Shown: piece by piece, positions 1 through 64,000 of the stretch | Numbering within the stretch: position 1 is the first letter of the stretch | Layout of the letters: each line of letters starts with the position of its first letter | Source of the DNA: a virus | Length of the DNA stretch: 64,000 nucleotides | Reading direction: 5' to 3' (one strand) | Virus record (IMG/VR): IMGVR_UViG_3300025168_000034 | Location: 101,610 to 165,609 of that record | The notes under the pieces: model-generated | What the model saw: only the letters and a program-made list of their open reading frames with translations | Told to the model about the DNA's origin: nothing | Database searches by the model: none | Made by a program: the position numbers and the translations under genes

Positions 1-591
1 TATTAGTGAATGGATTCTAGTGTGTTTGTTGTTGTTATTTGAATTGGTGTTTTCGTTTAAAGATGAATTCATAAAAGCACCTTGTGTAGATGGATTACTG
101 ACCAAATCCCAACATACGATTTCAAAGTCGTCTTGTACTTCTACCTTTCCCTCTCCTAACTCCTTAACAGATCCCATTCCTCTTGAGCTGATGCCTAATC
201 TGATTCCAGATTTCATTAACTCCTTTGCAATGTTTCCTGAGGGTGTAGATAATATCTCAATCTTTCCCATTAAGTCAGTCCCTTGCCACCACAAATCAAG
301 TACATTGTGAGACACGTTTGATAGGTTTACCACTTGAGAATCTGGATGATCTAATTCGCCTAACGCTCTACGCTCCTTTACAAAAGTGTTTTTGTAAGTT
401 TCACATTCTTTTTTCAAAATAGGTAAAGGATAGCTCCTTCCATTTTGGTTAAAGTTTTCATCATCGCCAGTACTGGCTCTCTGCATAATTCCTGACACGA
501 TTAGCTTTCCATTGTTTTTGTTCATGGATTCGTTGATCTGTGTAGGTGTTACTTGGATTGATCCTATATAATCTACTAATACTCTTTTCAT
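1..591 (-). CDS. gp21: Prohead core protease (T4 gp21-like), 3' end runs off window
   Basis: Not in the ORF track. Manual translation from ATG at 591: MKRVLVDYIGSIQVTPTQINESMN...NQNGRSYP...RALGELDHPDSQVVNLSNVSH...STPSGNIAKELMKSGIRLGISSRGMGSV...DFEIVCWDLVSNPSTQGAF. The GELDHP and GISSRGxGS motifs are gp21 hallmarks. ATGA overlap with the upstream ORF. Confidence 0.95.
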   Translation of the reverse strand, partial: MKRVLVDYIGSIQVTPTQINESMNKNNGKLIVSGIMQRASTGDDENFNQNGRSYPLPILKKECETYKNTFVKERRALGELDHPDSQVVNLSNVSHNVLDLWWQGTDLMGKIEILSTPSGNIAKELMKSGIRLGISSRGMGSVKELGEGKVEVQDDFEIVCWDLVSNPSTQGAFMNSSLNENTNSNNNNKHTRIHSLI

Positions 592-1343
592 GATATCATG
601 TGTTTTTGTATGTTAGCAATGACTTCTTCAGGATTATCGATGTTTCCTAATGGTATTTCTTCACTGTAATCTTGGTACGTTAAGTTTCCTTTATCCCAAT
701 CAATAGCGACTGGTTCTCCGTTAAGCATAACGTCAAATTCGAAATGATCAGCACCTATAGGGTTGTGGTCTATGTCGGTAGATCGTATAGCGTCAAACTG
801 CGGATCACCAACACTATTAAGTAGTGATAGTAGATCTCCTTGAGCTTGCTGTGCAGTCGCTTCTGTTAAGTTATATAGTTGGTTAGCTTTTTCAGATAAT
901 ACCGATATGCGTTGATGCATTTTAGCTAAAGCTTCGTTTGTACGTTTCCAATGGATATTGTTATCCATCTTAGATTCATTTTTTAACTTAATGCTGTGTT
1001 GAAGCATTCTTGCTAACTCTCTAATATTCTTGTTTACTTCTAAGATGTTTGCGTTTACCTTTTGTACTGTCGATCGTGATTCGTCTCGTTTAAAAGCTTT
1101 ATATGATACTTCGTTTAATTTTACCGAATATTTAGGATTCCGTTTTTTTGGTCCTTTGATTGAGTATGCATATTCTGGATCAGTTAAATCAACCGATTGT
1201 GTTCCGTCATCATCCTCATCGCCAGTAAACGCGTTTGGTGTATCGTAGGAGCCAACATTTGCTGTTGTGTTTTCTTTCATCTGAGCAGCCTGCTCTTTGA
1301 TGTACTTCTTTAACTCTTCCTTTTCTTCTAAGCTCAATCCCAT
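588..1343 (-). CDS. Hypothetical head-associated protein (possible core/scaffold or internal protein)
   Basis: 251-aa ORF in the head operon with coiled-coil segments and (I/L/M)-x-E sites (IKE, MKE, LNE, LTE). Confidence 0.6.
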   Translation of the reverse strand: MGLSLEEKEELKKYIKEQAAQMKENTTANVGSYDTPNAFTGDEDDDGTQSVDLTDPEYAYSIKGPKKRNPKYSVKLNEVSYKAFKRDESRSTVQKVNANILEVNKNIRELARMLQHSIKLKNESKMDNNIHWKRTNEALAKMHQRISVLSEKANQLYNLTEATAQQAQGDLLSLLNSVGDPQFDAIRSTDIDHNPIGADHFEFDVMLNGEPVAIDWDKGNLTYQDYSEEIPLGNIDNPEEVIANIQKHMIS

Positions 1344-1344
1344 G

Positions 1345-2175
1345 TTATAGTTCTTTAAGAAGTTCGTGATACAACAATAATGAATGAACGTGATCTTCTT
1401 TAACGCGTTTTATTCTTTTGTTGTTGTCGAGTAGCGACATTACCTCTGTCAGTTTAATAGATATAACTTGGTCTTTAACTTTTGAAAGTTTTTTTGATAA
1501 TTGAGATTGCAGGTTAATGCTTTCTTTTATTACAAAGTCGCGAAGATTAGTTGTGTTGCTGATATTGTTTATATACTCTCGTAAAACTATCTGCTGGCTT
1601 TCGGATAATTTAGCATACTTAGTGTTAAACTTTTCTAACATTAATTTGTATGCTAACACTCTGACTTCTTCATCTTCCTTAAGAAATTCAACTTTCTTTG
1701 CTACCGGTCTTTCAGTTGTTTTGGTTATGTGTTCTGTAATAGCAACTCTACTTCTAACTACGTCAGCAGCTTGTGCTATTGATGCACCTTCAAATACTCT
1801 GTAAACAGAAGCGTATATTTTGTAGTTGCTTATTGTTGACTTAAAAAAATCTTTTAGATCGTACTTGTTTTTGATCTCTTTGATTAAGTTGTATTTTGAA
1901 TCATTAAGAGATTTTTCGTTTAGCTTTCTGCGCATCTTAATTGTCGTGTTCAGAAGCATAGTAGCTTTTTGAGGCTCTTTAAACTGTTCGTTTAGCAGTG
2001 TTTGATATAATACCAATTCCTTCGCTAAAGCTGTTTTTGCTGCGAAATATTCCTTTATTATCTTGAGTGCGGGAGAGTTTTTTACGCCAGTCATTGTGTC
2101 TGCTGTAATTTGTCTCGTTAGCAACTCAAAAAGAATTCCGGTGTTCTTTATCTTCGAGTGTGTCGACTTCTTCAT
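1345..2175 (-). CDS. Hypothetical helical protein of the head module
   Basis: 276-aa ORF between portal and protease, preceded by the late motif at 2194-2201. Confidence 0.65.
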   Translation of the reverse strand: MKKSTHSKIKNTGILFELLTRQITADTMTGVKNSPALKIIKEYFAAKTALAKELVLYQTLLNEQFKEPQKATMLLNTTIKMRRKLNEKSLNDSKYNLIKEIKNKYDLKDFFKSTISNYKIYASVYRVFEGASIAQAADVVRSRVAITEHITKTTERPVAKKVEFLKEDEEVRVLAYKLMLEKFNTKYAKLSESQQIVLREYINNISNTTNLRDFVIKESINLQSQLSKKLSKVKDQVISIKLTEVMSLLDNNKRIKRVKEDHVHSLLLYHELLKEL

Positions 2176-2219
2176 ATAATGTAATTACCTAATAATAAAT
2201 ATGGCGGTTTTTTTTATTA

Positions 2220-4061
2220 CTACTCATCTAACAGGTTTTCTTCGTTGAGAAGACCAGGTTTTTTCTTATCTTTACTGTATGTGCTTTGTAATGCAGCAGC
2301 TTTGTTAAGATTGTCTTTTAATCCTTTGTAATTGCCAAGGTTTTGTGCTTCATACATTACACGACCTGCAGATTTGTTTTGTTTGTGACCTGCTGGATCC
2401 CACCCTAATGGATGTGTGTGTTTGCCAAATGTGCCAGGTTCTTTAGGTCTTCCTGCTCCAGGCCATCCACCCTCAGGTACTTCTTTTTCATCATATCCTT
2501 TTGGCACTCCCTCATCTCCTTTATACAAGCTGGCTATGTCGTGTGGTGTACCAAATGACTGACCACTCTCTTTTGGATCATTACCTTCAGTCTTGATCTG
2601 TTCTAATCGGAAGAATTCTTTTGAATCAGCTGCAATACGATCTTGCTCTTCCATCCACTGTTCTGGTTGCATGTTGAATAAGTGTTCGTAACACCAAAAT
2701 CTACTGAATAGTTTCTTTTCAACTAGATCTCCTGCTAACGTAGATTTAGATGTCCACAACTCTAACTTTTCTCTTTCGTAATACGTAGACGGTGGTGTTA
2801 GTTTTAATGAAAAATCGACAATCTCTTCATCAGTAAATCCTTGAGAATATAAGTGTACAATTGCAATCTTAGTAAGCTCGCTTACAATAATTTTTTGTAC
2901 TCTTTCAATTGTTCTTGCAAATCTGAAATCTTGTGATGCTAATGAGGCTTTTCCAGTAGTATCTTCTAAATATCCTAAATATGCTTTTGGAATTTTTAAC
3001 GCACCTAACATTCTATTCTGCAAATACTCAATGTCAGGAATTGAATCCATTTGTAGTCCAGGAGTGGTTTCAATCATTGTTCCGCTTTCTGCACCACGAA
3101 CTGGTAAGTAGAAGTCTTCAAGAATATTTTGCATGTTGTACTTGAGGTTGTAATCTCCCGTACTCTCATCTATAAATGGAACCTTTTTCATTTTGTTAAT
3201 CATACCTTCCATAAAAGCGTCAACTTCGTTTGGTGGTATGTTACCAATATCTATTTTAAAAATTCGTTTGTCTGGAGCTCTCATGATACGATGAATTAAC
3301 ATTGCATCTTCCATTAGTGTGAGTTGTTTCCATACCTTTCTTGCTGGCTCTAATAAAGATCTACCGTATGGTAAAAAGTTAGTATCATTTAATAATCTAA
3401 AGTGAGCAATCTCATAATTATCATATTCTTCGGTTGAGTTACGATGTATTGTAGTTGTAGCAATCCCTGACATCATGTCTCTTTTAAAAGTGACTTTGTT
3501 TGGATTTTGTGGATCCATACCCTCTTCTCGTACCATCTCATAAGCTGAGATTGGTTCCACGTTTGTGATTCCATACTTCTCGGTGATGTTTAGGTGTAGG
3601 TAAAAATCACCATATTTCAACGTACTACGTACCCATGGCCATAAATTAAATTCAACATTAAGAATGTCGTAAAATAGATTGTGAAGTACTTTGTGAATCT
3701 TATCATTGTTTGTCATGATAGTAAGTGTATCTTCAAATTCATCTTTAGCGGTACACTCGTCTGAATAAATATCTAATGCTGAAGATATGATACTATCAGA
3801 GTCCATTGCTTCATAATCTTTGAATAACTCAATTCTAGTAGCTTGTAATATTTCACCTTGATTGTATGCGGTAGTAATACCAGTTCCATACATTCGATTG
3901 AATCGATCAATACGACTATTATTCTGTAAGTTTCCTACAGATTGAAGATTGTCGGTGTCAACCACTTTAAGTTGTTTTCCACCAACATTACGAATAATTA
4001 CATCAGTACTAAATAATTTTCGTAGTCTGCCAAATAAGTTAGGTTTTTTCTCTTCTGCCAT
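2220..4061 (-). CDS. gp20: Portal protein (T4 gp20-like)
   Basis: ALDIYSDE, YGRSLLEPAR, LMEDAMLIHRIMRAPDKRIFKIDIGNIP, EDFYLPVRG, ALKIPK and DFRFARTIERVQ are gp20-family motifs. Confidence 0.96.
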   Translation of the reverse strand: MAEEKKPNLFGRLRKLFSTDVIIRNVGGKQLKVVDTDNLQSVGNLQNNSRIDRFNRMYGTGITTAYNQGEILQATRIELFKDYEAMDSDSIISSALDIYSDECTAKDEFEDTLTIMTNNDKIHKVLHNLFYDILNVEFNLWPWVRSTLKYGDFYLHLNITEKYGITNVEPISAYEMVREEGMDPQNPNKVTFKRDMMSGIATTTIHRNSTEEYDNYEIAHFRLLNDTNFLPYGRSLLEPARKVWKQLTLMEDAMLIHRIMRAPDKRIFKIDIGNIPPNEVDAFMEGMINKMKKVPFIDESTGDYNLKYNMQNILEDFYLPVRGAESGTMIETTPGLQMDSIPDIEYLQNRMLGALKIPKAYLGYLEDTTGKASLASQDFRFARTIERVQKIIVSELTKIAIVHLYSQGFTDEEIVDFSLKLTPPSTYYEREKLELWTSKSTLAGDLVEKKLFSRFWCYEHLFNMQPEQWMEEQDRIAADSKEFFRLEQIKTEGNDPKESGQSFGTPHDIASLYKGDEGVPKGYDEKEVPEGGWPGAGRPKEPGTFGKHTHPLGWDPAGHKQNKSAGRVMYEAQNLGNYKGLKDNLNKAAALQSTYSKDKKKPGLLNEENLLDE

Positions 4062-4075
4062 TCTTGTTTATTTTA

Positions 4076-4083
4076 TATAAATA
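4076..4083 (-). promoter_or_regulatory. Late promoter motif TATTTATA (representative of 14 copies)
   Basis: TATTTAT(A/T) 3-25 nt upstream of starts; copies begin at 2194, 4076, 5655, 9094, 12667, 16797, 25303, 27239, 31943, 41753, 49942, 54581, 57400, 63205. Confidence 0.8.
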
Positions 4084-4085
4084 GG

Positions 4086-5648
4086 CTACAATAACCAATT
4101 TAAGTCTTCGTCTTTGCCTTTTACATCCATTTTCCATGAATCAGTTTTGTGAGATGTTCTATACACTGCGGTTGATTTTGCATGATCTAAAGCTCTCTTT
4201 GTTAGCTCGATTCCTGCTTGACGTAGCTTTAATGCTGTGTCTCTTACCCACAATGCCATACACCAACTCATTACCAAATCATCATTGTATCCTAATTGTG
4301 CTTCAGGTCTTGCGTTTCTCCATATGAAAACGCCAAGTTCATCAAGAAGCCTTCTACTCCTTATTATACAACTTTTTTCCCTCATATACAACTCCATCTT
4401 GGAAATAATTAATGGTCGTACTTTTGAAGACATTGTAAAGCCAGCTACCTGATCTTTGGTACGTTGTACATCTGTTGCTCGAGCTAGATATCTATCTGAA
4501 TCTAATCCTATATCTTTTGGTGTGTAATATAGGTTTTTATATGAACGATCAATTACTTGTTGTATAGTTGCCCATCCTATATTTGCATTTTCAATAACAA
4601 GCAGTGCATCATTATACTCTGTAGCAATAGACACCAGCATGTTGCCATAATCCTTTGTTGTTACTTGCCCTTTATATTCAGCTACTTGTGTTGCCTCTTC
4701 TAAATCAAACACGTGGAATGCTGAGTAATCTGTTCCATCTCCACGAGCAACATCAGCTACTACCACATAATCCTTTGTATAATTTGGGATCTCCCACACA
4801 TGTAAATTACTATCAAATCCTCGTTTTTCAATTGGATCTTGCATGTAGGTTTGTCTGTAGAAGTTTAACATGTCTGGATGTACAACAGTATTACCTGATG
4901 TACTGAAATCGCAATCACACTCTTGTGCAGCTAGCCTAGCTCCTAACTCATCATCTTGCCTATCTCTCCACTCCTGATCTCTTTCTGGATGTACTTGCCA
5001 TGGAAGTCTTTTGGTAAAAAATTGATTCTCTCCTTCTTCTGATTTCATCCATATCTTATGAAAGAAGTTACCGGTACCGTTTGGTGTACTTAATATAACG
5101 CCTCTACCTCCAGTTGCTAAGGTTTGTTGTAGGGATGCCCACAACTCTTCTGCATTATCAACGAATGCTGCCTCATCAATTATTACTAATGATAATGCTT
5201 CTGAACGTCCTGATGTTCCTGAGCTGGCAACAGCTTTGATTTGTGATCCGTTTGTTAATCGTAGTGACAGTTTATTTTTTTCTGTTGTCTTTAATCGCAG
5301 CCAACTTGGTAAGTTTTCAAACATTACACTAACCTTTGTTACAAGGTTTTTAGATGTGTTTTGGTCAATTGCAACAACAAGAATGTTTTTATCGCTATGA
5401 AATAACATTGTCCACAAAGAGTATCCTGCAGATAATGTTGATATTCCTAGCTGACGTGACTTGAGTATGATAACCCTGTCATTGTCTTGCATGTCATTGG
5501 TAAGCTCTTCTTGGTAGGGATACAACTTAAATGGTATCTTTCCTTTTGATGGATGCTGGATTAGACAGTATTTTTTCATAAAGTATACTGGATCCTTAGC
5601 ACATTTTACGTACTCAGTCCTTATTAGCTTTTTTAAATCTACACTCAT
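4086..5648 (-). CDS. terL: Terminase large subunit (T4 gp17-like)
   Basis: LYPYQ, Walker A KSRQLGIST, Walker B IIDEAAF, STPNG, nuclease ADVARG-DYSA and NDDLVM. Confidence 0.97.
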   Translation of the reverse strand: MSVDLKKLIRTEYVKCAKDPVYFMKKYCLIQHPSKGKIPFKLYPYQEELTNDMQDNDRVIILKSRQLGISTLSAGYSLWTMLFHSDKNILVVAIDQNTSKNLVTKVSVMFENLPSWLRLKTTEKNKLSLRLTNGSQIKAVASSGTSGRSEALSLVIIDEAAFVDNAEELWASLQQTLATGGRGVILSTPNGTGNFFHKIWMKSEEGENQFFTKRLPWQVHPERDQEWRDRQDDELGARLAAQECDCDFSTSGNTVVHPDMLNFYRQTYMQDPIEKRGFDSNLHVWEIPNYTKDYVVVADVARGDGTDYSAFHVFDLEEATQVAEYKGQVTTKDYGNMLVSIATEYNDALLVIENANIGWATIQQVIDRSYKNLYYTPKDIGLDSDRYLARATDVQRTKDQVAGFTMSSKVRPLIISKMELYMREKSCIIRSRRLLDELGVFIWRNARPEAQLGYNDDLVMSWCMALWVRDTALKLRQAGIELTKRALDHAKSTAVYRTSHKTDSWKMDVKGKDEDLNWLL

Positions 5649-6071
5649 CTATTTTATAAATAGTACTAGAATAGTTGTTAAAATTGCTGCTCCACAACCT
5701 GCTCCTAACCAACGCTGATTGCGTTTAAGTTTTTCATTTTGTCTTTGCAAATCTTCTAGTCCAGTAACATATATGTTGATTTGTTGAGATTGAGCATTAA
5801 CCTGCTTTCTGCATAATATTGATTTTTCTGTGCTATGTTGTATTAGACTATCCTGCTTTGCTATTTTTTCATTAGCTAGCTCTAAAAGCAAGTAAGTGTA
5901 GTCAAACATTTCAACACACTGATCATACTTAATTAGATCTTCTGCTATTTGTTGTGCTGTACTGTATGGTAAAACTACGACAGAATCTTCGTTATTTTGG
6001 GTATCGGTCTGCGAAAAACTGGTCAAGGTCAGTGACAGTAAAACGCTCAATATCATTAAGCTCTTCTTCAT
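5649..6071 (-). CDS. Secreted coiled-coil protein with C-terminal TM helix; putative spanin-like partner
   Basis: Likely start MKKSLMILSVLLSLTLTSFS|Q (signal peptide, Gln+1), coiled coil, C-terminal hydrophobic WLGAGCGAAILTTILVLFIK; overlaps the next ORF. Confidence 0.55.
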   Translation of the reverse strand: MKKSLMILSVLLSLTLTSFSQTDTQNNEDSVVVLPYSTAQQIAEDLIKYDQCVEMFDYTYLLLELANEKIAKQDSLIQHSTEKSILCRKQVNAQSQQINIYVTGLEDLQRQNEKLKRNQRWLGAGCGAAILTTILVLFIK

Positions 6072-6348
6072 GTTGTTTTTGTATTTGTATGATTTGAGTT
6101 TCAGTAGCATTTATCTCCACGTCAAGTAAAGATATGTCTTGCTGGAAGCTTGTTATTAGGCTATCTTTTTCAAATTGTTGATATTCTAAAACAGAAATTG
6201 CATTTGAAAGACTGTCTACAAGTTGCTGATTTTCTTTTGTTAATCCGGTGTTGCTTGTAGGTTGCGGTTTGACAAAATACCATACGGCAAATACCACAAC
6301 GACTGTGTATAGTGCCAGGAAGATAAGGTGGAATCTATTTAGAGTCAT
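5992..6348 (-). CDS. N-terminal TM plus coiled-coil protein; putative i-spanin-like
   Basis: TM segment LIFLALYTVVVVFAVWYFV followed by a heptad-rich region; overlap with the downstream gene resembles Rz/Rz1. Confidence 0.55.
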   Translation of the reverse strand: MTLNRFHLIFLALYTVVVVFAVWYFVKPQPTSNTGLTKENQQLVDSLSNAISVLEYQQFEKDSLITSFQQDISLLDVEINATETQIIQIQKQHEEELNDIERFTVTDLDQFFADRYPK

Positions 6349-6362
6349 AACTTGTTTTATTT

Positions 6363-7391
6363 CTACTCGCCTTTGGCTTTGTAGTTTTTGTCAACGTAGT
6401 TGAAGAATTCTTTCTTCTTCTTATCACTCAAACCTTTTGGTGATTTTACGCCAAACTTGTCCATTGCCGATTTGAAAAACTTTTGGTATTCGGTATCTTC
6501 TTTTAATCGGTTTACGATTGATTCTGTTTTTGTGTTCATGTCGTTTTCTTTAAGATTTTTCAAAAGTCTGTCGTCTAAAAAGTCAATTTTATCCGCCATC
6601 TGTCCTACTAATCCATATACTTTACTCCAGATTTCTTCTGGTACTTTTGGTGGTTTGTTTGCTCCTAAAATTCTATCAAGCTCATTAACATGTTTATATA
6701 CTTGATCGTAAAATGTTTTGTATTTTGGATCTATTGCTTCGTTCATAGTGCCTCCTAGATGATTCATTATTTCTTTTTTAAATTCTTCTAATTCTTGATC
6801 GTTAAGATTTCTATATACTTTTTCTCGTAAATTTTTAATGAGTTTAGATGCTTCGGTTAAACCTTTACCCTCGTTGAGAGACTCACTAATTCTCTTTCCC
6901 AACATTCCTAATCTGTCTAAGTCTTTTAAATCTTTTATATACTCATCCGTTGCTGCAAGAATCACTCCCATCTTATCCTTTTGATTTTCGCCACTATAAA
7001 AGTTAAGCTCAGTCACTCTTGGATTGAATTTTTCTCCTCCTGGCTTATCCTTGAAGTTAGAGTTGTAATATTGAGTTTGATGTACTGCGAATGTTTGTCC
7101 AGAAGTTTCCGTAAATGTGTGATATTGAACATGTACAAACATTGGAGCATATTGTCCCATTCTTTTTTTGATAGGACTTGCATCAGAAGCTTTCAAATTC
7201 GCTTCAGCTTTTGACATGCTCTTTACAGCGTTTGGAAAATATTTTGTAATAAACTCCATATCTTCGCTGTCAGGCTTCTTCTGCATAGCATCTGCTATGA
7301 CCTTTGCTCCGGAGAAGTCATCGTCTGTATATTCTTTTAGAGGTGTCATTGCTTTGACTGTGCTTTCTATTAGTTTGTCCAGTTTTTTCAT
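6363..7391 (-). CDS. Modular putative capsid-internal protein
   Basis: 342 aa; short modules separated by LIE/LKE/ISE/LNE/LTE/MNE sites; C-terminal YQKFFKSAMDKFGVKSP...KKEFFNYVDKNY module. Confidence 0.55.
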   Translation of the reverse strand: MKKLDKLIESTVKAMTPLKEYTDDDFSGAKVIADAMQKKPDSEDMEFITKYFPNAVKSMSKAEANLKASDASPIKKRMGQYAPMFVHVQYHTFTETSGQTFAVHQTQYYNSNFKDKPGGEKFNPRVTELNFYSGENQKDKMGVILAATDEYIKDLKDLDRLGMLGKRISESLNEGKGLTEASKLIKNLREKVYRNLNDQELEEFKKEIMNHLGGTMNEAIDPKYKTFYDQVYKHVNELDRILGANKPPKVPEEIWSKVYGLVGQMADKIDFLDDRLLKNLKENDMNTKTESIVNRLKEDTEYQKFFKSAMDKFGVKSPKGLSDKKKKEFFNYVDKNYKAKGE

Positions 7392-7792
7392 CGTAAGCTG
7401 TCTTCTTTTATTCTTTGTAGGATTGTTAGCTTGTCCTGGTTTCCGTAACCAAAACTCTCTAACATGTCAACCACTATTGCAATTATGTCAGTTTGATCCA
7501 CTTCAGCAGTGGCGTCTTTGAGTTTCTTAATATAAAGATCAGTAAGATTTTGTAGTTCCTCATCAAGACCTGGCTCTTCCTCTTCTTCCGGCTCTTCGGT
7601 CGGTTCCTCAGTCGGTTCCTCAGTCGGTTCTTCAGGTTTAGCATCCGGCTCATCAGAAACGTCAGCTGCTGCTTCTTCCTCTTCCTCTTCGGGTGGTGCA
7701 CCGCCTGCTCCTTCCATAAGAGCTTTGTGCAATTCTCGTTTTACGAGCTCTCTAATTAAGGCTTGTTGTAGTTGTTTTTTTGTACGCTTCAT
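7388..7792 (-). CDS. Acidic protein with EEPT repeats (putative head core/internal protein)
   Basis: Leader LIRELVKRELHKALME, then an E/P-rich linker. Confidence 0.55.
   Translation of the reverse strand: MKRTKKQLQQALIRELVKRELHKALMEGAGGAPPEEEEEEAAADVSDEPDAKPEEPTEEPTEEPTEEPEEEEEPGLDEELQNLTDLYIKKLKDATAEVDQTDIIAIVVDMLESFGYGNQDKLTILQRIKEDSLR
7590..7636. repeat. 12-bp tandem repeat encoding (EEPT)n
   Basis: Two exact ggttcctcagtc units plus degenerate flanking units. Confidence 0.7.
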
Positions 7793-8196
7793 TTAATTAC
7801 GTTTTTAAATTTAACATCATCTCCTGAGAAGTTCTTTTTGTCTTCTGAGTCGAACATTATGCCTTCAAGAGTGGCGTGTCCATCTTTTTCTTTTCGCTTA
7901 ATCTTACAGATTGTTGCATCTAGCTTTTCTAATCCATTAAGAACATACACTAATCCAAACATGCACTGCTTCTTAGAACATTTAGCAACAATATATGCTT
8001 TAGATACTACCAAGCTCATATCTCCAAAATTGGTAAGATCGGCTGTGTATATTTTTACATCATCCTTTACACCAACATAATCAAATAGTACGTCGTATCC
8101 GTCACTAAGTTCGCCAAACTTACGAACATAATCTAACCACTCTGTTCCGTCGTTTTCATTAATTTGTTGTAAGGGCATTAAATCTCTAAGCTTCAT
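7789..8196 (-). CDS. Hypothetical protein with MKLxxL...INE leader (putative internal head protein)
   Basis: 135-aa ORF starting MKLRDLMPLQQINE. Confidence 0.55.
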   Translation of the reverse strand: MKLRDLMPLQQINENDGTEWLDYVRKFGELSDGYDVLFDYVGVKDDVKIYTADLTNFGDMSLVVSKAYIVAKCSKKQCMFGLVYVLNGLEKLDATICKIKRKEKDGHATLEGIMFDSEDKKNFSGDDVKFKNVIK

Positions 8197-8199
8197 ATT

Positions 8200-9090
8200 T
8201 TATTTTTTAATTCCAGCTCTATGTTGGAATGTTTCTTTTAAGTGTGATTCTACATCTTTACTGTAGGGTGGAAGAACATCTGCTGTTCCTTTTTCTAAAT
8301 ATTTTACAACCGCATTCACCTTTTCTGCATCAATAACCGGCATATCCTTTCTTTCTGGAGCACCTTGCATTTTTTGTTTTACAAGTTTTCCGGCATTGTC
8401 TGCCATAATAGCCATTCCTTTTTCCGAATCTCCATCAGCTCCTGGAACCTTTCCTAATGCTACTTTTACTTCTTCCGATGACAGATGAGGCCATTGTTTT
8501 AAACCTTGTTCTGTACCATCTTTCAAAGCATACTTAATTGCATTTTGTACTTTATCTCCAGTAAAGTTTGCTACGTCACCTTTTCCTTTGTTTCCTACAT
8601 CAATACCCAACTTACCCTTCGTCATTGCGTTGAGTGCTGTTATAAGTTGTTGGCCTGGTAAGTCTAACTTTGTTATAGCTACTTTAGCTCCTGGATAAAG
8701 AAGAGTTGCTGCTGCCCATCTATGGTGTCCATCCATAATAAAATCGTCATTAGAAACTATAGCTTCCATATTTGCTAAGTCAGGAGCGCCGTTTTTTGCC
8801 TTTGCTTCTTTAAAGTCATTAAACGCATATCCTAAAGCAAATGCTACTGCTTTTGAAACAATTACTTCCTTTTGTGCAGGCTTGAGCTGGCTTACTGGGA
8901 CTGCATCTGGACCACCATTAATAATATCATCCTCTTTGTCGCCATCCTCTAATCCACCTCCAACTGCATCTCCTGCTAGATCTTTATCCATCTTACTTAG
9001 CCCAACTGCTTTTGGATTGTTGAATACATCCGCTTCAGATAAAATATCTTTACGCATGTTATTGATAGTATTGCCTAACGACTTCTTCAT
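8200..9090 (-). CDS. ParB/Srx-like domain protein, putative internal head protein
   Basis: VPVSQLKPAQ...IVSNDDFIMDGHHRWAA ParB-N motif. Start placed at 9090, just downstream of the late motif; leader ends ILSE. Confidence 0.7.
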   Translation of the reverse strand: MKKSLGNTINNMRKDILSEADVFNNPKAVGLSKMDKDLAGDAVGGGLEDGDKEDDIINGGPDAVPVSQLKPAQKEVIVSKAVAFALGYAFNDFKEAKAKNGAPDLANMEAIVSNDDFIMDGHHRWAAATLLYPGAKVAITKLDLPGQQLITALNAMTKGKLGIDVGNKGKGDVANFTGDKVQNAIKYALKDGTEQGLKQWPHLSSEEVKVALGKVPGADGDSEKGMAIMADNAGKLVKQKMQGAPERKDMPVIDAEKVNAVVKYLEKGTADVLPPYSKDVESHLKETFQHRAGIKK

Positions 9091-9101
9091 ACTTATAAAT
9101 A

Positions 9102-9575
9102 TTACCATTTTCTGCAAGACCAATATCTTGCTTTAGTTTTTGGTCCTGGATTATCACAATTATGTCTTGCTCTGAACGATTTACGTCTTGCGGGATTACT
9201 CTTTTTTATCTTCATTCCTTTTTGACCAAAATTTACTTTTTTTGCTTTTATAGTACCGTCTGCATTCTTTTTTCCAGAATTTACATGTACTTTAAATTTC
9301 TTAACATCGCCACGCATTATTTTGTTAAGCTTAACAGTACGTCCATTATACTTAGCTTCTTGAAATAATACTGGTTCTGAGTGTTCTATTATTTCAAGTC
9401 TCAAACCTTCATTTCGGTAAACAACGGATTCTTTGGCATTAATCTTCTTGCCAGCTTTGACTGCAGCCTTATACGCTTTAGAGCCTTTAGGAGATGATTT
9501 TCCTCCTCTAGCTTTTTTAGCTCTAATGTTAGCCCACAATCCTTTATTCTCCTTTAGGTTGTTCTTTTTGTTCAT
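9102..9575 (-). CDS. Basic hypothetical protein (DUF6321-like C-terminus)
   Basis: KKVNFGQKGM...NPARRKSFRARHNC...ARYWSCRKW module recalled from large phages; modules split by LKE/AKE/FQE. Confidence 0.6.
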   Translation of the reverse strand: MNKKNNLKENKGLWANIRAKKARGGKSSPKGSKAYKAAVKAGKKINAKESVVYRNEGLRLEIIEHSEPVLFQEAKYNGRTVKLNKIMRGDVKKFKVHVNSGKKNADGTIKAKKVNFGQKGMKIKKSNPARRKSFRARHNCDNPGPKTKARYWSCRKW

Positions 9576-10077
9576 TAATTTTATCCTTTAACTCACCGAC
9601 AACACCTTCTAACTTTTCGATTTCTTTATCTATCATGTCGCTAATTAGTGCGTTGTCTGGGTTAGCCCATTTTTCAATTTTTCCTTTTTCTGAAACATGT
9701 GTGTTCTCAGCTGAGCTTTCTTTAAACTCTTGCAAGCCGGCTTTAACATCTCTCAAATACGATTTAGCATTTTCATACTTTTTCATCGCATTAAATTCTT
9801 TTTTTAACCCTTTTGCTCTCAACTTATGTTGTTCATCAACAACACAATTAAAACACTTTCGATCAGTTTTCCAAAATTTGGCATCTAATCGATTGTTCAT
9901 CTTCTTACCACAACATGGACATGCTAACGGGACTAAAAAGTCTTTTCTAGCTTTATCCATTCTTGTAACTGTTTTTTTTATGCCGTTTTTGATTGTCCAC
10001 GTTTTACCGCTTTCCTCCCAAACATCACCCTCATGACGCTCGACATATTTGTTTCTCGTAACCTTAATTTTTTTCAT
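9544..10077 (-). CDS. Zn-finger-containing hypothetical protein
   Basis: CPCC...CFNC plus an EGDVWEESGKTW motif. Confidence 0.6.
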   Translation of the reverse strand: MKKIKVTRNKYVERHEGDVWEESGKTWTIKNGIKKTVTRMDKARKDFLVPLACPCCGKKMNNRLDAKFWKTDRKCFNCVVDEQHKLRAKGLKKEFNAMKKYENAKSYLRDVKAGLQEFKESSAENTHVSEKGKIEKWANPDNALISDMIDKEIEKLEGVVGELKDKINEQKEQPKGE

Positions 10078-10376
10078 TATCGTGCTTTTACATTAAATTT
10101 TTCTAACACCGCCTCTACTCTCTTGTCAAACTTTCTCAAAGCTCTACGTAGTTCTAATTTCATAGCTTCTGCAAGTTTCTTTTCTTCGTCCTTATTAGCT
10201 ACTGTTCTGTAAAACTCTTTACCACCGACTGACGACATTGTTACGTCAAATGAGAATTCTGGTTTTCCATCCTCTCCTACTTCAGTGAACTGTGGGTCGT
10301 AGTGTAACGTCATATTTGTGTTTGGTGACGTTGCGATTGCTTCTTTCTTTTCGCTTAAAAGTTTTTTTAATTCCAT
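10077..10376 (-). CDS. Hypothetical protein with MELKKLLSE leader
   Basis: 99-aa ORF, translationally coupled to both neighbours. Confidence 0.55.
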   Translation of the reverse strand: MELKKLLSEKKEAIATSPNTNMTLHYDPQFTEVGEDGKPEFSFDVTMSSVGGKEFYRTVANKDEEKKLAEAMKLELRRALRKFDKRVEAVLEKFNVKAR

Positions 10377-12649
10377 TATCTTCCGAATTTTATGTATCCT
10401 ATAATTTGATTGACTGGTGCAAAGGCTCCAGTTAATTTGTATAATTTTCCTTTGTGTTTAAACACTATACCTTCTGATGGTACTATTGCATCGAATCCTC
10501 CAATCTTATCCAAGCGTTTAAGTTGTGCTTTGAGAAATCTCAAAGGTGCATCATCGTCTTGAAGTTTATCATTGTTTGCTTTTGCCTTTAATTGTTCGAT
10601 AGAGCTTGCCAACTCTCTTTTCATTTTTGAAATAGAATCGTTAGGGTTGATTGCTACTAATCCTTCTAAACTTTTCAATACAAAAACTCCTAATTTTAGA
10701 AAGATGTCTTCTACCGGTTCGACAGCTATCTTTTTTTGATCTCTAACACCACTTCCCTTATCCATAGTAGTAAACCACTCTAAGAATTCTGGATTGTCTA
10801 TTGATTTTTTTAACTCTCGTAGATTTGGTTGTTTTTGACCAAAAGCCCATCTGTTAATGATATTCTGCAATACGTCGTCAGGCACTGCGTATTTGTAGGT
10901 TTTAGCATTATTTTTTATAAAAGCAGACCAAAAATTTTGAAAGTATAATCCTAACTTACTTTCCTTAGTTAGCTGGTACTTGCCTCTAACATTACCAAGA
11001 TCTTTAAGTAGTTCTTGCTTTTGTTTTTCGTAATCTTTAGTTTGTTTAAGATCCACTAAGTCAGTGGCTCTTATTTCATACGTATCTTGTTTAGAAGCTT
11101 CTACTCGATCTAAGGCTTGTTGTATTTTAGTAGGTGCTTCACTATCACTTCCTATGACGTTTCCATTCTCATCATACTCCTGCACGTTGTGCATTCTTAG
11201 TTGAGTTACTCCGTAAGCAGCTACATTTTCACTGGAAGGATGTAAGAGTTCCATGTTTATAAACTTGGTACCGTTTCCAAAAAACTCTTCTTTTTCGGTT
11301 GGATTAAGTTTGGATATCGCATCCGTCATATCTTGCATTGCATCAAGAAATGCATTACGAACATTATCTGGTAAGTGCTGCATTGACTTTTCCATATCAT
11401 TCTTAGTCATTGCTTTTTCAGCTGCATTCTTCAGTTGTCCTTTGTTTCTTGCTGAAAGCACTTTGCCGTCTTTATATGTTACCATAAGATTCTGTCCATC
11501 TAACTTCTCTTGAGCATACTCCACTTTTCCGGTTAAAGCTGCATCAATCATATCTTCGATATCATCAAAAGTCATATCCATATCTTCATACGGATGAGCC
11601 ATGTGTCCAGCTGCTCCTCCCTCTTTTAAAAGATTGCGACCCTCACTGACAGCCATAAATTCTGCTGGAGTCTCTATATCTAGAAATGCTGAGGGTGTTA
11701 GTGTTTTTTTTAGTATTGGCAGACGAGCTAAGAGTAGGTAGATTACTCCTCCAGGTAACACAGATGCTGCTGTAAATCCAGCTAATTTCAAAACATCTTT
11801 CATTTGATCGCCAATCTCTTTTCTTTCGTGATTTGGTAACTTTTGACCTTTCTTTACCGCGGAATACAGCTTTATAAATGCGTCTTTAGTTTCTTGCTTT
11901 TCAACCTTTAGTTTGTCAATAAAAGCTCCAAACTTACTTTTTAATTGTTCAAATTGTTTACGTAAGACAGCAGGAATTTCTATCTCATCCAAAGTAGATT
12001 GGGAGAGGTCCTCCTTGATCTTTTTTTTTGATAATAGATCGAATATGTCTCTAAGCTGTTGATCAGATTTTATGCTTGGATAATTTGTTTTAAAATTTTC
12101 AAAATCCTGAGCTGCTAAGTCAGATCGTAGCTGCGACGCTGAGGTTGGCTTACCGTTTTGATCATCAGTTCTATTTTTGTAGAATAATGGTTTTGATTTA
12201 TCAAGTGGCAACTCAACAACACTCACACCATCTTTATAATATTTTCCATCATTTTGGTGTTGATCTACAAAGCCACGAATACGATCGTAATCACTACCTT
12301 TGCTGCTTGACCCTAAAGCATACGATTCTCCTGATTGAGCTTTCTCTTCAATATATTTGTATGCAGTGAGTAGTGGACTTGGGTATCTTGATCTCTCTAC
12401 TCTAATCTTTTTGGTTCCAGCTAGTAGTTTTTCCCATATTTTTTCGCTATCTTCAAGAGTAATACCATCACGTTCTTTTGGTCCTATTAGAATAACAACT
12501 TCTTTTACTTGTGGCATATCTTCATAACCCTTTGCAAGCATTAAGTGTCCTTCGTGTGGAGGTTTAAATCCACCAGGCAACATTACTGTAATTCCCTCTT
12601 CAACTTCGTTGAGAATACTATCAACTAGAAATTTTGATAAATCGTTCAT
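10376..12649 (-). CDS. Multidomain protein: HIGH-family nucleotidyltransferase + LETM1-like region + RNA-ligase-like (DUF6267-like) domain
   Basis: PGGFKPPHEGH and TSASQLR (HIGH/SxTxxR); QMKDVLK...VLPGG...LTPSAF (LETM1-like); GHMAHP, EKLDG, PSEGIVF, YKLTG (ligase motifs I, IV, V). Confidence 0.75.
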   Translation of the reverse strand: MNDLSKFLVDSILNEVEEGITVMLPGGFKPPHEGHLMLAKGYEDMPQVKEVVILIGPKERDGITLEDSEKIWEKLLAGTKKIRVERSRYPSPLLTAYKYIEEKAQSGESYALGSSSKGSDYDRIRGFVDQHQNDGKYYKDGVSVVELPLDKSKPLFYKNRTDDQNGKPTSASQLRSDLAAQDFENFKTNYPSIKSDQQLRDIFDLLSKKKIKEDLSQSTLDEIEIPAVLRKQFEQLKSKFGAFIDKLKVEKQETKDAFIKLYSAVKKGQKLPNHERKEIGDQMKDVLKLAGFTAASVLPGGVIYLLLARLPILKKTLTPSAFLDIETPAEFMAVSEGRNLLKEGGAAGHMAHPYEDMDMTFDDIEDMIDAALTGKVEYAQEKLDGQNLMVTYKDGKVLSARNKGQLKNAAEKAMTKNDMEKSMQHLPDNVRNAFLDAMQDMTDAISKLNPTEKEEFFGNGTKFINMELLHPSSENVAAYGVTQLRMHNVQEYDENGNVIGSDSEAPTKIQQALDRVEASKQDTYEIRATDLVDLKQTKDYEKQKQELLKDLGNVRGKYQLTKESKLGLYFQNFWSAFIKNNAKTYKYAVPDDVLQNIINRWAFGQKQPNLRELKKSIDNPEFLEWFTTMDKGSGVRDQKKIAVEPVEDIFLKLGVFVLKSLEGLVAINPNDSISKMKRELASSIEQLKAKANNDKLQDDDAPLRFLKAQLKRLDKIGGFDAIVPSEGIVFKHKGKLYKLTGAFAPVNQIIGYIKFGR

Positions 12650-13189
12650 TTATAAAGAGTCTTTTGTATAAATAGGCTGCGTTTTCACTTTAGCCTTTAA
12701 TTGTGCAACTTCTTTTGTGAGCTGATCAACTCTATCTAGCAGTTTTGTAATCACACTAGATAATGACTTGTGTTTTAAATTTTCATTCTTATATAAGTAA
12801 AGGTCTTCTAGGACTGCACTTCCGTTTACAATTAACTTACACTGATCATACTCACCCTCTATTGTAGATTGTCCGACATAGAATTTTTCCATAACTCGTC
12901 TGGATATTATATCTCTGTTTTCAAGATCTTGTGTGATTGGATTGTAAGCGAGGTAGTGTGAAATAAAGTATATGTTGTCGGATTGAAGTTTAGCATCTGT
13001 GTTAGGTGTGCCTATTCTTACTAGATAGGGATTAGTGTTATGCTTTGCTTTTATGTCAGACACACTCTCTCCATTCCAACTTGTATAAATATTCTTTAAG
13101 CGAATCTTACCCAAAGTTTCTCCAGTTGCTAATCCTTCAATTGGTTTGAAAGGTGTTGTTGTGTTTCTTACTTTATTATTATTTATCAT
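12650..13189 (-). CDS. Hypothetical virion-associated protein with C-terminal coiled coil
   Basis: 179-aa ORF ending in the heptad KLLDRVDQLTKEVAQLKAKV. Confidence 0.55.
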   Translation of the reverse strand: MINNNKVRNTTTPFKPIEGLATGETLGKIRLKNIYTSWNGESVSDIKAKHNTNPYLVRIGTPNTDAKLQSDNIYFISHYLAYNPITQDLENRDIISRRVMEKFYVGQSTIEGEYDQCKLIVNGSAVLEDLYLYKNENLKHKSLSSVITKLLDRVDQLTKEVAQLKAKVKTQPIYTKDSL

Positions 13190-14652
13190 GATCTGTCTGC
13201 TGGAAATGCCACTTCATTTGTAATATTACCTCCAATCGTTGTCGGTGCTAGTAAGGATGGATCAGTTGCTACACCTACTTGGCAAAATTCAATATCATCA
13301 ATAATACATCCAAAGTAAGAATCAGAATCTAAACTACCACTAGCTTCAAACACTATTTGAGCATCTAATCCATACTGCACAACGTTGATATTGAAAGATT
13401 CTAATTGGAATCCTGTCGCAGGGTTTATAAAAGACATTGCTGGATTAACGTTTTTTATTCTCACAATATTATTATCAGGTGGATAAAATCCCGCTGTTCC
13501 TGCTACTCGCTCATTTATAAGACCAACATTTGGTTGAATATTAAAAATGTAAATTAACAATTCACTACCTGCGCCTGTGTCAGGATACATATCTATATTA
13601 AGGTTTCTTTTTAGATTGAACTTAACATTAAAAATTCCTCCATTTGTATTAAAAATACCTCCAGTACTTTGAATTGGATTTGGAAGTGGATACATGTCGC
13701 TACAAAACCAATTCACTCCTGAGGACGGATCAGCAGTAATCGAATCATCTCTCGTTGCTGTTACAGTGGGGAAAAATAATCGTCGTCGTTTTAATTCGTT
13801 TGACAGGTTTATTTGAACAGCAGACGTTTGTAGATGGGATTGTGAAGCATATCCAGCTAAGGATGCACTCACATCTTGTCTTGAAATTCCAATACCTCCT
13901 GCAAGATCGTAGAACCTTCCATCAAACGATCCAGTTGAAGCATCTCCAAATGTTATCATGCCTGGATTAGTTCCGTTTGCTAATGGAACACCTCCTCCTA
14001 GAGTTACACCTCCTACTTCAGTGTATTTAGGAATACCTGCACTAAACGCTGATGGTTGAGCGTAAACGTCCGAGGGTGTTGGTTTGTTAATAGTAGCTGG
14101 ATATTCTACGGTTCCACCTCCAACACTACTAGCAAATGTTTTATATATCATATTTGAAGCTGTCATTAAAGGCTCTACAGCTTTCCAGCTTGAAGTTATT
14201 GGATATTTTACAAAGCCATAATCACCTCGTAAGTCACCTCTAAAAAAACTAGCACTGTTATAGGTAAAAGTAAAAATCATAGTATTGTTAAAACTACCAC
14301 CACCTCTGGCTGTTGAGTCAATACTAAATCCAGATTGAGTTGGTACAAGACAATTCCATAAATAATCTGCTGCAGGAGATCCCCACGGCAATGCTCCTGC
14401 ACTACCAGATATAATTGCAGGTTCTCGTGTAAGAGCTGTGAGAGTGTCAAAGTCGAGCGAGGTGGCAATGGCGTTGTTGTAATAAGCATTTGATATACTT
14501 CGATTTTGTCCATCCCAATCTTCGTTTACATTTGCCATGTTATTAGGCCATCCTCCAACTATTTTGTTGCTGCCAGTAGGACACCACTTATAATAAAAAT
14601 CAAATGCATGACTATATGTCACTCTTTTATTTTTTAAATCTGTAAAACTCAT
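13186..14652 (-). CDS. Putative virion structural protein
   Basis: 488 aa, G/S/T/N-rich beta composition, in a late operon. Confidence 0.6.
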   Translation of the reverse strand: MSFTDLKNKRVTYSHAFDFYYKWCPTGSNKIVGGWPNNMANVNEDWDGQNRSISNAYYNNAIATSLDFDTLTALTREPAIISGSAGALPWGSPAADYLWNCLVPTQSGFSIDSTARGGGSFNNTMIFTFTYNSASFFRGDLRGDYGFVKYPITSSWKAVEPLMTASNMIYKTFASSVGGGTVEYPATINKPTPSDVYAQPSAFSAGIPKYTEVGGVTLGGGVPLANGTNPGMITFGDASTGSFDGRFYDLAGGIGISRQDVSASLAGYASQSHLQTSAVQINLSNELKRRRLFFPTVTATRDDSITADPSSGVNWFCSDMYPLPNPIQSTGGIFNTNGGIFNVKFNLKRNLNIDMYPDTGAGSELLIYIFNIQPNVGLINERVAGTAGFYPPDNNIVRIKNVNPAMSFINPATGFQLESFNINVVQYGLDAQIVFEASGSLDSDSYFGCIIDDIEFCQVGVATDPSLLAPTTIGGNITNEVAFPADRS

Positions 14653-14664
14653 ATTTTATATTTA

Positions 14665-16791
14665 TTAAAACGATCCACTCTCTATGGACTTAAAAGATTG
14701 GAATATAAAGTGGTTAGTTTGACAAGTGTTTGATGGTATTTCAGCTTTCACATTAACCGATAGATCATTTAAAAACGTTGTATATTCTGATTGCTCTCCT
14801 GTAAAGTTAAAGTACTCTATTTTAAAATCAAGGGACTGTGATATAGAAAGTATGTCGCCAATCTCTGTATTCATTGGAATTTGAAATTGTACTAAGTTTG
14901 GTGAAAATCCATTTATAGCTAAGGGTTTTATGCTAATCTCACTGCAATAAGCACTTCCAGTCACATTAACAAAATCTATAGGTTTAACTCTAAAGACTGG
15001 TCCTCCTAATCCAGACGAGTCTGTTTTAAAATCAAACTCAACTCTACCATAACCTTTCTTAACATCTCTATTGTTTTGCACCCTTCCAACAAACTTTCCA
15101 AAACGATTAACTCCTCCTCCGTATCTATCCTTCTCAAGATTGATATCTTTTAGAAATGCTTTAGGAGATGCGTTTGGAATTGCTGTGTTTGTGTTTAAAG
15201 GATCACTATTCATATACACTTCAAGTTCTGTATTAGGTTCTAAGGTTAGGTTAAAACCTAATGTATATAATTGTTCTAAATTATAGTTTTGATCAAATTG
15301 TGTTGTAAACAAACCAGAGTGTGTAAAATCAGCTTCTATCTGTACACTCTCGTGCAACGATGAGCTGTTAATTGATGGAATTGTTCCTTGATATATAGCG
15401 TTTGGTGTTTCTACAAGATAGGACCAATAACTATCTGCAATTTGCTGAGATGTGAAGTGACCTATTAGTCTAAAGTCTGAATCCCTTTTTGCATATGTAG
15501 TTTGGTTTGGGAATGCTGCATCTGTCAAGTATTCGACAGGCTTAATTATAGAGTCATATATCACCTTAAAATCTCCAGTAGAAGTTCCTTTTCGATAGGA
15601 TGTTTTAATTCTATAAACATCTCCACCTATAGGCTTCATATCAGAAAACGTAGTCTCTAAATAATTCATGTTTACAGTTGAGCTAGTTACAAACTCTTGA
15701 TCAGACGGTAAATACGCAATGCTTGCAGTAAATTTGCTTGTTTCACGAATTCGTTGAATTGTTGTTGATCCACCACTTAAAGCATTAGCGTTAAGTACAA
15801 CCAACTCAATTGGTTTGCTAATTCTCATTTCTGTGTCAGTCATTATTTCTACAATGTTGGCTGTGAACAGTGTTAATTGATCTGATGTGCTGCCTGATAT
15901 AGCAAAGTGGGATGGTAGTGTTGGTTTAAATTCTGCAGGTGTACTGGCGGCATCAAAAAATTGAAATGTGCCTCCTAGAAAATCTTTTTGTATAGACTTA
16001 TTTGCAGACTTAACCGTCGTACTAAATCTAGTTGTCAAATCTCTACGATATCCGTTTTGGATTTCAGAAATTTCTGATCGTAGTGAAGAGTTCACACTAT
16101 TAACTGTTCGTGGTTTTTGTAGTGGGTTGAGTAATATTCTTTGAAGATTAACATCTAAAATCTCTTCGCTTGATTGGAAATCTAAGTCGTATCCTTTAAA
16201 ATTAGGTGTCAGTATTGTAAAATCATCTGCACTAGACGTGTATTGTAAAAACTGACTACCACTCAAAGCCGCAGCGTTTGTAAACTCTCTTTCTGGTGTT
16301 TGTACTTGTACAATGTCAATTAATGGTGGGTCGTTAAACACCAACTTAGAAGTGTTTCTTTCCATCGGAACAATATTAACAGCTCTTGACCATCTAACAT
16401 TGTAATCTCTGTTGACTGTTTTTGGGATTGGATTACCTTCCAAATCAACCACAGCTTCACCTACCAAATACACAACTGCTAGACCTTTTGCAGTAATATC
16501 GTACACTTCGATAGTTATGTAATAATCGTTAAAACGATCTACATAATTTGTAACTTCTGCAAACATATTATCACCATTTGCATCAATCACCTCTATATCG
16601 ATATCACTATCTGCTCGAAGGTTTAGACCGTTTCCTTTTAATCTCATTATGTAGCGACCACCACCTAAAGTGTCAGAAAACTCTGTGATCTGAAAGTAGT
16701 TAGGTGAGTCAGGACTCGTATCTTCTATAAGATAATCTCTCGTTGAGTATCCTCTCGGTTGTGGTTTTTTATAAAAAGAAACAAAGCTCAT
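14665..16791 (-). CDS. Putative virion structural (tail/baseplate) protein
   Basis: 708 aa, beta-rich, preceded by the late motif at 16797-16804. Confidence 0.6.
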   Translation of the reverse strand: MSFVSFYKKPQPRGYSTRDYLIEDTSPDSPNYFQITEFSDTLGGGRYIMRLKGNGLNLRADSDIDIEVIDANGDNMFAEVTNYVDRFNDYYITIEVYDITAKGLAVVYLVGEAVVDLEGNPIPKTVNRDYNVRWSRAVNIVPMERNTSKLVFNDPPLIDIVQVQTPEREFTNAAALSGSQFLQYTSSADDFTILTPNFKGYDLDFQSSEEILDVNLQRILLNPLQKPRTVNSVNSSLRSEISEIQNGYRRDLTTRFSTTVKSANKSIQKDFLGGTFQFFDAASTPAEFKPTLPSHFAISGSTSDQLTLFTANIVEIMTDTEMRISKPIELVVLNANALSGGSTTIQRIRETSKFTASIAYLPSDQEFVTSSTVNMNYLETTFSDMKPIGGDVYRIKTSYRKGTSTGDFKVIYDSIIKPVEYLTDAAFPNQTTYAKRDSDFRLIGHFTSQQIADSYWSYLVETPNAIYQGTIPSINSSSLHESVQIEADFTHSGLFTTQFDQNYNLEQLYTLGFNLTLEPNTELEVYMNSDPLNTNTAIPNASPKAFLKDINLEKDRYGGGVNRFGKFVGRVQNNRDVKKGYGRVEFDFKTDSSGLGGPVFRVKPIDFVNVTGSAYCSEISIKPLAINGFSPNLVQFQIPMNTEIGDILSISQSLDFKIEYFNFTGEQSEYTTFLNDLSVNVKAEIPSNTCQTNHFIFQSFKSIESGSF

Positions 16792-16810
16792 ATACTAATA
16801 AATAGTATTG

Positions 16811-19800
16811 TTAACAGTTTATATACGACAATTCGTTTTTTCTGTCTATTGTTATAATATTGTCAACCATATCTCTTACTACATCAATGTGTGAGATAAC
16901 TAAACTAAACCTGAAAGTGTCCTTCATATTAGTAAATAGTGTGTGCATTGAGTTTAGATTGGTGCTATCTAAAACACCTAATCCCTCATCAATAGCAATA
17001 AAATCAGGCTTCGGTAGGTTTGTGATCTTAATTAATGCTATACGCAAAGCTATAGAAGATAAGAATTTTTCCATCCCAGAACTCAACTCTAACGGCCACT
17101 TTTCGTCTTCATAACATATGAATCCATTTATATTCTTGCCATCTGTTTCTAATGCAATCTCAAAATCAATTATCTGATTTAGTATAGTGTTGGCGTGTTG
17201 CTCTATGAATGGAACAGCCTTTGATATAAGCTGAAATGGTATGCCATCCTTATACATAGCTTTGCAGTAGATATCATATATTGCTTGATCTTCTACTAAC
17301 TGAGTCATGTGTTGGATTGTTTTTGTACTCTCTTCAATTGTCTCCTCAGCTACACACTTTTTACCATAGAAATCACGTACAGACTTGTTAGTTTTCTGTA
17401 CGACTATAGTTTGTTTATTTTTTTCTATGTTCAACTTACTTAACTTGTCATTCGTTTTATTGTTACGTTCTATGACTTTTACAGCCTTGTTGTATTGTTT
17501 GATTTGCGATTCGGTTTCTGCAATATTGACTTCGCATGCTGCTATGTCTTTATTAAGACGTTCATACTCAGACTCAGCATCACCTTTATCAGCTCGTGCG
17601 CTATTATAGTCAGTTGCAATGTCTCTTATGTAGTCCGCTTGTGCTTGTATTTCTTTATTGTTTTCGATAAAATCAACGATTCGCATACGCTTTTGTAAAA
17701 AGTCAGCTACTGTTGTTTTATCTTCCTCAAGCTCTAGTTTCGTCTTCATTGCATCTTGTACAAACACATTTGACACGCAGTGCTTGCAGTTCGGATCATA
17801 CTCATGTTTATTAAGTTTTTCAAGTTTTGACAACTTGTTTTTGATTGTAATCTTTAACTCTCCCAACTCCGTATCTAGCTCAATCTTTTCTAGTACCTTT
17901 GCTTTGTGGGTAGTGTATAGATCCTGATCAAAGCTGTTCAATGCACGCTCCTTATCATACTCTAATCCAGTTAATCTCTTCTTAGACTCCTCCCACTTCT
18001 TTGTCGATACTTTTTTGTCTTCTTGCAAAGATGTCAATTCTTGTTCGTATTCTTCAAGTGATTCTGATACATCAGAAATATCTATACTATCTTCTTCACA
18101 CGGCTCCAATTGCTCAGATAACACTAACATTTTATCGATCTGATCATCAAGTATAGCTTTCTCTTTTTTATGCACCGCTATAGCATCGTCATGCTTTATA
18201 GTGTATTCATCTAAAGACTTTTCTGCATCACCTAGTTTAGTTTCAAAGTCTTGCTTTTGGTACTCTTCTAGTATAATTGATGCATTTCTATTGCTTCTAT
18301 TGGCAAGGTCATGGAGTTGATCAAATATAGTAACATCTAAGAAGTTGGCTAGCAGATCCTTTCTTTCGCTCTGAGTCTTGTCAATAAAGTTGGAGTTGTT
18401 CTGTTGCAGTGATAATGCAGTTAGGATAAAGTCATCAAACGTACCTACATAGGATTGTATGATCTTACCAGTGTCACGTCTCATCTCACCATTCAGTGAC
18501 ACCTTGTTTCCATCCTCGTTGATGTACCAAAAGTCAATCTCCACACGCAATCTACCCTTTAACGCACCACTACGGTACTTGAAGGCTTTTTTGTGAATGA
18601 AATAGTCCAATCCTTCGAGCTCAAAGTTGAAGGTACACTCGAATGATTCTTTCTTGCGATTAAGTACTTGGTCAGCTTTACTAGCTCTGAACGAGTGATC
18701 GAAGAGGCAGAAGCATAGAGCGTCTAATATGGCAGACTTGCCGGCATGGTTAGGTGCAAATATACCACAAGTACCCATCTTAGTGCTGAAGTCAATGGTG
18801 TTGTCCTCTCCATAGCTGAACATGTTGCTAAACTCGAACTTCTTAGGTTTCCAGATTACACTGCGAGCTACCTCAGGCTGCTGCAACTCACCATTAAGCT
18901 TCTTATTGATTTCTAAAACTTTGGCAATCGAGTCTTCATCTACACCTTCATCGGTTAGGTATTCTGTTAGTAGTTGGTTCTGGTATTGTATGTTACGTAC
19001 GTCTCCTTGGTCTAGTTGTGTACCTAGATGTTCATCACCGTTCCGGCCACCTTTGTCGAGTTTGATAACTATTGCATCTCGGTTTTTGTACTTCTTACGT
19101 ATCGTTGCAAGAACACGCTTCATCTGAGCCGCATCTGTTTTCATTGTCTTGATGCGTAGTCTTGTGTGCTTTGTGATAGGTAGATTGTCTGGCAATACAC
19201 CATCAGTAATCTCTAACGTATAATACCCGTATTCGTTAGGTAAATCGTGAAACTCACATTTGATATCTTTTCGGTCTCGTACATCAATGATACCATATCC
19301 ATGTCCTTCATACGCTTCTCCAAAGTTTTGTTGTACAGTTGAGCCTGGATAGAACATCAACGGATTTGCTGTAGATAATGTTTGACGTTTATGTATATCT
19401 CCTAGTGGTGCTACATCAAAACCAGCAAACGTATCCCAGCTCAATCCATGTTCAATATTCATACCACTATCCACTTTACTATTGGCAACTGTGCCATGAT
19501 ACAAAGCCATTAGTAAATCGTATTGGTCTGGATTATCTATCTTATCGTATGTGATATATTTGTCAGTTTCACCTAATAAAGAAAATACACTGAGTCCTAT
19601 TTTCTGATCTGGTGTGTATATATCATACAATCCTGAGTCTCTTAGGTACCAAAGGTTTCGATGTTTCAGTCCTTGAACGATTGGAGTTAATGCATCTAAT
19701 CTGTGTGGATTATTTAGGTTTGCATCGTGGTTTCCTGTGATCACAAATGTGGGTCTTCTATCTGCCAATCTTTTGAATAGGTAGGATACCATGCTGATAA

Positions 19801-20002
19801 GCTCTGGACTCATCTCTGTTTTAGCATGCACAATATCACCTCCAACTGTTACGATGGTGTTAGGAGAACACTTGTCTAATTCCTCAAACATTCTGTCAAA
19901 CACCTGCTTAAACTCTTTGTGCCGTTTCCAGTTCCTAATGTGTACATCAGCGATGTGAAAGATGTAATCAACATTGTTGGGTAGTGTAATTCCTTGGCTC
20001 AT
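16811..20002 (-). CDS. Fused Mre11/SbcD nuclease-Rad50/SbcC ATPase (gp47-gp46-like)
   Basis: Phosphoesterase motifs ADVH, GGDIVH, GNHD, GDIH; Walker A APNHAGKS; coiled coil with CKHC zinc hook; signature SSGME; Walker B IAIDEG; ISH. Confidence 0.93.
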   Translation of the reverse strand: MSQGITLPNNVDYIFHIADVHIRNWKRHKEFKQVFDRMFEELDKCSPNTIVTVGGDIVHAKTEMSPELISMVSYLFKRLADRRPTFVITGNHDANLNNPHRLDALTPIVQGLKHRNLWYLRDSGLYDIYTPDQKIGLSVFSLLGETDKYITYDKIDNPDQYDLLMALYHGTVANSKVDSGMNIEHGLSWDTFAGFDVAPLGDIHKRQTLSTANPLMFYPGSTVQQNFGEAYEGHGYGIIDVRDRKDIKCEFHDLPNEYGYYTLEITDGVLPDNLPITKHTRLRIKTMKTDAAQMKRVLATIRKKYKNRDAIVIKLDKGGRNGDEHLGTQLDQGDVRNIQYQNQLLTEYLTDEGVDEDSIAKVLEINKKLNGELQQPEVARSVIWKPKKFEFSNMFSYGEDNTIDFSTKMGTCGIFAPNHAGKSAILDALCFCLFDHSFRASKADQVLNRKKESFECTFNFELEGLDYFIHKKAFKYRSGALKGRLRVEIDFWYINEDGNKVSLNGEMRRDTGKIIQSYVGTFDDFILTALSLQQNNSNFIDKTQSERKDLLANFLDVTIFDQLHDLANRSNRNASIILEEYQKQDFETKLGDAEKSLDEYTIKHDDAIAVHKKEKAILDDQIDKMLVLSEQLEPCEEDSIDISDVSESLEEYEQELTSLQEDKKVSTKKWEESKKRLTGLEYDKERALNSFDQDLYTTHKAKVLEKIELDTELGELKITIKNKLSKLEKLNKHEYDPNCKHCVSNVFVQDAMKTKLELEEDKTTVADFLQKRMRIVDFIENNKEIQAQADYIRDIATDYNSARADKGDAESEYERLNKDIAACEVNIAETESQIKQYNKAVKVIERNNKTNDKLSKLNIEKNKQTIVVQKTNKSVRDFYGKKCVAEETIEESTKTIQHMTQLVEDQAIYDIYCKAMYKDGIPFQLISKAVPFIEQHANTILNQIIDFEIALETDGKNINGFICYEDEKWPLELSSGMEKFLSSIALRIALIKITNLPKPDFIAIDEGLGVLDSTNLNSMHTLFTNMKDTFRFSLVISHIDVVRDMVDNIITIDRKNELSYINC

Positions 20003-20922
20003 ATGTTCATTTTATATTTTATCAAATCAAAAAAGCTAAGCTGTTGAGCTTGCTCTAACATGCTTAGCATGCCTTTGTGTCCAGTTTCATTTGGATCTTT
20101 ATCTTTCAAGTCTGTGTAGTACACCTCTATGCCATTGTTGATGAAGTACTCTATCTCTTCCAGACTATCCTTATATGCGTCTGGATCCAAGGCTAGGTAA
20201 AGCTTAGGAGGTCGCTCACTTAAAATACGTGATCTTAGTGTTGGAAGTATCTTTTTACCAAACAATGGAATCACGTTACGCTTTGTTGATATTGCATCGA
20301 ATGCACCCTCCACTATTACAATAGGCTCTTTCCAGTTTATATGGCTACCAAATCCAATAACATCCTTTGATACTGGAGGATTCTTGTGTTTATGGTCTGT
20401 ATCATAGAAGCTTCTACCAGCATAGTAGTTTAGGAATCCATCTTCATCAAAGCTAGGCACTACTAACATGCCTCCATAAGGGCCATCTTCACAATATCCT
20501 ATCTCATACTTGACTATATCAATAGGAGAAAGCCCTCTCTTATGTACTGCATAATGTATAGCGTTTCTATAGTGTGGAGTGTTCCTTTGGTTGTGTAGTG
20601 GTTTGTATTGCTCTGGCAAAGAGTATAGTTTGTTGGATTTCTTCTTTTGTGTTGTAACCTTTACATCACCATAGACTTCTCGTATTTTAGGGAAAACATA
20701 CTCAGGAGCTTTGCTTTTCTTTAGAAGTGAGTTCACAGTCTGACCACGCGCATTGCATACCCAACAATGCCATTTTTGCGTCAAGACATTAACTTGCAGC
20801 TTCTTTTTGTGATGATTACAGAATGGACAGTGAAAGCTCTTTTCTCCATTTTTATGTGGCGTAGATCTTCCTAAATGTCCATGTAGTACCTTCATCACAA
20901 CCTCAGTTTGTGATACATTCAT
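19999..20922 (-). CDS. DNA primase (Zn finger + TOPRIM)
   Basis: CPFC...HCWVC zinc domain; IVEGAFDA; ALDPDA; KDPNE. Confidence 0.9.
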   Translation of the reverse strand: MNVSQTEVVMKVLHGHLGRSTPHKNGEKSFHCPFCNHHKKKLQVNVLTQKWHCWVCNARGQTVNSLLKKSKAPEYVFPKIREVYGDVKVTTQKKKSNKLYSLPEQYKPLHNQRNTPHYRNAIHYAVHKRGLSPIDIVKYEIGYCEDGPYGGMLVVPSFDEDGFLNYYAGRSFYDTDHKHKNPPVSKDVIGFGSHINWKEPIVIVEGAFDAISTKRNVIPLFGKKILPTLRSRILSERPPKLYLALDPDAYKDSLEEIEYFINNGIEVYYTDLKDKDPNETGHKGMLSMLEQAQQLSFFDLIKYKMNI

Positions 20923-20926
20923 AGAC

Positions 20927-20959
20927 TAAATATACGGAAAACTATTCGTTTAACCAACT
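20927..20959 (-). promoter_or_regulatory. Putative host-sigma (Bacteroidota-type) early/middle promoter AGTTG-N20-TATATTTA
   Basis: Same bipartite motif and 20-nt spacer at 53193-53223 and 55115-55145; resembles the TTG...TAnnTTTG consensus. Confidence 0.6.
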
Positions 20960-21349
20960 ATTTGGTATCTCTTTGTTACTGTAAATAAAGTTGTTTTTTA
21001 CACACCAATCTGCGTATGTGGTTTTTGACCCTTTTCTAATCTTGTTGTTTGCATTTTGAAACACAAACCTTATATCTAACTCAGGATGCTGACTTTTTAT
21101 TAAGACATGCTTCTGCCTATCTGCTAATACAAATCTACCCTTTGTCTCAATAAAAATTCCATTTGGAAGTTTGAAGTCGGGAGTGTATGTGTGGTTGGTA
21201 GCTGGTTTTGAGTATGATATTTTGTGTTGTTCATACTCACCACTGACACCACGACTCTTGAGTGATTTATCTATATCCTCCTCTAAGCCACTCCTAAACC
21301 CATGCTTCTTAGCTATTGCTCTTTTGCTTGATTTTTTTCTTCTGGCCAT
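20942..21349 (-). CDS. T7 endonuclease I-like Holliday junction resolvase
   Basis: FRSGLE, YTPDFKLPNGIFIETKGRF, QHPELDIRFVF, TTYADWC. Confidence 0.93.
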   Translation of the reverse strand: MARRKKSSKRAIAKKHGFRSGLEEDIDKSLKSRGVSGEYEQHKISYSKPATNHTYTPDFKLPNGIFIETKGRFVLADRQKHVLIKSQHPELDIRFVFQNANNKIRKGSKTTYADWCVKNNFIYSNKEIPNSWLNE

Positions 21350-21708
21350 AACTGTTTTATTTTGTAGTTTCGATCGAATAACTTAGCTGATGTTTCTTTC
21401 ATTCCGTACAGACTGATTACCAAATCTATACTATCCTTCTCGAAGGTCTTGCATGAATAAATATCTAGTTGATAGTCCAAACTATCGTCCCACGTATGTA
21501 TAGCAATGTGTGATGTTGTAATGATACCAACTCCAGATACTCCTGGATATTCGTTGGGTTCGTATCCTACAACTGGATTCATAGGCATTCCTTCTACATA
21601 ACGCATATCAAGAGCTATTACCAATTTATCAATCAAATCCTTCACTTGATCTGTTGTAAGCTTTTCGCTAAGCGTTCCCTTGGATATGAGGTGTTTGTGG
21701 TCTAACAT
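21313..21708 (-). CDS. speD: S-adenosylmethionine decarboxylase proenzyme (pyruvoyl)
   Basis: GVSGVGIITTSHIAIHTW...LDIYSCK; Ser cleavage site in T-S-H. Confidence 0.85.
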   Translation of the reverse strand: MLDHKHLISKGTLSEKLTTDQVKDLIDKLVIALDMRYVEGMPMNPVVGYEPNEYPGVSGVGIITTSHIAIHTWDDSLDYQLDIYSCKTFEKDSIDLVISLYGMKETSAKLFDRNYKIKQLWPEEKNQAKEQ

Positions 21709-21709
21709 G

Positions 21710-22372
21710 TTAGTAAACTTTTAAAAATGATAGCATTTTAGGTTCGTGCAAATATTCTAAGTGATCAATTCCAAAGTACTTTGCTTTAGTCTTGGACTGC
21801 TCATACTCGTCAAAACTGTCTTCCGCAATGAGTGGTTTGAGATCTGCATATACCTGCTCCCAATCTTGGTTAAGAATTAGATCTTCTAAAAAGACAACAT
21901 GTTGCTTGTATAACTCAAAATCGTGAAAGTCGTGTTCGATGTGCATTAATTCAAAAACCTTGCCATCTTCTATCCAATCGATACAAAAGTCAGCCATATA
22001 CTTAGGTTTAATGTTAACTAACTTTTGGAGACGTTTGTTGTGTTTTGCAAACTCTTTAAGTTGTTCTAAAGCTTCGCCAGCGTATCCGTATCTGGTGTTT
22101 AGGTGGCAGTGGTCTAAGAAGATGTGTGCGTGTGGCACGTCTTGAGACATCCAGTCTTGAAAACATGCTGAGGCGTCTGTTGGACGTCCAGGTACGAGTA
22201 TGTGTCCAGGAATGTTTGACTGTTTGTGATACTCTCCCTCTACGTAAGTTAGCTCATAGCCAATACGATCGAAAAAGTCTGGAATAATCATTTTATCAAA
22301 GACGGTTTCATCTTCTAAAGGTTTTGTAATATATGGATAATCGACTAGTTTGTAATTAAGTTTATTTATCAT
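21710..22372 (-). CDS. Hypothetical protein
   Basis: 220-aa ORF coupled to speD; no recognisable motif. Confidence 0.6.
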   Translation of the reverse strand: MINKLNYKLVDYPYITKPLEDETVFDKMIIPDFFDRIGYELTYVEGEYHKQSNIPGHILVPGRPTDASACFQDWMSQDVPHAHIFLDHCHLNTRYGYAGEALEQLKEFAKHNKRLQKLVNIKPKYMADFCIDWIEDGKVFELMHIEHDFHDFELYKQHVVFLEDLILNQDWEQVYADLKPLIAEDSFDEYEQSKTKAKYFGIDHLEYLHEPKMLSFLKVY

Positions 22373-25298
22373 ATCTGACTATAAAGGTTGTATCTACGTT
22401 ACTTGGTAATTTTAATGGGAATCCTAGTTTTGCAACTGCTAACATTTCTCCATACTCATTATATAATCCAATTGCTGTTACGTATGGTTTGAAGTCTGAT
22501 CCAGTTGTGAATGGTCTAAACTCGTATTGGTTTGATGCAGGATTGTATTCTTGTACTGTTGGATTATTACTTCGATTAAACTCTCCTGCCCCAACTGTGC
22601 ATGCTATTTCTTTTTCATAAATTGTATGAGTTCCTCTTGCTACGACTTCTTTTATGTCCATGTATCTTGATATAATTGATCCAAGTACCATTTGTCCGTG
22701 ATTATAAAACACATTGCCTACAATTGTTGTAGCTCGTCCTAGTGTATGGTAAGATAAAAATCTATCGTTACTACTCATTAATCCAGCATACATTTTAATA
22801 TTGTCAATTAACCCATCAAATCCTTGGTCCGCTGACACACTGTTACCTATGTGTATATCAGACTTATTAGAGCATGCAGCTCCATCTATAACATCAGGTG
22901 AGGTTGTTTGTAGTACGTTATCAATATACATCATCAACGTAGAAGAGCTTAGTTGGCATGTTACGTGATGCAGTTGATTCAATGTTAAGCTACCAGAAAC
23001 TTGGGCTTGTTCAAATAAATTATCGCGCTTAAAACGTAACATCGTACTTCCAGAATCCATAGTAATAGCATATGGTGTTCGATTGTCGCTTTTGTATGTG
23101 AAGACATTACCATTTATATCTACTCCATGATTTTCAGAGGTGCCTTGTTTGTTTAAGATAGCAGACCCTGAAGGATGTATTGAGTGAGCGGTAGGTCTTA
23201 TCATGAAAGTGATTGTAAAATCGTTATTCTCAAAATTGTAAGACTGTCTATAGTTTTGTACAGTTGAAGGTTGTATGTGTATGCTTGATGATAAGCTGCT
23301 ACTAAACGTAGGAACAACTCCTAGTAAGTCAATAGGTTGAGGTATTGGTATAGTGGCTCCAGCAATATCTGTGAATTTTATATTTTTGTAATGAGTTTCC
23401 ATTACCCAATTACCGCGATTAAAGCTGCTAGTTAAGTTAATTGCACCTTTACCGTTGTATTTGTACAAATCTCGAGTAGGCCACTCTCCTACACTATTAA
23501 TCGATAACGACTCGCTCACCCTTGTAGATGGAGATATTGGTGAAATTAATCCTCCAGACACAAAAAGATTACCACTTAGGTCGTCTTTTATTTCTATGGA
23601 TTCATTATTACTACCACTTATATTGTAATTTGCTTTAATTGACAAAGAGGATTGCTGAATACCCTCTCCAAACTTTGTTTGTGCAAGATTAACAATATAT
23701 GCTTGATCTTCTAAATCTCTAATTTGAGTGTTTATATTCCCATTACCAAATGCTGCTTTTGTGTTGCTATAAAAATCTTCATAAAATAAATGGTTTACAG
23801 ATTTGTGTACAACACGTTGAAATTTTTTATTAACTGTAACGGGTTCGTAGTATTGGAAGTGTGGATTGCCTTGGTCGAATAGTGTGTTAAGGGGGTTGTA
23901 GCTTGGATGTGATGGTGTTGGATTGTAATCTGCTTTATACACAGAAAAGGTTGGTTCTGAGTTTACATCAAATTGAATAAACCTTTCGCTATATGATGAG
24001 CTAAATCCTATAAAAATATCTGAACTTGATGCATTAGTTTTTAATGTGGTTCCAATTTGCAAATCTCCTTTTGTAGCTCCAAAATGATCTGGGTCAGATA
24101 TTGCATATGTGTCGGGGTTAATTGTGAAAAACACAGACTCTTTCAAGCTGTTAGTAGATCCAGCAAATATTCCTATTGTTGCTGGTGTTTGATTGGTTTG
24201 GATTGTGGCTTTGACTTTGGGCTTTAATGCTACCCACTGTCTTGCATCAATTACTTTATCAAATGACGCTACATTGTACGGTGTATCTACAGCATATAAA
24301 TCAATACCAACTTGTCCATCATTATATACAACATGCACTTTACTCTCTTGTAAAGTTGACGATCCAGAAATAAAGTTAGTTTTATCTATTAAAATGTCTG
24401 CAACGTTGGATGTTATTAGTTGAGATATTGCGGTGTCCTTAACACAAAACAATTTTCCGTCCTCAAACAATGCAAAATATCTATTCTGGGTTCCACAATA
24501 TAAAAAGGTTTTGAGAGCTGTTGGTGTTGTAGCTCCATAAACACTTGCTCCATATACAGCGTATCCAAACGCACTACCTGGACTTACTGATGAGCTAAAG
24601 CTAGCTGTTAGAGCTTGTGGAAGTGATCCAGTAAATGATACGGCATAAGCTCCTAATGATCCGGAAGCTGCTATTGCTAACACTTTGTCGTTTATAGTTT
24701 TACCTTCTGCATTTACAGCACTAAACGACGCTGTTAAGCCTGCATCAATAGACGAAGGCATAATTAACCCTTCAACACCTCCAAAGTTTCCTGTGCTAAC
24801 AGCAAAAGTCTTTGATGTTACACCTAGAGTTCCAGCAACAAAAACAGTATCTTTTGCTCCGCTGGATAACTCGCACACGGATATACTCTTTACGTCTGTT
24901 ACCTTTGAGCTTGTGTATGGTGTTCCTTTTACAAGTAGATTGTTGTATGGATCTACTGCTCCAAAACCATTTGCAGTTGCTGCTGCATGTATATATTGCT
25001 GTGTGTGCCCTATACCATAAGCAGTTACTCCGTTTGGATTTGGTGTTATTACATCGTTTAGAATTTCATAACCGTCATCCTGGTTTAGACGTAATAATCT
25101 GCTACTACTAACATCAGTGACGTAAAGTCCTCTAACTCCAGCCTTACTTGATCCTTCTAATGATCCAACACTAACTGGGCTAGCCTGAACATTTGAGTAA
25201 TAGGTTTTATAGCAAACAGTGCTAAACCATTTCTTATGTGCTCGAAAAGGCGTAAGCCTTATATCGGATGCGTCTAAATTTTTAAAAACTCCTGCCAT
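22362..25298 (-). CDS. Virion structural protein with LamG/concanavalin-like domain
   Basis: DFTITFMIRP...LHHVTC...MYIDN...IHIG...FDGLIDNIKMY; C-terminal PYVTAIGLYNE...LAVAKL shared with 25376-26455. Confidence 0.75.
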   Translation of the reverse strand: MAGVFKNLDASDIRLTPFRAHKKWFSTVCYKTYYSNVQASPVSVGSLEGSSKAGVRGLYVTDVSSSRLLRLNQDDGYEILNDVITPNPNGVTAYGIGHTQQYIHAAATANGFGAVDPYNNLLVKGTPYTSSKVTDVKSISVCELSSGAKDTVFVAGTLGVTSKTFAVSTGNFGGVEGLIMPSSIDAGLTASFSAVNAEGKTINDKVLAIAASGSLGAYAVSFTGSLPQALTASFSSSVSPGSAFGYAVYGASVYGATTPTALKTFLYCGTQNRYFALFEDGKLFCVKDTAISQLITSNVADILIDKTNFISGSSTLQESKVHVVYNDGQVGIDLYAVDTPYNVASFDKVIDARQWVALKPKVKATIQTNQTPATIGIFAGSTNSLKESVFFTINPDTYAISDPDHFGATKGDLQIGTTLKTNASSSDIFIGFSSSYSERFIQFDVNSEPTFSVYKADYNPTPSHPSYNPLNTLFDQGNPHFQYYEPVTVNKKFQRVVHKSVNHLFYEDFYSNTKAAFGNGNINTQIRDLEDQAYIVNLAQTKFGEGIQQSSLSIKANYNISGSNNESIEIKDDLSGNLFVSGGLISPISPSTRVSESLSINSVGEWPTRDLYKYNGKGAINLTSSFNRGNWVMETHYKNIKFTDIAGATIPIPQPIDLLGVVPTFSSSLSSSIHIQPSTVQNYRQSYNFENNDFTITFMIRPTAHSIHPSGSAILNKQGTSENHGVDINGNVFTYKSDNRTPYAITMDSGSTMLRFKRDNLFEQAQVSGSLTLNQLHHVTCQLSSSTLMMYIDNVLQTTSPDVIDGAACSNKSDIHIGNSVSADQGFDGLIDNIKMYAGLMSSNDRFLSYHTLGRATTIVGNVFYNHGQMVLGSIISRYMDIKEVVARGTHTIYEKEIACTVGAGEFNRSNNPTVQEYNPASNQYEFRPFTTGSDFKPYVTAIGLYNEYGEMLAVAKLGFPLKLPSNVDTTFIVRYDK

Positions 25299-25311
25299 TA
25301 CATATAAATAT

Positions 25312-25351
25312 GTCGATAAAGCAAATCCCTTCCATTATGTTGAAAGGGATT
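25312..25351 (-). terminator. Rho-independent terminator
   Basis: AATCCCTT/AAGGGATT inverted repeat (25324-25351), followed on the minus strand by T-rich TGCTTTAT. Confidence 0.6.
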
Positions 25352-25375
25352 ATTGGCTAGTTTGATTATGTGATT

Positions 25376-26455
25376 TTAGTAGTCTAGCTTAACCTTCACT
25401 AACGCCTCTCTGTTAAAGCTTTTTAGTAATGGTTTGCTTAATTTAGCTACAGCTACCAGTCTATTATTGTCATCGTACATTCCGATTGTTGTAACATATA
25501 CACTTGGATTTCTCAACATGCTTGCATGTTTAAATTGGCCAGTGCTTCCAGATACAAAGGTTGGATTGTTTGAAAAATTAAAATTCTTATTCGTTACACG
25601 GACAAAGTAGTGTGTAGACGTTATTTTCTCTTCGCTTCTTGCGGCAAAGTATGTAGATGCTGAGATGTACATTGAAGCAGTTACAGAGTTTTTAGGTTGT
25701 GTTCCAGCTGCTGATAATGTTGTTGCATTACCAGTATTAAAGTCCATCCCTGTCTCTGTTTTTAGTCTTGTTGCGTTAAACACTAACACACCATGATCTG
25801 GATAAAATAATCCATACTGAGTATTAGATGCTGTTACAGCTCCGGAGCCACTAAAAATACCAACTACACGTCCAGCTTCGTTTACTGTAGGTGTTTCTTC
25901 TTCTCCACTATTATCAATAAATGTTAGGTATGAGTTGATTCCATTAAAAGCAGTTAAGGCTTCTGATGCAGATGCTATTCTTAACTCCCAGTTTCCTGGA
26001 TCAATTTTTTGTCTGAATCTAGCTCTAGCAACATTAATTACTAAAATATCGTCAGGTGTATCACTTCCAAAAGTAAATGCAGTATCTGTGGGTGGTAAGA
26101 GTTGGTTTCGGTATTGTGAGTATATTGCTCTGGTAGGAGTATCGTTTGCGTTTTGTCCTACAGTATTAGGATCTCCAAAAGACCCGCTTCCTAGTCTGTT
26201 TCCATAAGCTACAGCAAACTGGACAGCTGCAGTAGCTGACTCATTCGTGTCTTGTGGATTTCTGTGAAATGTATTTACATAATAATCACCAGACTGCGAC
26301 ACCTGTGCTGATGATGTAAAGAACCCTATTCCATAGGATCCACCGTAAGACTGTGAATATGGATTCATATTTTCAGACCATACTGGTTGTGACACTGTTT
26401 GAGTATCTCCAGGTACTATGTCATCTCCTTGAAAATCTTTATATATTTCTGCCAT
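25376..26455 (-). CDS. Virion structural protein (baseplate/tail), paralogous C-terminus to 22362-25298
   Basis: NFNFSNNPTF...VYVTTIGMYDDNNRLVAVAKLSKPL...VKLDY. Confidence 0.7.
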   Translation of the reverse strand: MAEIYKDFQGDDIVPGDTQTVSQPVWSENMNPYSQSYGGSYGIGFFTSSAQVSQSGDYYVNTFHRNPQDTNESATAAVQFAVAYGNRLGSGSFGDPNTVGQNANDTPTRAIYSQYRNQLLPPTDTAFTFGSDTPDDILVINVARARFRQKIDPGNWELRIASASEALTAFNGINSYLTFIDNSGEEETPTVNEAGRVVGIFSGSGAVTASNTQYGLFYPDHGVLVFNATRLKTETGMDFNTGNATTLSAAGTQPKNSVTASMYISASTYFAARSEEKITSTHYFVRVTNKNFNFSNNPTFVSGSTGQFKHASMLRNPSVYVTTIGMYDDNNRLVAVAKLSKPLLKSFNREALVKVKLDY

Positions 26456-26466
26456 TTTGTTTTTAT

Positions 26467-27213
26467 TTATCTAATAGATGTTGCTGTAGTGATGTCTAAT
26501 GTTGTGAATTGAGTTGGATCTACAGTCACAACTACTGTTTTAAATCCACCAGTTTCGTTTCCTACAATTGTAAGTAATGCTTTTACGGTTTTGGTTGTAT
26601 CAGCTTGTGGCTTAGCTTTAATAATAAACTTGCTTCCAGTTCTAGTAATTGTTTTACCAGTCGTTGAGGTGCCAGTAATTTCGTCATCTATAAAGCTAGT
26701 TGCTGCTGCTGATAAATCTGCGTTTCCTGGATTGCTTCCAATAGCTGATGTTTGTCTTCGTGCTTTAGATACGGCACCATCTGGAGCTACTTCTAAAGTT
26801 GCAACAGTATCGTCGCTTAGAATACAAGTGTATCCATTTGTAGAATTAGCACCTTGCAAGTTTAGTGTGCTTGGCGCAACAGTTATCTCTTGTGTTAGAG
26901 ATGTGAATGTTACAGCTGATGGTGTAACACTAATGACTGGAATACCGATAACATCCTTAGGCAAAGTAATTAGCTTGTATCGCAACATTTGCGTTTCATC
27001 GGGAAGTGCTTCTAAAACTGGCATGTCTTCTATAACTTTGCCATAAAAATTAGTCCCTAATGTATGAGCTGGATTCCATAAATCGTAATCTACTTCGTCA
27101 TCTGATAATGCGAATTTTACGATGTTTAGTCGGCCTCCTGCCGCCAGGATCTCTCGTCCTTTATTGGTTAAGATTGCGTCTACTGTGACGGTTGTATTAT
27201 CTAAATATCCCAC
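26467..27213 (-). CDS. Virion structural protein
   Basis: GTG start; VDAILTNKGREILA...KFALSDDEVDY motif typical of tail/baseplate proteins. Confidence 0.65.
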   Translation of the reverse strand: MGYLDNTTVTVDAILTNKGREILAAGGRLNIVKFALSDDEVDYDLWNPAHTLGTNFYGKVIEDMPVLEALPDETQMLRYKLITLPKDVIGIPVISVTPSAVTFTSLTQEITVAPSTLNLQGANSTNGYTCILSDDTVATLEVAPDGAVSKARRQTSAIGSNPGNADLSAAATSFIDDEITGTSTTGKTITRTGSKFIIKAKPQADTTKTVKALLTIVGNETGGFKTVVVTVDPTQFTTLDITTATSIR

Positions 27214-27266
27214 GTGTAATAAGTTTTATCTTGTTTTATATAAATATGCAGTTATTAAGAAAAACG

Positions 27267-30200
27267 TTATCTAATATCAAACGTACCTGCCTGCTTTCCT
27301 GGTTTAACTGCTAATTGTTTTCCTCCACCTTCTGTTATTGTAATTACCGGTCCTCCATCTACTGTATCTGGACTATCTACATTATAATCTGTAGATGTTA
27401 GTTTACATCCTTCGTATCGAGCATTCACCATTCCTTTAGCATTCCATAAGTGGTAATCTTGCACAGATTCGAAGTAGTTTAGTGGTTGCACATGAAGATC
27501 TTTGACCACAACAAATCCAGCTCCTATTTTTCTTGTTTCGATTGTAATTACTAAATTTGGCCCATCTGCTTGTGTTATAAAATTAAAAGATCCTGTTCCT
27601 GATGTCACTGCAAAATTTAAGTCGCTAATGCTTACAGCTTTTGTATATTGTGATCCTTCTTTTCCAAACTGGAATGTTACTACTGCATTGTCATTACCTC
27701 CGCCAGTAGCTGAAGTTCTAAAGTTTCCGGAAACTCTGTAGCGGTAATCTTTTGTAGATGCATCTTGTCTTTCACTAAAAAAGCTATTAAGCAAAACTGA
27801 TCCAGTAAAGCGTCCACTAGTGGTGTTTCTAAAATTTAATCCGTTATAAGGTCCGTTGTTTGGATCTACACCACTTCGGGATCCACTTAATTGCCAGTAC
27901 GTTGTAGTGTTAAATGGCGAAGCATATTGTGTAATATTATCGTAAGAGCTTGATAATCGTAAGCCAAAATTAGTTATCCATACATTTTTATCGACATCAG
28001 CTGAAGATGTGAGTAGTGTGTTAATGCTTGCTGTTACTATTCCGCTATATGCTACGGGATACAATTGTTCAAGTGCTTTGTAGCTCCAAATGTCTTTTTG
28101 ATATTTAGCTTCGTCTGGAGAGCTTCGTTCGCTAAATCGACTTGTTAATATTGTTGGGTTTATTGCTTCCCAAGCGTCATAACGACTTGCTGTTACAGAT
28201 CTCAATACTCGAGGATTACTACCACTCGAATTGTAAGTCATATAAATATACTTACTTCCTTCGTATCGTGAGTTGTGGCCTGCACCATTAGTTCCTAAAT
28301 CTACAGCAGTACCGTCTACCATTTCAAAGAATGTTCCAGTAGGTTCACCGGTCATATCAATAGGAGGAGTGGTTTCTGCAACTACACCGTATATGCCTGT
28401 TGGTTTTAGTATGTTGAGATCAATAGAAGCTGTATTTTGCTTTGGCAATAAATCTTGTGCTGTTCCTTCAATTTCTAAATAATCAGATAGATCACCTCCT
28501 ATGGTTGCTGCAGCCACATAATGAGTTAGTGGTTGGTTTGTTGGATCTTCTACCTCACCTTTTATAGGAAACACTTTTTCTGGACTTAAATCTAAAGATG
28601 CTGTTAGTAGTAAATCTTCAGCTACCGGGGGTGGAGTTGGTAATTTACTACGCTCTAAGATTGTAGGCTCAATTAACAGTCCAGTTTGTGTGTTTGCTCT
28701 ATATGGAACGAACTGCTTAATTAGCTTAAACAGTGCTGCATTGTAGTGTTGTAGTAGTCGAATATATTCGTTTGGTTTATTTGTTCCTTTGTATTTTTTA
28801 GAATAAACTCTGGCTAATGATTGCAAATCTGTATAGTCATCTAAGCCTAGTTGTGCTGGATTACCTATAAAATCATCAATGCTAATTCCACCAAATTGCT
28901 CTGCAATGTCTTGGTTGACTTCGTTTGTTGGTGATAAGAATACACCTAACTTTGAATTGTCGGGAGGGTTGTTATCGGTAAGAGGTTTTTCTACTTTATT
29001 GTCTTTAAATAATTGATTGCTAGCTAAAGTAGTGTTGTCGATGCGAATTTTTGTGGAAACACTTCTGTTTGCTCCTAAGTCAGGCCATTCTAGTGAGTTT
29101 TGTTCTATTACTCTAAAGTAAGCTGAGCTTGTTACGTTGTAAAAAGATGCTGATGGTTGTACTAAATTTTGATTAGGATGCTGAGAGTTAAAGCTGCTAG
29201 TTGTTGGATAATAATCATCTAGCGTTGTTTTATTGTCTGTACCTAATGTTAATCTATATAGTAAGCTGTCAAAACTTGAAGTGCTTCCAGTAAACACGCC
29301 ATCAGTATTACCTTGAAAGCTAGTTGGTGTTAGTGTGTGATTGTCTAAAATTGCATCTTGCAACTCTGATGACCACATTCTAAATTCCTGAACACTACCT
29401 GATAGGATATTCATTGAATGCGAGTCTGCTAATTCAAAACTTCCAGATCCAGGTATCCACAAAGATCCGGTGGTTAGAAAGCTTCCATTATACGATTCAG
29501 ATGTATTTCCGTCAATAAACAAAGAAGCAGTTGTTGTTGATGTTATTTTATTGTATCGTGACGTTTTGACAATTAAAGTGTATGTTTGATCACTTCCAGA
29601 TAATTCAGTTTGGTTCTCTCTACGTAACGCTACATGATGCCATCTTGTGTCTTGATCGGTGTATGGGTCTTCTGTGTTAGTATCGTATATTGATGAACTT
29701 ACACTTGCAGTAGCCCATTGATTTGCAGCTCCACTTCCGCTTAAGAAAATTCCTATATGCTTTTTGCTTGCGCTCTGAAATGCTTCAATTTTCCACTTGC
29801 CAGGAACCTCCATAATGGTTTGATTCTTGGTTTGATTGTCAGCCATGCGGACACGCATTTCAATAGTTTGTGCAAACTTACTACTACCACTTAATGGTTG
29901 CCACGGTACTTCAATTTGTTGCGCTGGTAGTCCTGAGGTTTGTCTATTGTATCCAGCTACAAAAGCGTAATAGAAACGATCATATACAAGATCTGATTTT
30001 TTATCAAAACCTCCCTCATGTCCTCCATATTCTTTTATACGTAGGATTGTTTCTGGGATTCCAAAACACGTAATTAAAGCTCGTAAACACCTTTCGGTAC
30101 CTTTAGTTCGTACAAGAAAAGGAAGGTTGTTAATTAAACGCTTCCAAGTCTCTTTCATGGTATCTTCTGTGGACGTTTGGTATAGTGTGCTTACGCTACC

Positions 30201-31928
30201 CGTTGCATCTGTACCTAATGTATAATTCCACAAATCATCTAAAGCAGCTCCATTTTCAAACTCAAACCCTAAGTTTTGACCTATAAGGTACAATAAATCC
30301 TTACTTAAACCAGCTGATAGTTCTTGACTTTTATTATATTGATTTGTATATTCGTCAATGTAAGGAATTATGTCATCAAAATAATGACCTGCTAGTTTTA
30401 CAACTTGATTAAAAGTTTCGTTATCCGAATCCTCCACGATGTGTGCAGGTACATTTCGTAACAAAGAATTTGTATTATTGCCGTCGTATAGGCTTGCTGA
30501 TGAAATAGCTCCATTATACCACTCAACAGCTTCCGATGAAGTTACTGGCAAATTTGTGAATGGCTTTGTTGAGTTGGATTTTGGCCATGTTGATGGGTAA
30601 AATTCACCATAAGAGCTAGTTTCATAGCTAGCTGATTCATAATACAAATATCGTTCGTAAGCATCAAAGCCACCAATAACAGAACTTTTACGCTTAGCGT
30701 TTATTAGTATGTTTGTTTGTGCTGCGTTGCTTGCAGATGTTGATGAGTTTGGTAATCCGTTTAAGTCGGTAGTCAGAGCTGCTACTCGAGCATCATAGGA
30801 TTCAATTAATCTAAGTTTGTATCTAAAATTAAATAACCGAGACTCGGCATTAGAATAAGTTATGAAATTTTCATATTTGCGAAAATCAACATTCATACTT
30901 ATATTCTCTACTAGAGAGCTACTTGAAATTCTATCTTGCAACTGATAGTAAACACTGTTGAGTGATCCAGATTCAGCTCCTACAAGGGCTTCTTTACCTT
31001 TATATTCAGTCGAAATCCCAGTCCTAACTCTAGCTAATATATCAAAATTTGGTGAGGCAATTTCTAAAGTTGTAGGTTTTAGATCAGGTGGTATTAGTGT
31101 TATGTCTGTGGTAAAATCTCCACTAACTTCTTGCGCTAACCACAACTCATCTCCAACTACAATGGATGGAGGAATAGGAGCAGCAAGTTTAAATATTATA
31201 CTGTACGGAGAGGAGTTTACAGTAAATTTATCTTGCACATAGTCAAAAACTGGGAAGAATAAATTGGCTTCTCTAAATAAGTAAAGGTTGCTTAGCAATT
31301 CGCTTTTTGGAGTGACAAACAAACCAGTTTCAAATTGGTTCAAAAAGCTGGTATTATCTAAAGTGGATGATAGTATTGGTCGTACTCTTACCTCTAGTCC
31401 GTTTGAACTTATCTCTTGTACAACAATTTTATGACCATCTCCAGATCCTAATATGTTTCTGTGAAACTTGTATACTGGTTTATATCTTCCAGCAATGTAT
31501 CCTAACTCTTGTATATCTTCCTCTACGTTGAGTAGTACGGATACGTTTGGTGATGGATCATTTGAAAGGCTAGACTGTCTACCCTCCTCCTTAAATCTTT
31601 CAATTGTAAAGTCTGGTACGCGGTAATTCGTTCCAAGATAATTAAGTGTATTTCCGTTTTGGTCTGCATTAAAAAGGTCTAACCTAACTACATCATTTGG
31701 ATAGTTAGCTAGTGTTTGTGGTTTGGTACCAAACGCCTGTACTGGACGTGTGTTGTCCTGTTGCGGGATTTCGCGGTCACGTGACGAGGTCACTACCGCT
31801 GTAGCTTTTATTGAAGTATCTCCTGATGTTGGTGGAGGTGTTAAGGGTACTCGCTCTTGTTGCTTTACAGCTTGTGAAGGTGAAGCACCTCTAACAATTT
31901 GACTAATATTTTTAGATCCGTATGCCAC
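27267..31928 (-). CDS. Large virion structural protein (baseplate wedge-like) with LamG-like region
   Basis: 1553 aa; RTKGTERCLRALITCFG...IKEYG wedge-like motif; WHHVALRR...SGSVQEFRMW LamG-like; late motif upstream. Confidence 0.7.
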   Translation of the reverse strand: MAYGSKNISQIVRGASPSQAVKQQERVPLTPPPTSGDTSIKATAVVTSSRDREIPQQDNTRPVQAFGTKPQTLANYPNDVVRLDLFNADQNGNTLNYLGTNYRVPDFTIERFKEEGRQSSLSNDPSPNVSVLLNVEEDIQELGYIAGRYKPVYKFHRNILGSGDGHKIVVQEISSNGLEVRVRPILSSTLDNTSFLNQFETGLFVTPKSELLSNLYLFREANLFFPVFDYVQDKFTVNSSPYSIIFKLAAPIPPSIVVGDELWLAQEVSGDFTTDITLIPPDLKPTTLEIASPNFDILARVRTGISTEYKGKEALVGAESGSLNSVYYQLQDRISSSSLVENISMNVDFRKYENFITYSNAESRLFNFRYKLRLIESYDARVAALTTDLNGLPNSSTSASNAAQTNILINAKRKSSVIGGFDAYERYLYYESASYETSSYGEFYPSTWPKSNSTKPFTNLPVTSSEAVEWYNGAISSASLYDGNNTNSLLRNVPAHIVEDSDNETFNQVVKLAGHYFDDIIPYIDEYTNQYNKSQELSAGLSKDLLYLIGQNLGFEFENGAALDDLWNYTLGTDATGSVSTLYQTSTEDTMKETWKRLINNLPFLVRTKGTERCLRALITCFGIPETILRIKEYGGHEGGFDKKSDLVYDRFYYAFVAGYNRQTSGLPAQQIEVPWQPLSGSSKFAQTIEMRVRMADNQTKNQTIMEVPGKWKIEAFQSASKKHIGIFLSGSGAANQWATASVSSSIYDTNTEDPYTDQDTRWHHVALRRENQTELSGSDQTYTLIVKTSRYNKITSTTTASLFIDGNTSESYNGSFLTTGSLWIPGSGSFELADSHSMNILSGSVQEFRMWSSELQDAILDNHTLTPTSFQGNTDGVFTGSTSSFDSLLYRLTLGTDNKTTLDDYYPTTSSFNSQHPNQNLVQPSASFYNVTSSAYFRVIEQNSLEWPDLGANRSVSTKIRIDNTTLASNQLFKDNKVEKPLTDNNPPDNSKLGVFLSPTNEVNQDIAEQFGGISIDDFIGNPAQLGLDDYTDLQSLARVYSKKYKGTNKPNEYIRLLQHYNAALFKLIKQFVPYRANTQTGLLIEPTILERSKLPTPPPVAEDLLLTASLDLSPEKVFPIKGEVEDPTNQPLTHYVAAATIGGDLSDYLEIEGTAQDLLPKQNTASIDLNILKPTGIYGVVAETTPPIDMTGEPTGTFFEMVDGTAVDLGTNGAGHNSRYEGSKYIYMTYNSSGSNPRVLRSVTASRYDAWEAINPTILTSRFSERSSPDEAKYQKDIWSYKALEQLYPVAYSGIVTASINTLLTSSADVDKNVWITNFGLRLSSSYDNITQYASPFNTTTYWQLSGSRSGVDPNNGPYNGLNFRNTTSGRFTGSVLLNSFFSERQDASTKDYRYRVSGNFRTSATGGGNDNAVVTFQFGKEGSQYTKAVSISDLNFAVTSGTGSFNFITQADGPNLVITIETRKIGAGFVVVKDLHVQPLNYFESVQDYHLWNAKGMVNARYEGCKLTSTDYNVDSPDTVDGGPVITITEGGGKQLAVKPGKQAGTFDIR

Positions 31929-31965
31929 TTAGTTGTCTTTTATATAAATAGGTGTGTTAAATAAT

Positions 31966-34434
31966 TTACGGATCTTCTATGTCCACATCTCCCTTATCAA
32001 AATCAATACCTTCTTGATTAATCTGAGCTTCTCCGAGATCTGCTTCTTCTTTTGGAGAGAATCGTGAAGGTGGGTTTGTATATTCGCCCAAGTTTCCTGC
32101 GTCTATTGCATCTGTGTAATCTTGTTTTCCGCTCTCAACCGTATCTAGTGTTGGTTGTGGCGATGCAGGAAGGGGTTGTGGTTGTATGAGTTTGTATTTG
32201 AATTCTGATTTGCCTGCTGTATTCCATAAAGGTTGCTGTATTAGATTTTTTGCTATTCCAGCTACAGTAACATTATTTGGTGGTATTGTGAATGTTGAGT
32301 GTTTTTCGGATGCTATGTCTCTATTTGGTACTAGCTGTAGTTTCATTTTTGTGATAGCACACCTTGGCTCACCATATGCAAAGTATGGTTGAGGTACATT
32401 TTGTGCAGTACCCTCTACACTAAATAAATTGTTGTATATGTCTGTTCGGTTCCAGTTTTTAGAAGTGGCAGAATTGTCATTTCTAGACGGTGTATCGTTT
32501 TTAAACTTTACTGTTATAGATATTTGTCGGGTTCCTAATGGAATATCAATATCTCTTCCAACAGCAAAAAACGCTTCAGCTCCAGCACCTTGATCAACTG
32601 CAAGTCCTTTACGCTTATCATCTACTATATCAATATACCAAGGTTGTACGGATGCATCATTTGAATCAGTTTCTTTGATCCACGTACTTTTGGGATATGC
32701 TTTGTTCCATTGTGAATAAAATGATCCATATCTCTTTGCTAAAAATCTAATATTAATGTCATCAATGTTGGGAGATATTACTCCAGTAAACTGTCCAGCT
32801 GTACCACCTCCTGGACCAGTGGAGTTGCTTATTACGGCATCATTAAACATTCCTAAACCACTCTCAGCTTCCTCTGACAAAAGTTTAAATAACGCTCTTG
32901 TGTTTGTGTACTTTTGACCATAGATTAGTATATCATGACCCGAATCGTTATCGTCATCATCATCAAAAAAAGCATATATTGGAAATAACATTAACCCAAT
33001 ATCTACCTTCTCTTTTACTGCCCACAAATCAATAGCTTCAGGTCCTTTTAGGATTTCTTCGCTACTCTCTGCTAATTCTTGATCAAAATACTTAATACTA
33101 ATTTCTGTTGTGTCGTCTGTACATGGTATTATTTCAATAGGTGTTAATGGATCACAAGTAATAGGAGATACTCCTCCTCCAGCTAAAAAGCTTTTATAGC
33201 TTTCGTAATCATAAACAAGCCATGGATACTCTACAACATCTCCGTCTCGTATTACTCTAATTTTGTATCTACTTAACGCAATTCCAACATATGAAAAGAA
33301 TTGTGCTGTCATGTAGTCAACACCCCCCACCTGCCCATCGATCAAACTAGCCGCTTCACTAATGTCAATTGTTTGTGTAAACTCATGCTCTTCATCTTCA
33401 TTAAACTCAATTAAATCTCTTGTAAAATAGCTTGTTGGTCTAACTCCCTTCTTTAACTCCTCTTCTAATGGAAAAAAGCCTTTTTGAGTGTTTCCATTTC
33501 TGTTGTAGCGATCAATAAAAGCTGGCGCAGGGAAAAATCCTTGAGGTGTGTTTTCATTGTTGATATCTTCATTTGGAATAATGCTTACACGTCGGCTAAT
33601 ACTAGTGTAGTGGTACCAATTAGCTAACTTAGCTTTCATTGCGTCAGATGTTGGTATATCTAAATTGAGCAAATCTGGCTCTGAATTAACCCATGTATTA
33701 TACATTGGATAAAATAACTGCCATTTGTTAGTTTGAGTGCTAAATCTAAAAGGTAGTGGTGGCGTGTATTCTGGATCGTTAATTGGAATGACTGGATAAT
33801 CAGACAAGTATCTTGTCATTGTGTTAGGATTATATCTTTTTGAGGTATTGCTAACAACTGATAAAATTTTGCCACTTGCACTTGTCCAATGTTCTAACCC
33901 CAATTCTCCATCACCATTTTTAACTAGATTGGTATACAAAAATCCACTACTATCTAAATCCAGTACATTTAATGTAAAAGGTACAGTTTGAGATGTGCCA
34001 AACTCGTTTGATATCTCACACACATATTCACCTTCAATTTCGCCGGTGCATTGATCTTCTGAGAATTCTATAGTAGTTGTGCCAAGTCCATCGTTTTGAT
34101 TATTGATTGTGAATAAGGAGTTTCCATCTCTTTTCCATACAAATTGCAAACTTGAAATATCATTTATATTGTTAACATTAGATGGATCAACACAAAAGAA
34201 TTCAAACCTAACTCGTGTACCCTTTCTCACAGTAAACACATCAAATATAGGATTAACCTCTTTAAATGCTAGACCACCATCTGGCAATACGGATGCCCAT
34301 GTTAATTGAGAAAAGTTACGTATTGGGTGTGAGGTGATTACCGGTGGTTGTGGATTATCCGGTAATAAAGCAAAATCTCCTACACGTAATGCGTCGTCTG
34401 GCTTAGCTGTTTTTATATTTACTCTTTGCTTCAT
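31966..34434 (-). CDS. Ig-like domain virion protein, paralog of 34443-37775
   Basis: FVWKRDG...EGEYVCEISNEFG (I-set Ig), then LYTNLVKNGDG and QTIDI...IDGQVGGV. Confidence 0.7.
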   Translation of the reverse strand: MKQRVNIKTAKPDDALRVGDFALLPDNPQPPVITSHPIRNFSQLTWASVLPDGGLAFKEVNPIFDVFTVRKGTRVRFEFFCVDPSNVNNINDISSLQFVWKRDGNSLFTINNQNDGLGTTTIEFSEDQCTGEIEGEYVCEISNEFGTSQTVPFTLNVLDLDSSGFLYTNLVKNGDGELGLEHWTSASGKILSVVSNTSKRYNPNTMTRYLSDYPVIPINDPEYTPPLPFRFSTQTNKWQLFYPMYNTWVNSEPDLLNLDIPTSDAMKAKLANWYHYTSISRRVSIIPNEDINNENTPQGFFPAPAFIDRYNRNGNTQKGFFPLEEELKKGVRPTSYFTRDLIEFNEDEEHEFTQTIDISEAASLIDGQVGGVDYMTAQFFSYVGIALSRYKIRVIRDGDVVEYPWLVYDYESYKSFLAGGGVSPITCDPLTPIEIIPCTDDTTEISIKYFDQELAESSEEILKGPEAIDLWAVKEKVDIGLMLFPIYAFFDDDDDNDSGHDILIYGQKYTNTRALFKLLSEEAESGLGMFNDAVISNSTGPGGGTAGQFTGVISPNIDDINIRFLAKRYGSFYSQWNKAYPKSTWIKETDSNDASVQPWYIDIVDDKRKGLAVDQGAGAEAFFAVGRDIDIPLGTRQISITVKFKNDTPSRNDNSATSKNWNRTDIYNNLFSVEGTAQNVPQPYFAYGEPRCAITKMKLQLVPNRDIASEKHSTFTIPPNNVTVAGIAKNLIQQPLWNTAGKSEFKYKLIQPQPLPASPQPTLDTVESGKQDYTDAIDAGNLGEYTNPPSRFSPKEEADLGEAQINQEGIDFDKGDVDIEDP

Positions 34435-34442
34435 ATGTTGTT

Positions 34443-37400
34443 TTAAGGCTCTCCTATTGACGGAGTATATCCGCTGTAATTTAAGAGTGGATCTTCCTCG
34501 CTTCCTTCTTGATAATCAACTCGGTCTATTTTAATGTTTTTTACTAGGTAGTTTATGTTTCGAGATGCATCACTACCTGCCAAAGGTGTTCCTACAAATG
34601 TATCAGTAAGCAGTACATCACTTCCGTTATCAGCTTCTGTAAATCCTTCTATCTTATTAGCTAGTGTTGCAGGCCGTACTCCGTATAAGCATACAAAATA
34701 ATTTGAAGCAGGACCCATTGAGCCACTTCCATCTATATCCTCCATAGGTATGCCTAAACCTCCTTGAAGTCTTGAACGAGTTAAAAACTCATCAGGTAAT
34801 CTTATTGTAGCTGTTTTTATATTTGATCCCGCTGTTTTACCTATATCTATTACAACGGGCTTCATGTTAATAGACGCACTACCAAACGACTTATATACTT
34901 TTGTACCACCATCAGTCGTATTGTTTTCTGGAGTTAATCCTTGCACTGCAAATGCGGTGTTGGCGTTTGGATTAGCAAGATTAGTAATATCGTTTTCTGA
35001 TGGATACTCAAACTTATCAAAACTTGGCAAATACTCAACACCTCCTAGGTTTGGTGTTTTGTGTATAATAGCTTGATCTGGTTTGCAGTCTAAATAATAA
35101 TTATCTACAGCAAATAAACTTCCGGTATTATCTACACTCTCACTGACATAATGCACACCTAATGTTATAATGAATCTACTCTCCTGCATCCAAGTAGTTT
35201 CTTTTTCATCCATCTTAGGCTTAAAGAAACCTTGACCCGGTGAAAAAGGCCCGTTATTCCAGTTTTGTATATATTGTCCGTAGTTGAGATCTGAACCCGG
35301 GACAGCCCAGTATGTGTATTTTTCTAAAGCACCGGTTGTTACAGATCCTGTTTCGTATATGTTTATCTTATCCTCATCTTTAAGAGTGTACCAGTATATT
35401 GGAAACCTTGGAGCTATTGTTGGATTTGGATCAAATAGTCTATTTGTTACTCCTTTGTCTAGAGTTTGAGTGTGTAGCTGCGTATATCTAGTTTGGAGTG
35501 GATCGTCTATAGGTTGTATGTATATTGGGGACAATAAACCGTTTGTTTTTGTCATGTTATTAAACAATCCTCCAGGAGGGTTGGTGTTTAGATTATCACC
35601 TCCTTGTATTGTGGGAGCGGACGGTAGTGTTGTTGTTGAGCTTGGTAGGAATGGAAATAATCCTGCTATATACTGTTCTACCTCTTTATTAGATGGTTTA
35701 CTTGGATCATAACTCTCAACTTTTACATTAATAATACTAGTGAATTTGTCTAAACCAAAACTCACATCAATATGTTTATATTTTGTTTGTTCAGTGGCAG
35801 TAGTGTCTTCTATTGGACCAGGTACAAGTGCTTTTACTGTTTGGTTTTGTGTATATATGTTATCTACAGTTGCTCTTATTTCTGCCTCTTTTCCTGTTTC
35901 ATTGGGGATTAAACATAAGTTGAATCCCGTCGCAAACGCTTTTGATGATGGTGATTTTGGTAATCGTTGTTCTACCGAATTAGGCCAAGATGCGCTTGTT
36001 CTGTATTCGTTTTTTATGACATCAATAATTCTACGCTCCGAGGATGGTTGATTTGTCTTATTGGATGGACTGTTTTGAGCAAATGTGCCCTGCCAACCAG
36101 GTTGAGCAAACACGCCACTTCGTAAAGATGTGACTGGTAATCCTATTTTCGTTTCTTGCATTACAAATCCAAGATCACCCATTACTTCAATAGTAAAATT
36201 AATACGAATTTTGTTAGTTTTAGGATTCAAGAACGGAAGTTCTATTTTGTGAAATTCGGCATACTGACCATAGGTATAGCGATCTGCTGGGTTTGGATTC
36301 AATTCATCTATAACATACAGATGTTGATCCCGGCTATCACCGTCTATTGAAGCAGGTCTTCCATCTTCTTCAGGATCAGCAAAGTATCTTTGATTGTAAT
36401 ATTTTGGAATACGACTATTCCATGGATCAACTATACGATCTAATGTTTTTCGTGGATTACCAGTTGGATCTAAACTAAGTAATCTTTCTTCACGATCATA
36501 TTCTTCAATTTCAACATAAATTCTTTCTTGCACAAAACCCGGACCCATCCTTCTAAAGTTGAAATAACCCATTCTTGGATTATTAATGTCGTAGTTTTCG
36601 ATGTCTGTTGCTGCGTCAGGAGTAATGTTTGGCCATGCTGGGATAAAGTTGTGTACAGCCATTCCTAGGTAAAAGGAAATTATTGCTCGAACGCCACCTA
36701 CTCCATAAATAGATCCATTTATTTGATTTCGTATGTCTATTAGATCGATATCTTGATACACTTCTAAAGTGGTTGATCCACCGTTAAGAATATATTCATG
36801 ATTTTCTTTAGCAAAGTAAGAATCAATTCGTTTTAGAGGATTGTTTTGTAAGACACCTCCTTCAAGTTGATATGGCTTAGGGTGTAGCATCTCTTTAGTC
36901 CAACGAAAATCTGGATTCATAGAATCTACAGCTATTCTCTTGTCGCGAAATCCATTACTTTTTTGTATTAATTTTCGTGAAATAACATCACCACCTACAG
37001 TATTCCAATTATCTGCTGAAAGCTCACCTCCTACTCTACCATTAGGATTTTGTATAAGGTTGGTATAAAAAAAACTATCAAGGTCTGAGTTGAATACCTC
37101 TAGGTTAATAGAACCACCATCTGTTGCACCTATGTCATTAGAGACTATGCATCCATAAGTGCCAGCAAATTGTGGACAAATATTTTTAATTGTAAGCGTG
37201 TTGCCATTTACTATCCTTGATGATCGCAAGTCTGGTACTGCATCATTGGCAACAATATTATCACCGTCTAAATTCCATCTATAAGTGAGTTCTGTTTTAG
37301 GTGGAATTATCTTTAACACTCCGTTTTCAACATTAAATACATCAGGTTGTTCAGCTTCAATTCTCAACACAATTGTAGTTCCAGCATGAACTTTAACAGT

Positions 37401-37775
37401 TCCGTCAGGAAACTGGTACATGTGATTTCCTTTTAGTGAAGTTTTTGCAGCTGCATAAGGTTTTACAGATGGAGTTGATGCGTTTGTAATTGGGTTTGTT
37501 ATAATGGGAGGTTTATTTACTAGCACGGGTAGCAAATCATACACTGTGTTGTTTTCGTTTAAATCCGTGTTTGGTGAAGTAGTTTCGAGAGGATCCGAAT
37601 TCACTGTTCGTCTGTTTGTAAATAACACAATCACCTCAGAAGTGTCAGAGTGTCCAGTTCCGGTCATAAGAGCTCCAGATGGCATCTTATGAAAAGCGCC
37701 AATGTAAGGTTGGCCAGTTAGTGTAACGTACTCGCCTTCCTTTGCATAGAATATGTTTTGTTGATTGTATTCCAT
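34443..37775 (-). CDS. Ig-like domain virion protein
   Basis: YRWNLDG...GNTLTIKNI...AGTYGCIVSNDIG (I-set Ig), then FYTNLIQNPNG and QDIDL...INGSIYGVGGV. Confidence 0.7.
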   Translation of the reverse strand: MEYNQQNIFYAKEGEYVTLTGQPYIGAFHKMPSGALMTGTGHSDTSEVIVLFTNRRTVNSDPLETTSPNTDLNENNTVYDLLPVLVNKPPIITNPITNASTPSVKPYAAAKTSLKGNHMYQFPDGTVKVHAGTTIVLRIEAEQPDVFNVENGVLKIIPPKTELTYRWNLDGDNIVANDAVPDLRSSRIVNGNTLTIKNICPQFAGTYGCIVSNDIGATDGGSINLEVFNSDLDSFFYTNLIQNPNGRVGGELSADNWNTVGGDVISRKLIQKSNGFRDKRIAVDSMNPDFRWTKEMLHPKPYQLEGGVLQNNPLKRIDSYFAKENHEYILNGGSTTLEVYQDIDLIDIRNQINGSIYGVGGVRAIISFYLGMAVHNFIPAWPNITPDAATDIENYDINNPRMGYFNFRRMGPGFVQERIYVEIEEYDREERLLSLDPTGNPRKTLDRIVDPWNSRIPKYYNQRYFADPEEDGRPASIDGDSRDQHLYVIDELNPNPADRYTYGQYAEFHKIELPFLNPKTNKIRINFTIEVMGDLGFVMQETKIGLPVTSLRSGVFAQPGWQGTFAQNSPSNKTNQPSSERRIIDVIKNEYRTSASWPNSVEQRLPKSPSSKAFATGFNLCLIPNETGKEAEIRATVDNIYTQNQTVKALVPGPIEDTTATEQTKYKHIDVSFGLDKFTSIINVKVESYDPSKPSNKEVEQYIAGLFPFLPSSTTTLPSAPTIQGGDNLNTNPPGGLFNNMTKTNGLLSPIYIQPIDDPLQTRYTQLHTQTLDKGVTNRLFDPNPTIAPRFPIYWYTLKDEDKINIYETGSVTTGALEKYTYWAVPGSDLNYGQYIQNWNNGPFSPGQGFFKPKMDEKETTWMQESRFIITLGVHYVSESVDNTGSLFAVDNYYLDCKPDQAIIHKTPNLGGVEYLPSFDKFEYPSENDITNLANPNANTAFAVQGLTPENNTTDGGTKVYKSFGSASINMKPVVIDIGKTAGSNIKTATIRLPDEFLTRSRLQGGLGIPMEDIDGSGSMGPASNYFVCLYGVRPATLANKIEGFTEADNGSDVLLTDTFVGTPLAGSDASRNINYLVKNIKIDRVDYQEGSEEDPLLNYSGYTPSIGEP

Positions 37776-37784
37776 GCTTTGGTT

Positions 37785-38906
37785 TTACTGTCTTTCTATT
37801 TTGAATATAAAATTATGATCCCGTACTTCGTAGCTTACATTATCGTCTTCTGGCACTTTAATCATTATTCGATAATATCTTTCAGGTTGAAAACTGTCAA
37901 GATGCAATCTAAAAAAGCTTCCTCTACTATCAGATGCCATATAGGTGTATTCAGAAAATGGGATTACTGCATCATCGGAATTTGCATAATACACAGCATA
38001 TTGCGATCCAGTTGGAAGTCTGTAAGAGTCTAAGAATAGTGAGGATGTCTGAAATAATAAAGCTGGATACCTGTATCGCGGAGCGAAGTTAAATTTTGGT
38101 CTAGCTGTTTCTTTATAAACTTCTCTTAAATTTGTACATACTAAATTATAATCTTCTTCTGTATCTAATACTGTGAGCGATCCGGTGTTGGTTTGATAAT
38201 TTGATTCGTCAAACCGTGCTTCAAGTACCGGTGCATATATTGTATGCGTCTCCTTACTGTAGAAGCTTAGGTTTCCAAACTTAGTTAGAGATTTTTCGTC
38301 AGTATCTGTCTTTTTTATTATAATTCCATTGAAATCTACAGCTCCACTTTGCACTTCACGAATAATGCTTGTAATGTCCATATCAACGTCAGTCGTTGTG
38401 TAACTAAACGATTGTGATGCTTGACTCGATGTGTACCATGTACCACCTCCTGGATTCACAGACCAAGAGCCAGTTGATAATTCTGCAAATGATTCAGTCA
38501 GCCACGCAGTGGTTGGTGTTGTTTTCCCTTGTCTATAATACCAACTACAACCCTCTGTCGTTGCAGGAGTTGTTCCTTTTTTGCCAATTCCCATATTCCA
38601 TGATTGTGATATAGGAAAAGCTTCTAGTGAGTAGTCTAAAGGAATTTCAGATGCTTCTGTAGCGTATAGTTTTACACCAAAATCAAAAGTATTTGGATCA
38701 TATCCCAAATCTACAATACTCTTTGAAACTGCAGTATAATCAAAATCCAACAATATTCTCGAGTTAAAACTTGATGTAGCTGCTGCTCCAGTTGATCCGG
38801 TAGCTGCTGCTTTGGATATATCTAATACACTATCTAACCCAGCGTTTGTTTCTGGTGAGTTTTCGTATATTGTTGTGTCTTTTTTTGGATAGAATCTTAG
38901 TATCAT
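37785..38906 (-). CDS. Virion structural protein
   Basis: PKKDTTIYE...SRILLDFD...W.MG.G...FYSKETHTIYAPVL; follows the baseplate wedge gene. Confidence 0.65.
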   Translation of the reverse strand: MILRFYPKKDTTIYENSPETNAGLDSVLDISKAAATGSTGAAATSSFNSRILLDFDYTAVSKSIVDLGYDPNTFDFGVKLYATEASEIPLDYSLEAFPISQSWNMGIGKKGTTPATTEGCSWYYRQGKTTPTTAWLTESFAELSTGSWSVNPGGGTWYTSSQASQSFSYTTTDVDMDITSIIREVQSGAVDFNGIIIKKTDTDEKSLTKFGNLSFYSKETHTIYAPVLEARFDESNYQTNTGSLTVLDTEEDYNLVCTNLREVYKETARPKFNFAPRYRYPALLFQTSSLFLDSYRLPTGSQYAVYYANSDDAVIPFSEYTYMASDSRGSFFRLHLDSFQPERYYRIMIKVPEDDNVSYEVRDHNFIFKIERQ

Positions 38907-38907
38907 A

Positions 38908-40854
38908 TTAATAATTTACTACTCGTCCTTTAATATTGTTAGATGGAAATTTTACTTCAAATATCATTGGGTCAAGGCTTGGGTATATAATTCCATTTCT
39001 AGTTGAATCTTGTATGTTGTAAGCAATATTGCTATATCCTAAACTTGAATCATTAAGGTTATTGATTATAACATTTGTTACTGTCTGTACACCAGGTACT
39101 TGCAGAAGTGTGTTGTAAATATCTGTATATTGTATCGGCTGGTTTATTTGCCATTTATCAATATTAAAAAAGTCTTGTACTTTATTAATACAATTAAGCA
39201 GTACTTCGTTTGCATTACGATCTCTCAAGGGTATAATGTCAAAGTTTACTTGTATATTTACAACAAAAGCGTCACGTAAGTTAATGCTGTCAGTCAACAT
39301 TCGGTATTGGGAAAGATATGTTTTAAGATTCTCTTTGATAGCATTGTTTGTTGTCATTAAGCTTTTATTGCTATTATAACCTAACACATACATATTCATT
39401 GCAAGAGGGTTTGACACCGTATCACCTACATCACTTGTTAGTAGGTTATTTTGTTCGTCTGGGGTGATGAAAACTTTGCTAACGCTTCCAAATTTTGGAG
39501 GCATAGTCATCGCTCTTATTAAATAATCGTCTCGCGTTACTGCTCTATTTTGTGTTGAAAGCTGCTTAATGGCGTTTTGTCGAACCTCTTCTAAAGTCTC
39601 TTGCGATCTTCCTCCAACAGCTGGGGTTGGATTGTTGCATGCAATTGAGTTTAACACTGTTGTGTTTAACATTCCAGTGGTTATAGGAAAACTATCAGTA
39701 TTTGTATCTACAGCTGTCAGGTTTGTTATCTGATCACTAGCTATATTTGATTTTATACCTCCTCCAGTCAAATAAGTTACAGTAAGGGTTGTGTTAGATG
39801 GTGCAATACCATAAGCTTTTGTAATTCCAGGTGAGTTGGGATCAATAGCTTGGTCTATATCTATTTTTCCAGTTGGTAAATTCAATCCTATGTTTTCTGG
39901 AGTTGGTAGCAATTCTTCATCTGCTGAGTTACTTATCCCACTACCAAACTGTATCTCAATACCGTCGTCTAGTATTCGTGTAACAAATCGTCGTGGTACT
40001 TTTTTTAGCTTTAGAAGATAAGGAATCTCATCGCTATATACAGCTGCATCTGGATCGTTTAATGCTGTATTGGTTACAGCTTCAAATATTGTGTCTTGAG
40101 CTAAGTATGGAACTTCTGTCCATGTGTTTCCGTCTGAATCTATGATCGAATCTATTCCAATAAAGTTAGGATTGTTTATATCGTTAAAAGGTATTTTGAA
40201 TTTATAAAACTTTTTAACTGAACCTACCTCTTCTTCATATACTTGAGGAGTTGCGGACACAGCTTTAACAGTTTTTTTAGCTAAAAAGTATTCGTAATTT
40301 CCAGTTCCATCTATGCTATAAACTTGAAATTCAATTGGATCGTCTGCTGTATTGATTGAAAAATCAACCGCTTCTTGAACATAAAAATCTACTACATTAG
40401 ATTGGTCTGTACTATTAGCATTGTAAGAGTTCTCGATGAGTTGAGATAGCACAGCTTGAGCTTGCATGCCAGGCTGTATCTTTAAAGCATATCTTGTGTC
40501 TGGGACTGCGTTGTCTCCAGTTCCTGTAGAAGGCATTAGTTGAAACACGTCTAAATCTACAGTAGCAGGAACACTGATTAACGGCTTATATCCCATAGCA
40601 GCTGCGATTGCTAGTACGTTTCTTCTTTCAGTTGCTTGAAGGAGTTGGGATTCTTTAAATTGAGAATCTATATAATAATTTAATGTATCTCCAACATAGG
40701 CTATCAACTCAAGAAACATCATACCAGGCGATGCTTCGTTAAAATCATTAGCTGTGTTAGGGTAGTAGTTTTTGACAAACTCTACCAATCCTTCTTTGAT
40801 CGTATCAAAGTCTCTTCCTAAATATTGTATATTTTTTGATGGCTCTGTTGGCAT
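38908..40854 (-). CDS. gp6: Baseplate wedge protein (T4 gp6-like)
   Basis: RDFDTIK...DFNEASPGMMFLELIAYVGD, IQFGSG, YLTGGG, GGRSQET, QNRAVTRDDY. Confidence 0.9.
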   Translation of the reverse strand: MPTEPSKNIQYLGRDFDTIKEGLVEFVKNYYPNTANDFNEASPGMMFLELIAYVGDTLNYYIDSQFKESQLLQATERRNVLAIAAAMGYKPLISVPATVDLDVFQLMPSTGTGDNAVPDTRYALKIQPGMQAQAVLSQLIENSYNANSTDQSNVVDFYVQEAVDFSINTADDPIEFQVYSIDGTGNYEYFLAKKTVKAVSATPQVYEEEVGSVKKFYKFKIPFNDINNPNFIGIDSIIDSDGNTWTEVPYLAQDTIFEAVTNTALNDPDAAVYSDEIPYLLKLKKVPRRFVTRILDDGIEIQFGSGISNSADEELLPTPENIGLNLPTGKIDIDQAIDPNSPGITKAYGIAPSNTTLTVTYLTGGGIKSNIASDQITNLTAVDTNTDSFPITTGMLNTTVLNSIACNNPTPAVGGRSQETLEEVRQNAIKQLSTQNRAVTRDDYLIRAMTMPPKFGSVSKVFITPDEQNNLLTSDVGDTVSNPLAMNMYVLGYNSNKSLMTTNNAIKENLKTYLSQYRMLTDSINLRDAFVVNIQVNFDIIPLRDRNANEVLLNCINKVQDFFNIDKWQINQPIQYTDIYNTLLQVPGVQTVTNVIINNLNDSSLGYSNIAYNIQDSTRNGIIYPSLDPMIFEVKFPSNNIKGRVVNY

Positions 40855-40856
40855 GC

Positions 40857-41300
40857 TTAGTAGTTTGTTGGTGTTTCACTATCATTATCAAACGTAACAT
40901 CTATCTGTCTTGTATCGAATTCGTTTCCAATTAAATTTATACTTAATGAAATGCCTAATAAGTTTGGATTAGTTTCTGATCTTAATACTTCTAGTTTTTG
41001 AATATTAATATACGGCAATTGCACCTTAAAACTCTCACGAATTAATTCATCTATTTCTTCTACAAATTCATCTGTATTATTGTTAAATAAAACTCCTCGC
41101 AAATTACAACCAAAAGTTGGACGCATAGGTCTTTCGCCATGGTTGGTGAGTAGTAGATTTTTAGCATTAGCCACCGCTTGATCTAGTGATGTGTAATTTA
41201 GAGCAAAACCAGACCCGCGGGATGAATTCATAGGTAAATCAAAACCTATTGCTACATCTCGTTCAAAATCTAATGCTGGTTGGTTTATCTCTATTGCCAT
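40857..41300 (-). CDS. gp25: Baseplate wedge protein (gp25-like)
   Basis: KNLLLTNHGERPMRPTFGCNL. Confidence 0.9.
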   Translation of the reverse strand: MAIEINQPALDFERDVAIGFDLPMNSSRGSGFALNYTSLDQAVANAKNLLLTNHGERPMRPTFGCNLRGVLFNNNTDEFVEEIDELIRESFKVQLPYINIQKLEVLRSETNPNLLGISLSINLIGNEFDTRQIDVTFDNDSETPTNY

Positions 41301-41734
41301 TATCTATTATACTTTTTATCGTGTATTGCTTCTGCTGACTTCATAATTGATGAGTAGTCTTTAACAAAAGCGTCTGTTCCAGATGGAGGCATAGCTGTCT
41401 GTTGGCTAGCCATGTGTCCAAATCCTTGCGCTTGATCAGCTGTAAATTGTGGTGCCATTTCTGGATATGCTCCATCATCACCAAGTGGAGCTGCTTGACC
41501 ATTTCTCATGGCATTTGCAGTTTCCATTAATATTCCATCCAAACTAGCATTTCCAGTCTTGTGAATTGGTTGCTGAGTTACTGGAGCGTGTGTGGTGCTA
41601 TGTATATCATTAGCGCGCTCTTTGATTGGTTGTTTGTTTGTTTTTAGTGCTTCTCGTAACTCTTGTCGTATAACCGTTCGCACTTCCTTTCTGATAATCT
41701 CCTTTAGGAGTTTTGCAAAATCTATTGCTTTCAT
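41300..41734 (-). CDS. Hypothetical late protein
   Basis: LLKEIIRKEVRTVIRQELRE leader; late motif at 41753-41760. Confidence 0.6.
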   Translation of the reverse strand: MKAIDFAKLLKEIIRKEVRTVIRQELREALKTNKQPIKERANDIHSTTHAPVTQQPIHKTGNASLDGILMETANAMRNGQAAPLGDDGAYPEMAPQFTADQAQGFGHMASQQTAMPPSGTDAFVKDYSSIMKSAEAIHDKKYNR

Positions 41735-41769
41735 AATAATAGTGTTGTTTTATATAAATAGGCAAGTTT

Positions 41770-44700
41770 TTATTTATATCCAGTAAATGGAAACGGAGGA
41801 ATTCCAGTTGCTGGATTAGGGATACATAATCCTTGCATTTGTGTTAATTGTGATTCAAAGTTTTTTGCTAACTCTCTTACTGATGGAGCTGTTCCCTCTA
41901 ATCGTCCATCAATTCTTAGTTTTTTAAACGGTGGAATAGTGATTACTTGAAAAGTCGCTCCAGTTGTATTTGTCCACACAGCTCCAGTCCAAAACAATAA
42001 TGACGCTATGTTGTAAGTTATAGATTGAGGAATTAAGTCGTTTTGTAGTTTCTTTTTGAGGATAGCTTGCAGTCGATCTTCGTATTGCTTTTTTTCTTTA
42101 TCAACTCTTCCTTTGACTTCTTTTTTTATAAAAGAAACAACTTTATCTATTTGTGTACGTACAAACACCTCAAAGCGTTCGAGTAGTTCTGTTATTTTTT
42201 CTATTAAAAATATTACAAACGAACCTCTGCCTTCATTTAGAATTTTATACATATCTCGTAGCACTTTGTACATTTTATTATCAGCAAGCTTTTCTCTTGC
42301 GGCTTGCAATTTTCTTTCCTTTGCCTCTTGCTTGTTTTTAAAACTGCTAGTAATCAGTCCTTCGTTAGTTCGATCTTCTTCCTTCTGCTCCTCTTCTTCA
42401 GGCTCTACAGCTCCTATCATTTGAGCTAGTAACTTTTTGACTTTTATTAAATATTTTTGTTCTAAATTCATTAGAGGTGGGCCAAAGGATACTGGTTTAA
42501 TCACCTCACTTAACAATCGTCCTTTAAGTTCAGTTTTCATATCTGTTATAGTAGCAATAAGTCCTTTTGGATTATTAGTTGGTCCTTCTATAAAATTTCT
42601 AAGAATTTCAAACGATTTATCAACTCCGCTTTGCGCTGCACCAGTTAAATCAATCTGTGGTTGATTTTGGATTCTTTTCACTAATAATTCTAAATCACGT
42701 TTGAGTTCTTCAACAAAATTTGTTGGTCCATTTGCAATTTTAGTAGGATTATCTTTCAAACCTTTAAGAGTTAGAGTTGCAATAGATACCAATGTTTCAA
42801 TTTGTTTTAAAGTAGTAATTTCTTTTAAAAAACGCTTTTTGTCATCTTCTTGTTTTTTGTATGTAGCACTTTTAGCATCTACACCTACAGTAAAGAATTG
42901 GAATTTGGCATTAGCAATTTTTTGCAGAGGTTGTTCGTTTGAGGCGGAAGAAAAATCCTTTCCTGCTAGATTCTGTCCTATTAATACTGCGTTAGATGCT
43001 AGTAATGCACTTGCTTGTATTTTTTGTTTTGTTTGTTGTAATTTTACTTTATACTGCTTGATTGTTTCTTTTTTTTCTTCTATTGCAGCTCTTCTAGTTT
43101 CAACATCTTTTAACTCTTCTGGAATAGGTAGTGAGTTGATTATTGCAATTTCAATTTGTTTTGCTAGCACCTTTGCTTTTGCTATCTGCTCGTTAGCGAA
43201 TTTTTCGGCTCGTTGCAGTTGTTTGTTCATAAAAATTTTTAGACGTAGCAATAATACATCTAGCTTTTGTAAAACAGTTATAAGTGTGTTTCTAGCTCTA
43301 CGCTCTCTTTTAGTTTTTGTTCGTGCTGGTCTTTGTTTTTTGGGGAGGTTTTGTAACTCTCTTACTGCGTTTTCAATTTTTATAAACTGATCTTCTAACG
43401 AAAATATTTTATCCTCATATTGATCGTATTTGTTATCTGTTTTTTCTAGCAATTTTCTTATATCGATAAAATCAATTGTCAAAGATCCTACCGCTGCATT
43501 TATTGGTTGGTAAACTTGCTCAAGTCCACGTTTTGTTAGATAAGATCTCAATCGACCTGATGTATTTGAGCCAGACAAACTTATACTCTTAACCTCTTCA
43601 ACATCGTTTTTAGTACGTTCTGCTATTGTTTTAAACTCTGTCTTTAGGGTTTCAACTTCATTTATAACATCTTCTGTCAATTTTGTACCTGCTGCTAATA
43701 TTGCGGTTCCTTCCTTTGCTATGGTTGCTACTAGCTTTATTGTTTTTTTAGCCTTAATAATATTAGCTTCATTTTCTTTTTTTAACCGCTTGGCATCGTC
43801 TATATATTTTTCAAACAACTTCACTCTCTCAGACTTCAGCTTTTTTCCAGTTATTTCACTAGCTTTTTTAGCAATTGCTTCTTTTTGTGCATCAAGTTGT
43901 TTGTTAATTCTAGTCTTTATGTTTGTTTTTTGGATTTCTATTTTTTTCTTTAATACTGCTATTTGAGGCTCTACAATAAATTTAATAAACTTAATAGCTT
44001 CTACAGCTTGATCAGCTTGTCTTAGTCTTTTTTTTGTAGCTTCAGTTATATATGATTTGTCAGCTATAAATTCAGTCATAATATCACTAAAGCTCTCAGG
44101 CTCTATTAATGATGTTACAATTTTTACAATTTTTTGAGCTGCTGTTGATAGTCGTTTTTTTATATATCTTTTAGTTTCGTTTTCGTTAGACGCTACACGA
44201 TTAGCTTTCTCTATATACTGCGTAACAGTTAAAATATTATTGAAGGTTTGACGAATTTCATCAATTGAGCTAGCTTTAAATTCTAGATTTTTTAAGGTTT
44301 CTATCACGGCATACTCTTCTGGAAAGGTGTCTTTGAAGCTAACATTAACATCAATGTCGGATGCGGCAATTTGTTCTATCTCGTCAACGACTTTTAGTAA
44401 ATCTGCTTTATATGATGCATACATTTCTTTAGCAGTATCACCCAATTCTTTTATGTAGATTGGAAGTTCTTTCACTTTTTGAGTTAAAGTCTTAATCAGA
44501 GTTATCTGACCTTGTATTAATTCTTTTTGATACTTTGCTTTTCTTATAATACCCTCTAATGCTCTCTTTTTCTGTTCTAAATTTCCTTTTTGTAATATTA
44601 GTTCTTTTGTATTGAAATAAGCAAACACAGCTCTATTAAACTTTTGCTTACTAACATCGTTAAACGGTAATCGAAAGCTGTCACCGGTACCGGTTCCTAC

Positions 44701-44889
44701 TGGAGCAGGGGCTCCGGATGCTGCTGGTGCTGGAAGTGTTGGTGGTATTCCTATTGGTGCTCCTTTTTCTATTGTTCGCACATAATACTTAGTTACACCA
44801 TTTGCAAAATCCTCAACGTCTTTAAAGCTGCCGTTTTGCAGATCTTTTAATAAAGGCTGGACAAAATCTAGTTCAAAGTTAATTGGCAT
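41770..44889 (-). CDS. Long coiled-coil protein in the baseplate-spike cluster
   Basis: 1039 aa; K/E/I/L-rich helical core with Pro-rich termini. Confidence 0.65.
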   Translation of the reverse strand: MPINFELDFVQPLLKDLQNGSFKDVEDFANGVTKYYVRTIEKGAPIGIPPTLPAPAASGAPAPVGTGTGDSFRLPFNDVSKQKFNRAVFAYFNTKELILQKGNLEQKKRALEGIIRKAKYQKELIQGQITLIKTLTQKVKELPIYIKELGDTAKEMYASYKADLLKVVDEIEQIAASDIDVNVSFKDTFPEEYAVIETLKNLEFKASSIDEIRQTFNNILTVTQYIEKANRVASNENETKRYIKKRLSTAAQKIVKIVTSLIEPESFSDIMTEFIADKSYITEATKKRLRQADQAVEAIKFIKFIVEPQIAVLKKKIEIQKTNIKTRINKQLDAQKEAIAKKASEITGKKLKSERVKLFEKYIDDAKRLKKENEANIIKAKKTIKLVATIAKEGTAILAAGTKLTEDVINEVETLKTEFKTIAERTKNDVEEVKSISLSGSNTSGRLRSYLTKRGLEQVYQPINAAVGSLTIDFIDIRKLLEKTDNKYDQYEDKIFSLEDQFIKIENAVRELQNLPKKQRPARTKTKRERRARNTLITVLQKLDVLLLRLKIFMNKQLQRAEKFANEQIAKAKVLAKQIEIAIINSLPIPEELKDVETRRAAIEEKKETIKQYKVKLQQTKQKIQASALLASNAVLIGQNLAGKDFSSASNEQPLQKIANAKFQFFTVGVDAKSATYKKQEDDKKRFLKEITTLKQIETLVSIATLTLKGLKDNPTKIANGPTNFVEELKRDLELLVKRIQNQPQIDLTGAAQSGVDKSFEILRNFIEGPTNNPKGLIATITDMKTELKGRLLSEVIKPVSFGPPLMNLEQKYLIKVKKLLAQMIGAVEPEEEEQKEEDRTNEGLITSSFKNKQEAKERKLQAAREKLADNKMYKVLRDMYKILNEGRGSFVIFLIEKITELLERFEVFVRTQIDKVVSFIKKEVKGRVDKEKKQYEDRLQAILKKKLQNDLIPQSITYNIASLLFWTGAVWTNTTGATFQVITIPPFKKLRIDGRLEGTAPSVRELAKNFESQLTQMQGLCIPNPATGIPPFPFTGYK

Positions 44890-46310
44890 TATATTGGTAT
44901 ATTATCTAGTCCAAGATCTGAGTACCACAACTTTGTACACTTGGCTTTTGGTCCTTTCAATGCCATTTGAGGTCTATATTCAAAGTGCCATTCCTCCGAG
45001 TTTACTGTTCTTATAAATCCAAATTTATGAGCATTAAACGCTAACCATTTATAAACAGCTACATTAAGAGATCCTCCAAATCCGGTACGAGAGCCGGTGT
45101 TAAAATCTAAAGAGATTCCACTACCATGGTTTGATCTTCCTGGAGGAGCAGTTGCTGCAATGAATGCACCTGACGTAGCATACCATATAAAAGCCTCTTT
45201 GCCGCTTTTTGGACCAAACAATCCGCTAGCGCCTACACTTCCATTATTGGTTACGTATTTTGTCCAGTGTGGGTGGAGTGGTTTAGTTACGGTTTTACCT
45301 TTACTATTTTTATATGTTGAGCCATCCTTCCATCTACCAGGATCTCTTCTTAAACTTTCTTGTGTTGTAAATTTACCATTTACTCCACTATCTGATACCC
45401 ATTTTACACTTGGACCTGCTGCCGGTCGGAAACCTGAGTTGCACGTCAAGGTTACACCTGCTGCTTTTGCAGCTACATTCATTCTTTGGAATGCTGTAAT
45501 GGTTTCCTTAGTTCCAGATTGTTTGTTTATTCGATATAATATACTGAAAGCCTTTCCGTTATTGTCTTGTACCGATGAGCCACCTAATCTTATTGGATCC
45601 AAGTCTCCAGATACTGGATCTTTTGCTGCTTGAATTGCTGAAGATTTTAGTTGAATTGCTGATGCTGGTATTGCTGTTTGTTGGAATCTATTTACTAGAT
45701 TAATAATAGCTGTTGTGCTAGTTGCTTGCTCTTTTGTTTGCTTAAATCCTATGTAGTATAATCCAACATTTCCATAGAAAGTTAAGCCATATAGTAGAGC
45801 ATTGTTTTGTAACCATTTTTTTATTGCACCATCATACTCTTCAATCATAATAATACGACCATGTCGTCTTGGGTCTAAGTCTGTTGTGTTGGGTACACTA
45901 TACACATTTGCAGGAGCTGCGCTTCCGCTTGCTGCAGATTTGAAAGGAACAGCTAGTGGTGGATCAAACGCTCCTTTTGCTTTAGTGACACAATCGTTAA
46001 TATACGTTTCTAGTTTTGAGTAGTCCGATCCTTGTGCAATCTCCAACATCTCTTTTGCTGGATCTAATAATGGGGACAATGCAGCATCAAAACTCTCCAC
46101 TCCTGGAGGTGCTGCTGTTTTAAACTCATCTCGCAGTTTTTTGCGGAGATCATCAACTACCTCAAACTTTGATAAGTAGCTTGGTTGCAGCACCAACTCT
46201 TTTGTAGTGCTTTCTCGTAGTTTTGCATTTAGTGCTTGAAAATAGTCATATGCTTCTCTAAATACTACATTATCTCCAAATTGTGCTAATTTTCCTTCTA
46301 ATGATGCCAT
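44889..46310 (-). CDS. M15-family (VanY-like) D,D-peptidase, virion-associated peptidoglycan hydrolase
   Basis: NSGFR, APPGRSNHGSGISLDF (SxHxxGxxxD), WLAFNAHKFGF, EEWHFEY. Confidence 0.85.
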   Translation of the reverse strand: MASLEGKLAQFGDNVVFREAYDYFQALNAKLRESTTKELVLQPSYLSKFEVVDDLRKKLRDEFKTAAPPGVESFDAALSPLLDPAKEMLEIAQGSDYSKLETYINDCVTKAKGAFDPPLAVPFKSAASGSAAPANVYSVPNTTDLDPRRHGRIIMIEEYDGAIKKWLQNNALLYGLTFYGNVGLYYIGFKQTKEQATSTTAIINLVNRFQQTAIPASAIQLKSSAIQAAKDPVSGDLDPIRLGGSSVQDNNGKAFSILYRINKQSGTKETITAFQRMNVAAKAAGVTLTCNSGFRPAAGPSVKWVSDSGVNGKFTTQESLRRDPGRWKDGSTYKNSKGKTVTKPLHPHWTKYVTNNGSVGASGLFGPKSGKEAFIWYATSGAFIAATAPPGRSNHGSGISLDFNTGSRTGFGGSLNVAVYKWLAFNAHKFGFIRTVNSEEWHFEYRPQMALKGPKAKCTKLWYSDLGLDNIPI

Positions 46311-46314
46311 AATA

Positions 46315-47271
46315 TTAACTTAATTCATCTCCATACAGTGGTGATGCAGGTGTATCGTAAAATCCTGGAACTGCTGCCATTGGGTTAGTTACTGGATTTG
46401 GTGGTGGTCCTGCTTGTCCAGGTCCTCCAGGTCCAACTGTACCCGTAGTTACTCCAGTTAAAGTTCTTGGTGGAACATAATCTTTAGCTTTTTCTTTGGC
46501 TGCTTTTACAGTCTTCAATCTCTCTGCATCAACTGTTCCATGAGTTAAACCGTCTATATATCCATATTCACTTATGATTTCAGGTAATCTAGTTTTTAAT
46601 AACTCAAACTCTGCCAAAGATGATGGTTGAAATACTCCATTACCTAATGGTCCAGCTATTTCTGAATTTTCTAGGGTTACAATAAAGTCTTCTAGAAAAT
46701 TAATAAGTTTAATGCCTAAGGCTAAAGGCTCGTATAATTCGTCTGGTGTTGGATCTCCTACCGACTTTCCTGGATCTCTTGCTTTGCTCAAGTCTTCGGT
46801 TATTTCCTTGCCTCGATTAGGAACACCTATAAACACCTGCTCATGACCAAATAATGTTATAGCTTTTCCAGAATCAACATTAACTGCTTCTGGTGATGCT
46901 ATTGCTACTCCTTTTTTTCCAAACATCATTGCGTAATCGTCTTTAGCGTTTATAACAACACGACTACTGTTTAAAAATATGCTACCGCCAACTGCTCCAG
47001 GAGCGTATGTATTAAAGCTTCGTTCGTTTATTCCAAGAAGCTTTTCTACATCTTGCGCTGTTCCTTTGACTTTTAGATCGAAGGTTGTGTCAGATTCTTC
47101 AGCAAAGGAAAGAGCCATTACTTCGTCTTGATACTTACCTATATCAATAGTCGTCTTTCCGGTGAATTGTTGACCAGGTTGTGGTGCTGTCACGGTAGCT
47201 GCTATGGCAGGAGGCAGTCCTCCATTTTGAGCGACAATCTGCTTTATCTGATCGTAAGTGTATACTGCCAT
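46315..47271 (-). CDS. Baseplate spike (gp5-like), C-terminal beta-strand part
   Basis: IFLNSSRVVINAKDD...IASPEAVNVDSGKAITL...EPLALGIKL. Confidence 0.55.
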   Translation of the reverse strand: MAVYTYDQIKQIVAQNGGLPPAIAATVTAPQPGQQFTGKTTIDIGKYQDEVMALSFAEESDTTFDLKVKGTAQDVEKLLGINERSFNTYAPGAVGGSIFLNSSRVVINAKDDYAMMFGKKGVAIASPEAVNVDSGKAITLFGHEQVFIGVPNRGKEITEDLSKARDPGKSVGDPTPDELYEPLALGIKLINFLEDFIVTLENSEIAGPLGNGVFQPSSLAEFELLKTRLPEIISEYGYIDGLTHGTVDAERLKTVKAAKEKAKDYVPPRTLTGVTTGTVGPGGPGQAGPPPNPVTNPMAAVPGFYDTPASPLYGDELS

Positions 47272-48407
47272 TAGTCTCCTATTTCGAGTTTGAATTGAGC
47301 AGCTAACGCAGCTGCCATTGCTTTCATTCTAGCTCCACATTTGGGTGAGTATTGAAATTCATTTGCTCCATTATTGTGAACGCGCTCATTTATTATGATT
47401 AGCATATTAACAAGCGATTTTGGATTCTTGAAAAATCTATCAAACCACCCCTGATAAAAATCTTTGTTTTCGTTTGTTTTTTGTGCTTGTATCCATTTGT
47501 ATTGTGCTTGTATAGCTGCTACGCAACATCCTATACTCTTTACATCATGAGATGTAGGACTATCATTAAATGTAAACTTATTTGAATCAAATGGAAAGAT
47601 ACTAAACGATTTTTTTTCTTCTGCTTGGATACCTCTTTTAATTAAAGCAGTATCACCTCCATTCCAACCAATCATCATATTAAAATAACCCAAATATGAA
47701 TTTAGATTAGCACCTGTCAGTATTGGACGTCCTAGTGTGGGATTGTTTCCGTATTGGCTAATCCACCAAACCTTTGCTGCTTGTTCGGTTGTAAACACTT
47801 CTTGCAGAAATGCTTTAGTTTTGGATTGATCTACATCTCCTGCATTACTAGATGTTCCTGACTTATTATCAAACGCTGTCTTAGGCGTGTATCGTGTGTA
47901 AGACTTGGTCCACATCATTATTTCAGTATACGCTTGTGTAAGGTCACTAAAGTATCCTGCTTCTAAAGGTGCAAAAGCAAAGTCTAATTTTCTAGCATAA
48001 GGTTTTCCACGACCACTGCTGTGCATCTTCATCACAGTTTTCATAGCAATTCCTCTCATAGAGGTCAGCTCCTTTGCTGTTGGATGATCTACTAATGCCA
48101 CATCAACTTCCTTAATACTAGGCCACCAAACTCCATCAACAATTTTCCACATTGTATCTGGATCAATTCCGTTTATATCTTCTGTTTGGTACCTTGCTTT
48201 ATTCTTTGCAATAATTTCTTGGATTCTTGTGTTTAGAACATCCTTAGCAGTTGCAGGTCCCGCTCTTAACACTTTTAAATAATCTGCCCATAAGGTAGAA
48301 TTAGTTCCAGCTACAATACGAATCACATGAGCACGCGCAAGCTCATCACCCTTCTCAGTTATGAGTCCGTTAAACTTATCAATTGTATCTTTTGGTATTG
48401 CTCCCAT
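47271..48407 (-). CDS. Putative divergent GH108-like peptidoglycan hydrolase
   Basis: E-x6-DHP...TSMRGIAMKT resembles the GH108 N-terminal motif; ENKDFYQGWFDR resembles the FxxGWxxR PG-binding motif. Confidence 0.45.
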   Translation of the reverse strand: MGAIPKDTIDKFNGLITEKGDELARAHVIRIVAGTNSTLWADYLKVLRAGPATAKDVLNTRIQEIIAKNKARYQTEDINGIDPDTMWKIVDGVWWPSIKEVDVALVDHPTAKELTSMRGIAMKTVMKMHSSGRGKPYARKLDFAFAPLEAGYFSDLTQAYTEIMMWTKSYTRYTPKTAFDNKSGTSSNAGDVDQSKTKAFLQEVFTTEQAAKVWWISQYGNNPTLGRPILTGANLNSYLGYFNMMIGWNGGDTALIKRGIQAEEKKSFSIFPFDSNKFTFNDSPTSHDVKSIGCCVAAIQAQYKWIQAQKTNENKDFYQGWFDRFFKNPKSLVNMLIIINERVHNNGANEFQYSPKCGARMKAMAAALAAQFKLEIGD

Positions 48408-48409
48408 AA

Positions 48410-49585
48410 TTAATCTTGTGCTCCACTTAAACCAGTTTGACCTTGTGTATAGAATCCGTTGTATCCTTCGCTAGCTGGGTCATTTGATTCTCCATCTGAA
48501 ATTGGTGTTTCGTCTTGAGAAGTTGTATCGTCTGGTGATGGTTGTTCTGAGGGTGGCTCTTCGTTTACTTTAACATCCTCGCCCTTGTTTCCTTCCTTCG
48601 GTGCTGTTTTATTTGCTCCACTCCTAGCATCCTCTCCATCCTTAGCTTTGTTAGCAGTTTTTTTGACATCAGTGGAAAGCTCAATACCATATGTATTAGC
48701 CCAAGAAGCTAATGGATGAGCTAAATCATTTCCATCAGGTAAGGCTAATTTTATTGGTATTTGTTGTGTAGAAGTTAAGTACATTGAAGTTGCATCAACA
48801 TTAACATCTTCTGATTGGTATGATTTGTTTTCACTCTCAGACGCTGTGTTTTTATCATTATCTACTCGCATAAGGATAATAGGATCTCCAGGCACTCCAG
48901 CTTCTGTTTGAGCAAATTGTTGCTCTTTTATTACCTTAGTAAGGTTTGCAGGGTCGGGTGTTCCTGCAAATCTGATACTTCCTCCAAACCGACCTTGCAA
49001 TACAAAATCACCCTCATTCAATGCTACTTGCTTATGTACAATAGATTTGTTTTGGTTGTTTTTAAATGCGCCTAAACTTTTAATTTTTTTATCAAATCTG
49101 CGAGACAACTCTCCTACTGTTCTCTGTCCTGGAAGGAATGGATTAATCCTATCAGGATCAATTCCAATAAATGGTGCAGAGTTTGATGTGATGTTAGCAC
49201 TAGTACCAACTACTGGACCGTAGAAGGTTTCTGTAGTCATGAATACGTCAGGGCCATCAAGTTTGCTTGATTTAGCATCAAAGATTAAAACCTGCTCTCC
49301 CGGTAACGGTACTTTAAAATTACTACGATCGAGCGGATTTGCTTGTCGTGCTAACAAAGCTTCCATGAAACTAAAAGAAGTTCCTCCAGGTGACGCAAAA
49401 GCGTTTCGATAAAATACAGTACCTATTATTCTGTTTTGATCTGGATCATAGGAGGGGTGATTTTCATTTAGGATAACATCCAACACATGACCCACTCCAG
49501 ACCGATTAAATGGTAAATACGGTTGAGGTGGTACTGGTGCTGGCGATGCTTTAAGAGCGCCAAATAATCCGCTGAAAAATCCCAT
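48410..49585 (-). CDS. Baseplate hub/spike (gp5-like), N-terminal OB-fold part
   Basis: VPLPGEQVLI, EGDFVLQGRFGGSIRF, GDPIILM, EDVNVDATSMYLTSTQQIP. Confidence 0.6.
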   Translation of the reverse strand: MGFFSGLFGALKASPAPVPPQPYLPFNRSGVGHVLDVILNENHPSYDPDQNRIIGTVFYRNAFASPGGTSFSFMEALLARQANPLDRSNFKVPLPGEQVLIFDAKSSKLDGPDVFMTTETFYGPVVGTSANITSNSAPFIGIDPDRINPFLPGQRTVGELSRRFDKKIKSLGAFKNNQNKSIVHKQVALNEGDFVLQGRFGGSIRFAGTPDPANLTKVIKEQQFAQTEAGVPGDPIILMRVDNDKNTASESENKSYQSEDVNVDATSMYLTSTQQIPIKLALPDGNDLAHPLASWANTYGIELSTDVKKTANKAKDGEDARSGANKTAPKEGNKGEDVKVNEEPPSEQPSPDDTTSQDETPISDGESNDPASEGYNGFYTQGQTGLSGAQD

Positions 49586-49588
49586 ATT

Positions 49589-49930
49589 CTATCCTTTATC
49601 TAGTAAATCTTGTGCTGCATCCATTAATTGTTGCTTTTCAGCCTCAGACAACATGCCATCATCTGTGTTAGTATTCTTATTGCTGGATACTAGCAATCGT
49701 TGCACAATCGCTGTCAATTTCACTAAATTGTCATCGTTTTTCACTGAGACCTCAAGATACTCTTTAACTAAAGGAACCATCATAGATGCATCAGTCATAT
49801 TACGAATCATTGGTTTGAGTTGATTGATCAGCTCAGTGATTTGCTTCTCTTTCTTTTTAGTGTTATTGTAAATGTCTGCTAAAAGATCAGAAAAGTTTTT
49901 ATTATCAAATAGTGGTGAATCTTTATCCAT
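49589..49930 (-). CDS. Helical hypothetical late protein
   Basis: Start reassigned to MDKDSPLF (49930), downstream of the late motif at 49942-49949. Confidence 0.6.
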   Translation of the reverse strand: MDKDSPLFDNKNFSDLLADIYNNTKKKEKQITELINQLKPMIRNMTDASMMVPLVKEYLEVSVKNDDNLVKLTAIVQRLLVSSNKNTNTDDGMLSEAEKQQLMDAAQDLLDKG

Positions 49931-49964
49931 AGTGCTTTTTATATAAATAGGTGAAAAGTAAGTT

Positions 49965-50207
49965 TTACGAAACTCCTCTACTTTCAATATCCTCTAAATA
50001 CTCATACAACTTCTTGATGCGAATACCAGCTGTCCAAGCTATTCTATTTTCATAGAATCCCAACTCTGTTAACTTACCCTCTATGTCTGGCTCTAAAGGA
50101 TCAAACTCAAATGCGTGCAAGTTTGGTGTACCACAAACATCTTCCCATGCTTTGATTTCATCTAAAATAAAATCTCGAATATAGTCTTGAGATACGTTTA
50201 TTAACAC
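49965..50207 (-). CDS. Hypothetical protein
   Basis: 80-aa ORF adjoining the sigma gene. Confidence 0.45.
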   Translation of the reverse strand: MLINVSQDYIRDFILDEIKAWEDVCGTPNLHAFEFDPLEPDIEGKLTELGFYENRIAWTAGIRIKKLYEYLEDIESRGVS

Positions 50208-50941
50208 TACCTTTCAATTTCGTATATTTTTTCTTTAGGGATGTAGCCTTTTTCTAAGAAATCACTATACATATGCTTCCAACGCAATTTCATGTCTTTT
50301 ACAACTTTGGTGATTTGCTGAGTGTTAGCGTTGGTCATCTCGCGAATATAAACGTACAATGCTTTTTTGTTAAAAATTTCAATTCTATCTCTCTTTCTAA
50401 ACAATTCCAATACTGCTTCTGCTAACCTTTGATCACGCTCTTTTTTGTAGTATAATTCAACCTTATCATCCCAATACTCTAAATACTTTTCAAAAAACTT
50501 TTCTAAATCTGGACCTTCTTCATCTGCTGTAGGTGTTGAATCTGCAATCTCTATGGAGAGGTCATAATCAATACGTTTTGTTTCGATTAACTTTTTATAG
50601 TTTTTTCTATTCTTTAAAATGCAGTAATTTTTTGCAACCATGCTGAAATAACTGAACGCTTTGCTTCCCTTCTCTGGTTTGAATTTACCTAGCTTTTCAC
50701 ATAAAAAAGATACAACTTCATGTTGAACTTCATGCAACGGAACATTGTCGGTGTAATAAAACTTGAAGGTGTGAATGATGTTTTCAACCAACTTCTCCAT
50801 TGGTTTTCTAATACCTCTTTCGTATATTCTACTCTTTACTTCTGTATCCTCTGTTGCGTTATATTCGATTATAGCCACATCAACCTCAGGACCGAAATAT
50901 TGTTTTTTACTTTTTCTCGCTCTTTTCTTCTTTTGCATCAT
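50207..50941 (-). CDS. Phage sigma factor (T4 gp55-like late sigma)
   Basis: KFKPEKGSKAFSYFSMVAKNYCI resembles the gp55 region-2 F(A/S)YF motif; helical. Confidence 0.75.
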   Translation of the reverse strand: MMQKKKRARKSKKQYFGPEVDVAIIEYNATEDTEVKSRIYERGIRKPMEKLVENIIHTFKFYYTDNVPLHEVQHEVVSFLCEKLGKFKPEKGSKAFSYFSMVAKNYCILKNRKNYKKLIETKRIDYDLSIEIADSTPTADEEGPDLEKFFEKYLEYWDDKVELYYKKERDQRLAEAVLELFRKRDRIEIFNKKALYVYIREMTNANTQQITKVVKDMKLRWKHMYSDFLEKGYIPKEKIYEIER

Positions 50942-51218
50942 TGCTTATGTATTTTTTAACAAACTCATCTAAGTCTGTGGTTGCTGCTTTTATCTCTTGA
51001 AATATATATCCAGTTTCGTCGTCAGCTTCAAATGAACCTAAACGATCAATTTCCTGCATTCTCTTGTATGCTTTATCAGTACGAAGTGCTATGACAGATA
51101 ACATTCTGACATACAATTCAAGAAATCCCATTAATTTTTCTGATTTTTTAAACTGAACGATTAGAAGCCATAATGCTACGGCTAACAATACAGACAGTGT
51201 TATAACTACTACTAACAT
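50907..51218 (-). CDS. Membrane-anchored hypothetical protein
   Basis: N-terminal TM; GSFEADDETGYIF motif. Confidence 0.6.
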   Translation of the reverse strand: MLVVVITLSVLLAVALWLLIVQFKKSEKLMGFLELYVRMLSVIALRTDKAYKRMQEIDRLGSFEADDETGYIFQEIKAATTDLDEFVKKYISNDAKEEKSEKK

Positions 51219-51219
51219 A

Positions 51220-51963
51220 TTATTTGAATAATTTATCGAATGTATTTTTCAGATTATCTTTATCTGAGTCTGTGATGCTTCCTTTTTTCTTAGCAGTTTT
51301 CTTTTCTGGAAAAGTAGTTACCGGTTCTTCTTTCATCATATTAGATTCAATACGAGCTGCCATTGCATCCGCTTGATGTAACACGTAAGGAAGATTAGTA
51401 CGTAAGGCGCTGTCTGGATTCCAACTAACATAATATGGCTTGTTAGATTCTTCATACATACCATCATGTAATTTAATTCCAAACCATTCATTGTCAGTAA
51501 TAGTAATACCTCTATCGTAAAGAAGTTTTAATCCTCTATCTGGAACAGTCATAAAAGCATTTACCGGATTGTTAGTGTACAGCTTTCCTTGATTCTTTCT
51601 ATGCCAATCAGACGGATTATGAATATACTGCTCAGCTTCTTCTGTTCCTATCTTTCCTAAGTCATGATTCATTGCAGAAAAGATTAATTCTTCTGTAGTG
51701 TAATCTTTTGTTGCTCCATGCTTACTCCAAAGCTTATCTACATCCAATGCACACTCCATAACACGTATAACGTGATCCACATAACCACCAATAAAGCAAT
51801 TGTGGTAGTGAGCTGTGCCTGAGGCAGGCATCATCATAATACGCTCCTCATGATCTTGATATAACTTCTTTAACTTTTCTTTTCTATCTCCTGTGACGTA
51901 CTCGTCTATAAAAGACAAAAACTTTTTATAATTATCTTGTAATTCTTCTGCTGTGTAACTCAT
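51220..51963 (-). CDS. HD-domain phosphohydrolase
   Basis: HYH...GGYVDHV...NHDLGK...LHDG...HQAD. Confidence 0.85.
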   Translation of the reverse strand: MSYTAEELQDNYKKFLSFIDEYVTGDRKEKLKKLYQDHEERIMMMPASGTAHYHNCFIGGYVDHVIRVMECALDVDKLWSKHGATKDYTTEELIFSAMNHDLGKIGTEEAEQYIHNPSDWHRKNQGKLYTNNPVNAFMTVPDRGLKLLYDRGITITDNEWFGIKLHDGMYEESNKPYYVSWNPDSALRTNLPYVLHQADAMAARIESNMMKEEPVTTFPEKKTAKKKGSITDSDKDNLKNTFDKLFK

Positions 51964-52379
51964 AACTGCTTGCTTAGTTTTTTTAACTGTGATTCTAATT
52001 TACGTCTGTATGTAACGCGTTTCTCTTTTTTAATTTGCTTTTTTAACTTACTTATATTGACAAGAAGTTCTTGATGATCTCGCCTTTTTTGAGATTTACT
52101 TCTTGTGTCTTTTTTAGGTTCTTTTCTAGGCGTTGCAGGCAGTGTTCCTTTTAATTTAGGCTGCTCCACTCCTTTATAATACACTGTGCCATTCTCATGC
52201 ACAAACACCTTCATAAACTTCCATCCTCTATGGAATCCGGAAGGTCTTTTAGGTTTTGGAAGATCATTTGGATCCCACATCTCTCTTACGCAATCAGAAC
52301 AGTGTTTTAGTATAGTACCTGGAGTAATCTGATCTCTGTACTCCATTTGTCCGCAATTTTGACATTCTAAATAAGGCAT
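51960..52379 (-). CDS. Zn-ribbon basic hypothetical protein
   Basis: CQNC...CSDC, GWKFMKVFV, Lys-rich tail. Confidence 0.6.
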   Translation of the reverse strand: MPYLECQNCGQMEYRDQITPGTILKHCSDCVREMWDPNDLPKPKRPSGFHRGWKFMKVFVHENGTVYYKGVEQPKLKGTLPATPRKEPKKDTRSKSQKRRDHQELLVNISKLKKQIKKEKRVTYRRKLESQLKKLSKQL

Positions 52380-52437
52380 AGCTTTCTACTTGTGTGACTA
52401 TTATAGTAGTAACTATACAACTTTTTTCTCAAAAATG

Positions 52438-52887
52438 CTAATTTTCACTAATAGGTTGGAAGGGAAACACAGTCCAAGTTAAACAAAACCATAAAAACTG
52501 GCCATTTACCTTACGTTTTGTAACGTAATATGGCAACATTCCTTGCTCTTTAAAATCTAAATTAATCGATTTTTTTATGGATTTTTTGTGAGGACTCACG
52601 TATATAAGGATATCAAACGCGTTCAAAACCATGATATCATGCTCTTTGTCGAGTTCATCTAAGTGATCAGTAATATGATCAAAAAGAGATAATTCCTCGC
52701 ACAGATAGTCAAAATCCAGCTTCTTTTCACTGCGACTAAAATGCCACATCCACTCACCTTTGACATTTTCTATAGATGGTGATTCCCCGAAAGCATTTAG
52801 GTCTAGACTAGCAGCTGCTTTTGTTATTTGATGCTTTGCCTTTGACAAAAAACCATTATCCACTAAAGCATCGTAGTAGCTATTCAT
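52438..52887 (-). CDS. Hypothetical protein
   Basis: 149-aa ORF co-oriented with its neighbours. Confidence 0.5.
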   Translation of the reverse strand: MNSYYDALVDNGFLSKAKHQITKAAASLDLNAFGESPSIENVKGEWMWHFSRSEKKLDFDYLCEELSLFDHITDHLDELDKEHDIMVLNAFDILIYVSPHKKSIKKSINLDFKEQGMLPYYVTKRKVNGQFLWFCLTWTVFPFQPISEN

Positions 52888-52888
52888 A

Positions 52889-53155
52889 CTACTTTTTTGA
52901 TTTTTTAGAAGAGCGTCTTGTTGGTTTTTTATTCGTTGCAGGCTTCACTGGCTTATCCATATTAGCTACATGCTCGAGAAGAGAATTTCTTGTTTCTTCT
53001 AGCTTTGCTATTTTTTGGTAAGCTTGGTCAGCCCACCCTTGTATGGCTTTAACCTTGAATTGTAAATCTTTAGTATTTGTATTATTTCTATATAAGACAA
53101 TAGCTAGCCCTATATTAACAAATACACTAGTAATTAATAATGAAGTAAATAACAT
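52889..53155 (-). CDS. Small membrane-anchored protein
   Basis: N-terminal TM, basic C-tail; putative early promoter upstream. Confidence 0.55.
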   Translation of the reverse strand: MLFTSLLITSVFVNIGLAIVLYRNNTNTKDLQFKVKAIQGWADQAYQKIAKLEETRNSLLEHVANMDKPVKPATNKKPTRRSSKKSKK

Positions 53156-53192
53156 AGTATTATGTGTTTTTAAATGTTAATGTATAAACTTT

Positions 53193-53223
53193 AATATCAG
53201 AAAAATAATCCAGAAAGTCAACT
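53193..53223 (-). promoter_or_regulatory. Putative early/middle promoter AGTTG-N20-GATATT
   Basis: Same architecture as 20927-20959 and 55115-55145. Confidence 0.55.
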
Positions 53224-53247
53224 ATTTTGTCAGATAAATTTAATTTA

Positions 53248-54564
53248 TTATGATATTGCGCCACCAAAGTAACACAACCATCTGAGGTCAGTATACTTTG
53301 TTACTACTAAAACTGCACCTGCAGGCACTGTTGCTGGGCCGTTGGTAGGTAGCATTGGTAGTAAGTTATCATCCACTCCAGGATACACTTCTAATGTTCT
53401 ATTACTAACAGTATTGTGAATAGTGTATGTTGTTCCACGTGAAACTGCCGACACTAACGGAAGCTTGACACCTTTAGAATTATCAGCAGATGTAACAAAC
53501 ACTCTTGACATACCTGCAGCAATCTGAGTAGCACTATCTTGATTATTTCCAGCAGCTGCAACATCTTGAACCGCTTCTACATATCTAGCGGCTGAAATCT
53601 CAACACTTGCAGATATGTTTGGAGCAGTAATAAAGCCTGATGCTGTTACGTGAGTTGTTTTTACATTGGCTAGAGCACCAACAGTTAACACACCACTTTG
53701 AATGCCTGGATTAAAGGAGAGGCTACTAGTTACATTAACTCCATCATTTCCAGACGTAGCATTTCCAAAGTGTATGTTGAAAGCAGCATTTGAATTTTCT
53801 GTAGTTATAGCTACGTTAGTTGCGTTAGTTGCAGTTGTAGCAGTAATTGCATTTCCAGTTAAATCTCCAATAAAACCAACCGACGCACTTATAATGGAAG
53901 CTGTTACGTTTCCATTTAAAAATTGAAAACTTTGATTACTGTCTTTTACTTTAAATATAGTCTCAGCTGAAGCTCCATCTACATCTCCAATATCTACATC
54001 AAAGTTTGTTGCTCCTGCATTTAGTTTTATGGATGGATCATCAGCACCCACTGAATAAATAGAATCTTTAATAAATAAGTCATCTATTACAGTTATATCA
54101 GTACCTACTATATTACCACTCGCACTCACATTACCTGAGGCTGTCATGTGGCCAACTACATCTAAGTTATCAAGGACTTGTAAAACACTTGTAGCACTCT
54201 TTACGATTGGGGTCGTAATTGATATGTCTGCCGTTACTTTCCCAACAGTATCAAAATTAGCTGCTGTTATGTCTCCACTTGAACTTATATTACCAGATGC
54301 TGTCAGATTAGCTGTAATAACTAACGATCCAGTAATCTGTGCGTTACCGTTATGGGTGCCATCCCACTCAGCAGTTACTCCAGTTATGTTTGTTCCGTCT
54401 CCCGAAAAGTCTCCAACGTGAGATCCAGTAAATGATCCAGAAAAAGATCCAGAAGCTACTACTTCAGTGGCTGTTGCACCGTCTAGCGCATCAATGATTC
54501 GTGTAATATGCTCTGCGTCGATTGTTGAAGTATTGCTAATACCAGTTCTTGAAATTGTTGCCAT
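53248..54564 (-). CDS. Tail fibre/decoration-like protein with TASGNISAS repeats
   Basis: Repeated LTASGNISSSG, MTASGNVSASG, VTASIISAS; late motif upstream. Confidence 0.65.
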   Translation of the reverse strand: MATISRTGISNTSTIDAEHITRIIDALDGATATEVVASGSFSGSFTGSHVGDFSGDGTNITGVTAEWDGTHNGNAQITGSLVITANLTASGNISSSGDITAANFDTVGKVTADISITTPIVKSATSVLQVLDNLDVVGHMTASGNVSASGNIVGTDITVIDDLFIKDSIYSVGADDPSIKLNAGATNFDVDIGDVDGASAETIFKVKDSNQSFQFLNGNVTASIISASVGFIGDLTGNAITATTATNATNVAITTENSNAAFNIHFGNATSGNDGVNVTSSLSFNPGIQSGVLTVGALANVKTTHVTASGFITAPNISASVEISAARYVEAVQDVAAAGNNQDSATQIAAGMSRVFVTSADNSKGVKLPLVSAVSRGTTYTIHNTVSNRTLEVYPGVDDNLLPMLPTNGPATVPAGAVLVVTKYTDLRWLCYFGGAIS

Positions 54565-54601
54565 TTATGTACGTGTTTATTATAAATAGCTTGGAATATA
54601 A

Positions 54602-55108
54602 TTAAACTTGGAAAATAGAGTCGCTTAATCTTCCTAATCCATCCGGATGATCCATGCCATACCCAAACACCCACTCATCTTGTAGAGTGTATCCGCAAAA
54701 GTCTAGCTCCATTGGACAGTCATGTCTCTTTAATAAAGTTGCTTTGTAAACGTGTTTTGCTCCTCTATCGTAAGCGAGTTTTTCTAAATATGCCATCGTC
54801 TTTCCAGAGTCACAAATATCATCTACCAACCAAACATCCTTATCTGCCAAATTAATATTCCAATCTTTATATAAGTTAATCTCACCTCTAGCTTGACCTT
54901 TATATGACTCAACTCCTACACAATCCACATAAGCGTCGAATAGTAGGTTTTTAGCTACATCCTGAAAGAATGTAATACCTCCTTGCAGGATTGGTGTTAA
55001 TACTGGATACAGTGCTTTTGGTTCGTCTGGATAAAGACCGTTCATTTTTTCTGCCAGCTCTAAAACTTTGTCCTCTATTGCATGAGGACCAAATAATATT
55101 TTTTCCAT
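54602..55108 (-). CDS. hpt: Hypoxanthine phosphoribosyltransferase
   Basis: ILQGG, ESY, PRPP-binding loop LVDDICDSGKT, WVFGYGMD. Confidence 0.9.
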   Translation of the reverse strand: MEKILFGPHAIEDKVLELAEKMNGLYPDEPKALYPVLTPILQGGITFFQDVAKNLLFDAYVDCVGVESYKGQARGEINLYKDWNINLADKDVWLVDDICDSGKTMAYLEKLAYDRGAKHVYKATLLKRHDCPMELDFCGYTLQDEWVFGYGMDHPDGLGRLSDSIFQV

Positions 55109-55114
55109 ACACTT

Positions 55115-55145
55115 AATATACGAAAATTATATTATACTTTCAACT
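55115..55145 (-). promoter_or_regulatory. Putative early/middle promoter AGTTG-N20-TATATT upstream of hpt
   Basis: Bipartite motif with a 20-nt spacer shared by three loci. Confidence 0.6.
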
Positions 55146-55518
55146 TTTTACCCGATGTTTTAAAATTAAGTTTACGCATAACTGTTTTAGATATTAAGTC
55201 CAGTTTTTTGGTTCTAGGATTGAATCTAAGAACAAACGGTACGTTAATATTAGATTCCATATCAGTGATTACAGCCTCTCCACTAGCTCCTAAACTCTTT
55301 ATCTCCTGTCCGTGATCCTCATATGTCTTTGTAAACAGATCCTCAATCTCTTCTGGCTCTATTGATTTACGATTACGTATATCGTTTACTCGATCCATAA
55401 AATGTCTTGTGAATTCTATATCAATTCCAATAGCAGCAAACATCTTATCTAAGTAAGCTTCCACTTCATCTAATTCAGCTTGGTTTACTGATTCTAATAT
55501 TTGTTGTAGCTTAATCAT
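55132..55518 (-). CDS. Putative internal head protein, possible BECR-fold RNase
   Basis: Leader MIKLQQILE; EFTRHFMDRVND...LISKTVMRK pattern. Confidence 0.5.
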   Translation of the reverse strand: MIKLQQILESVNQAELDEVEAYLDKMFAAIGIDIEFTRHFMDRVNDIRNRKSIEPEEIEDLFTKTYEDHGQEIKSLGASGEAVITDMESNINVPFVLRFNPRTKKLDLISKTVMRKLNFKTSGKKLKV

Positions 55519-55519
55519 G

Positions 55520-56518
55520 TTATCCTGGTACATCTTCTTCAAACACTATTCCCTCTCCGGTGAGTGTACCATTAACACTACCTACCTGATCAGTTACTGT
55601 TGTTCCAGTACCTCCATCATTATCACCCATTCTATAATAATGTTGGATAGCTATAAATTGGTTACTATAATCAATGCTAGTAGCATCTGTAGGAACACCA
55701 CTATTATATAAGTTACTTACATCAGATTGAGCCAAAGATCCAGTAAAGTATACAAATTCATCTATATTGCCGTTCATAAAATCACTTGCACCATTACGTG
55801 AACCAATGTGGAATGGTGTTGTGTCATTGGTAGAAGATCCTGGAGTCATGTTGCTGGTATCAAATGATTCCGCGTGTGTCCCATTTGATGATTGTGATAC
55901 ACGACTAATACCATTTACATATATATCCATTCCAGAACTACTAAAATTTCCATTATATGTTACTACCAGATGATACCAACCAAGTGATGCGTTTGGAATA
56001 ATATTACCTCCTCCAGCATTGTCTGATCCACTGTGTACAGCAGATCTTACAGTTAATCCCTTAGGATTGTTGGTGACGGGCTCCCGTCCTTGAATTAAAA
56101 CTTTTACTCCACTAAAACTATCTACAGTTAAACTTAATCCTTTATATTCTACACCTCGACCTGAAGCTACTTTACTAGCAATTCTAACTCCGCTTTCTCC
56201 TGGATTTGAATCATGTTTTACCCATGTACTTATACTAAAAGAACTGGAAGGTGAGATTACCATATTATCACCAAACCCTATAGTACTATCCGCTACATCT
56301 CCATCAAATTTAGCAGAGTAGGTGTTTGTAAAACCACTGGCTGCAGCTGTTCCAGTATTACTACCGTAAGCCTGTAGATGTTGTTGATATCGCAAAAAAG
56401 CCTCTTTCCTTCTTCTTTGATCTTGTTTCTTTTTAGCTTTAAACGCTCCTTCCTCCTGCAACTTTTGTTTTTTTGCTAACTCACGAATATAATCTGCATT
56501 CCTTAGAAAATCTTTCAT
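55520..56518 (-). CDS. LamG/concanavalin-like domain virion protein
   Basis: SFSISTWVK, WYHLVVTY, IYVNG, HIG, MNGNIDEF, YYRMGD. Confidence 0.8.
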   Translation of the reverse strand: MKDFLRNADYIRELAKKQKLQEEGAFKAKKKQDQRRRKEAFLRYQQHLQAYGSNTGTAAASGFTNTYSAKFDGDVADSTIGFGDNMVISPSSSFSISTWVKHDSNPGESGVRIASKVASGRGVEYKGLSLTVDSFSGVKVLIQGREPVTNNPKGLTVRSAVHSGSDNAGGGNIIPNASLGWYHLVVTYNGNFSSSGMDIYVNGISRVSQSSNGTHAESFDTSNMTPGSSTNDTTPFHIGSRNGASDFMNGNIDEFVYFTGSLAQSDVSNLYNSGVPTDATSIDYSNQFIAIQHYYRMGDNDGGTGTTVTDQVGSVNGTLTGEGIVFEEDVPG

Positions 56519-57387
56519 TTATCTGTAGTAGTTTCTATTGTAACTTGTATTTTTGGTTCATATCCTTGTGGTAATTTATTTACCAATCCTTTAAAAGTGG
56601 AGTTGCCAGCATCATGTCTAAACTCAAATTTAAGATTACTAAGATCCATCATCACTTGTGAAGATGTTGTAAATCCAAAACTATTATCTCGTCTATACGG
56701 ATTCATCCACTTATCACTATCATGTTGCTTCGATAGAGCATCCAATACCTGCTCTTGCGATGAAATATCCGACAATGCATCGTAAGCTATTTGTTGCCTA
56801 GACAAAGAAGATTTTCTTTTTAATCCACCCGTATAACCAGTATCAGGATACTCAACTCCATGGTTAGTTCTTGTCACTACTTCATCAGGACCTATTCGCT
56901 TTATTATAGGAACATGTTGTGAAGTCATTTCAATAATATAGCTATGCTTAGCGTTTGATACAATTGTAAGCCCCTTGACCCCAACATCATCTTCATCATC
57001 ACCTCTAAAATTAATCACCGATCTCATAGATTGTGATAATTTAGATTGTTGTAATGCGGTTCTGATTTTTAATCCATCATAAGAAGGCTTACCATTCTTA
57101 CCTTTTTTAGCTTTATCTTTTGCTAAATCTCCCTCTTTTTCATCAAAACCAACCATTAAAGATGCATTTACTACACCAATACCCTTCTCATTTAGACCTT
57201 CACTCCAATCGGTTAAGACGTCTCGCATATAAACCATCTCTATACCATTCACAATTTCGTGCACTACTTCAAGATCTGGAGCATACATTCTATCGCGGTT
57301 CTTTGCCAAAACTACATTGCCATCAACACGGCAGCGCGCAATCACACACTCGTTTAATTCGTGAAGAAGGTTACGTAATTTTATCAT
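56515..57387 (-). CDS. Ntn-hydrolase (C45/NRDE-like) with cleavable leader
   Basis: MIKLRNLLHELNE|CVIA...LAKNRDR, WSEGLNEKGIGVVN, RTNHG, SSLSR, TTSSQVM. Confidence 0.75.
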   Translation of the reverse strand: MIKLRNLLHELNECVIARCRVDGNVVLAKNRDRMYAPDLEVVHEIVNGIEMVYMRDVLTDWSEGLNEKGIGVVNASLMVGFDEKEGDLAKDKAKKGKNGKPSYDGLKIRTALQQSKLSQSMRSVINFRGDDEDDVGVKGLTIVSNAKHSYIIEMTSQHVPIIKRIGPDEVVTRTNHGVEYPDTGYTGGLKRKSSLSRQQIAYDALSDISSQEQVLDALSKQHDSDKWMNPYRRDNSFGFTTSSQVMMDLSNLKFEFRHDAGNSTFKGLVNKLPQGYEPKIQVTIETTTDK

Positions 57388-57412
57388 GACAGGCTTTCTA
57401 ATAAATAGTCAA

Positions 57413-57820
57413 CTATTCTTTAGTTTCCTTATGCTGATCAATCTTTTCTAGTATTTTCTTGAAGAGGTCTGTTTTTATCCATCCACTCAGCGACGCATTC
57501 TTTAATGCGCTAACTATTTGGAAAATTAAAAATGGCACAATAACTGTTTCACTTAACCAAGAGGTTCCTACAAAACTCTTCTCTATAGAAAGGAGTACAC
57601 CTAATATAACCCACCACAAAGCTAAAGTTCTTAAAACTTTTATTGCTTTATATGTTCTAAATCCTTCTCTTTTAACACCTGCTATAACACCAAAAAAGCC
57701 ATCCAATAATACAACACAACCTACTGATAAAAATTGTTCTGCATTATCCATAGCAAGACCTAGGAAGTAAGAACACACAAAGGCGCATGTAGTTGTTATT
57801 GAGATTACTGCAGTTTTCAT
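57413..57820 (-). CDS. Holin (phage holin 4-like)
   Basis: 3-4 TM segments, LDGFFGVIAG, SALKNA; overlaps the endolysin stop. Confidence 0.75.
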   Translation of the reverse strand: MKTAVISITTTCAFVCSYFLGLAMDNAEQFLSVGCVVLLDGFFGVIAGVKREGFRTYKAIKVLRTLALWWVILGVLLSIEKSFVGTSWLSETVIVPFLIFQIVSALKNASLSGWIKTDLFKKILEKIDQHKETKE

Positions 57821-58788
57821 AAAGCTTTAAGCATATCAACTAATTCTAATTGTGGAAAGCAATCAAACTTATCTTTACGAACATTTGTGTGAGTCCATAA
57901 TCCAAATTGCTTTGCATTATAAGCATCTGAGTTAAACTCAAAAGCATCTTTAGGATGTACTCCCTCTTTTAGGAGTTTAGGTAATCCATTAACCAGATCC
58001 ATTTTTGGATAAATGTCTTTAAGATGTAATATAAGCAATCGAAGAGCTTCAATCTGCTTTTCTGTATAAGCATGCCAGTATTGGTGTCCTCTAAACTTAT
58101 AACCTAAATCACAAACAAATTCCGGTTTAACTTCTGTATTAACATATGTGTAATATTTGTCTCCAGAGGTCGAAGGTTTCTTAGTTAGGTATCCAAAGTT
58201 ATTAAGCTCTACTCCTCCAGACATCTTTGAAATTGCAAACTTACCCACTTTACCTAAGTGCCAACCTACGTAATTATTAGGAAAACACTCTACGACAGTT
58301 CCGTCGTATTTAGCTTCTTTACCCTTTACATTAGAACCTCCAATACAGTACTGAGTAGCTACTCTTCCTCGCTTATCCTTGTTCCAGCTGTGTATGGTGT
58401 TGTATGGATTGTCCCAACCAGCAGTGTGATGTATAAAGAATCCTAACGGTTCAATCTTGCCATAATCTCTTACATACTCATCAGAATCCAAATACACCTT
58501 ATCAATCACAAGACCACCTTTAGTTGTGTATGTTCCGTGTTTTGCTAACTTATCATCTTTATCATACGCTGTATCTTCAGCCGTAGTGTCCTTAGTGTTA
58601 TCTGTGTCAATTCCTGCAGCTTCCCATGTTGCTCGACCCACAATTCCATCTGCTACCAAGCCATTTTTCTTTTGCCACTCAACTGTCAACTTCTCTGTAC
58701 CTGCACCAAATATTCCATCTGCTGGCGTACCTATCACCTTCTGCCACTCCTTTACTTCTAAACCTCTACTTCCTTTTTTTAACAACAT
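57817..58788 (-). CDS. Endolysin: PG-binding domain + N-acetylmuramoyl-L-alanine amidase
   Basis: LKKGSRG...DGIFGAGT...DGIVGRATW; IHHTAG, GVEL, THTNV...KFDC. Confidence 0.9.
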   Translation of the reverse strand: MLLKKGSRGLEVKEWQKVIGTPADGIFGAGTEKLTVEWQKKNGLVADGIVGRATWEAAGIDTDNTKDTTAEDTAYDKDDKLAKHGTYTTKGGLVIDKVYLDSDEYVRDYGKIEPLGFFIHHTAGWDNPYNTIHSWNKDKRGRVATQYCIGGSNVKGKEAKYDGTVVECFPNNYVGWHLGKVGKFAISKMSGGVELNNFGYLTKKPSTSGDKYYTYVNTEVKPEFVCDLGYKFRGHQYWHAYTEKQIEALRLLILHLKDIYPKMDLVNGLPKLLKEGVHPKDAFEFNSDAYNAKQFGLWTHTNVRKDKFDCFPQLELVDMLKAL

Positions 58789-58802
58789 ATTTTATTTTTT
58801 TA

Positions 58803-59132
58803 TTAGAAATCACTCATCATAGACTCATCCACAAACTCTTGCACATCTTCTTGCTTTGCATCAATTTGCATCATAATATTAGCCTGATATCTTTTCTTTT
58901 CCTCTCCATCAACAAACACTATTATAGTAGGTAATACCACTATTTTATATTTTGTTTTTAGTTTAGGATATTTGGTAAGATCATAATACTTAACACTGCA
59001 GTCTGTTAACTTTCCGAGCCAAGCTACCTTATTAGCATCATTCCACGAAGCATTAAAATGTTTAACAACCACTTGAGAATAACTCTTCGTAGCACACAAA
59101 CATATTAACGCAAACATCAATATTAATCTCAT
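58803..59132 (-). CDS. Secreted thioredoxin-fold protein lacking CxxC
   Basis: Signal peptide ...KSYS|Q; FNASWN in place of FxAxWCxxC; KYKIVVLPTIIVFVDGEEKKR cis-Pro region. Confidence 0.7.
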   Translation of the reverse strand: MRLILMFALICLCATKSYSQVVVKHFNASWNDANKVAWLGKLTDCSVKYYDLTKYPKLKTKYKIVVLPTIIVFVDGEEKKRYQANIMMQIDAKQEDVQEFVDESMMSDF

Positions 59133-59137
59133 AGCTT

Positions 59138-59422
59138 TTATCTTAGTTTGTCAATTTTTTCCTCTATACGATCCATATCTTCCTTCAACTCTGTGACATC
59201 TTCTTGAGTTGTCATAATAGTTTGTCGAACCAACTGATCTTTCATATCGTACTCCATCCGTGTCACTTCAGGATCTGGAGGGATCGGAAGCTCTTTTGCT
59301 TCTTGTATATCTGCTTGTAATGCAAACCACATTCCTACTATGGTCGCAATTGCAAAAGCAAGACCTACCAAAGTTTTGATACTTATCTTAAAACCTGTAT
59401 CCTCATTTAACTCTTTTGCCAT
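59138..59422 (-). CDS. Single-TM coiled-coil membrane protein
   Basis: TM LVGLAFAIATIVGMWFAL followed by a coiled coil. Confidence 0.6.
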   Translation of the reverse strand: MAKELNEDTGFKISIKTLVGLAFAIATIVGMWFALQADIQEAKELPIPPDPEVTRMEYDMKDQLVRQTIMTTQEDVTELKEDMDRIEEKIDKLR

Positions 59423-59424
59423 TT

Positions 59425-60489
59425 TTAAAAAATTATGTAATTGACACCAACACTAAAGTTGTGCCAACTACGATTCCAGTACTTGTTATATTTGCCTTCT
59501 AGGAACACTCCTAAGCTTTTATTGAACTTGTAACCGAAAATTAATCCTCCAGAATAGTCGATCCACTGACCGCTGTTAAAGTTGTGATATGAGTAATCAC
59601 CATCTGCCTTTAGGTGCACTGGCATTACATTACCCCATGAGTGCAACCAAAAATCTTTAGTATAATGATAGAAGTCAAACCCTATAACAAGGGAATGATT
59701 CCACTGTAAAGGTAGAGCACTTCGCTCTTCCTCTGTGTATTTTGCTAACACTTCTGGAACAACAACCGCTTCCCACACTTGAGTGTTTTCTGCTACTAAC
59801 TCTCCTGCTGGATCAAAATATGTAACACCACCAAAACCATCAAATTCAACTGAATACCCTTCTTGTATTGCTAACTGAGTGTAGTGCAGATTACCATCGG
59901 ATAACAACCAACTTTCTAATGGATTGTATCCATATGGCTCCGATATACGCTGTACTGCTCCTATATTAAACGACAACTTATCGCCTACTTTTTGTCTATA
60001 TCTTTCTGAAGATTCAAAATATTGAATATCTGCAAATCCATCTTGGACATACTCAACCTTAGCTATCCAATGATTAGCTACATATCGTAAAAAATGATCT
60101 TGATTAAAAAACGACGTTCCTTGCTGTCTAGTCCAATCTGCCTCAAATAAAAATTCAAAGCCATTTATTTTTCCAATTGTAGCAGCGTCTCCGTATGATT
60201 TTTCTGTACCGTCATAAAACACATTAGCTCGATTTTCATAACCAAATCTAGCAATCTTTCTCACACCTATTGCAATAGAATAATCAAAAGGTGTTTTAAC
60301 TGTGTTTGTCTGCAATCCATCTGTCACTGAAAATACATCGACATCTGAAATTGAGTTACCACCCGAGACTGCTCCATAAAACGTAGAGTATTTGACTAAC
60401 TTTTTAACAGTCTTAGAGAATTTAGATTGCTCTTCTTGACCGAATAATATTGTTGGTATTAGTAAGAATAGTATTAAAAGCTGCTTCAT
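59425..60489 (-). CDS. Putative outer-membrane beta-barrel protein
   Basis: Signal peptide ...ILFG|Q; amphipathic aromatic-rich strands; C-terminal beta-signal SVGVNYIIF. Confidence 0.75.
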   Translation of the reverse strand: MKQLLILFLLIPTILFGQEEQSKFSKTVKKLVKYSTFYGAVSGGNSISDVDVFSVTDGLQTNTVKTPFDYSIAIGVRKIARFGYENRANVFYDGTEKSYGDAATIGKINGFEFLFEADWTRQQGTSFFNQDHFLRYVANHWIAKVEYVQDGFADIQYFESSERYRQKVGDKLSFNIGAVQRISEPYGYNPLESWLLSDGNLHYTQLAIQEGYSVEFDGFGGVTYFDPAGELVAENTQVWEAVVVPEVLAKYTEEERSALPLQWNHSLVIGFDFYHYTKDFWLHSWGNVMPVHLKADGDYSYHNFNSGQWIDYSGGLIFGYKFNKSLGVFLEGKYNKYWNRSWHNFSVGVNYIIF

Positions 60490-62888
60490 TGTTTTATAAT
60501 TCTTTTAGTAAATCTCTTTTCTTCATGTATTAGTGTTAAGAGATATACACCGGTTTCATATATACCCAACTCTAAACGATTATCCTTTCCAGTCAACATT
60601 AGTTTACCCATCATATCTCTCAACTCATAATTAAATGTTAGATGTGTTTCAATAGTGACGGTGTTGTCTGTTGGGTTTGGATATACGAGAATTCCATTAA
60701 TATCCATCTCGTCAATACCCACTGGCCACCCTTGTTGACAGTAATCATACATAGATTGACATGATGCATCCCATTCATTTTCACAACAATAAACATCTAC
60801 ATCTATTACCCAAGCATAGCATCCATCATTTAACCAGTAAGGGTTTCCAGGACCACCTACACATCCTGCGTCATATAGACAAGCTAATGAGTCTGTTACA
60901 TTTGCTGTTGGATCATAATTAAATGCATTTGGATCTGTACATCCAGCAACTGGCAATATACATGTCCCATTATCTGTATTAGCTAGGGGATCGAAGTTTA
61001 ATGCTGTTGAGTCTATACACCCAAAAGTGACTGGTATACAAGATCCATTATCCGTATTGGCTAATGGATCGTAATTAAATTGTGTAGGGTCCATACAACC
61101 ATAAATAACATCTATACAGCTTCCATTGTCGGTGTTTGCGTTTGGATCGTAATTAAAGGCGTTAGGATCTGTACATCCATATATTGGATAAATACATGTA
61201 CCATTATCGACGTTTGCTGTAGTGTCATAATTTAGAGCAGTTGAGTCTGTGCATCCAAAATATATACAAGAACCGTCATCAACATTAGCAAGAGAATTGT
61301 AGTTGTAAGATATAGAATCCATACAACCATATACTGTAGCAATACATGAACCATCATCAACGTTTGCATTTGGATTATAGTTAAATGCTAGGTTATTTGT
61401 ACAACCTTCTATGATTGCAATACATGAACCATCATCGGTATTGGCTAATGAATCGTAATTAAATGAAGTAGAATCCATACAACCATATATTTTAGGTTCA
61501 CAATAATCTCCACAGAATGGCAATGCAGAATATGTAATCCATGTTGGTTCTTCAAAAGGCTGTAATGCTCCTTGTCCATTATTTGCAAATGGATTAGCAC
61601 CTTCTTCTAACAGCACAACACCATCTGCATTTTCTAACTTAAATGAATTATGCCAGGTCTGGAATTGTACTTGAGAAGGTGGTTGTTGTGGTCCACCTAC
61701 TTCAAAGTAATATACCTTGACTGGTTTATCAGTATCTAATTGTAATGGAAAGGTTTGGCTAGATGCACCTGGTCCCATAGTATAAGTCCATAAATTTGTT
61801 CCTTGAGCAACACCTAAATAAGAATTACCCCATCCATCACTAGCATCATCTTCTATTGTTAGTGTGTAGTTACAAGTTGGAATTATAGCTTGCATTGTAG
61901 CATTAGAGTCATAATTAAATGCTGCAGTATCAATACACCCATACACGTGCAGATTAGCACATGTACCATCATCTATATTAGCTAGCGAATCAAATTCTTG
62001 ATATGCAGGATCTGTACATCCTAACACAGGAGTTATACCGCTACAAGGAACACCAAATACTGGTCCCGAATATGCTGTAGAACCGAAGTTAGGATTACCT
62101 AATTGCCATAAGACACTACCATTGCAATCATATATAGTAATATCACCATCAACCGTACCGCCAGTAGTTGATCCAGCTAAACCATCACCATAAGAATCAC
62201 TAAATATTAACTCTGCACCTGCAGGATCAACACATACAGTATAGCTGTAGGTTTGTCCTATATCATTAAAATCGTAAGTACCTTGTCCATTGTTTTCGAG
62301 CTGATTCCCGTTTGACAGGTCTACTAATATCCACGAAGTTTCGCTTGGATAGCTGTCTAAAGTTACCTCTACTGTTATTTCAAAATCTCCAGGATCACAG
62401 CCACTACTCCCACCTCCACCAACACAAGAACCATCATCTTCTGTCGCCCATGGATTATATGCTATAGAGTTAACATCCATACATCCAGGTATACAAGCAG
62501 ATGGAGTGTATGCTATAGTATCGGATTGTGTTCCGTTAGAATAATTTAAAATTAGATAATGTTCTACAGACCAGTTTGGAGGCATATTCGGTGTTCCGGC
62601 AAATACACCAAAGTTGCCTTGAGGTGAACTTGAAGGATATCCTATTGGATATATAAATGGTCCAACTCCTGCGGCAGTTGAATACTCTACCGAAACAACA
62701 TCCTCATTGCAATTAGCAGTAGTATCGTTAAACCATTCAAATATAATAATTACTTGACTTCCACCATTAATGCATTGTTGATATGCATTTGAACTTATAA
62801 AGTTGCAAGGTGTTTGCGCAATAGAAATTATTGGCAATAAAACCGCTAACAGAAACGCACTAAAACTCTTCGTCAGAAACTTCTTCAT
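60486..62888 (-). CDS. T9SS (Por) cargo protein with Cys-rich GCxD...DDGSC repeats
   Basis: Start MKKFLTKSF (62888), signal ...ISIA|Q; 11 repeats; C-terminal VYPNPT...RDMMGKL...GVYLL...TKRIIKQ type-A CTD. Confidence 0.85.
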   Translation of the reverse strand: MKKFLTKSFSAFLLAVLLPIISIAQTPCNFISSNAYQQCINGGSQVIIIFEWFNDTTANCNEDVVSVEYSTAAGVGPFIYPIGYPSSSPQGNFGVFAGTPNMPPNWSVEHYLILNYSNGTQSDTIAYTPSACIPGCMDVNSIAYNPWATEDDGSCVGGGGSSGCDPGDFEITVEVTLDSYPSETSWILVDLSNGNQLENNGQGTYDFNDIGQTYSYTVCVDPAGAELIFSDSYGDGLAGSTTGGTVDGDITIYDCNGSVLWQLGNPNFGSTAYSGPVFGVPCSGITPVLGCTDPAYQEFDSLANIDDGTCANLHVYGCIDTAAFNYDSNATMQAIIPTCNYTLTIEDDASDGWGNSYLGVAQGTNLWTYTMGPGASSQTFPLQLDTDKPVKVYYFEVGGPQQPPSQVQFQTWHNSFKLENADGVVLLEEGANPFANNGQGALQPFEEPTWITYSALPFCGDYCEPKIYGCMDSTSFNYDSLANTDDGSCIAIIEGCTNNLAFNYNPNANVDDGSCIATVYGCMDSISYNYNSLANVDDGSCIYFGCTDSTALNYDTTANVDNGTCIYPIYGCTDPNAFNYDPNANTDNGSCIDVIYGCMDPTQFNYDPLANTDNGSCIPVTFGCIDSTALNFDPLANTDNGTCILPVAGCTDPNAFNYDPTANVTDSLACLYDAGCVGGPGNPYWLNDGCYAWVIDVDVYCCENEWDASCQSMYDYCQQGWPVGIDEMDINGILVYPNPTDNTVTIETHLTFNYELRDMMGKLMLTGKDNRLELGIYETGVYLLTLIHEEKRFTKRIIKQ
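60879..61484 (-). repeat. Eight tandem ~24-26-aa GC(T/M/I)DxxAxNYDxxANxDDGSC coding repeats
   Basis: Visible in the translation and in recurring ggatcgtaattaaa-like DNA. Confidence 0.85.
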
Positions 62889-63198
62889 TTTTATTGTTAC
62901 TTTTGTTGTTACTAAACACCTTACCAATCTCAGCAATACCAAAACTACCTAAGGTTACTATTAAAAATGAGTTATAAATAAACTCCGAAATAACTAGATG
63001 GTTACCTAACACACCAGTTATAATGTCTGTGATTGCAAATATTGCCATCATACCAAATGAAAGAAAACCAACTATAGTTTTCTCATTGATACCATTATCG
63101 TCTTTGAAAATATCTCTAAAAGCCATAAATTTTCTATTTAAGAACATCACAATTCTTGAAACCTTTATAGCATTATATAACCTCTTAAAGATGCTCAT
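62860..63198 (-). CDS. Two-TM membrane protein (holin-like)
   Basis: NEKTIVGFLSF TM1, FLIVTLGSFGI TM2, charged C-tail; alternative start at 63126. Confidence 0.6.
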   Translation of the reverse strand: MSIFKRLYNAIKVSRIVMFLNRKFMAFRDIFKDDNGINEKTIVGFLSFGMMAIFAITDIITGVLGNHLVISEFIYNSFLIVTLGSFGIAEIGKVFSNNKSNNKNEEVSDEEF

Positions 63199-63204
63199 GT
63201 TAAT

Positions 63205-63212
63205 TATAAATA
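63205..63212 (-). promoter_or_regulatory. Late promoter motif heading the envelope/lysis operon
   Basis: TATTTATA immediately after the terminator and 6 nt before the 63198 ATG. Confidence 0.7.
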
Positions 63213-63216
63213 GCTC

Positions 63217-63249
63217 TGAAAAATAGAAAATGCCGGTCTTGCCGGCATT
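63217..63249 (-). terminator. Rho-independent terminator
   Basis: AATGCCGG-N5-CCGGCATT hairpin (63229-63249), then TTCTATTTTT on the minus strand. Confidence 0.8.
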
Positions 63250-63270
63250 AACTTTAAGCTGTTTATTGTT

Positions 63271-64000
63271 TTATAAAATAAATTCTTGAATATTAAACGC
63301 GTTCTTAATCTCTCGCACTTCTTGCATGAAATCTCGTCGATTTTCATCGGGTAACTGTTTAGAAATGTGCAATATAAGAGCGGTACTTGTCTTGAATTTT
63401 TTCGTAATTTTTTTGTCAAATCCATTAGCCTCAGCCACCTCACATATCGTGTTAAAAACACCTAAATCCATCGGATTTTTGGTGATTTCTGCCATCGTAT
63501 CTTGCGCATCAAAAAGCTTTTTTAGAAAGTCTTTAAAGGTAGGATCGGTGGTTTTTACTTGCGGAAACTCTTGCTGAACTTTACCTAAAAATTCGTTAAA
63601 ATCACTCGATTCATCCGCTAAAATGTCTAATTCTGAAAATGCTCCTTCGTCTAGCTTTATTGCATATCTACCTAGATTCTCTTTAAGATCATCCTTACGC
63701 ATATACCCTTGAACCACAGTACGAGGATTAGCTATACTCTTCATTTTATCAAGAAATTTCAATCTCTCACCTAACACGTTTTGCATGAGCTCTATCGTTT
63801 CAGAATCGAATTCATCATTAACATATGCAACGAACTCCTTAGCTGTGAATTTGGGTGCTGCCCCTTCATTAACTGATTCTTTCTCATAAATCTCTACAGC
63901 ATCATCGCCATATTGTTTTATCTTCCAGCCTCTCAGTTTTCCAAGCCTCATAACAGATTTTACAAATAGAGTTTTGTCGCTAGCTGATATATTAGTATCA
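63271..64000 (-). CDS. Putative internal head protein, probably 5'-truncated by the window edge
   Basis: Frame stays open upstream of the 63951 ATG to the window end; modules separated by VNE/LKE/LDE/MAE. Confidence 0.55.
   Translation of the reverse strand, partial: DTNISASDKTLFVKSVMRLGKLRGWKIKQYGDDAVEIYEKESVNEGAAPKFTAKEFVAYVNDEFDSETIELMQNVLGERLKFLDKMKSIANPRTVVQGYMRKDDLKENLGRYAIKLDEGAFSELDILADESSDFNEFLGKVQQEFPQVKTTDPTFKDFLKKLFDAQDTMAEITKNPMDLGVFNTICEVAEANGFDKKITKKFKTSTALILHISKQLPDENRRDFMQEVREIKNAFNIQEFIL

What the first reader, a model, noticed from the sequence alone, without database searches (positions are those of the whole stretch)
57413..63249. Late envelope operon: T9SS cargo + OM beta-barrel + redox-dead thioredoxin co-transcribed with endolysin and holin
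Seen: a terminator (63229-63249) and late motif (63205) head seven tightly packed genes. These are a 2-TM protein, an 800-aa secreted Cys-repeat protein with a T9SS CTD, a beta-barrel ending in a Phe beta-signal, a TM-coiled-coil protein, a secreted thioredoxin fold without CxxC, an amidase endolysin and a holin. Known: the T9SS exports CTD proteins to the Bacteroidota surface, and BAM inserts beta-signal barrels. Inference: the phage uses host T9SS and BAM late in infection to build a trans-envelope or surface complex. Possible roles are non-spanin outer-membrane disruption, lysis timing or inhibition, superinfection exclusion, or adhesion of infected cells. I do not know of such a module described in a lysis cassette.
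Basis: partly seen in the sequence, partly recalled or inferred. Interest (0 to 1): 0.9.

Follow-up and report, generated by a model that had tools for sequence, protein, structure and literature searches.

The report
Phage envelope trio plus T9SS fibre
An uncultured marine Bacteroidota phage carries, inside its lysis genes, a conserved set of exported proteins (outer-membrane barrel, inner-membrane coiled coil, inactive periplasmic thioredoxin, and a type IX secretion fibre) whose role is untested. It may be a new way of handling the host outer membrane at lysis.

Summary
A terminator and a recurrent TATTTATA promoter-like motif head seven tightly packed minus-strand genes. They encode a small membrane protein (TM2), an 800-aa type-A T9SS cargo and a 12-stranded outer-membrane barrel. 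Then come a TM coiled-coil protein (TMcc), a secreted thioredoxin fold without CxxC, an Amidase_2 endolysin and a holin.

The contig is not a chimera. The barrel occurs in 573 viral contigs, and among 185,579 species genomes only in seven MAG contigs.

Cargo, barrel, TMcc and thioredoxin stay together in 61 of 80 related loci despite rearrangement. They lie within 3.5 kb of holins or endolysins of changing families in 49 of 80.

A new point: a second, about 45-kb podovirus-like lineage (130 contigs) keeps TMcc-thioredoxin-barrel beside a holin with no T9SS cargo. The trio is therefore the core, and the cargo is a lineage-specific addition.

I read the trio as a lysis-cassette envelope complex acting at the outer-membrane step, spanin-like but with a barrel instead of a lipoprotein (confidence 0.4). 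Surface remodelling or superinfection exclusion is the main rival. No binding or function was shown.

This scan has already noted the same module on other DNA (e1-3446781, e1-5680281 and others). I found no paper describing it.

The parts
63229..63249 (-). Intrinsic-terminator-like stem-loop plus T-run that ends the upstream gene
   Evidence: 8 pairs, 5 of them G-C, followed by TTCTATTTTT
63204..63213 (-). Promoter-like motif CTATTTATAA, 5 nt upstream of the first ATG of the block
   Evidence: 36 copies on the coding strand versus 7 on the other; about 24 lie 3-20 nt upstream of ATGs, including structural genes
62860..63198 (-). TM2: 112-aa small membrane protein, a conserved lysis-cassette neighbour (candidate second holin or antiholin)
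   Evidence: Hydropathy. Present in 33 of 80 related loci. 48% identical to immuto26A_79, which adjoins that phage's endolysin and holin.
60486..62888 (-). Cargo: 800-aa secreted protein with three beta-sandwich domains, about 11 Cys/Asp-rich 21-23-aa repeats and a type-A T9SS C-terminal sorting domain
   Evidence: TIGR04183, PF18962; FnIII/Ig-like, adhesin-like matches; PF18962 on most homologues
59425..60489 (-). 354-aa outer-membrane 12-stranded beta-barrel with a signal peptide; its start overlaps the cargo stop (ATGA)
   Evidence: No Pfam, PHROG, NCBIfam or PDB sequence match. C-termini GxNY[VI]I[FLY].
59138..59422 (-). TMcc: 94-aa protein with an N-terminal TM helix, a Pro-rich linker and a charged helix; the most conserved member of the set
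   Evidence: 53% identity to the podovirus-lineage copy
58803..59132 (-). 109-aa secreted thioredoxin-fold protein with WNDAN in place of WCGPC, a conserved cis-Pro VPT motif and an invariant C-terminal Phe in the myovirus lineage
57817..58788 (-). Endolysin: PG_binding_1 plus Amidase_2
57413..57820 (-). Holin (Phage_holin_4_1) with 3-4 hydrophobic segments
   Evidence: 66% nucleotide identity to the annotated holin of Flavobacterium phage immuto
57399..57408 (-). Next promoter-like motif (CTATTTATTA, one mismatch) before the following gene; marks the downstream end of the block

Best explanation
The block is a phage lysis cassette: TM2, endolysin and holin. A set of exported envelope proteins has been built into it.

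The core of that set is a trio:
- **TMcc**, anchored in the inner membrane with a short periplasmic coiled coil.
- **A soluble periplasmic thioredoxin-fold protein** that has lost its redox cysteines and probably acts as an adaptor.
- **A 12-stranded outer-membrane barrel**, probably inserted by the host BAM machinery.

I propose that the trio links or acts on the two membranes at the last, outer-membrane step of lysis. It would be a functional analogue of two-component spanins, with a barrel in place of the lipoprotein o-spanin.

In this myovirus lineage the barrel gene is translationally coupled to a long, adhesin-like, Cys/Asp-repeat fibre. That fibre is exported by Sec and the host T9SS, and is probably held at or near the barrel on the infected cell surface late in infection.

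**Shown:** the folds, the signals, the co-conservation and the linkage to lysis genes.
**Inferred:** the localisation, the complex formation, the late timing and the role in lysis.
For: **Export signals and folds** are listed under the observation check.

**Co-conservation in the myovirus lineage**
- 573 viral contigs carry the barrel. In the best 80, cargo occurs in 73, TMcc in 69 and thioredoxin in 67, and all four in 61. Most of the remaining loci are cut by contig ends.
- Three gene orders occur, and they are rotations of one cyclic order.

**Linkage to lysis genes, with the partners changing**
- Amidase_2, a phrog_33083-type endolysin, an M15-like peptidase fragment (recognised from its sequence motif, not an HMM match), a Phage_holin_4_1 holin and a phrog_3427/GTA_holin_3TM holin all appear next to the set.
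- Such a gene lies within 3.5 kb in 49 of 80 loci, with a median gap of 0.7 kb.

**TM2 marks an older cassette.** Its homologue in cultured Flavobacterium phage immuto lies directly beside that phage's endolysin and holin. In the window the four genes therefore sit inside an ancestral cassette.

**Independent lineage.** 130 contigs of 35-57 kb with a P22-type portal and SU10-type capsid keep TMcc-thioredoxin-barrel in 71-76 of 80 loci. A holin follows in 60 of 80, and there is no T9SS cargo.

**Spanin comparison**
- TMcc has i-spanin topology.
- No lipoprotein o-spanin candidate lies in or overlaps the cassette.

**Expression hint.** Contigs identical to the module occur in seawater metatranscriptome libraries of two studies. 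They bridge the TMcc-barrel, amidase-thioredoxin and holin-amidase junctions.
Against: - There is no functional or binding evidence.
- Spanins usually evolve fast, whereas TMcc is unusually conserved (59-99% within the lineage, 53% between lineages).
- The periplasmic part of TMcc is only about 55 residues, too short to span the periplasm alone.
- No known spanin uses a beta-barrel or a thioredoxin fold.
- Accessory genes such as lambda bor and lom also sit near late or lysis genes, so position alone is weak evidence.
- The relatives within each lineage are kin, so the locus counts are not independent. Real independence rests on two lineages plus the swapped lysis partners.
- RNA-library contigs cannot exclude DNA carry-over.
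- 'Late' timing is inferred only from the shared motif upstream of structural genes.
Confidence: 0.4

Rival explanations
1. Surface remodelling. The barrel, together with the T9SS fibre where present, changes the infected cell's surface. It would mask or occupy phage receptors, giving superinfection exclusion or protecting progeny from adsorbing to debris, or it would make the cell adhesive. TMcc and thioredoxin would serve as assembly helpers. The position near lysis genes would be incidental.
For: - The cargo is adhesin-like: FnIII/Ig-type sandwiches matching SiiE and fibronectin, and MAM domains in some homologues.
- The cargo is the most variable member in identity, length and repeat number.
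- The cargo stop overlaps the barrel start. This mirrors the arrangement of a T9SS substrate with its cognate shuttle gene directly downstream (PMC12618676).
- A preprint cites work showing that lambda Lom, a phage OM barrel, blocks LamB to exclude superinfection (bioRxiv 10.64898/2026.10.24.761521).
Against: - The trio persists without any cargo in the podovirus-like lineage.
- Its neighbours there and in the myovirus lineage are holins and endolysins.
- The barrel is not a PorP/SprF member.
- Type-A CTDs use host PorV and need no dedicated shuttle (PMC12618676).
Confidence: 0.25
2. Lysis-timing control. The trio relays an envelope or periplasmic signal to the holin or TM2, as an antiholin or lysis-inhibition-like device, rather than breaking the outer membrane itself.
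For: - Constant proximity to holins and to TM2.
- TMcc is a small inner-membrane protein with a periplasmic domain, as T4 RI is (own knowledge).
- The high conservation would fit binding to a conserved partner.
Against: - No similarity to any known antiholin.
- An outer-membrane barrel has no precedent in such control.
- Nothing links TMcc to the holin physically.
Confidence: 0.1
3. The genes are exported accessory proteins with separate roles, for example a Tsx- or KdgM-like solute channel that helps the infected cell. They merely share a variable late region.
For: - The best fold matches are small solute channels, Tsx, KdgM and NanC.
- Phage-encoded OM barrels of many kinds were catalogued recently in huge phages.
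Against: - The trio is kept together through rearrangements and across two phage lineages.
- Overlapping or near-abutting reading frames suggest coupled expression.
Confidence: 0.1
4. Assembly artefact or host-phage chimera: the envelope genes are host DNA joined to a phage contig.
For: The block lies within 7 kb of the contig end.
Against: - The same block lies internally in many long viral contigs, for example 155.7-kb and 170.8-kb ones, flanked by DnaB, RNR, holins and tail genes.
- Of 185,579 species genomes only seven MAG contigs carry the barrel, and no isolate does.
- The nearest structure clusters in the ESM Atlas are 100% viral.
Confidence: 0.01

Closest known systems
Two-component spanins (lambda Rz/Rz1 type; Kongari et al. 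2018, PMC6139136)
   Same: They sit in the lysis cassette beside holin and endolysin. One partner is a small type-II inner-membrane protein with a periplasmic coiled coil, and the other is in the outer membrane.
   Different: The outer-membrane partner here is a 354-aa beta-barrel rather than a small lipoprotein. A third, soluble thioredoxin-fold protein is always present. TMcc is far more conserved and shorter than typical i-spanins. There is no sequence similarity.
T9SS substrate plus cognate outer-membrane shuttle pairs (SprB/SprF, Fjoh_3952/Fjoh_3951; PMC12618676, PMC9143113)
   Same: The gene for a CTD-bearing adhesin-like cargo is followed directly by the gene for an outer-membrane beta-barrel. 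The two are likely made in matched amounts.
   Different: [quoted passage not shown] Here the CTD is type A, which normally uses host PorV. The barrel shows no PorP/SprF similarity (hhalign probability 0.2%), and the pair is phage-encoded.
Phage-encoded T9SS cargo of 'Cryophage' (Bellas et al. 2020, PMC7468147)
   Same: Phage genes carry type-A T9SS sorting domains and vary strongly between phage variants.
   Different: Those cargoes are enzymes or PA14 proteins in flexible islands. No partner barrel, TM coiled coil, thioredoxin or lysis-cassette setting is described for them.
Phage-encoded outer-membrane barrels (lambda Lom; huge-phage OMP catalogue, bioRxiv 10.64898/2026.10.24.761521)
   Same: A signal-peptide beta-barrel made by a phage and inserted into the host outer membrane.
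   Different: Lom has 8 strands and acts in exclusion. The catalogue covers phages above 200 kb and does not mention T9SS or thioredoxin. It does not describe this trio or its holin linkage in the passages I searched. This family has 12 strands and is virus-only.

Membership tests
T9SS type-A CTD substrate (TIGR04183 / PF18962) | C-terminal sorting domain scoring above the curated cut-off | tested here: met
   41.9 bits versus 23 and 33.5 bits versus 27, at residues 735-800. PF18962 is on most of the 120 listed homologues.
T9SS type-A CTD substrate (TIGR04183 / PF18962) | N-terminal Sec signal peptide | tested here: met
   Hydrophobic segment at residues 3-31, followed by IAQ. Judged by inspection; no SignalP was available.
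T9SS type-A CTD substrate (TIGR04183 / PF18962) | Secretion depends on a host T9SS | not testable with these tools
   The host is unknown. Two Bacteroidota MAGs that hold related phage contigs each carry six PorP/SprF genes, but binning is unreliable.
PorP/SprF shuttle family (PF11751) | Sequence membership in the family | tested here: not met
   No Pfam hit at E up to 0.1. hhalign of the barrel alignment against seven PorP/SprF domains gives probability 0.2%.
PorP/SprF shuttle family (PF11751) | Gene lies directly downstream of its cargo gene | tested here: met
   4-nt overlap in the window. Cargo is followed by barrel in most loci that hold both; in about ten the cargo instead follows the thioredoxin gene.
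Two-component spanin | i-spanin: N-terminal TM helix plus periplasmic coiled coil, encoded in the lysis cassette | tested here: met
   TMcc hydropathy and a charged heptad-like tail, with lysis-gene neighbours. This is topology only, not homology.
Two-component spanin | o-spanin: small outer-membrane lipoprotein with a lipobox Cys, adjacent to or embedded in the i-spanin gene | tested here: not met
   No embedded or adjacent lipoprotein ORF. A genome-wide regex finds none near the cassette. Thioredoxin signal peptides lack a conserved Cys.
Thioredoxin family (PF00085) | Thioredoxin fold by profile, with the cis-Pro loop | tested here: met
   Family profile against PDB thioredoxins, E 3.8e-10. 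V-P-T is invariant. The single sequence is below the Pfam cut-off (18.6 bits versus 23.5).
Thioredoxin family (PF00085) | CxxC active site | tested here: not met
   0 of 67 homologues keep it. Most have [WF]NxxN.
BAM-dependent outer-membrane beta-barrel | Signal peptide, closed beta-barrel and a hydrophobic or aromatic C-terminal beta-signal | tested here: met
   Model and fold matches. C-termini end in F, L or Y in nearly all of 80, and in R in four. Insertion by BAM itself is inferred.
Phage holin, Phage_holin_4_1 (PF05105) | HMM above the gathering score and multiple TM segments | tested here: met
   24.4 bits versus 22.2; 3-4 hydrophobic segments.
Amidase_2 endolysin (PF01510) | Amidase_2 domain above cut-off plus a cell-wall-binding domain | tested here: met
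   31 bits versus 26, and PG_binding_1 36.8 bits versus 23. The catalytic zinc ligands were not checked.

The most novel reading that the evidence does not exclude
The TMcc-thioredoxin-barrel trio is a third kind of phage outer-membrane disruption machinery. It would be a three-part, BAM-inserted 'barrel spanin' used by Bacteroidota phages that lack Rz/Rz1-type spanins. In some lineages it would be coupled to a T9SS-exported surface fibre.
Probability: 0.3. Interest if true: 0.9.

Novelty: new variant of a known kind. Interest (0 to 1): 0.7.

Why it matters
How phages of Bacteroidota get through the host outer membrane at lysis is largely unknown, and recognisable spanins are rarely found in them. 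Here a fixed set of three exported proteins of no described family sits beside holins in at least two abundant marine phage lineages, about 700 contigs in all. That gives a concrete, testable candidate for this step.

The module also shows a lytic phage using three host export routes at once: Sec, BAM and T9SS. If the trio instead remodels the cell surface, it would extend Lom-type exclusion to marine Flavobacteriia. Either way it bears on lysis and particle-attached carbon turnover in the ocean.

Tried and rejected
- **Complex prediction:** barrel + TMcc(40-94) + thioredoxin(21-109) scored 0.00 and gave no verdict. It counts neither for nor against binding.
- **Barrel sequence searches:** nothing in Pfam, PHROGs, NCBIfam or PDB sequences. 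Distant barrel homologues carry no informative Pfam domain.
- **Cultured phages:** tblastn of the barrel, TMcc and thioredoxin from both lineages against 50,697 phage records found nothing significant. Only TM2 and the holin match immuto.
- **PorP/SprF relationship:** rejected.
- **Cargo N-terminal half:** no Pfam or PDB sequence match. The fold matches are generic beta-sandwiches, so no enzyme is indicated.
- **Atlas feature search for TMcc:** only unnamed viral clusters; DUF2730 and similar scored below 0.9.
- **Short contigs:** several distant barrel homologues lie on contigs too short to give context. L084 has a barrel after tail-like genes, but the contig ends there.
- **RNA-library contigs:** zero depth over the 63018-63351 terminator/promoter gap in three runs. 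This is not usable as evidence because no DNA run was laid.
- **Motif statistics:** the 10-mer with one mismatch is not enriched over shuffles (19 versus 14.1). The signal is the strand bias and the position before ATGs.
- **Literature:** searches for a description of this module found none.
Full report
**Setting**

The window is the last 64 kb of a 165,609-bp IMG/VR viral contig that CheckV rates 98% complete. Nearly all genes are on the minus strand. The phage is a myovirus with gp6/gp25-like baseplate wedge proteins. Its nearest cultured relatives by the baseplate protein are 'Microcystis phage Mel-JY01' (47% identity) and Flavobacterium phage immuto (42%).

**The observation**

- A terminator-like hairpin lies at 63249-63229. 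The motif CTATTTATAA at 63213-63204 precedes the first ATG.
- TATTTATA occurs 36 times on the coding strand and 7 times on the other. About 24 copies lie 3-20 nt upstream of ATGs, including baseplate and fibre genes. It is therefore a real phage promoter-like element, and 'late' is an inference.
- Seven ORFs follow with overlaps or gaps of at most 14 nt.
- The family assignments hold:
  - Type-A T9SS CTD on the 800-aa protein (TIGR04183 41.9 bits versus 23).
  - PG_binding_1 plus Amidase_2.
  - Phage_holin_4_1.
- The 354-aa protein matches no sequence family. Its AF2 model (pLDDT 71) matches 12-stranded outer-membrane barrels: Tsx Z 13.3 (rmsd 3.5 over 190 residues), EstA 12.8, KdgM 12.3, NanC 11.8.
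- The 109-aa protein is a thioredoxin fold by family profile (E 4e-10 against PDB thioredoxins). It has WNDAN in place of WCGPC, and none of 67 homologues keeps CxxC.
- Cargo, barrel and thioredoxin all have signal peptides that would leave an N-terminal Gln, the Bacteroidota 'Q-rule' (PMC10367356).
- The N-terminal half of the cargo models as three beta-sandwich domains resembling adhesin and fibronectin modules. It is followed by about 11 Cys/Asp-rich repeats. No enzyme domain was found.

**Not a chimera**

- The barrel has relatives in 573 viral contigs, many internal to contigs of 100-170 kb.
- An exhaustive profile search of 1.8 billion proteins finds only 411 clusters. The nearest ESM Atlas clusters are all viral.
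- Among 185,579 species genomes only seven MAG contigs carry it, three of them labelled Bacteroidota.

**Co-conservation**

- In the 80 closest loci, cargo is present in 73, TMcc in 69 and thioredoxin in 67. All four occur in 61, and most of the remaining loci are cut by contig ends.
- Gene order is cargo-barrel-TMcc-trx in 40 loci, barrel-TMcc-trx-cargo in 10 and TMcc-trx-cargo-barrel in 8. These are rotations of one cyclic order.
- The cargo varies most: 36-92% identity, 700-1388 aa, 37-79 Cys, and MAM domains in some.
- TMcc varies least (59-99% identity).

**Link to lysis**

- The window's own amidase appears in only 16 of 80 loci and its holin in only 6 of 80.
- Other loci carry a phrog_33083-type endolysin, a phrog_3427/GTA_holin_3TM holin, or an M15-like peptidase fragment (recognised by its motif only) next to the set.
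- A bona fide lysis gene lies within 3.5 kb in 49 of 80 loci, with a median gap of 0.7 kb.
- TM2 has a 48%-identical homologue in cultured phage immuto that directly adjoins that phage's endolysin and holin. In the window, TM2 and the endolysin-holin pair flank the four-gene set.

**A second lineage**

- A barrel homologue at 30% identity lies in about 45-kb contigs with a P22-type portal and an SU10-type capsid.
- There the order is TMcc (53% identity), thioredoxin (again without CxxC), barrel, one or two small genes, then a GTA_holin_3TM holin.
- Across 80 of its 130 contigs, TMcc is present in 71, thioredoxin in 76 and the holin in 60. No T9SS cargo is found.
- The trio is therefore the conserved unit. 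It moves between phage types and stays by a holin. The cargo is an addition in the myovirus lineage.

**Mechanism**

A standard Gram-negative lysis cassette has a holin, an endolysin and an outer-membrane disruptor (PMC6139136). This cassette has no lipoprotein o-spanin candidate. It does have an i-spanin-like TMcc and an outer-membrane protein.

My best reading (0.4) is that the trio acts at the outer-membrane step, with the redox-dead thioredoxin as a periplasmic adaptor. The fibre would be displayed through T9SS at or near the barrel.

Points against this reading:
- TMcc is unusually conserved and its periplasmic part is short.
- No spanin with a barrel or a thioredoxin fold is known.
- No binding evidence was obtained.

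The main rival (0.25) is surface remodelling or exclusion, as reported for lambda Lom (cited in bioRxiv 10.64898/2026.10.24.761521). The barrel is not a PorP/SprF shuttle, although the cargo-then-barrel gene order copies that logic (PMC12618676).

**Expression**

Contigs identical to the module occur in seawater metatranscriptome libraries from two studies and bridge several gene junctions. This is compatible with a polycistronic transcript, but DNA carry-over is not excluded.

**Novelty**

Phage T9SS cargo (PMC7468147) and phage outer-membrane barrels (the preprint above) are each reported. I found no description of the trio, its holin linkage or its coupling to a T9SS cargo. No cultured phage carries it. 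Earlier notes of this scan describe the same module on other DNA, and my results agree with them and add the podovirus-like lineage.

Noticed in passing
L040:465-656, L041:1363-1554, L064:7216-7407 (also L065, L075): A 63-aa Pro-rich lipoprotein-like ORF (signal peptide ending IVGC) lies between the cargo and barrel genes in some relatives. It resembles an o-spanin in size and composition. The window has no counterpart.
   Followed up: partly
L001:7186-7849 (immuto26A_84 and _85): In cultured phage immuto, which lacks the trio, a 116-aa TM coiled-coil gene overlaps the next gene by 47 nt, three genes from the holin. This looks like a spanin-type pair and may be the functional counterpart of the trio.
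   Followed up: no
window 58803-59132 and alignment A4: The C-terminal Phe of the thioredoxin-fold protein is invariant in all 27 aligned myovirus-lineage sequences. The podovirus-lineage copy ends in FQ. A terminal Phe on a soluble periplasmic protein suggests a docking role.
   Followed up: partly
L107:112-1200: One barrel homologue (P0025) translates to the recorded protein only if TGA is read as Trp. This hints at a recoded phage or host carrying this family.
   Followed up: no
L019, L058, L064, L077, L082 and others (cluster c4): A family of 121-141-aa Thr/Ser-rich proteins without family hits occurs in two to six paralogous copies per locus, around TMcc-trx in some relatives.
   Followed up: no
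L085, L086, L090 (genome contigs): Phage contigs carrying the barrel are binned into MAGs labelled Nitrosopelagicus, Parvibaculum and Rickettsiales, the last as a 120-kb contig. This is probably mis-binning of phage DNA.
   Followed up: no
window 38908-40854: The closest cultured match of the baseplate wedge protein is 'Microcystis phage Mel-JY01' (47% identity), ahead of Flavobacterium phage immuto. The recorded cyanobacterial host may deserve a second look.
   Followed up: no
window 56515-57387 and 55520-56518: Directly downstream, under its own motif copy, lie a C45/Ntn-hydrolase-like gene (NF040521, E 9e-9, below cut-off) and a Laminin_G_3 protein. The C45-like gene follows the holin only in the closest relatives (6-7 of 80).
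   Followed up: partly
window 60900-62000: Metatranscriptome contigs show many joints and loose ends inside the cargo repeat region. These are most likely assembler cross-joins between repeats or between related phages, not splicing.
   Followed up: no
L010:10640-11722 (cluster c18) and L001:5979-7124 (immuto26A_86): A 330-440-aa protein with several N-terminal TM helices and a long coiled coil recurs just after the endolysin in several relatives and in immuto. It is another uncharacterised member of the lysis neighbourhood.
   Followed up: no
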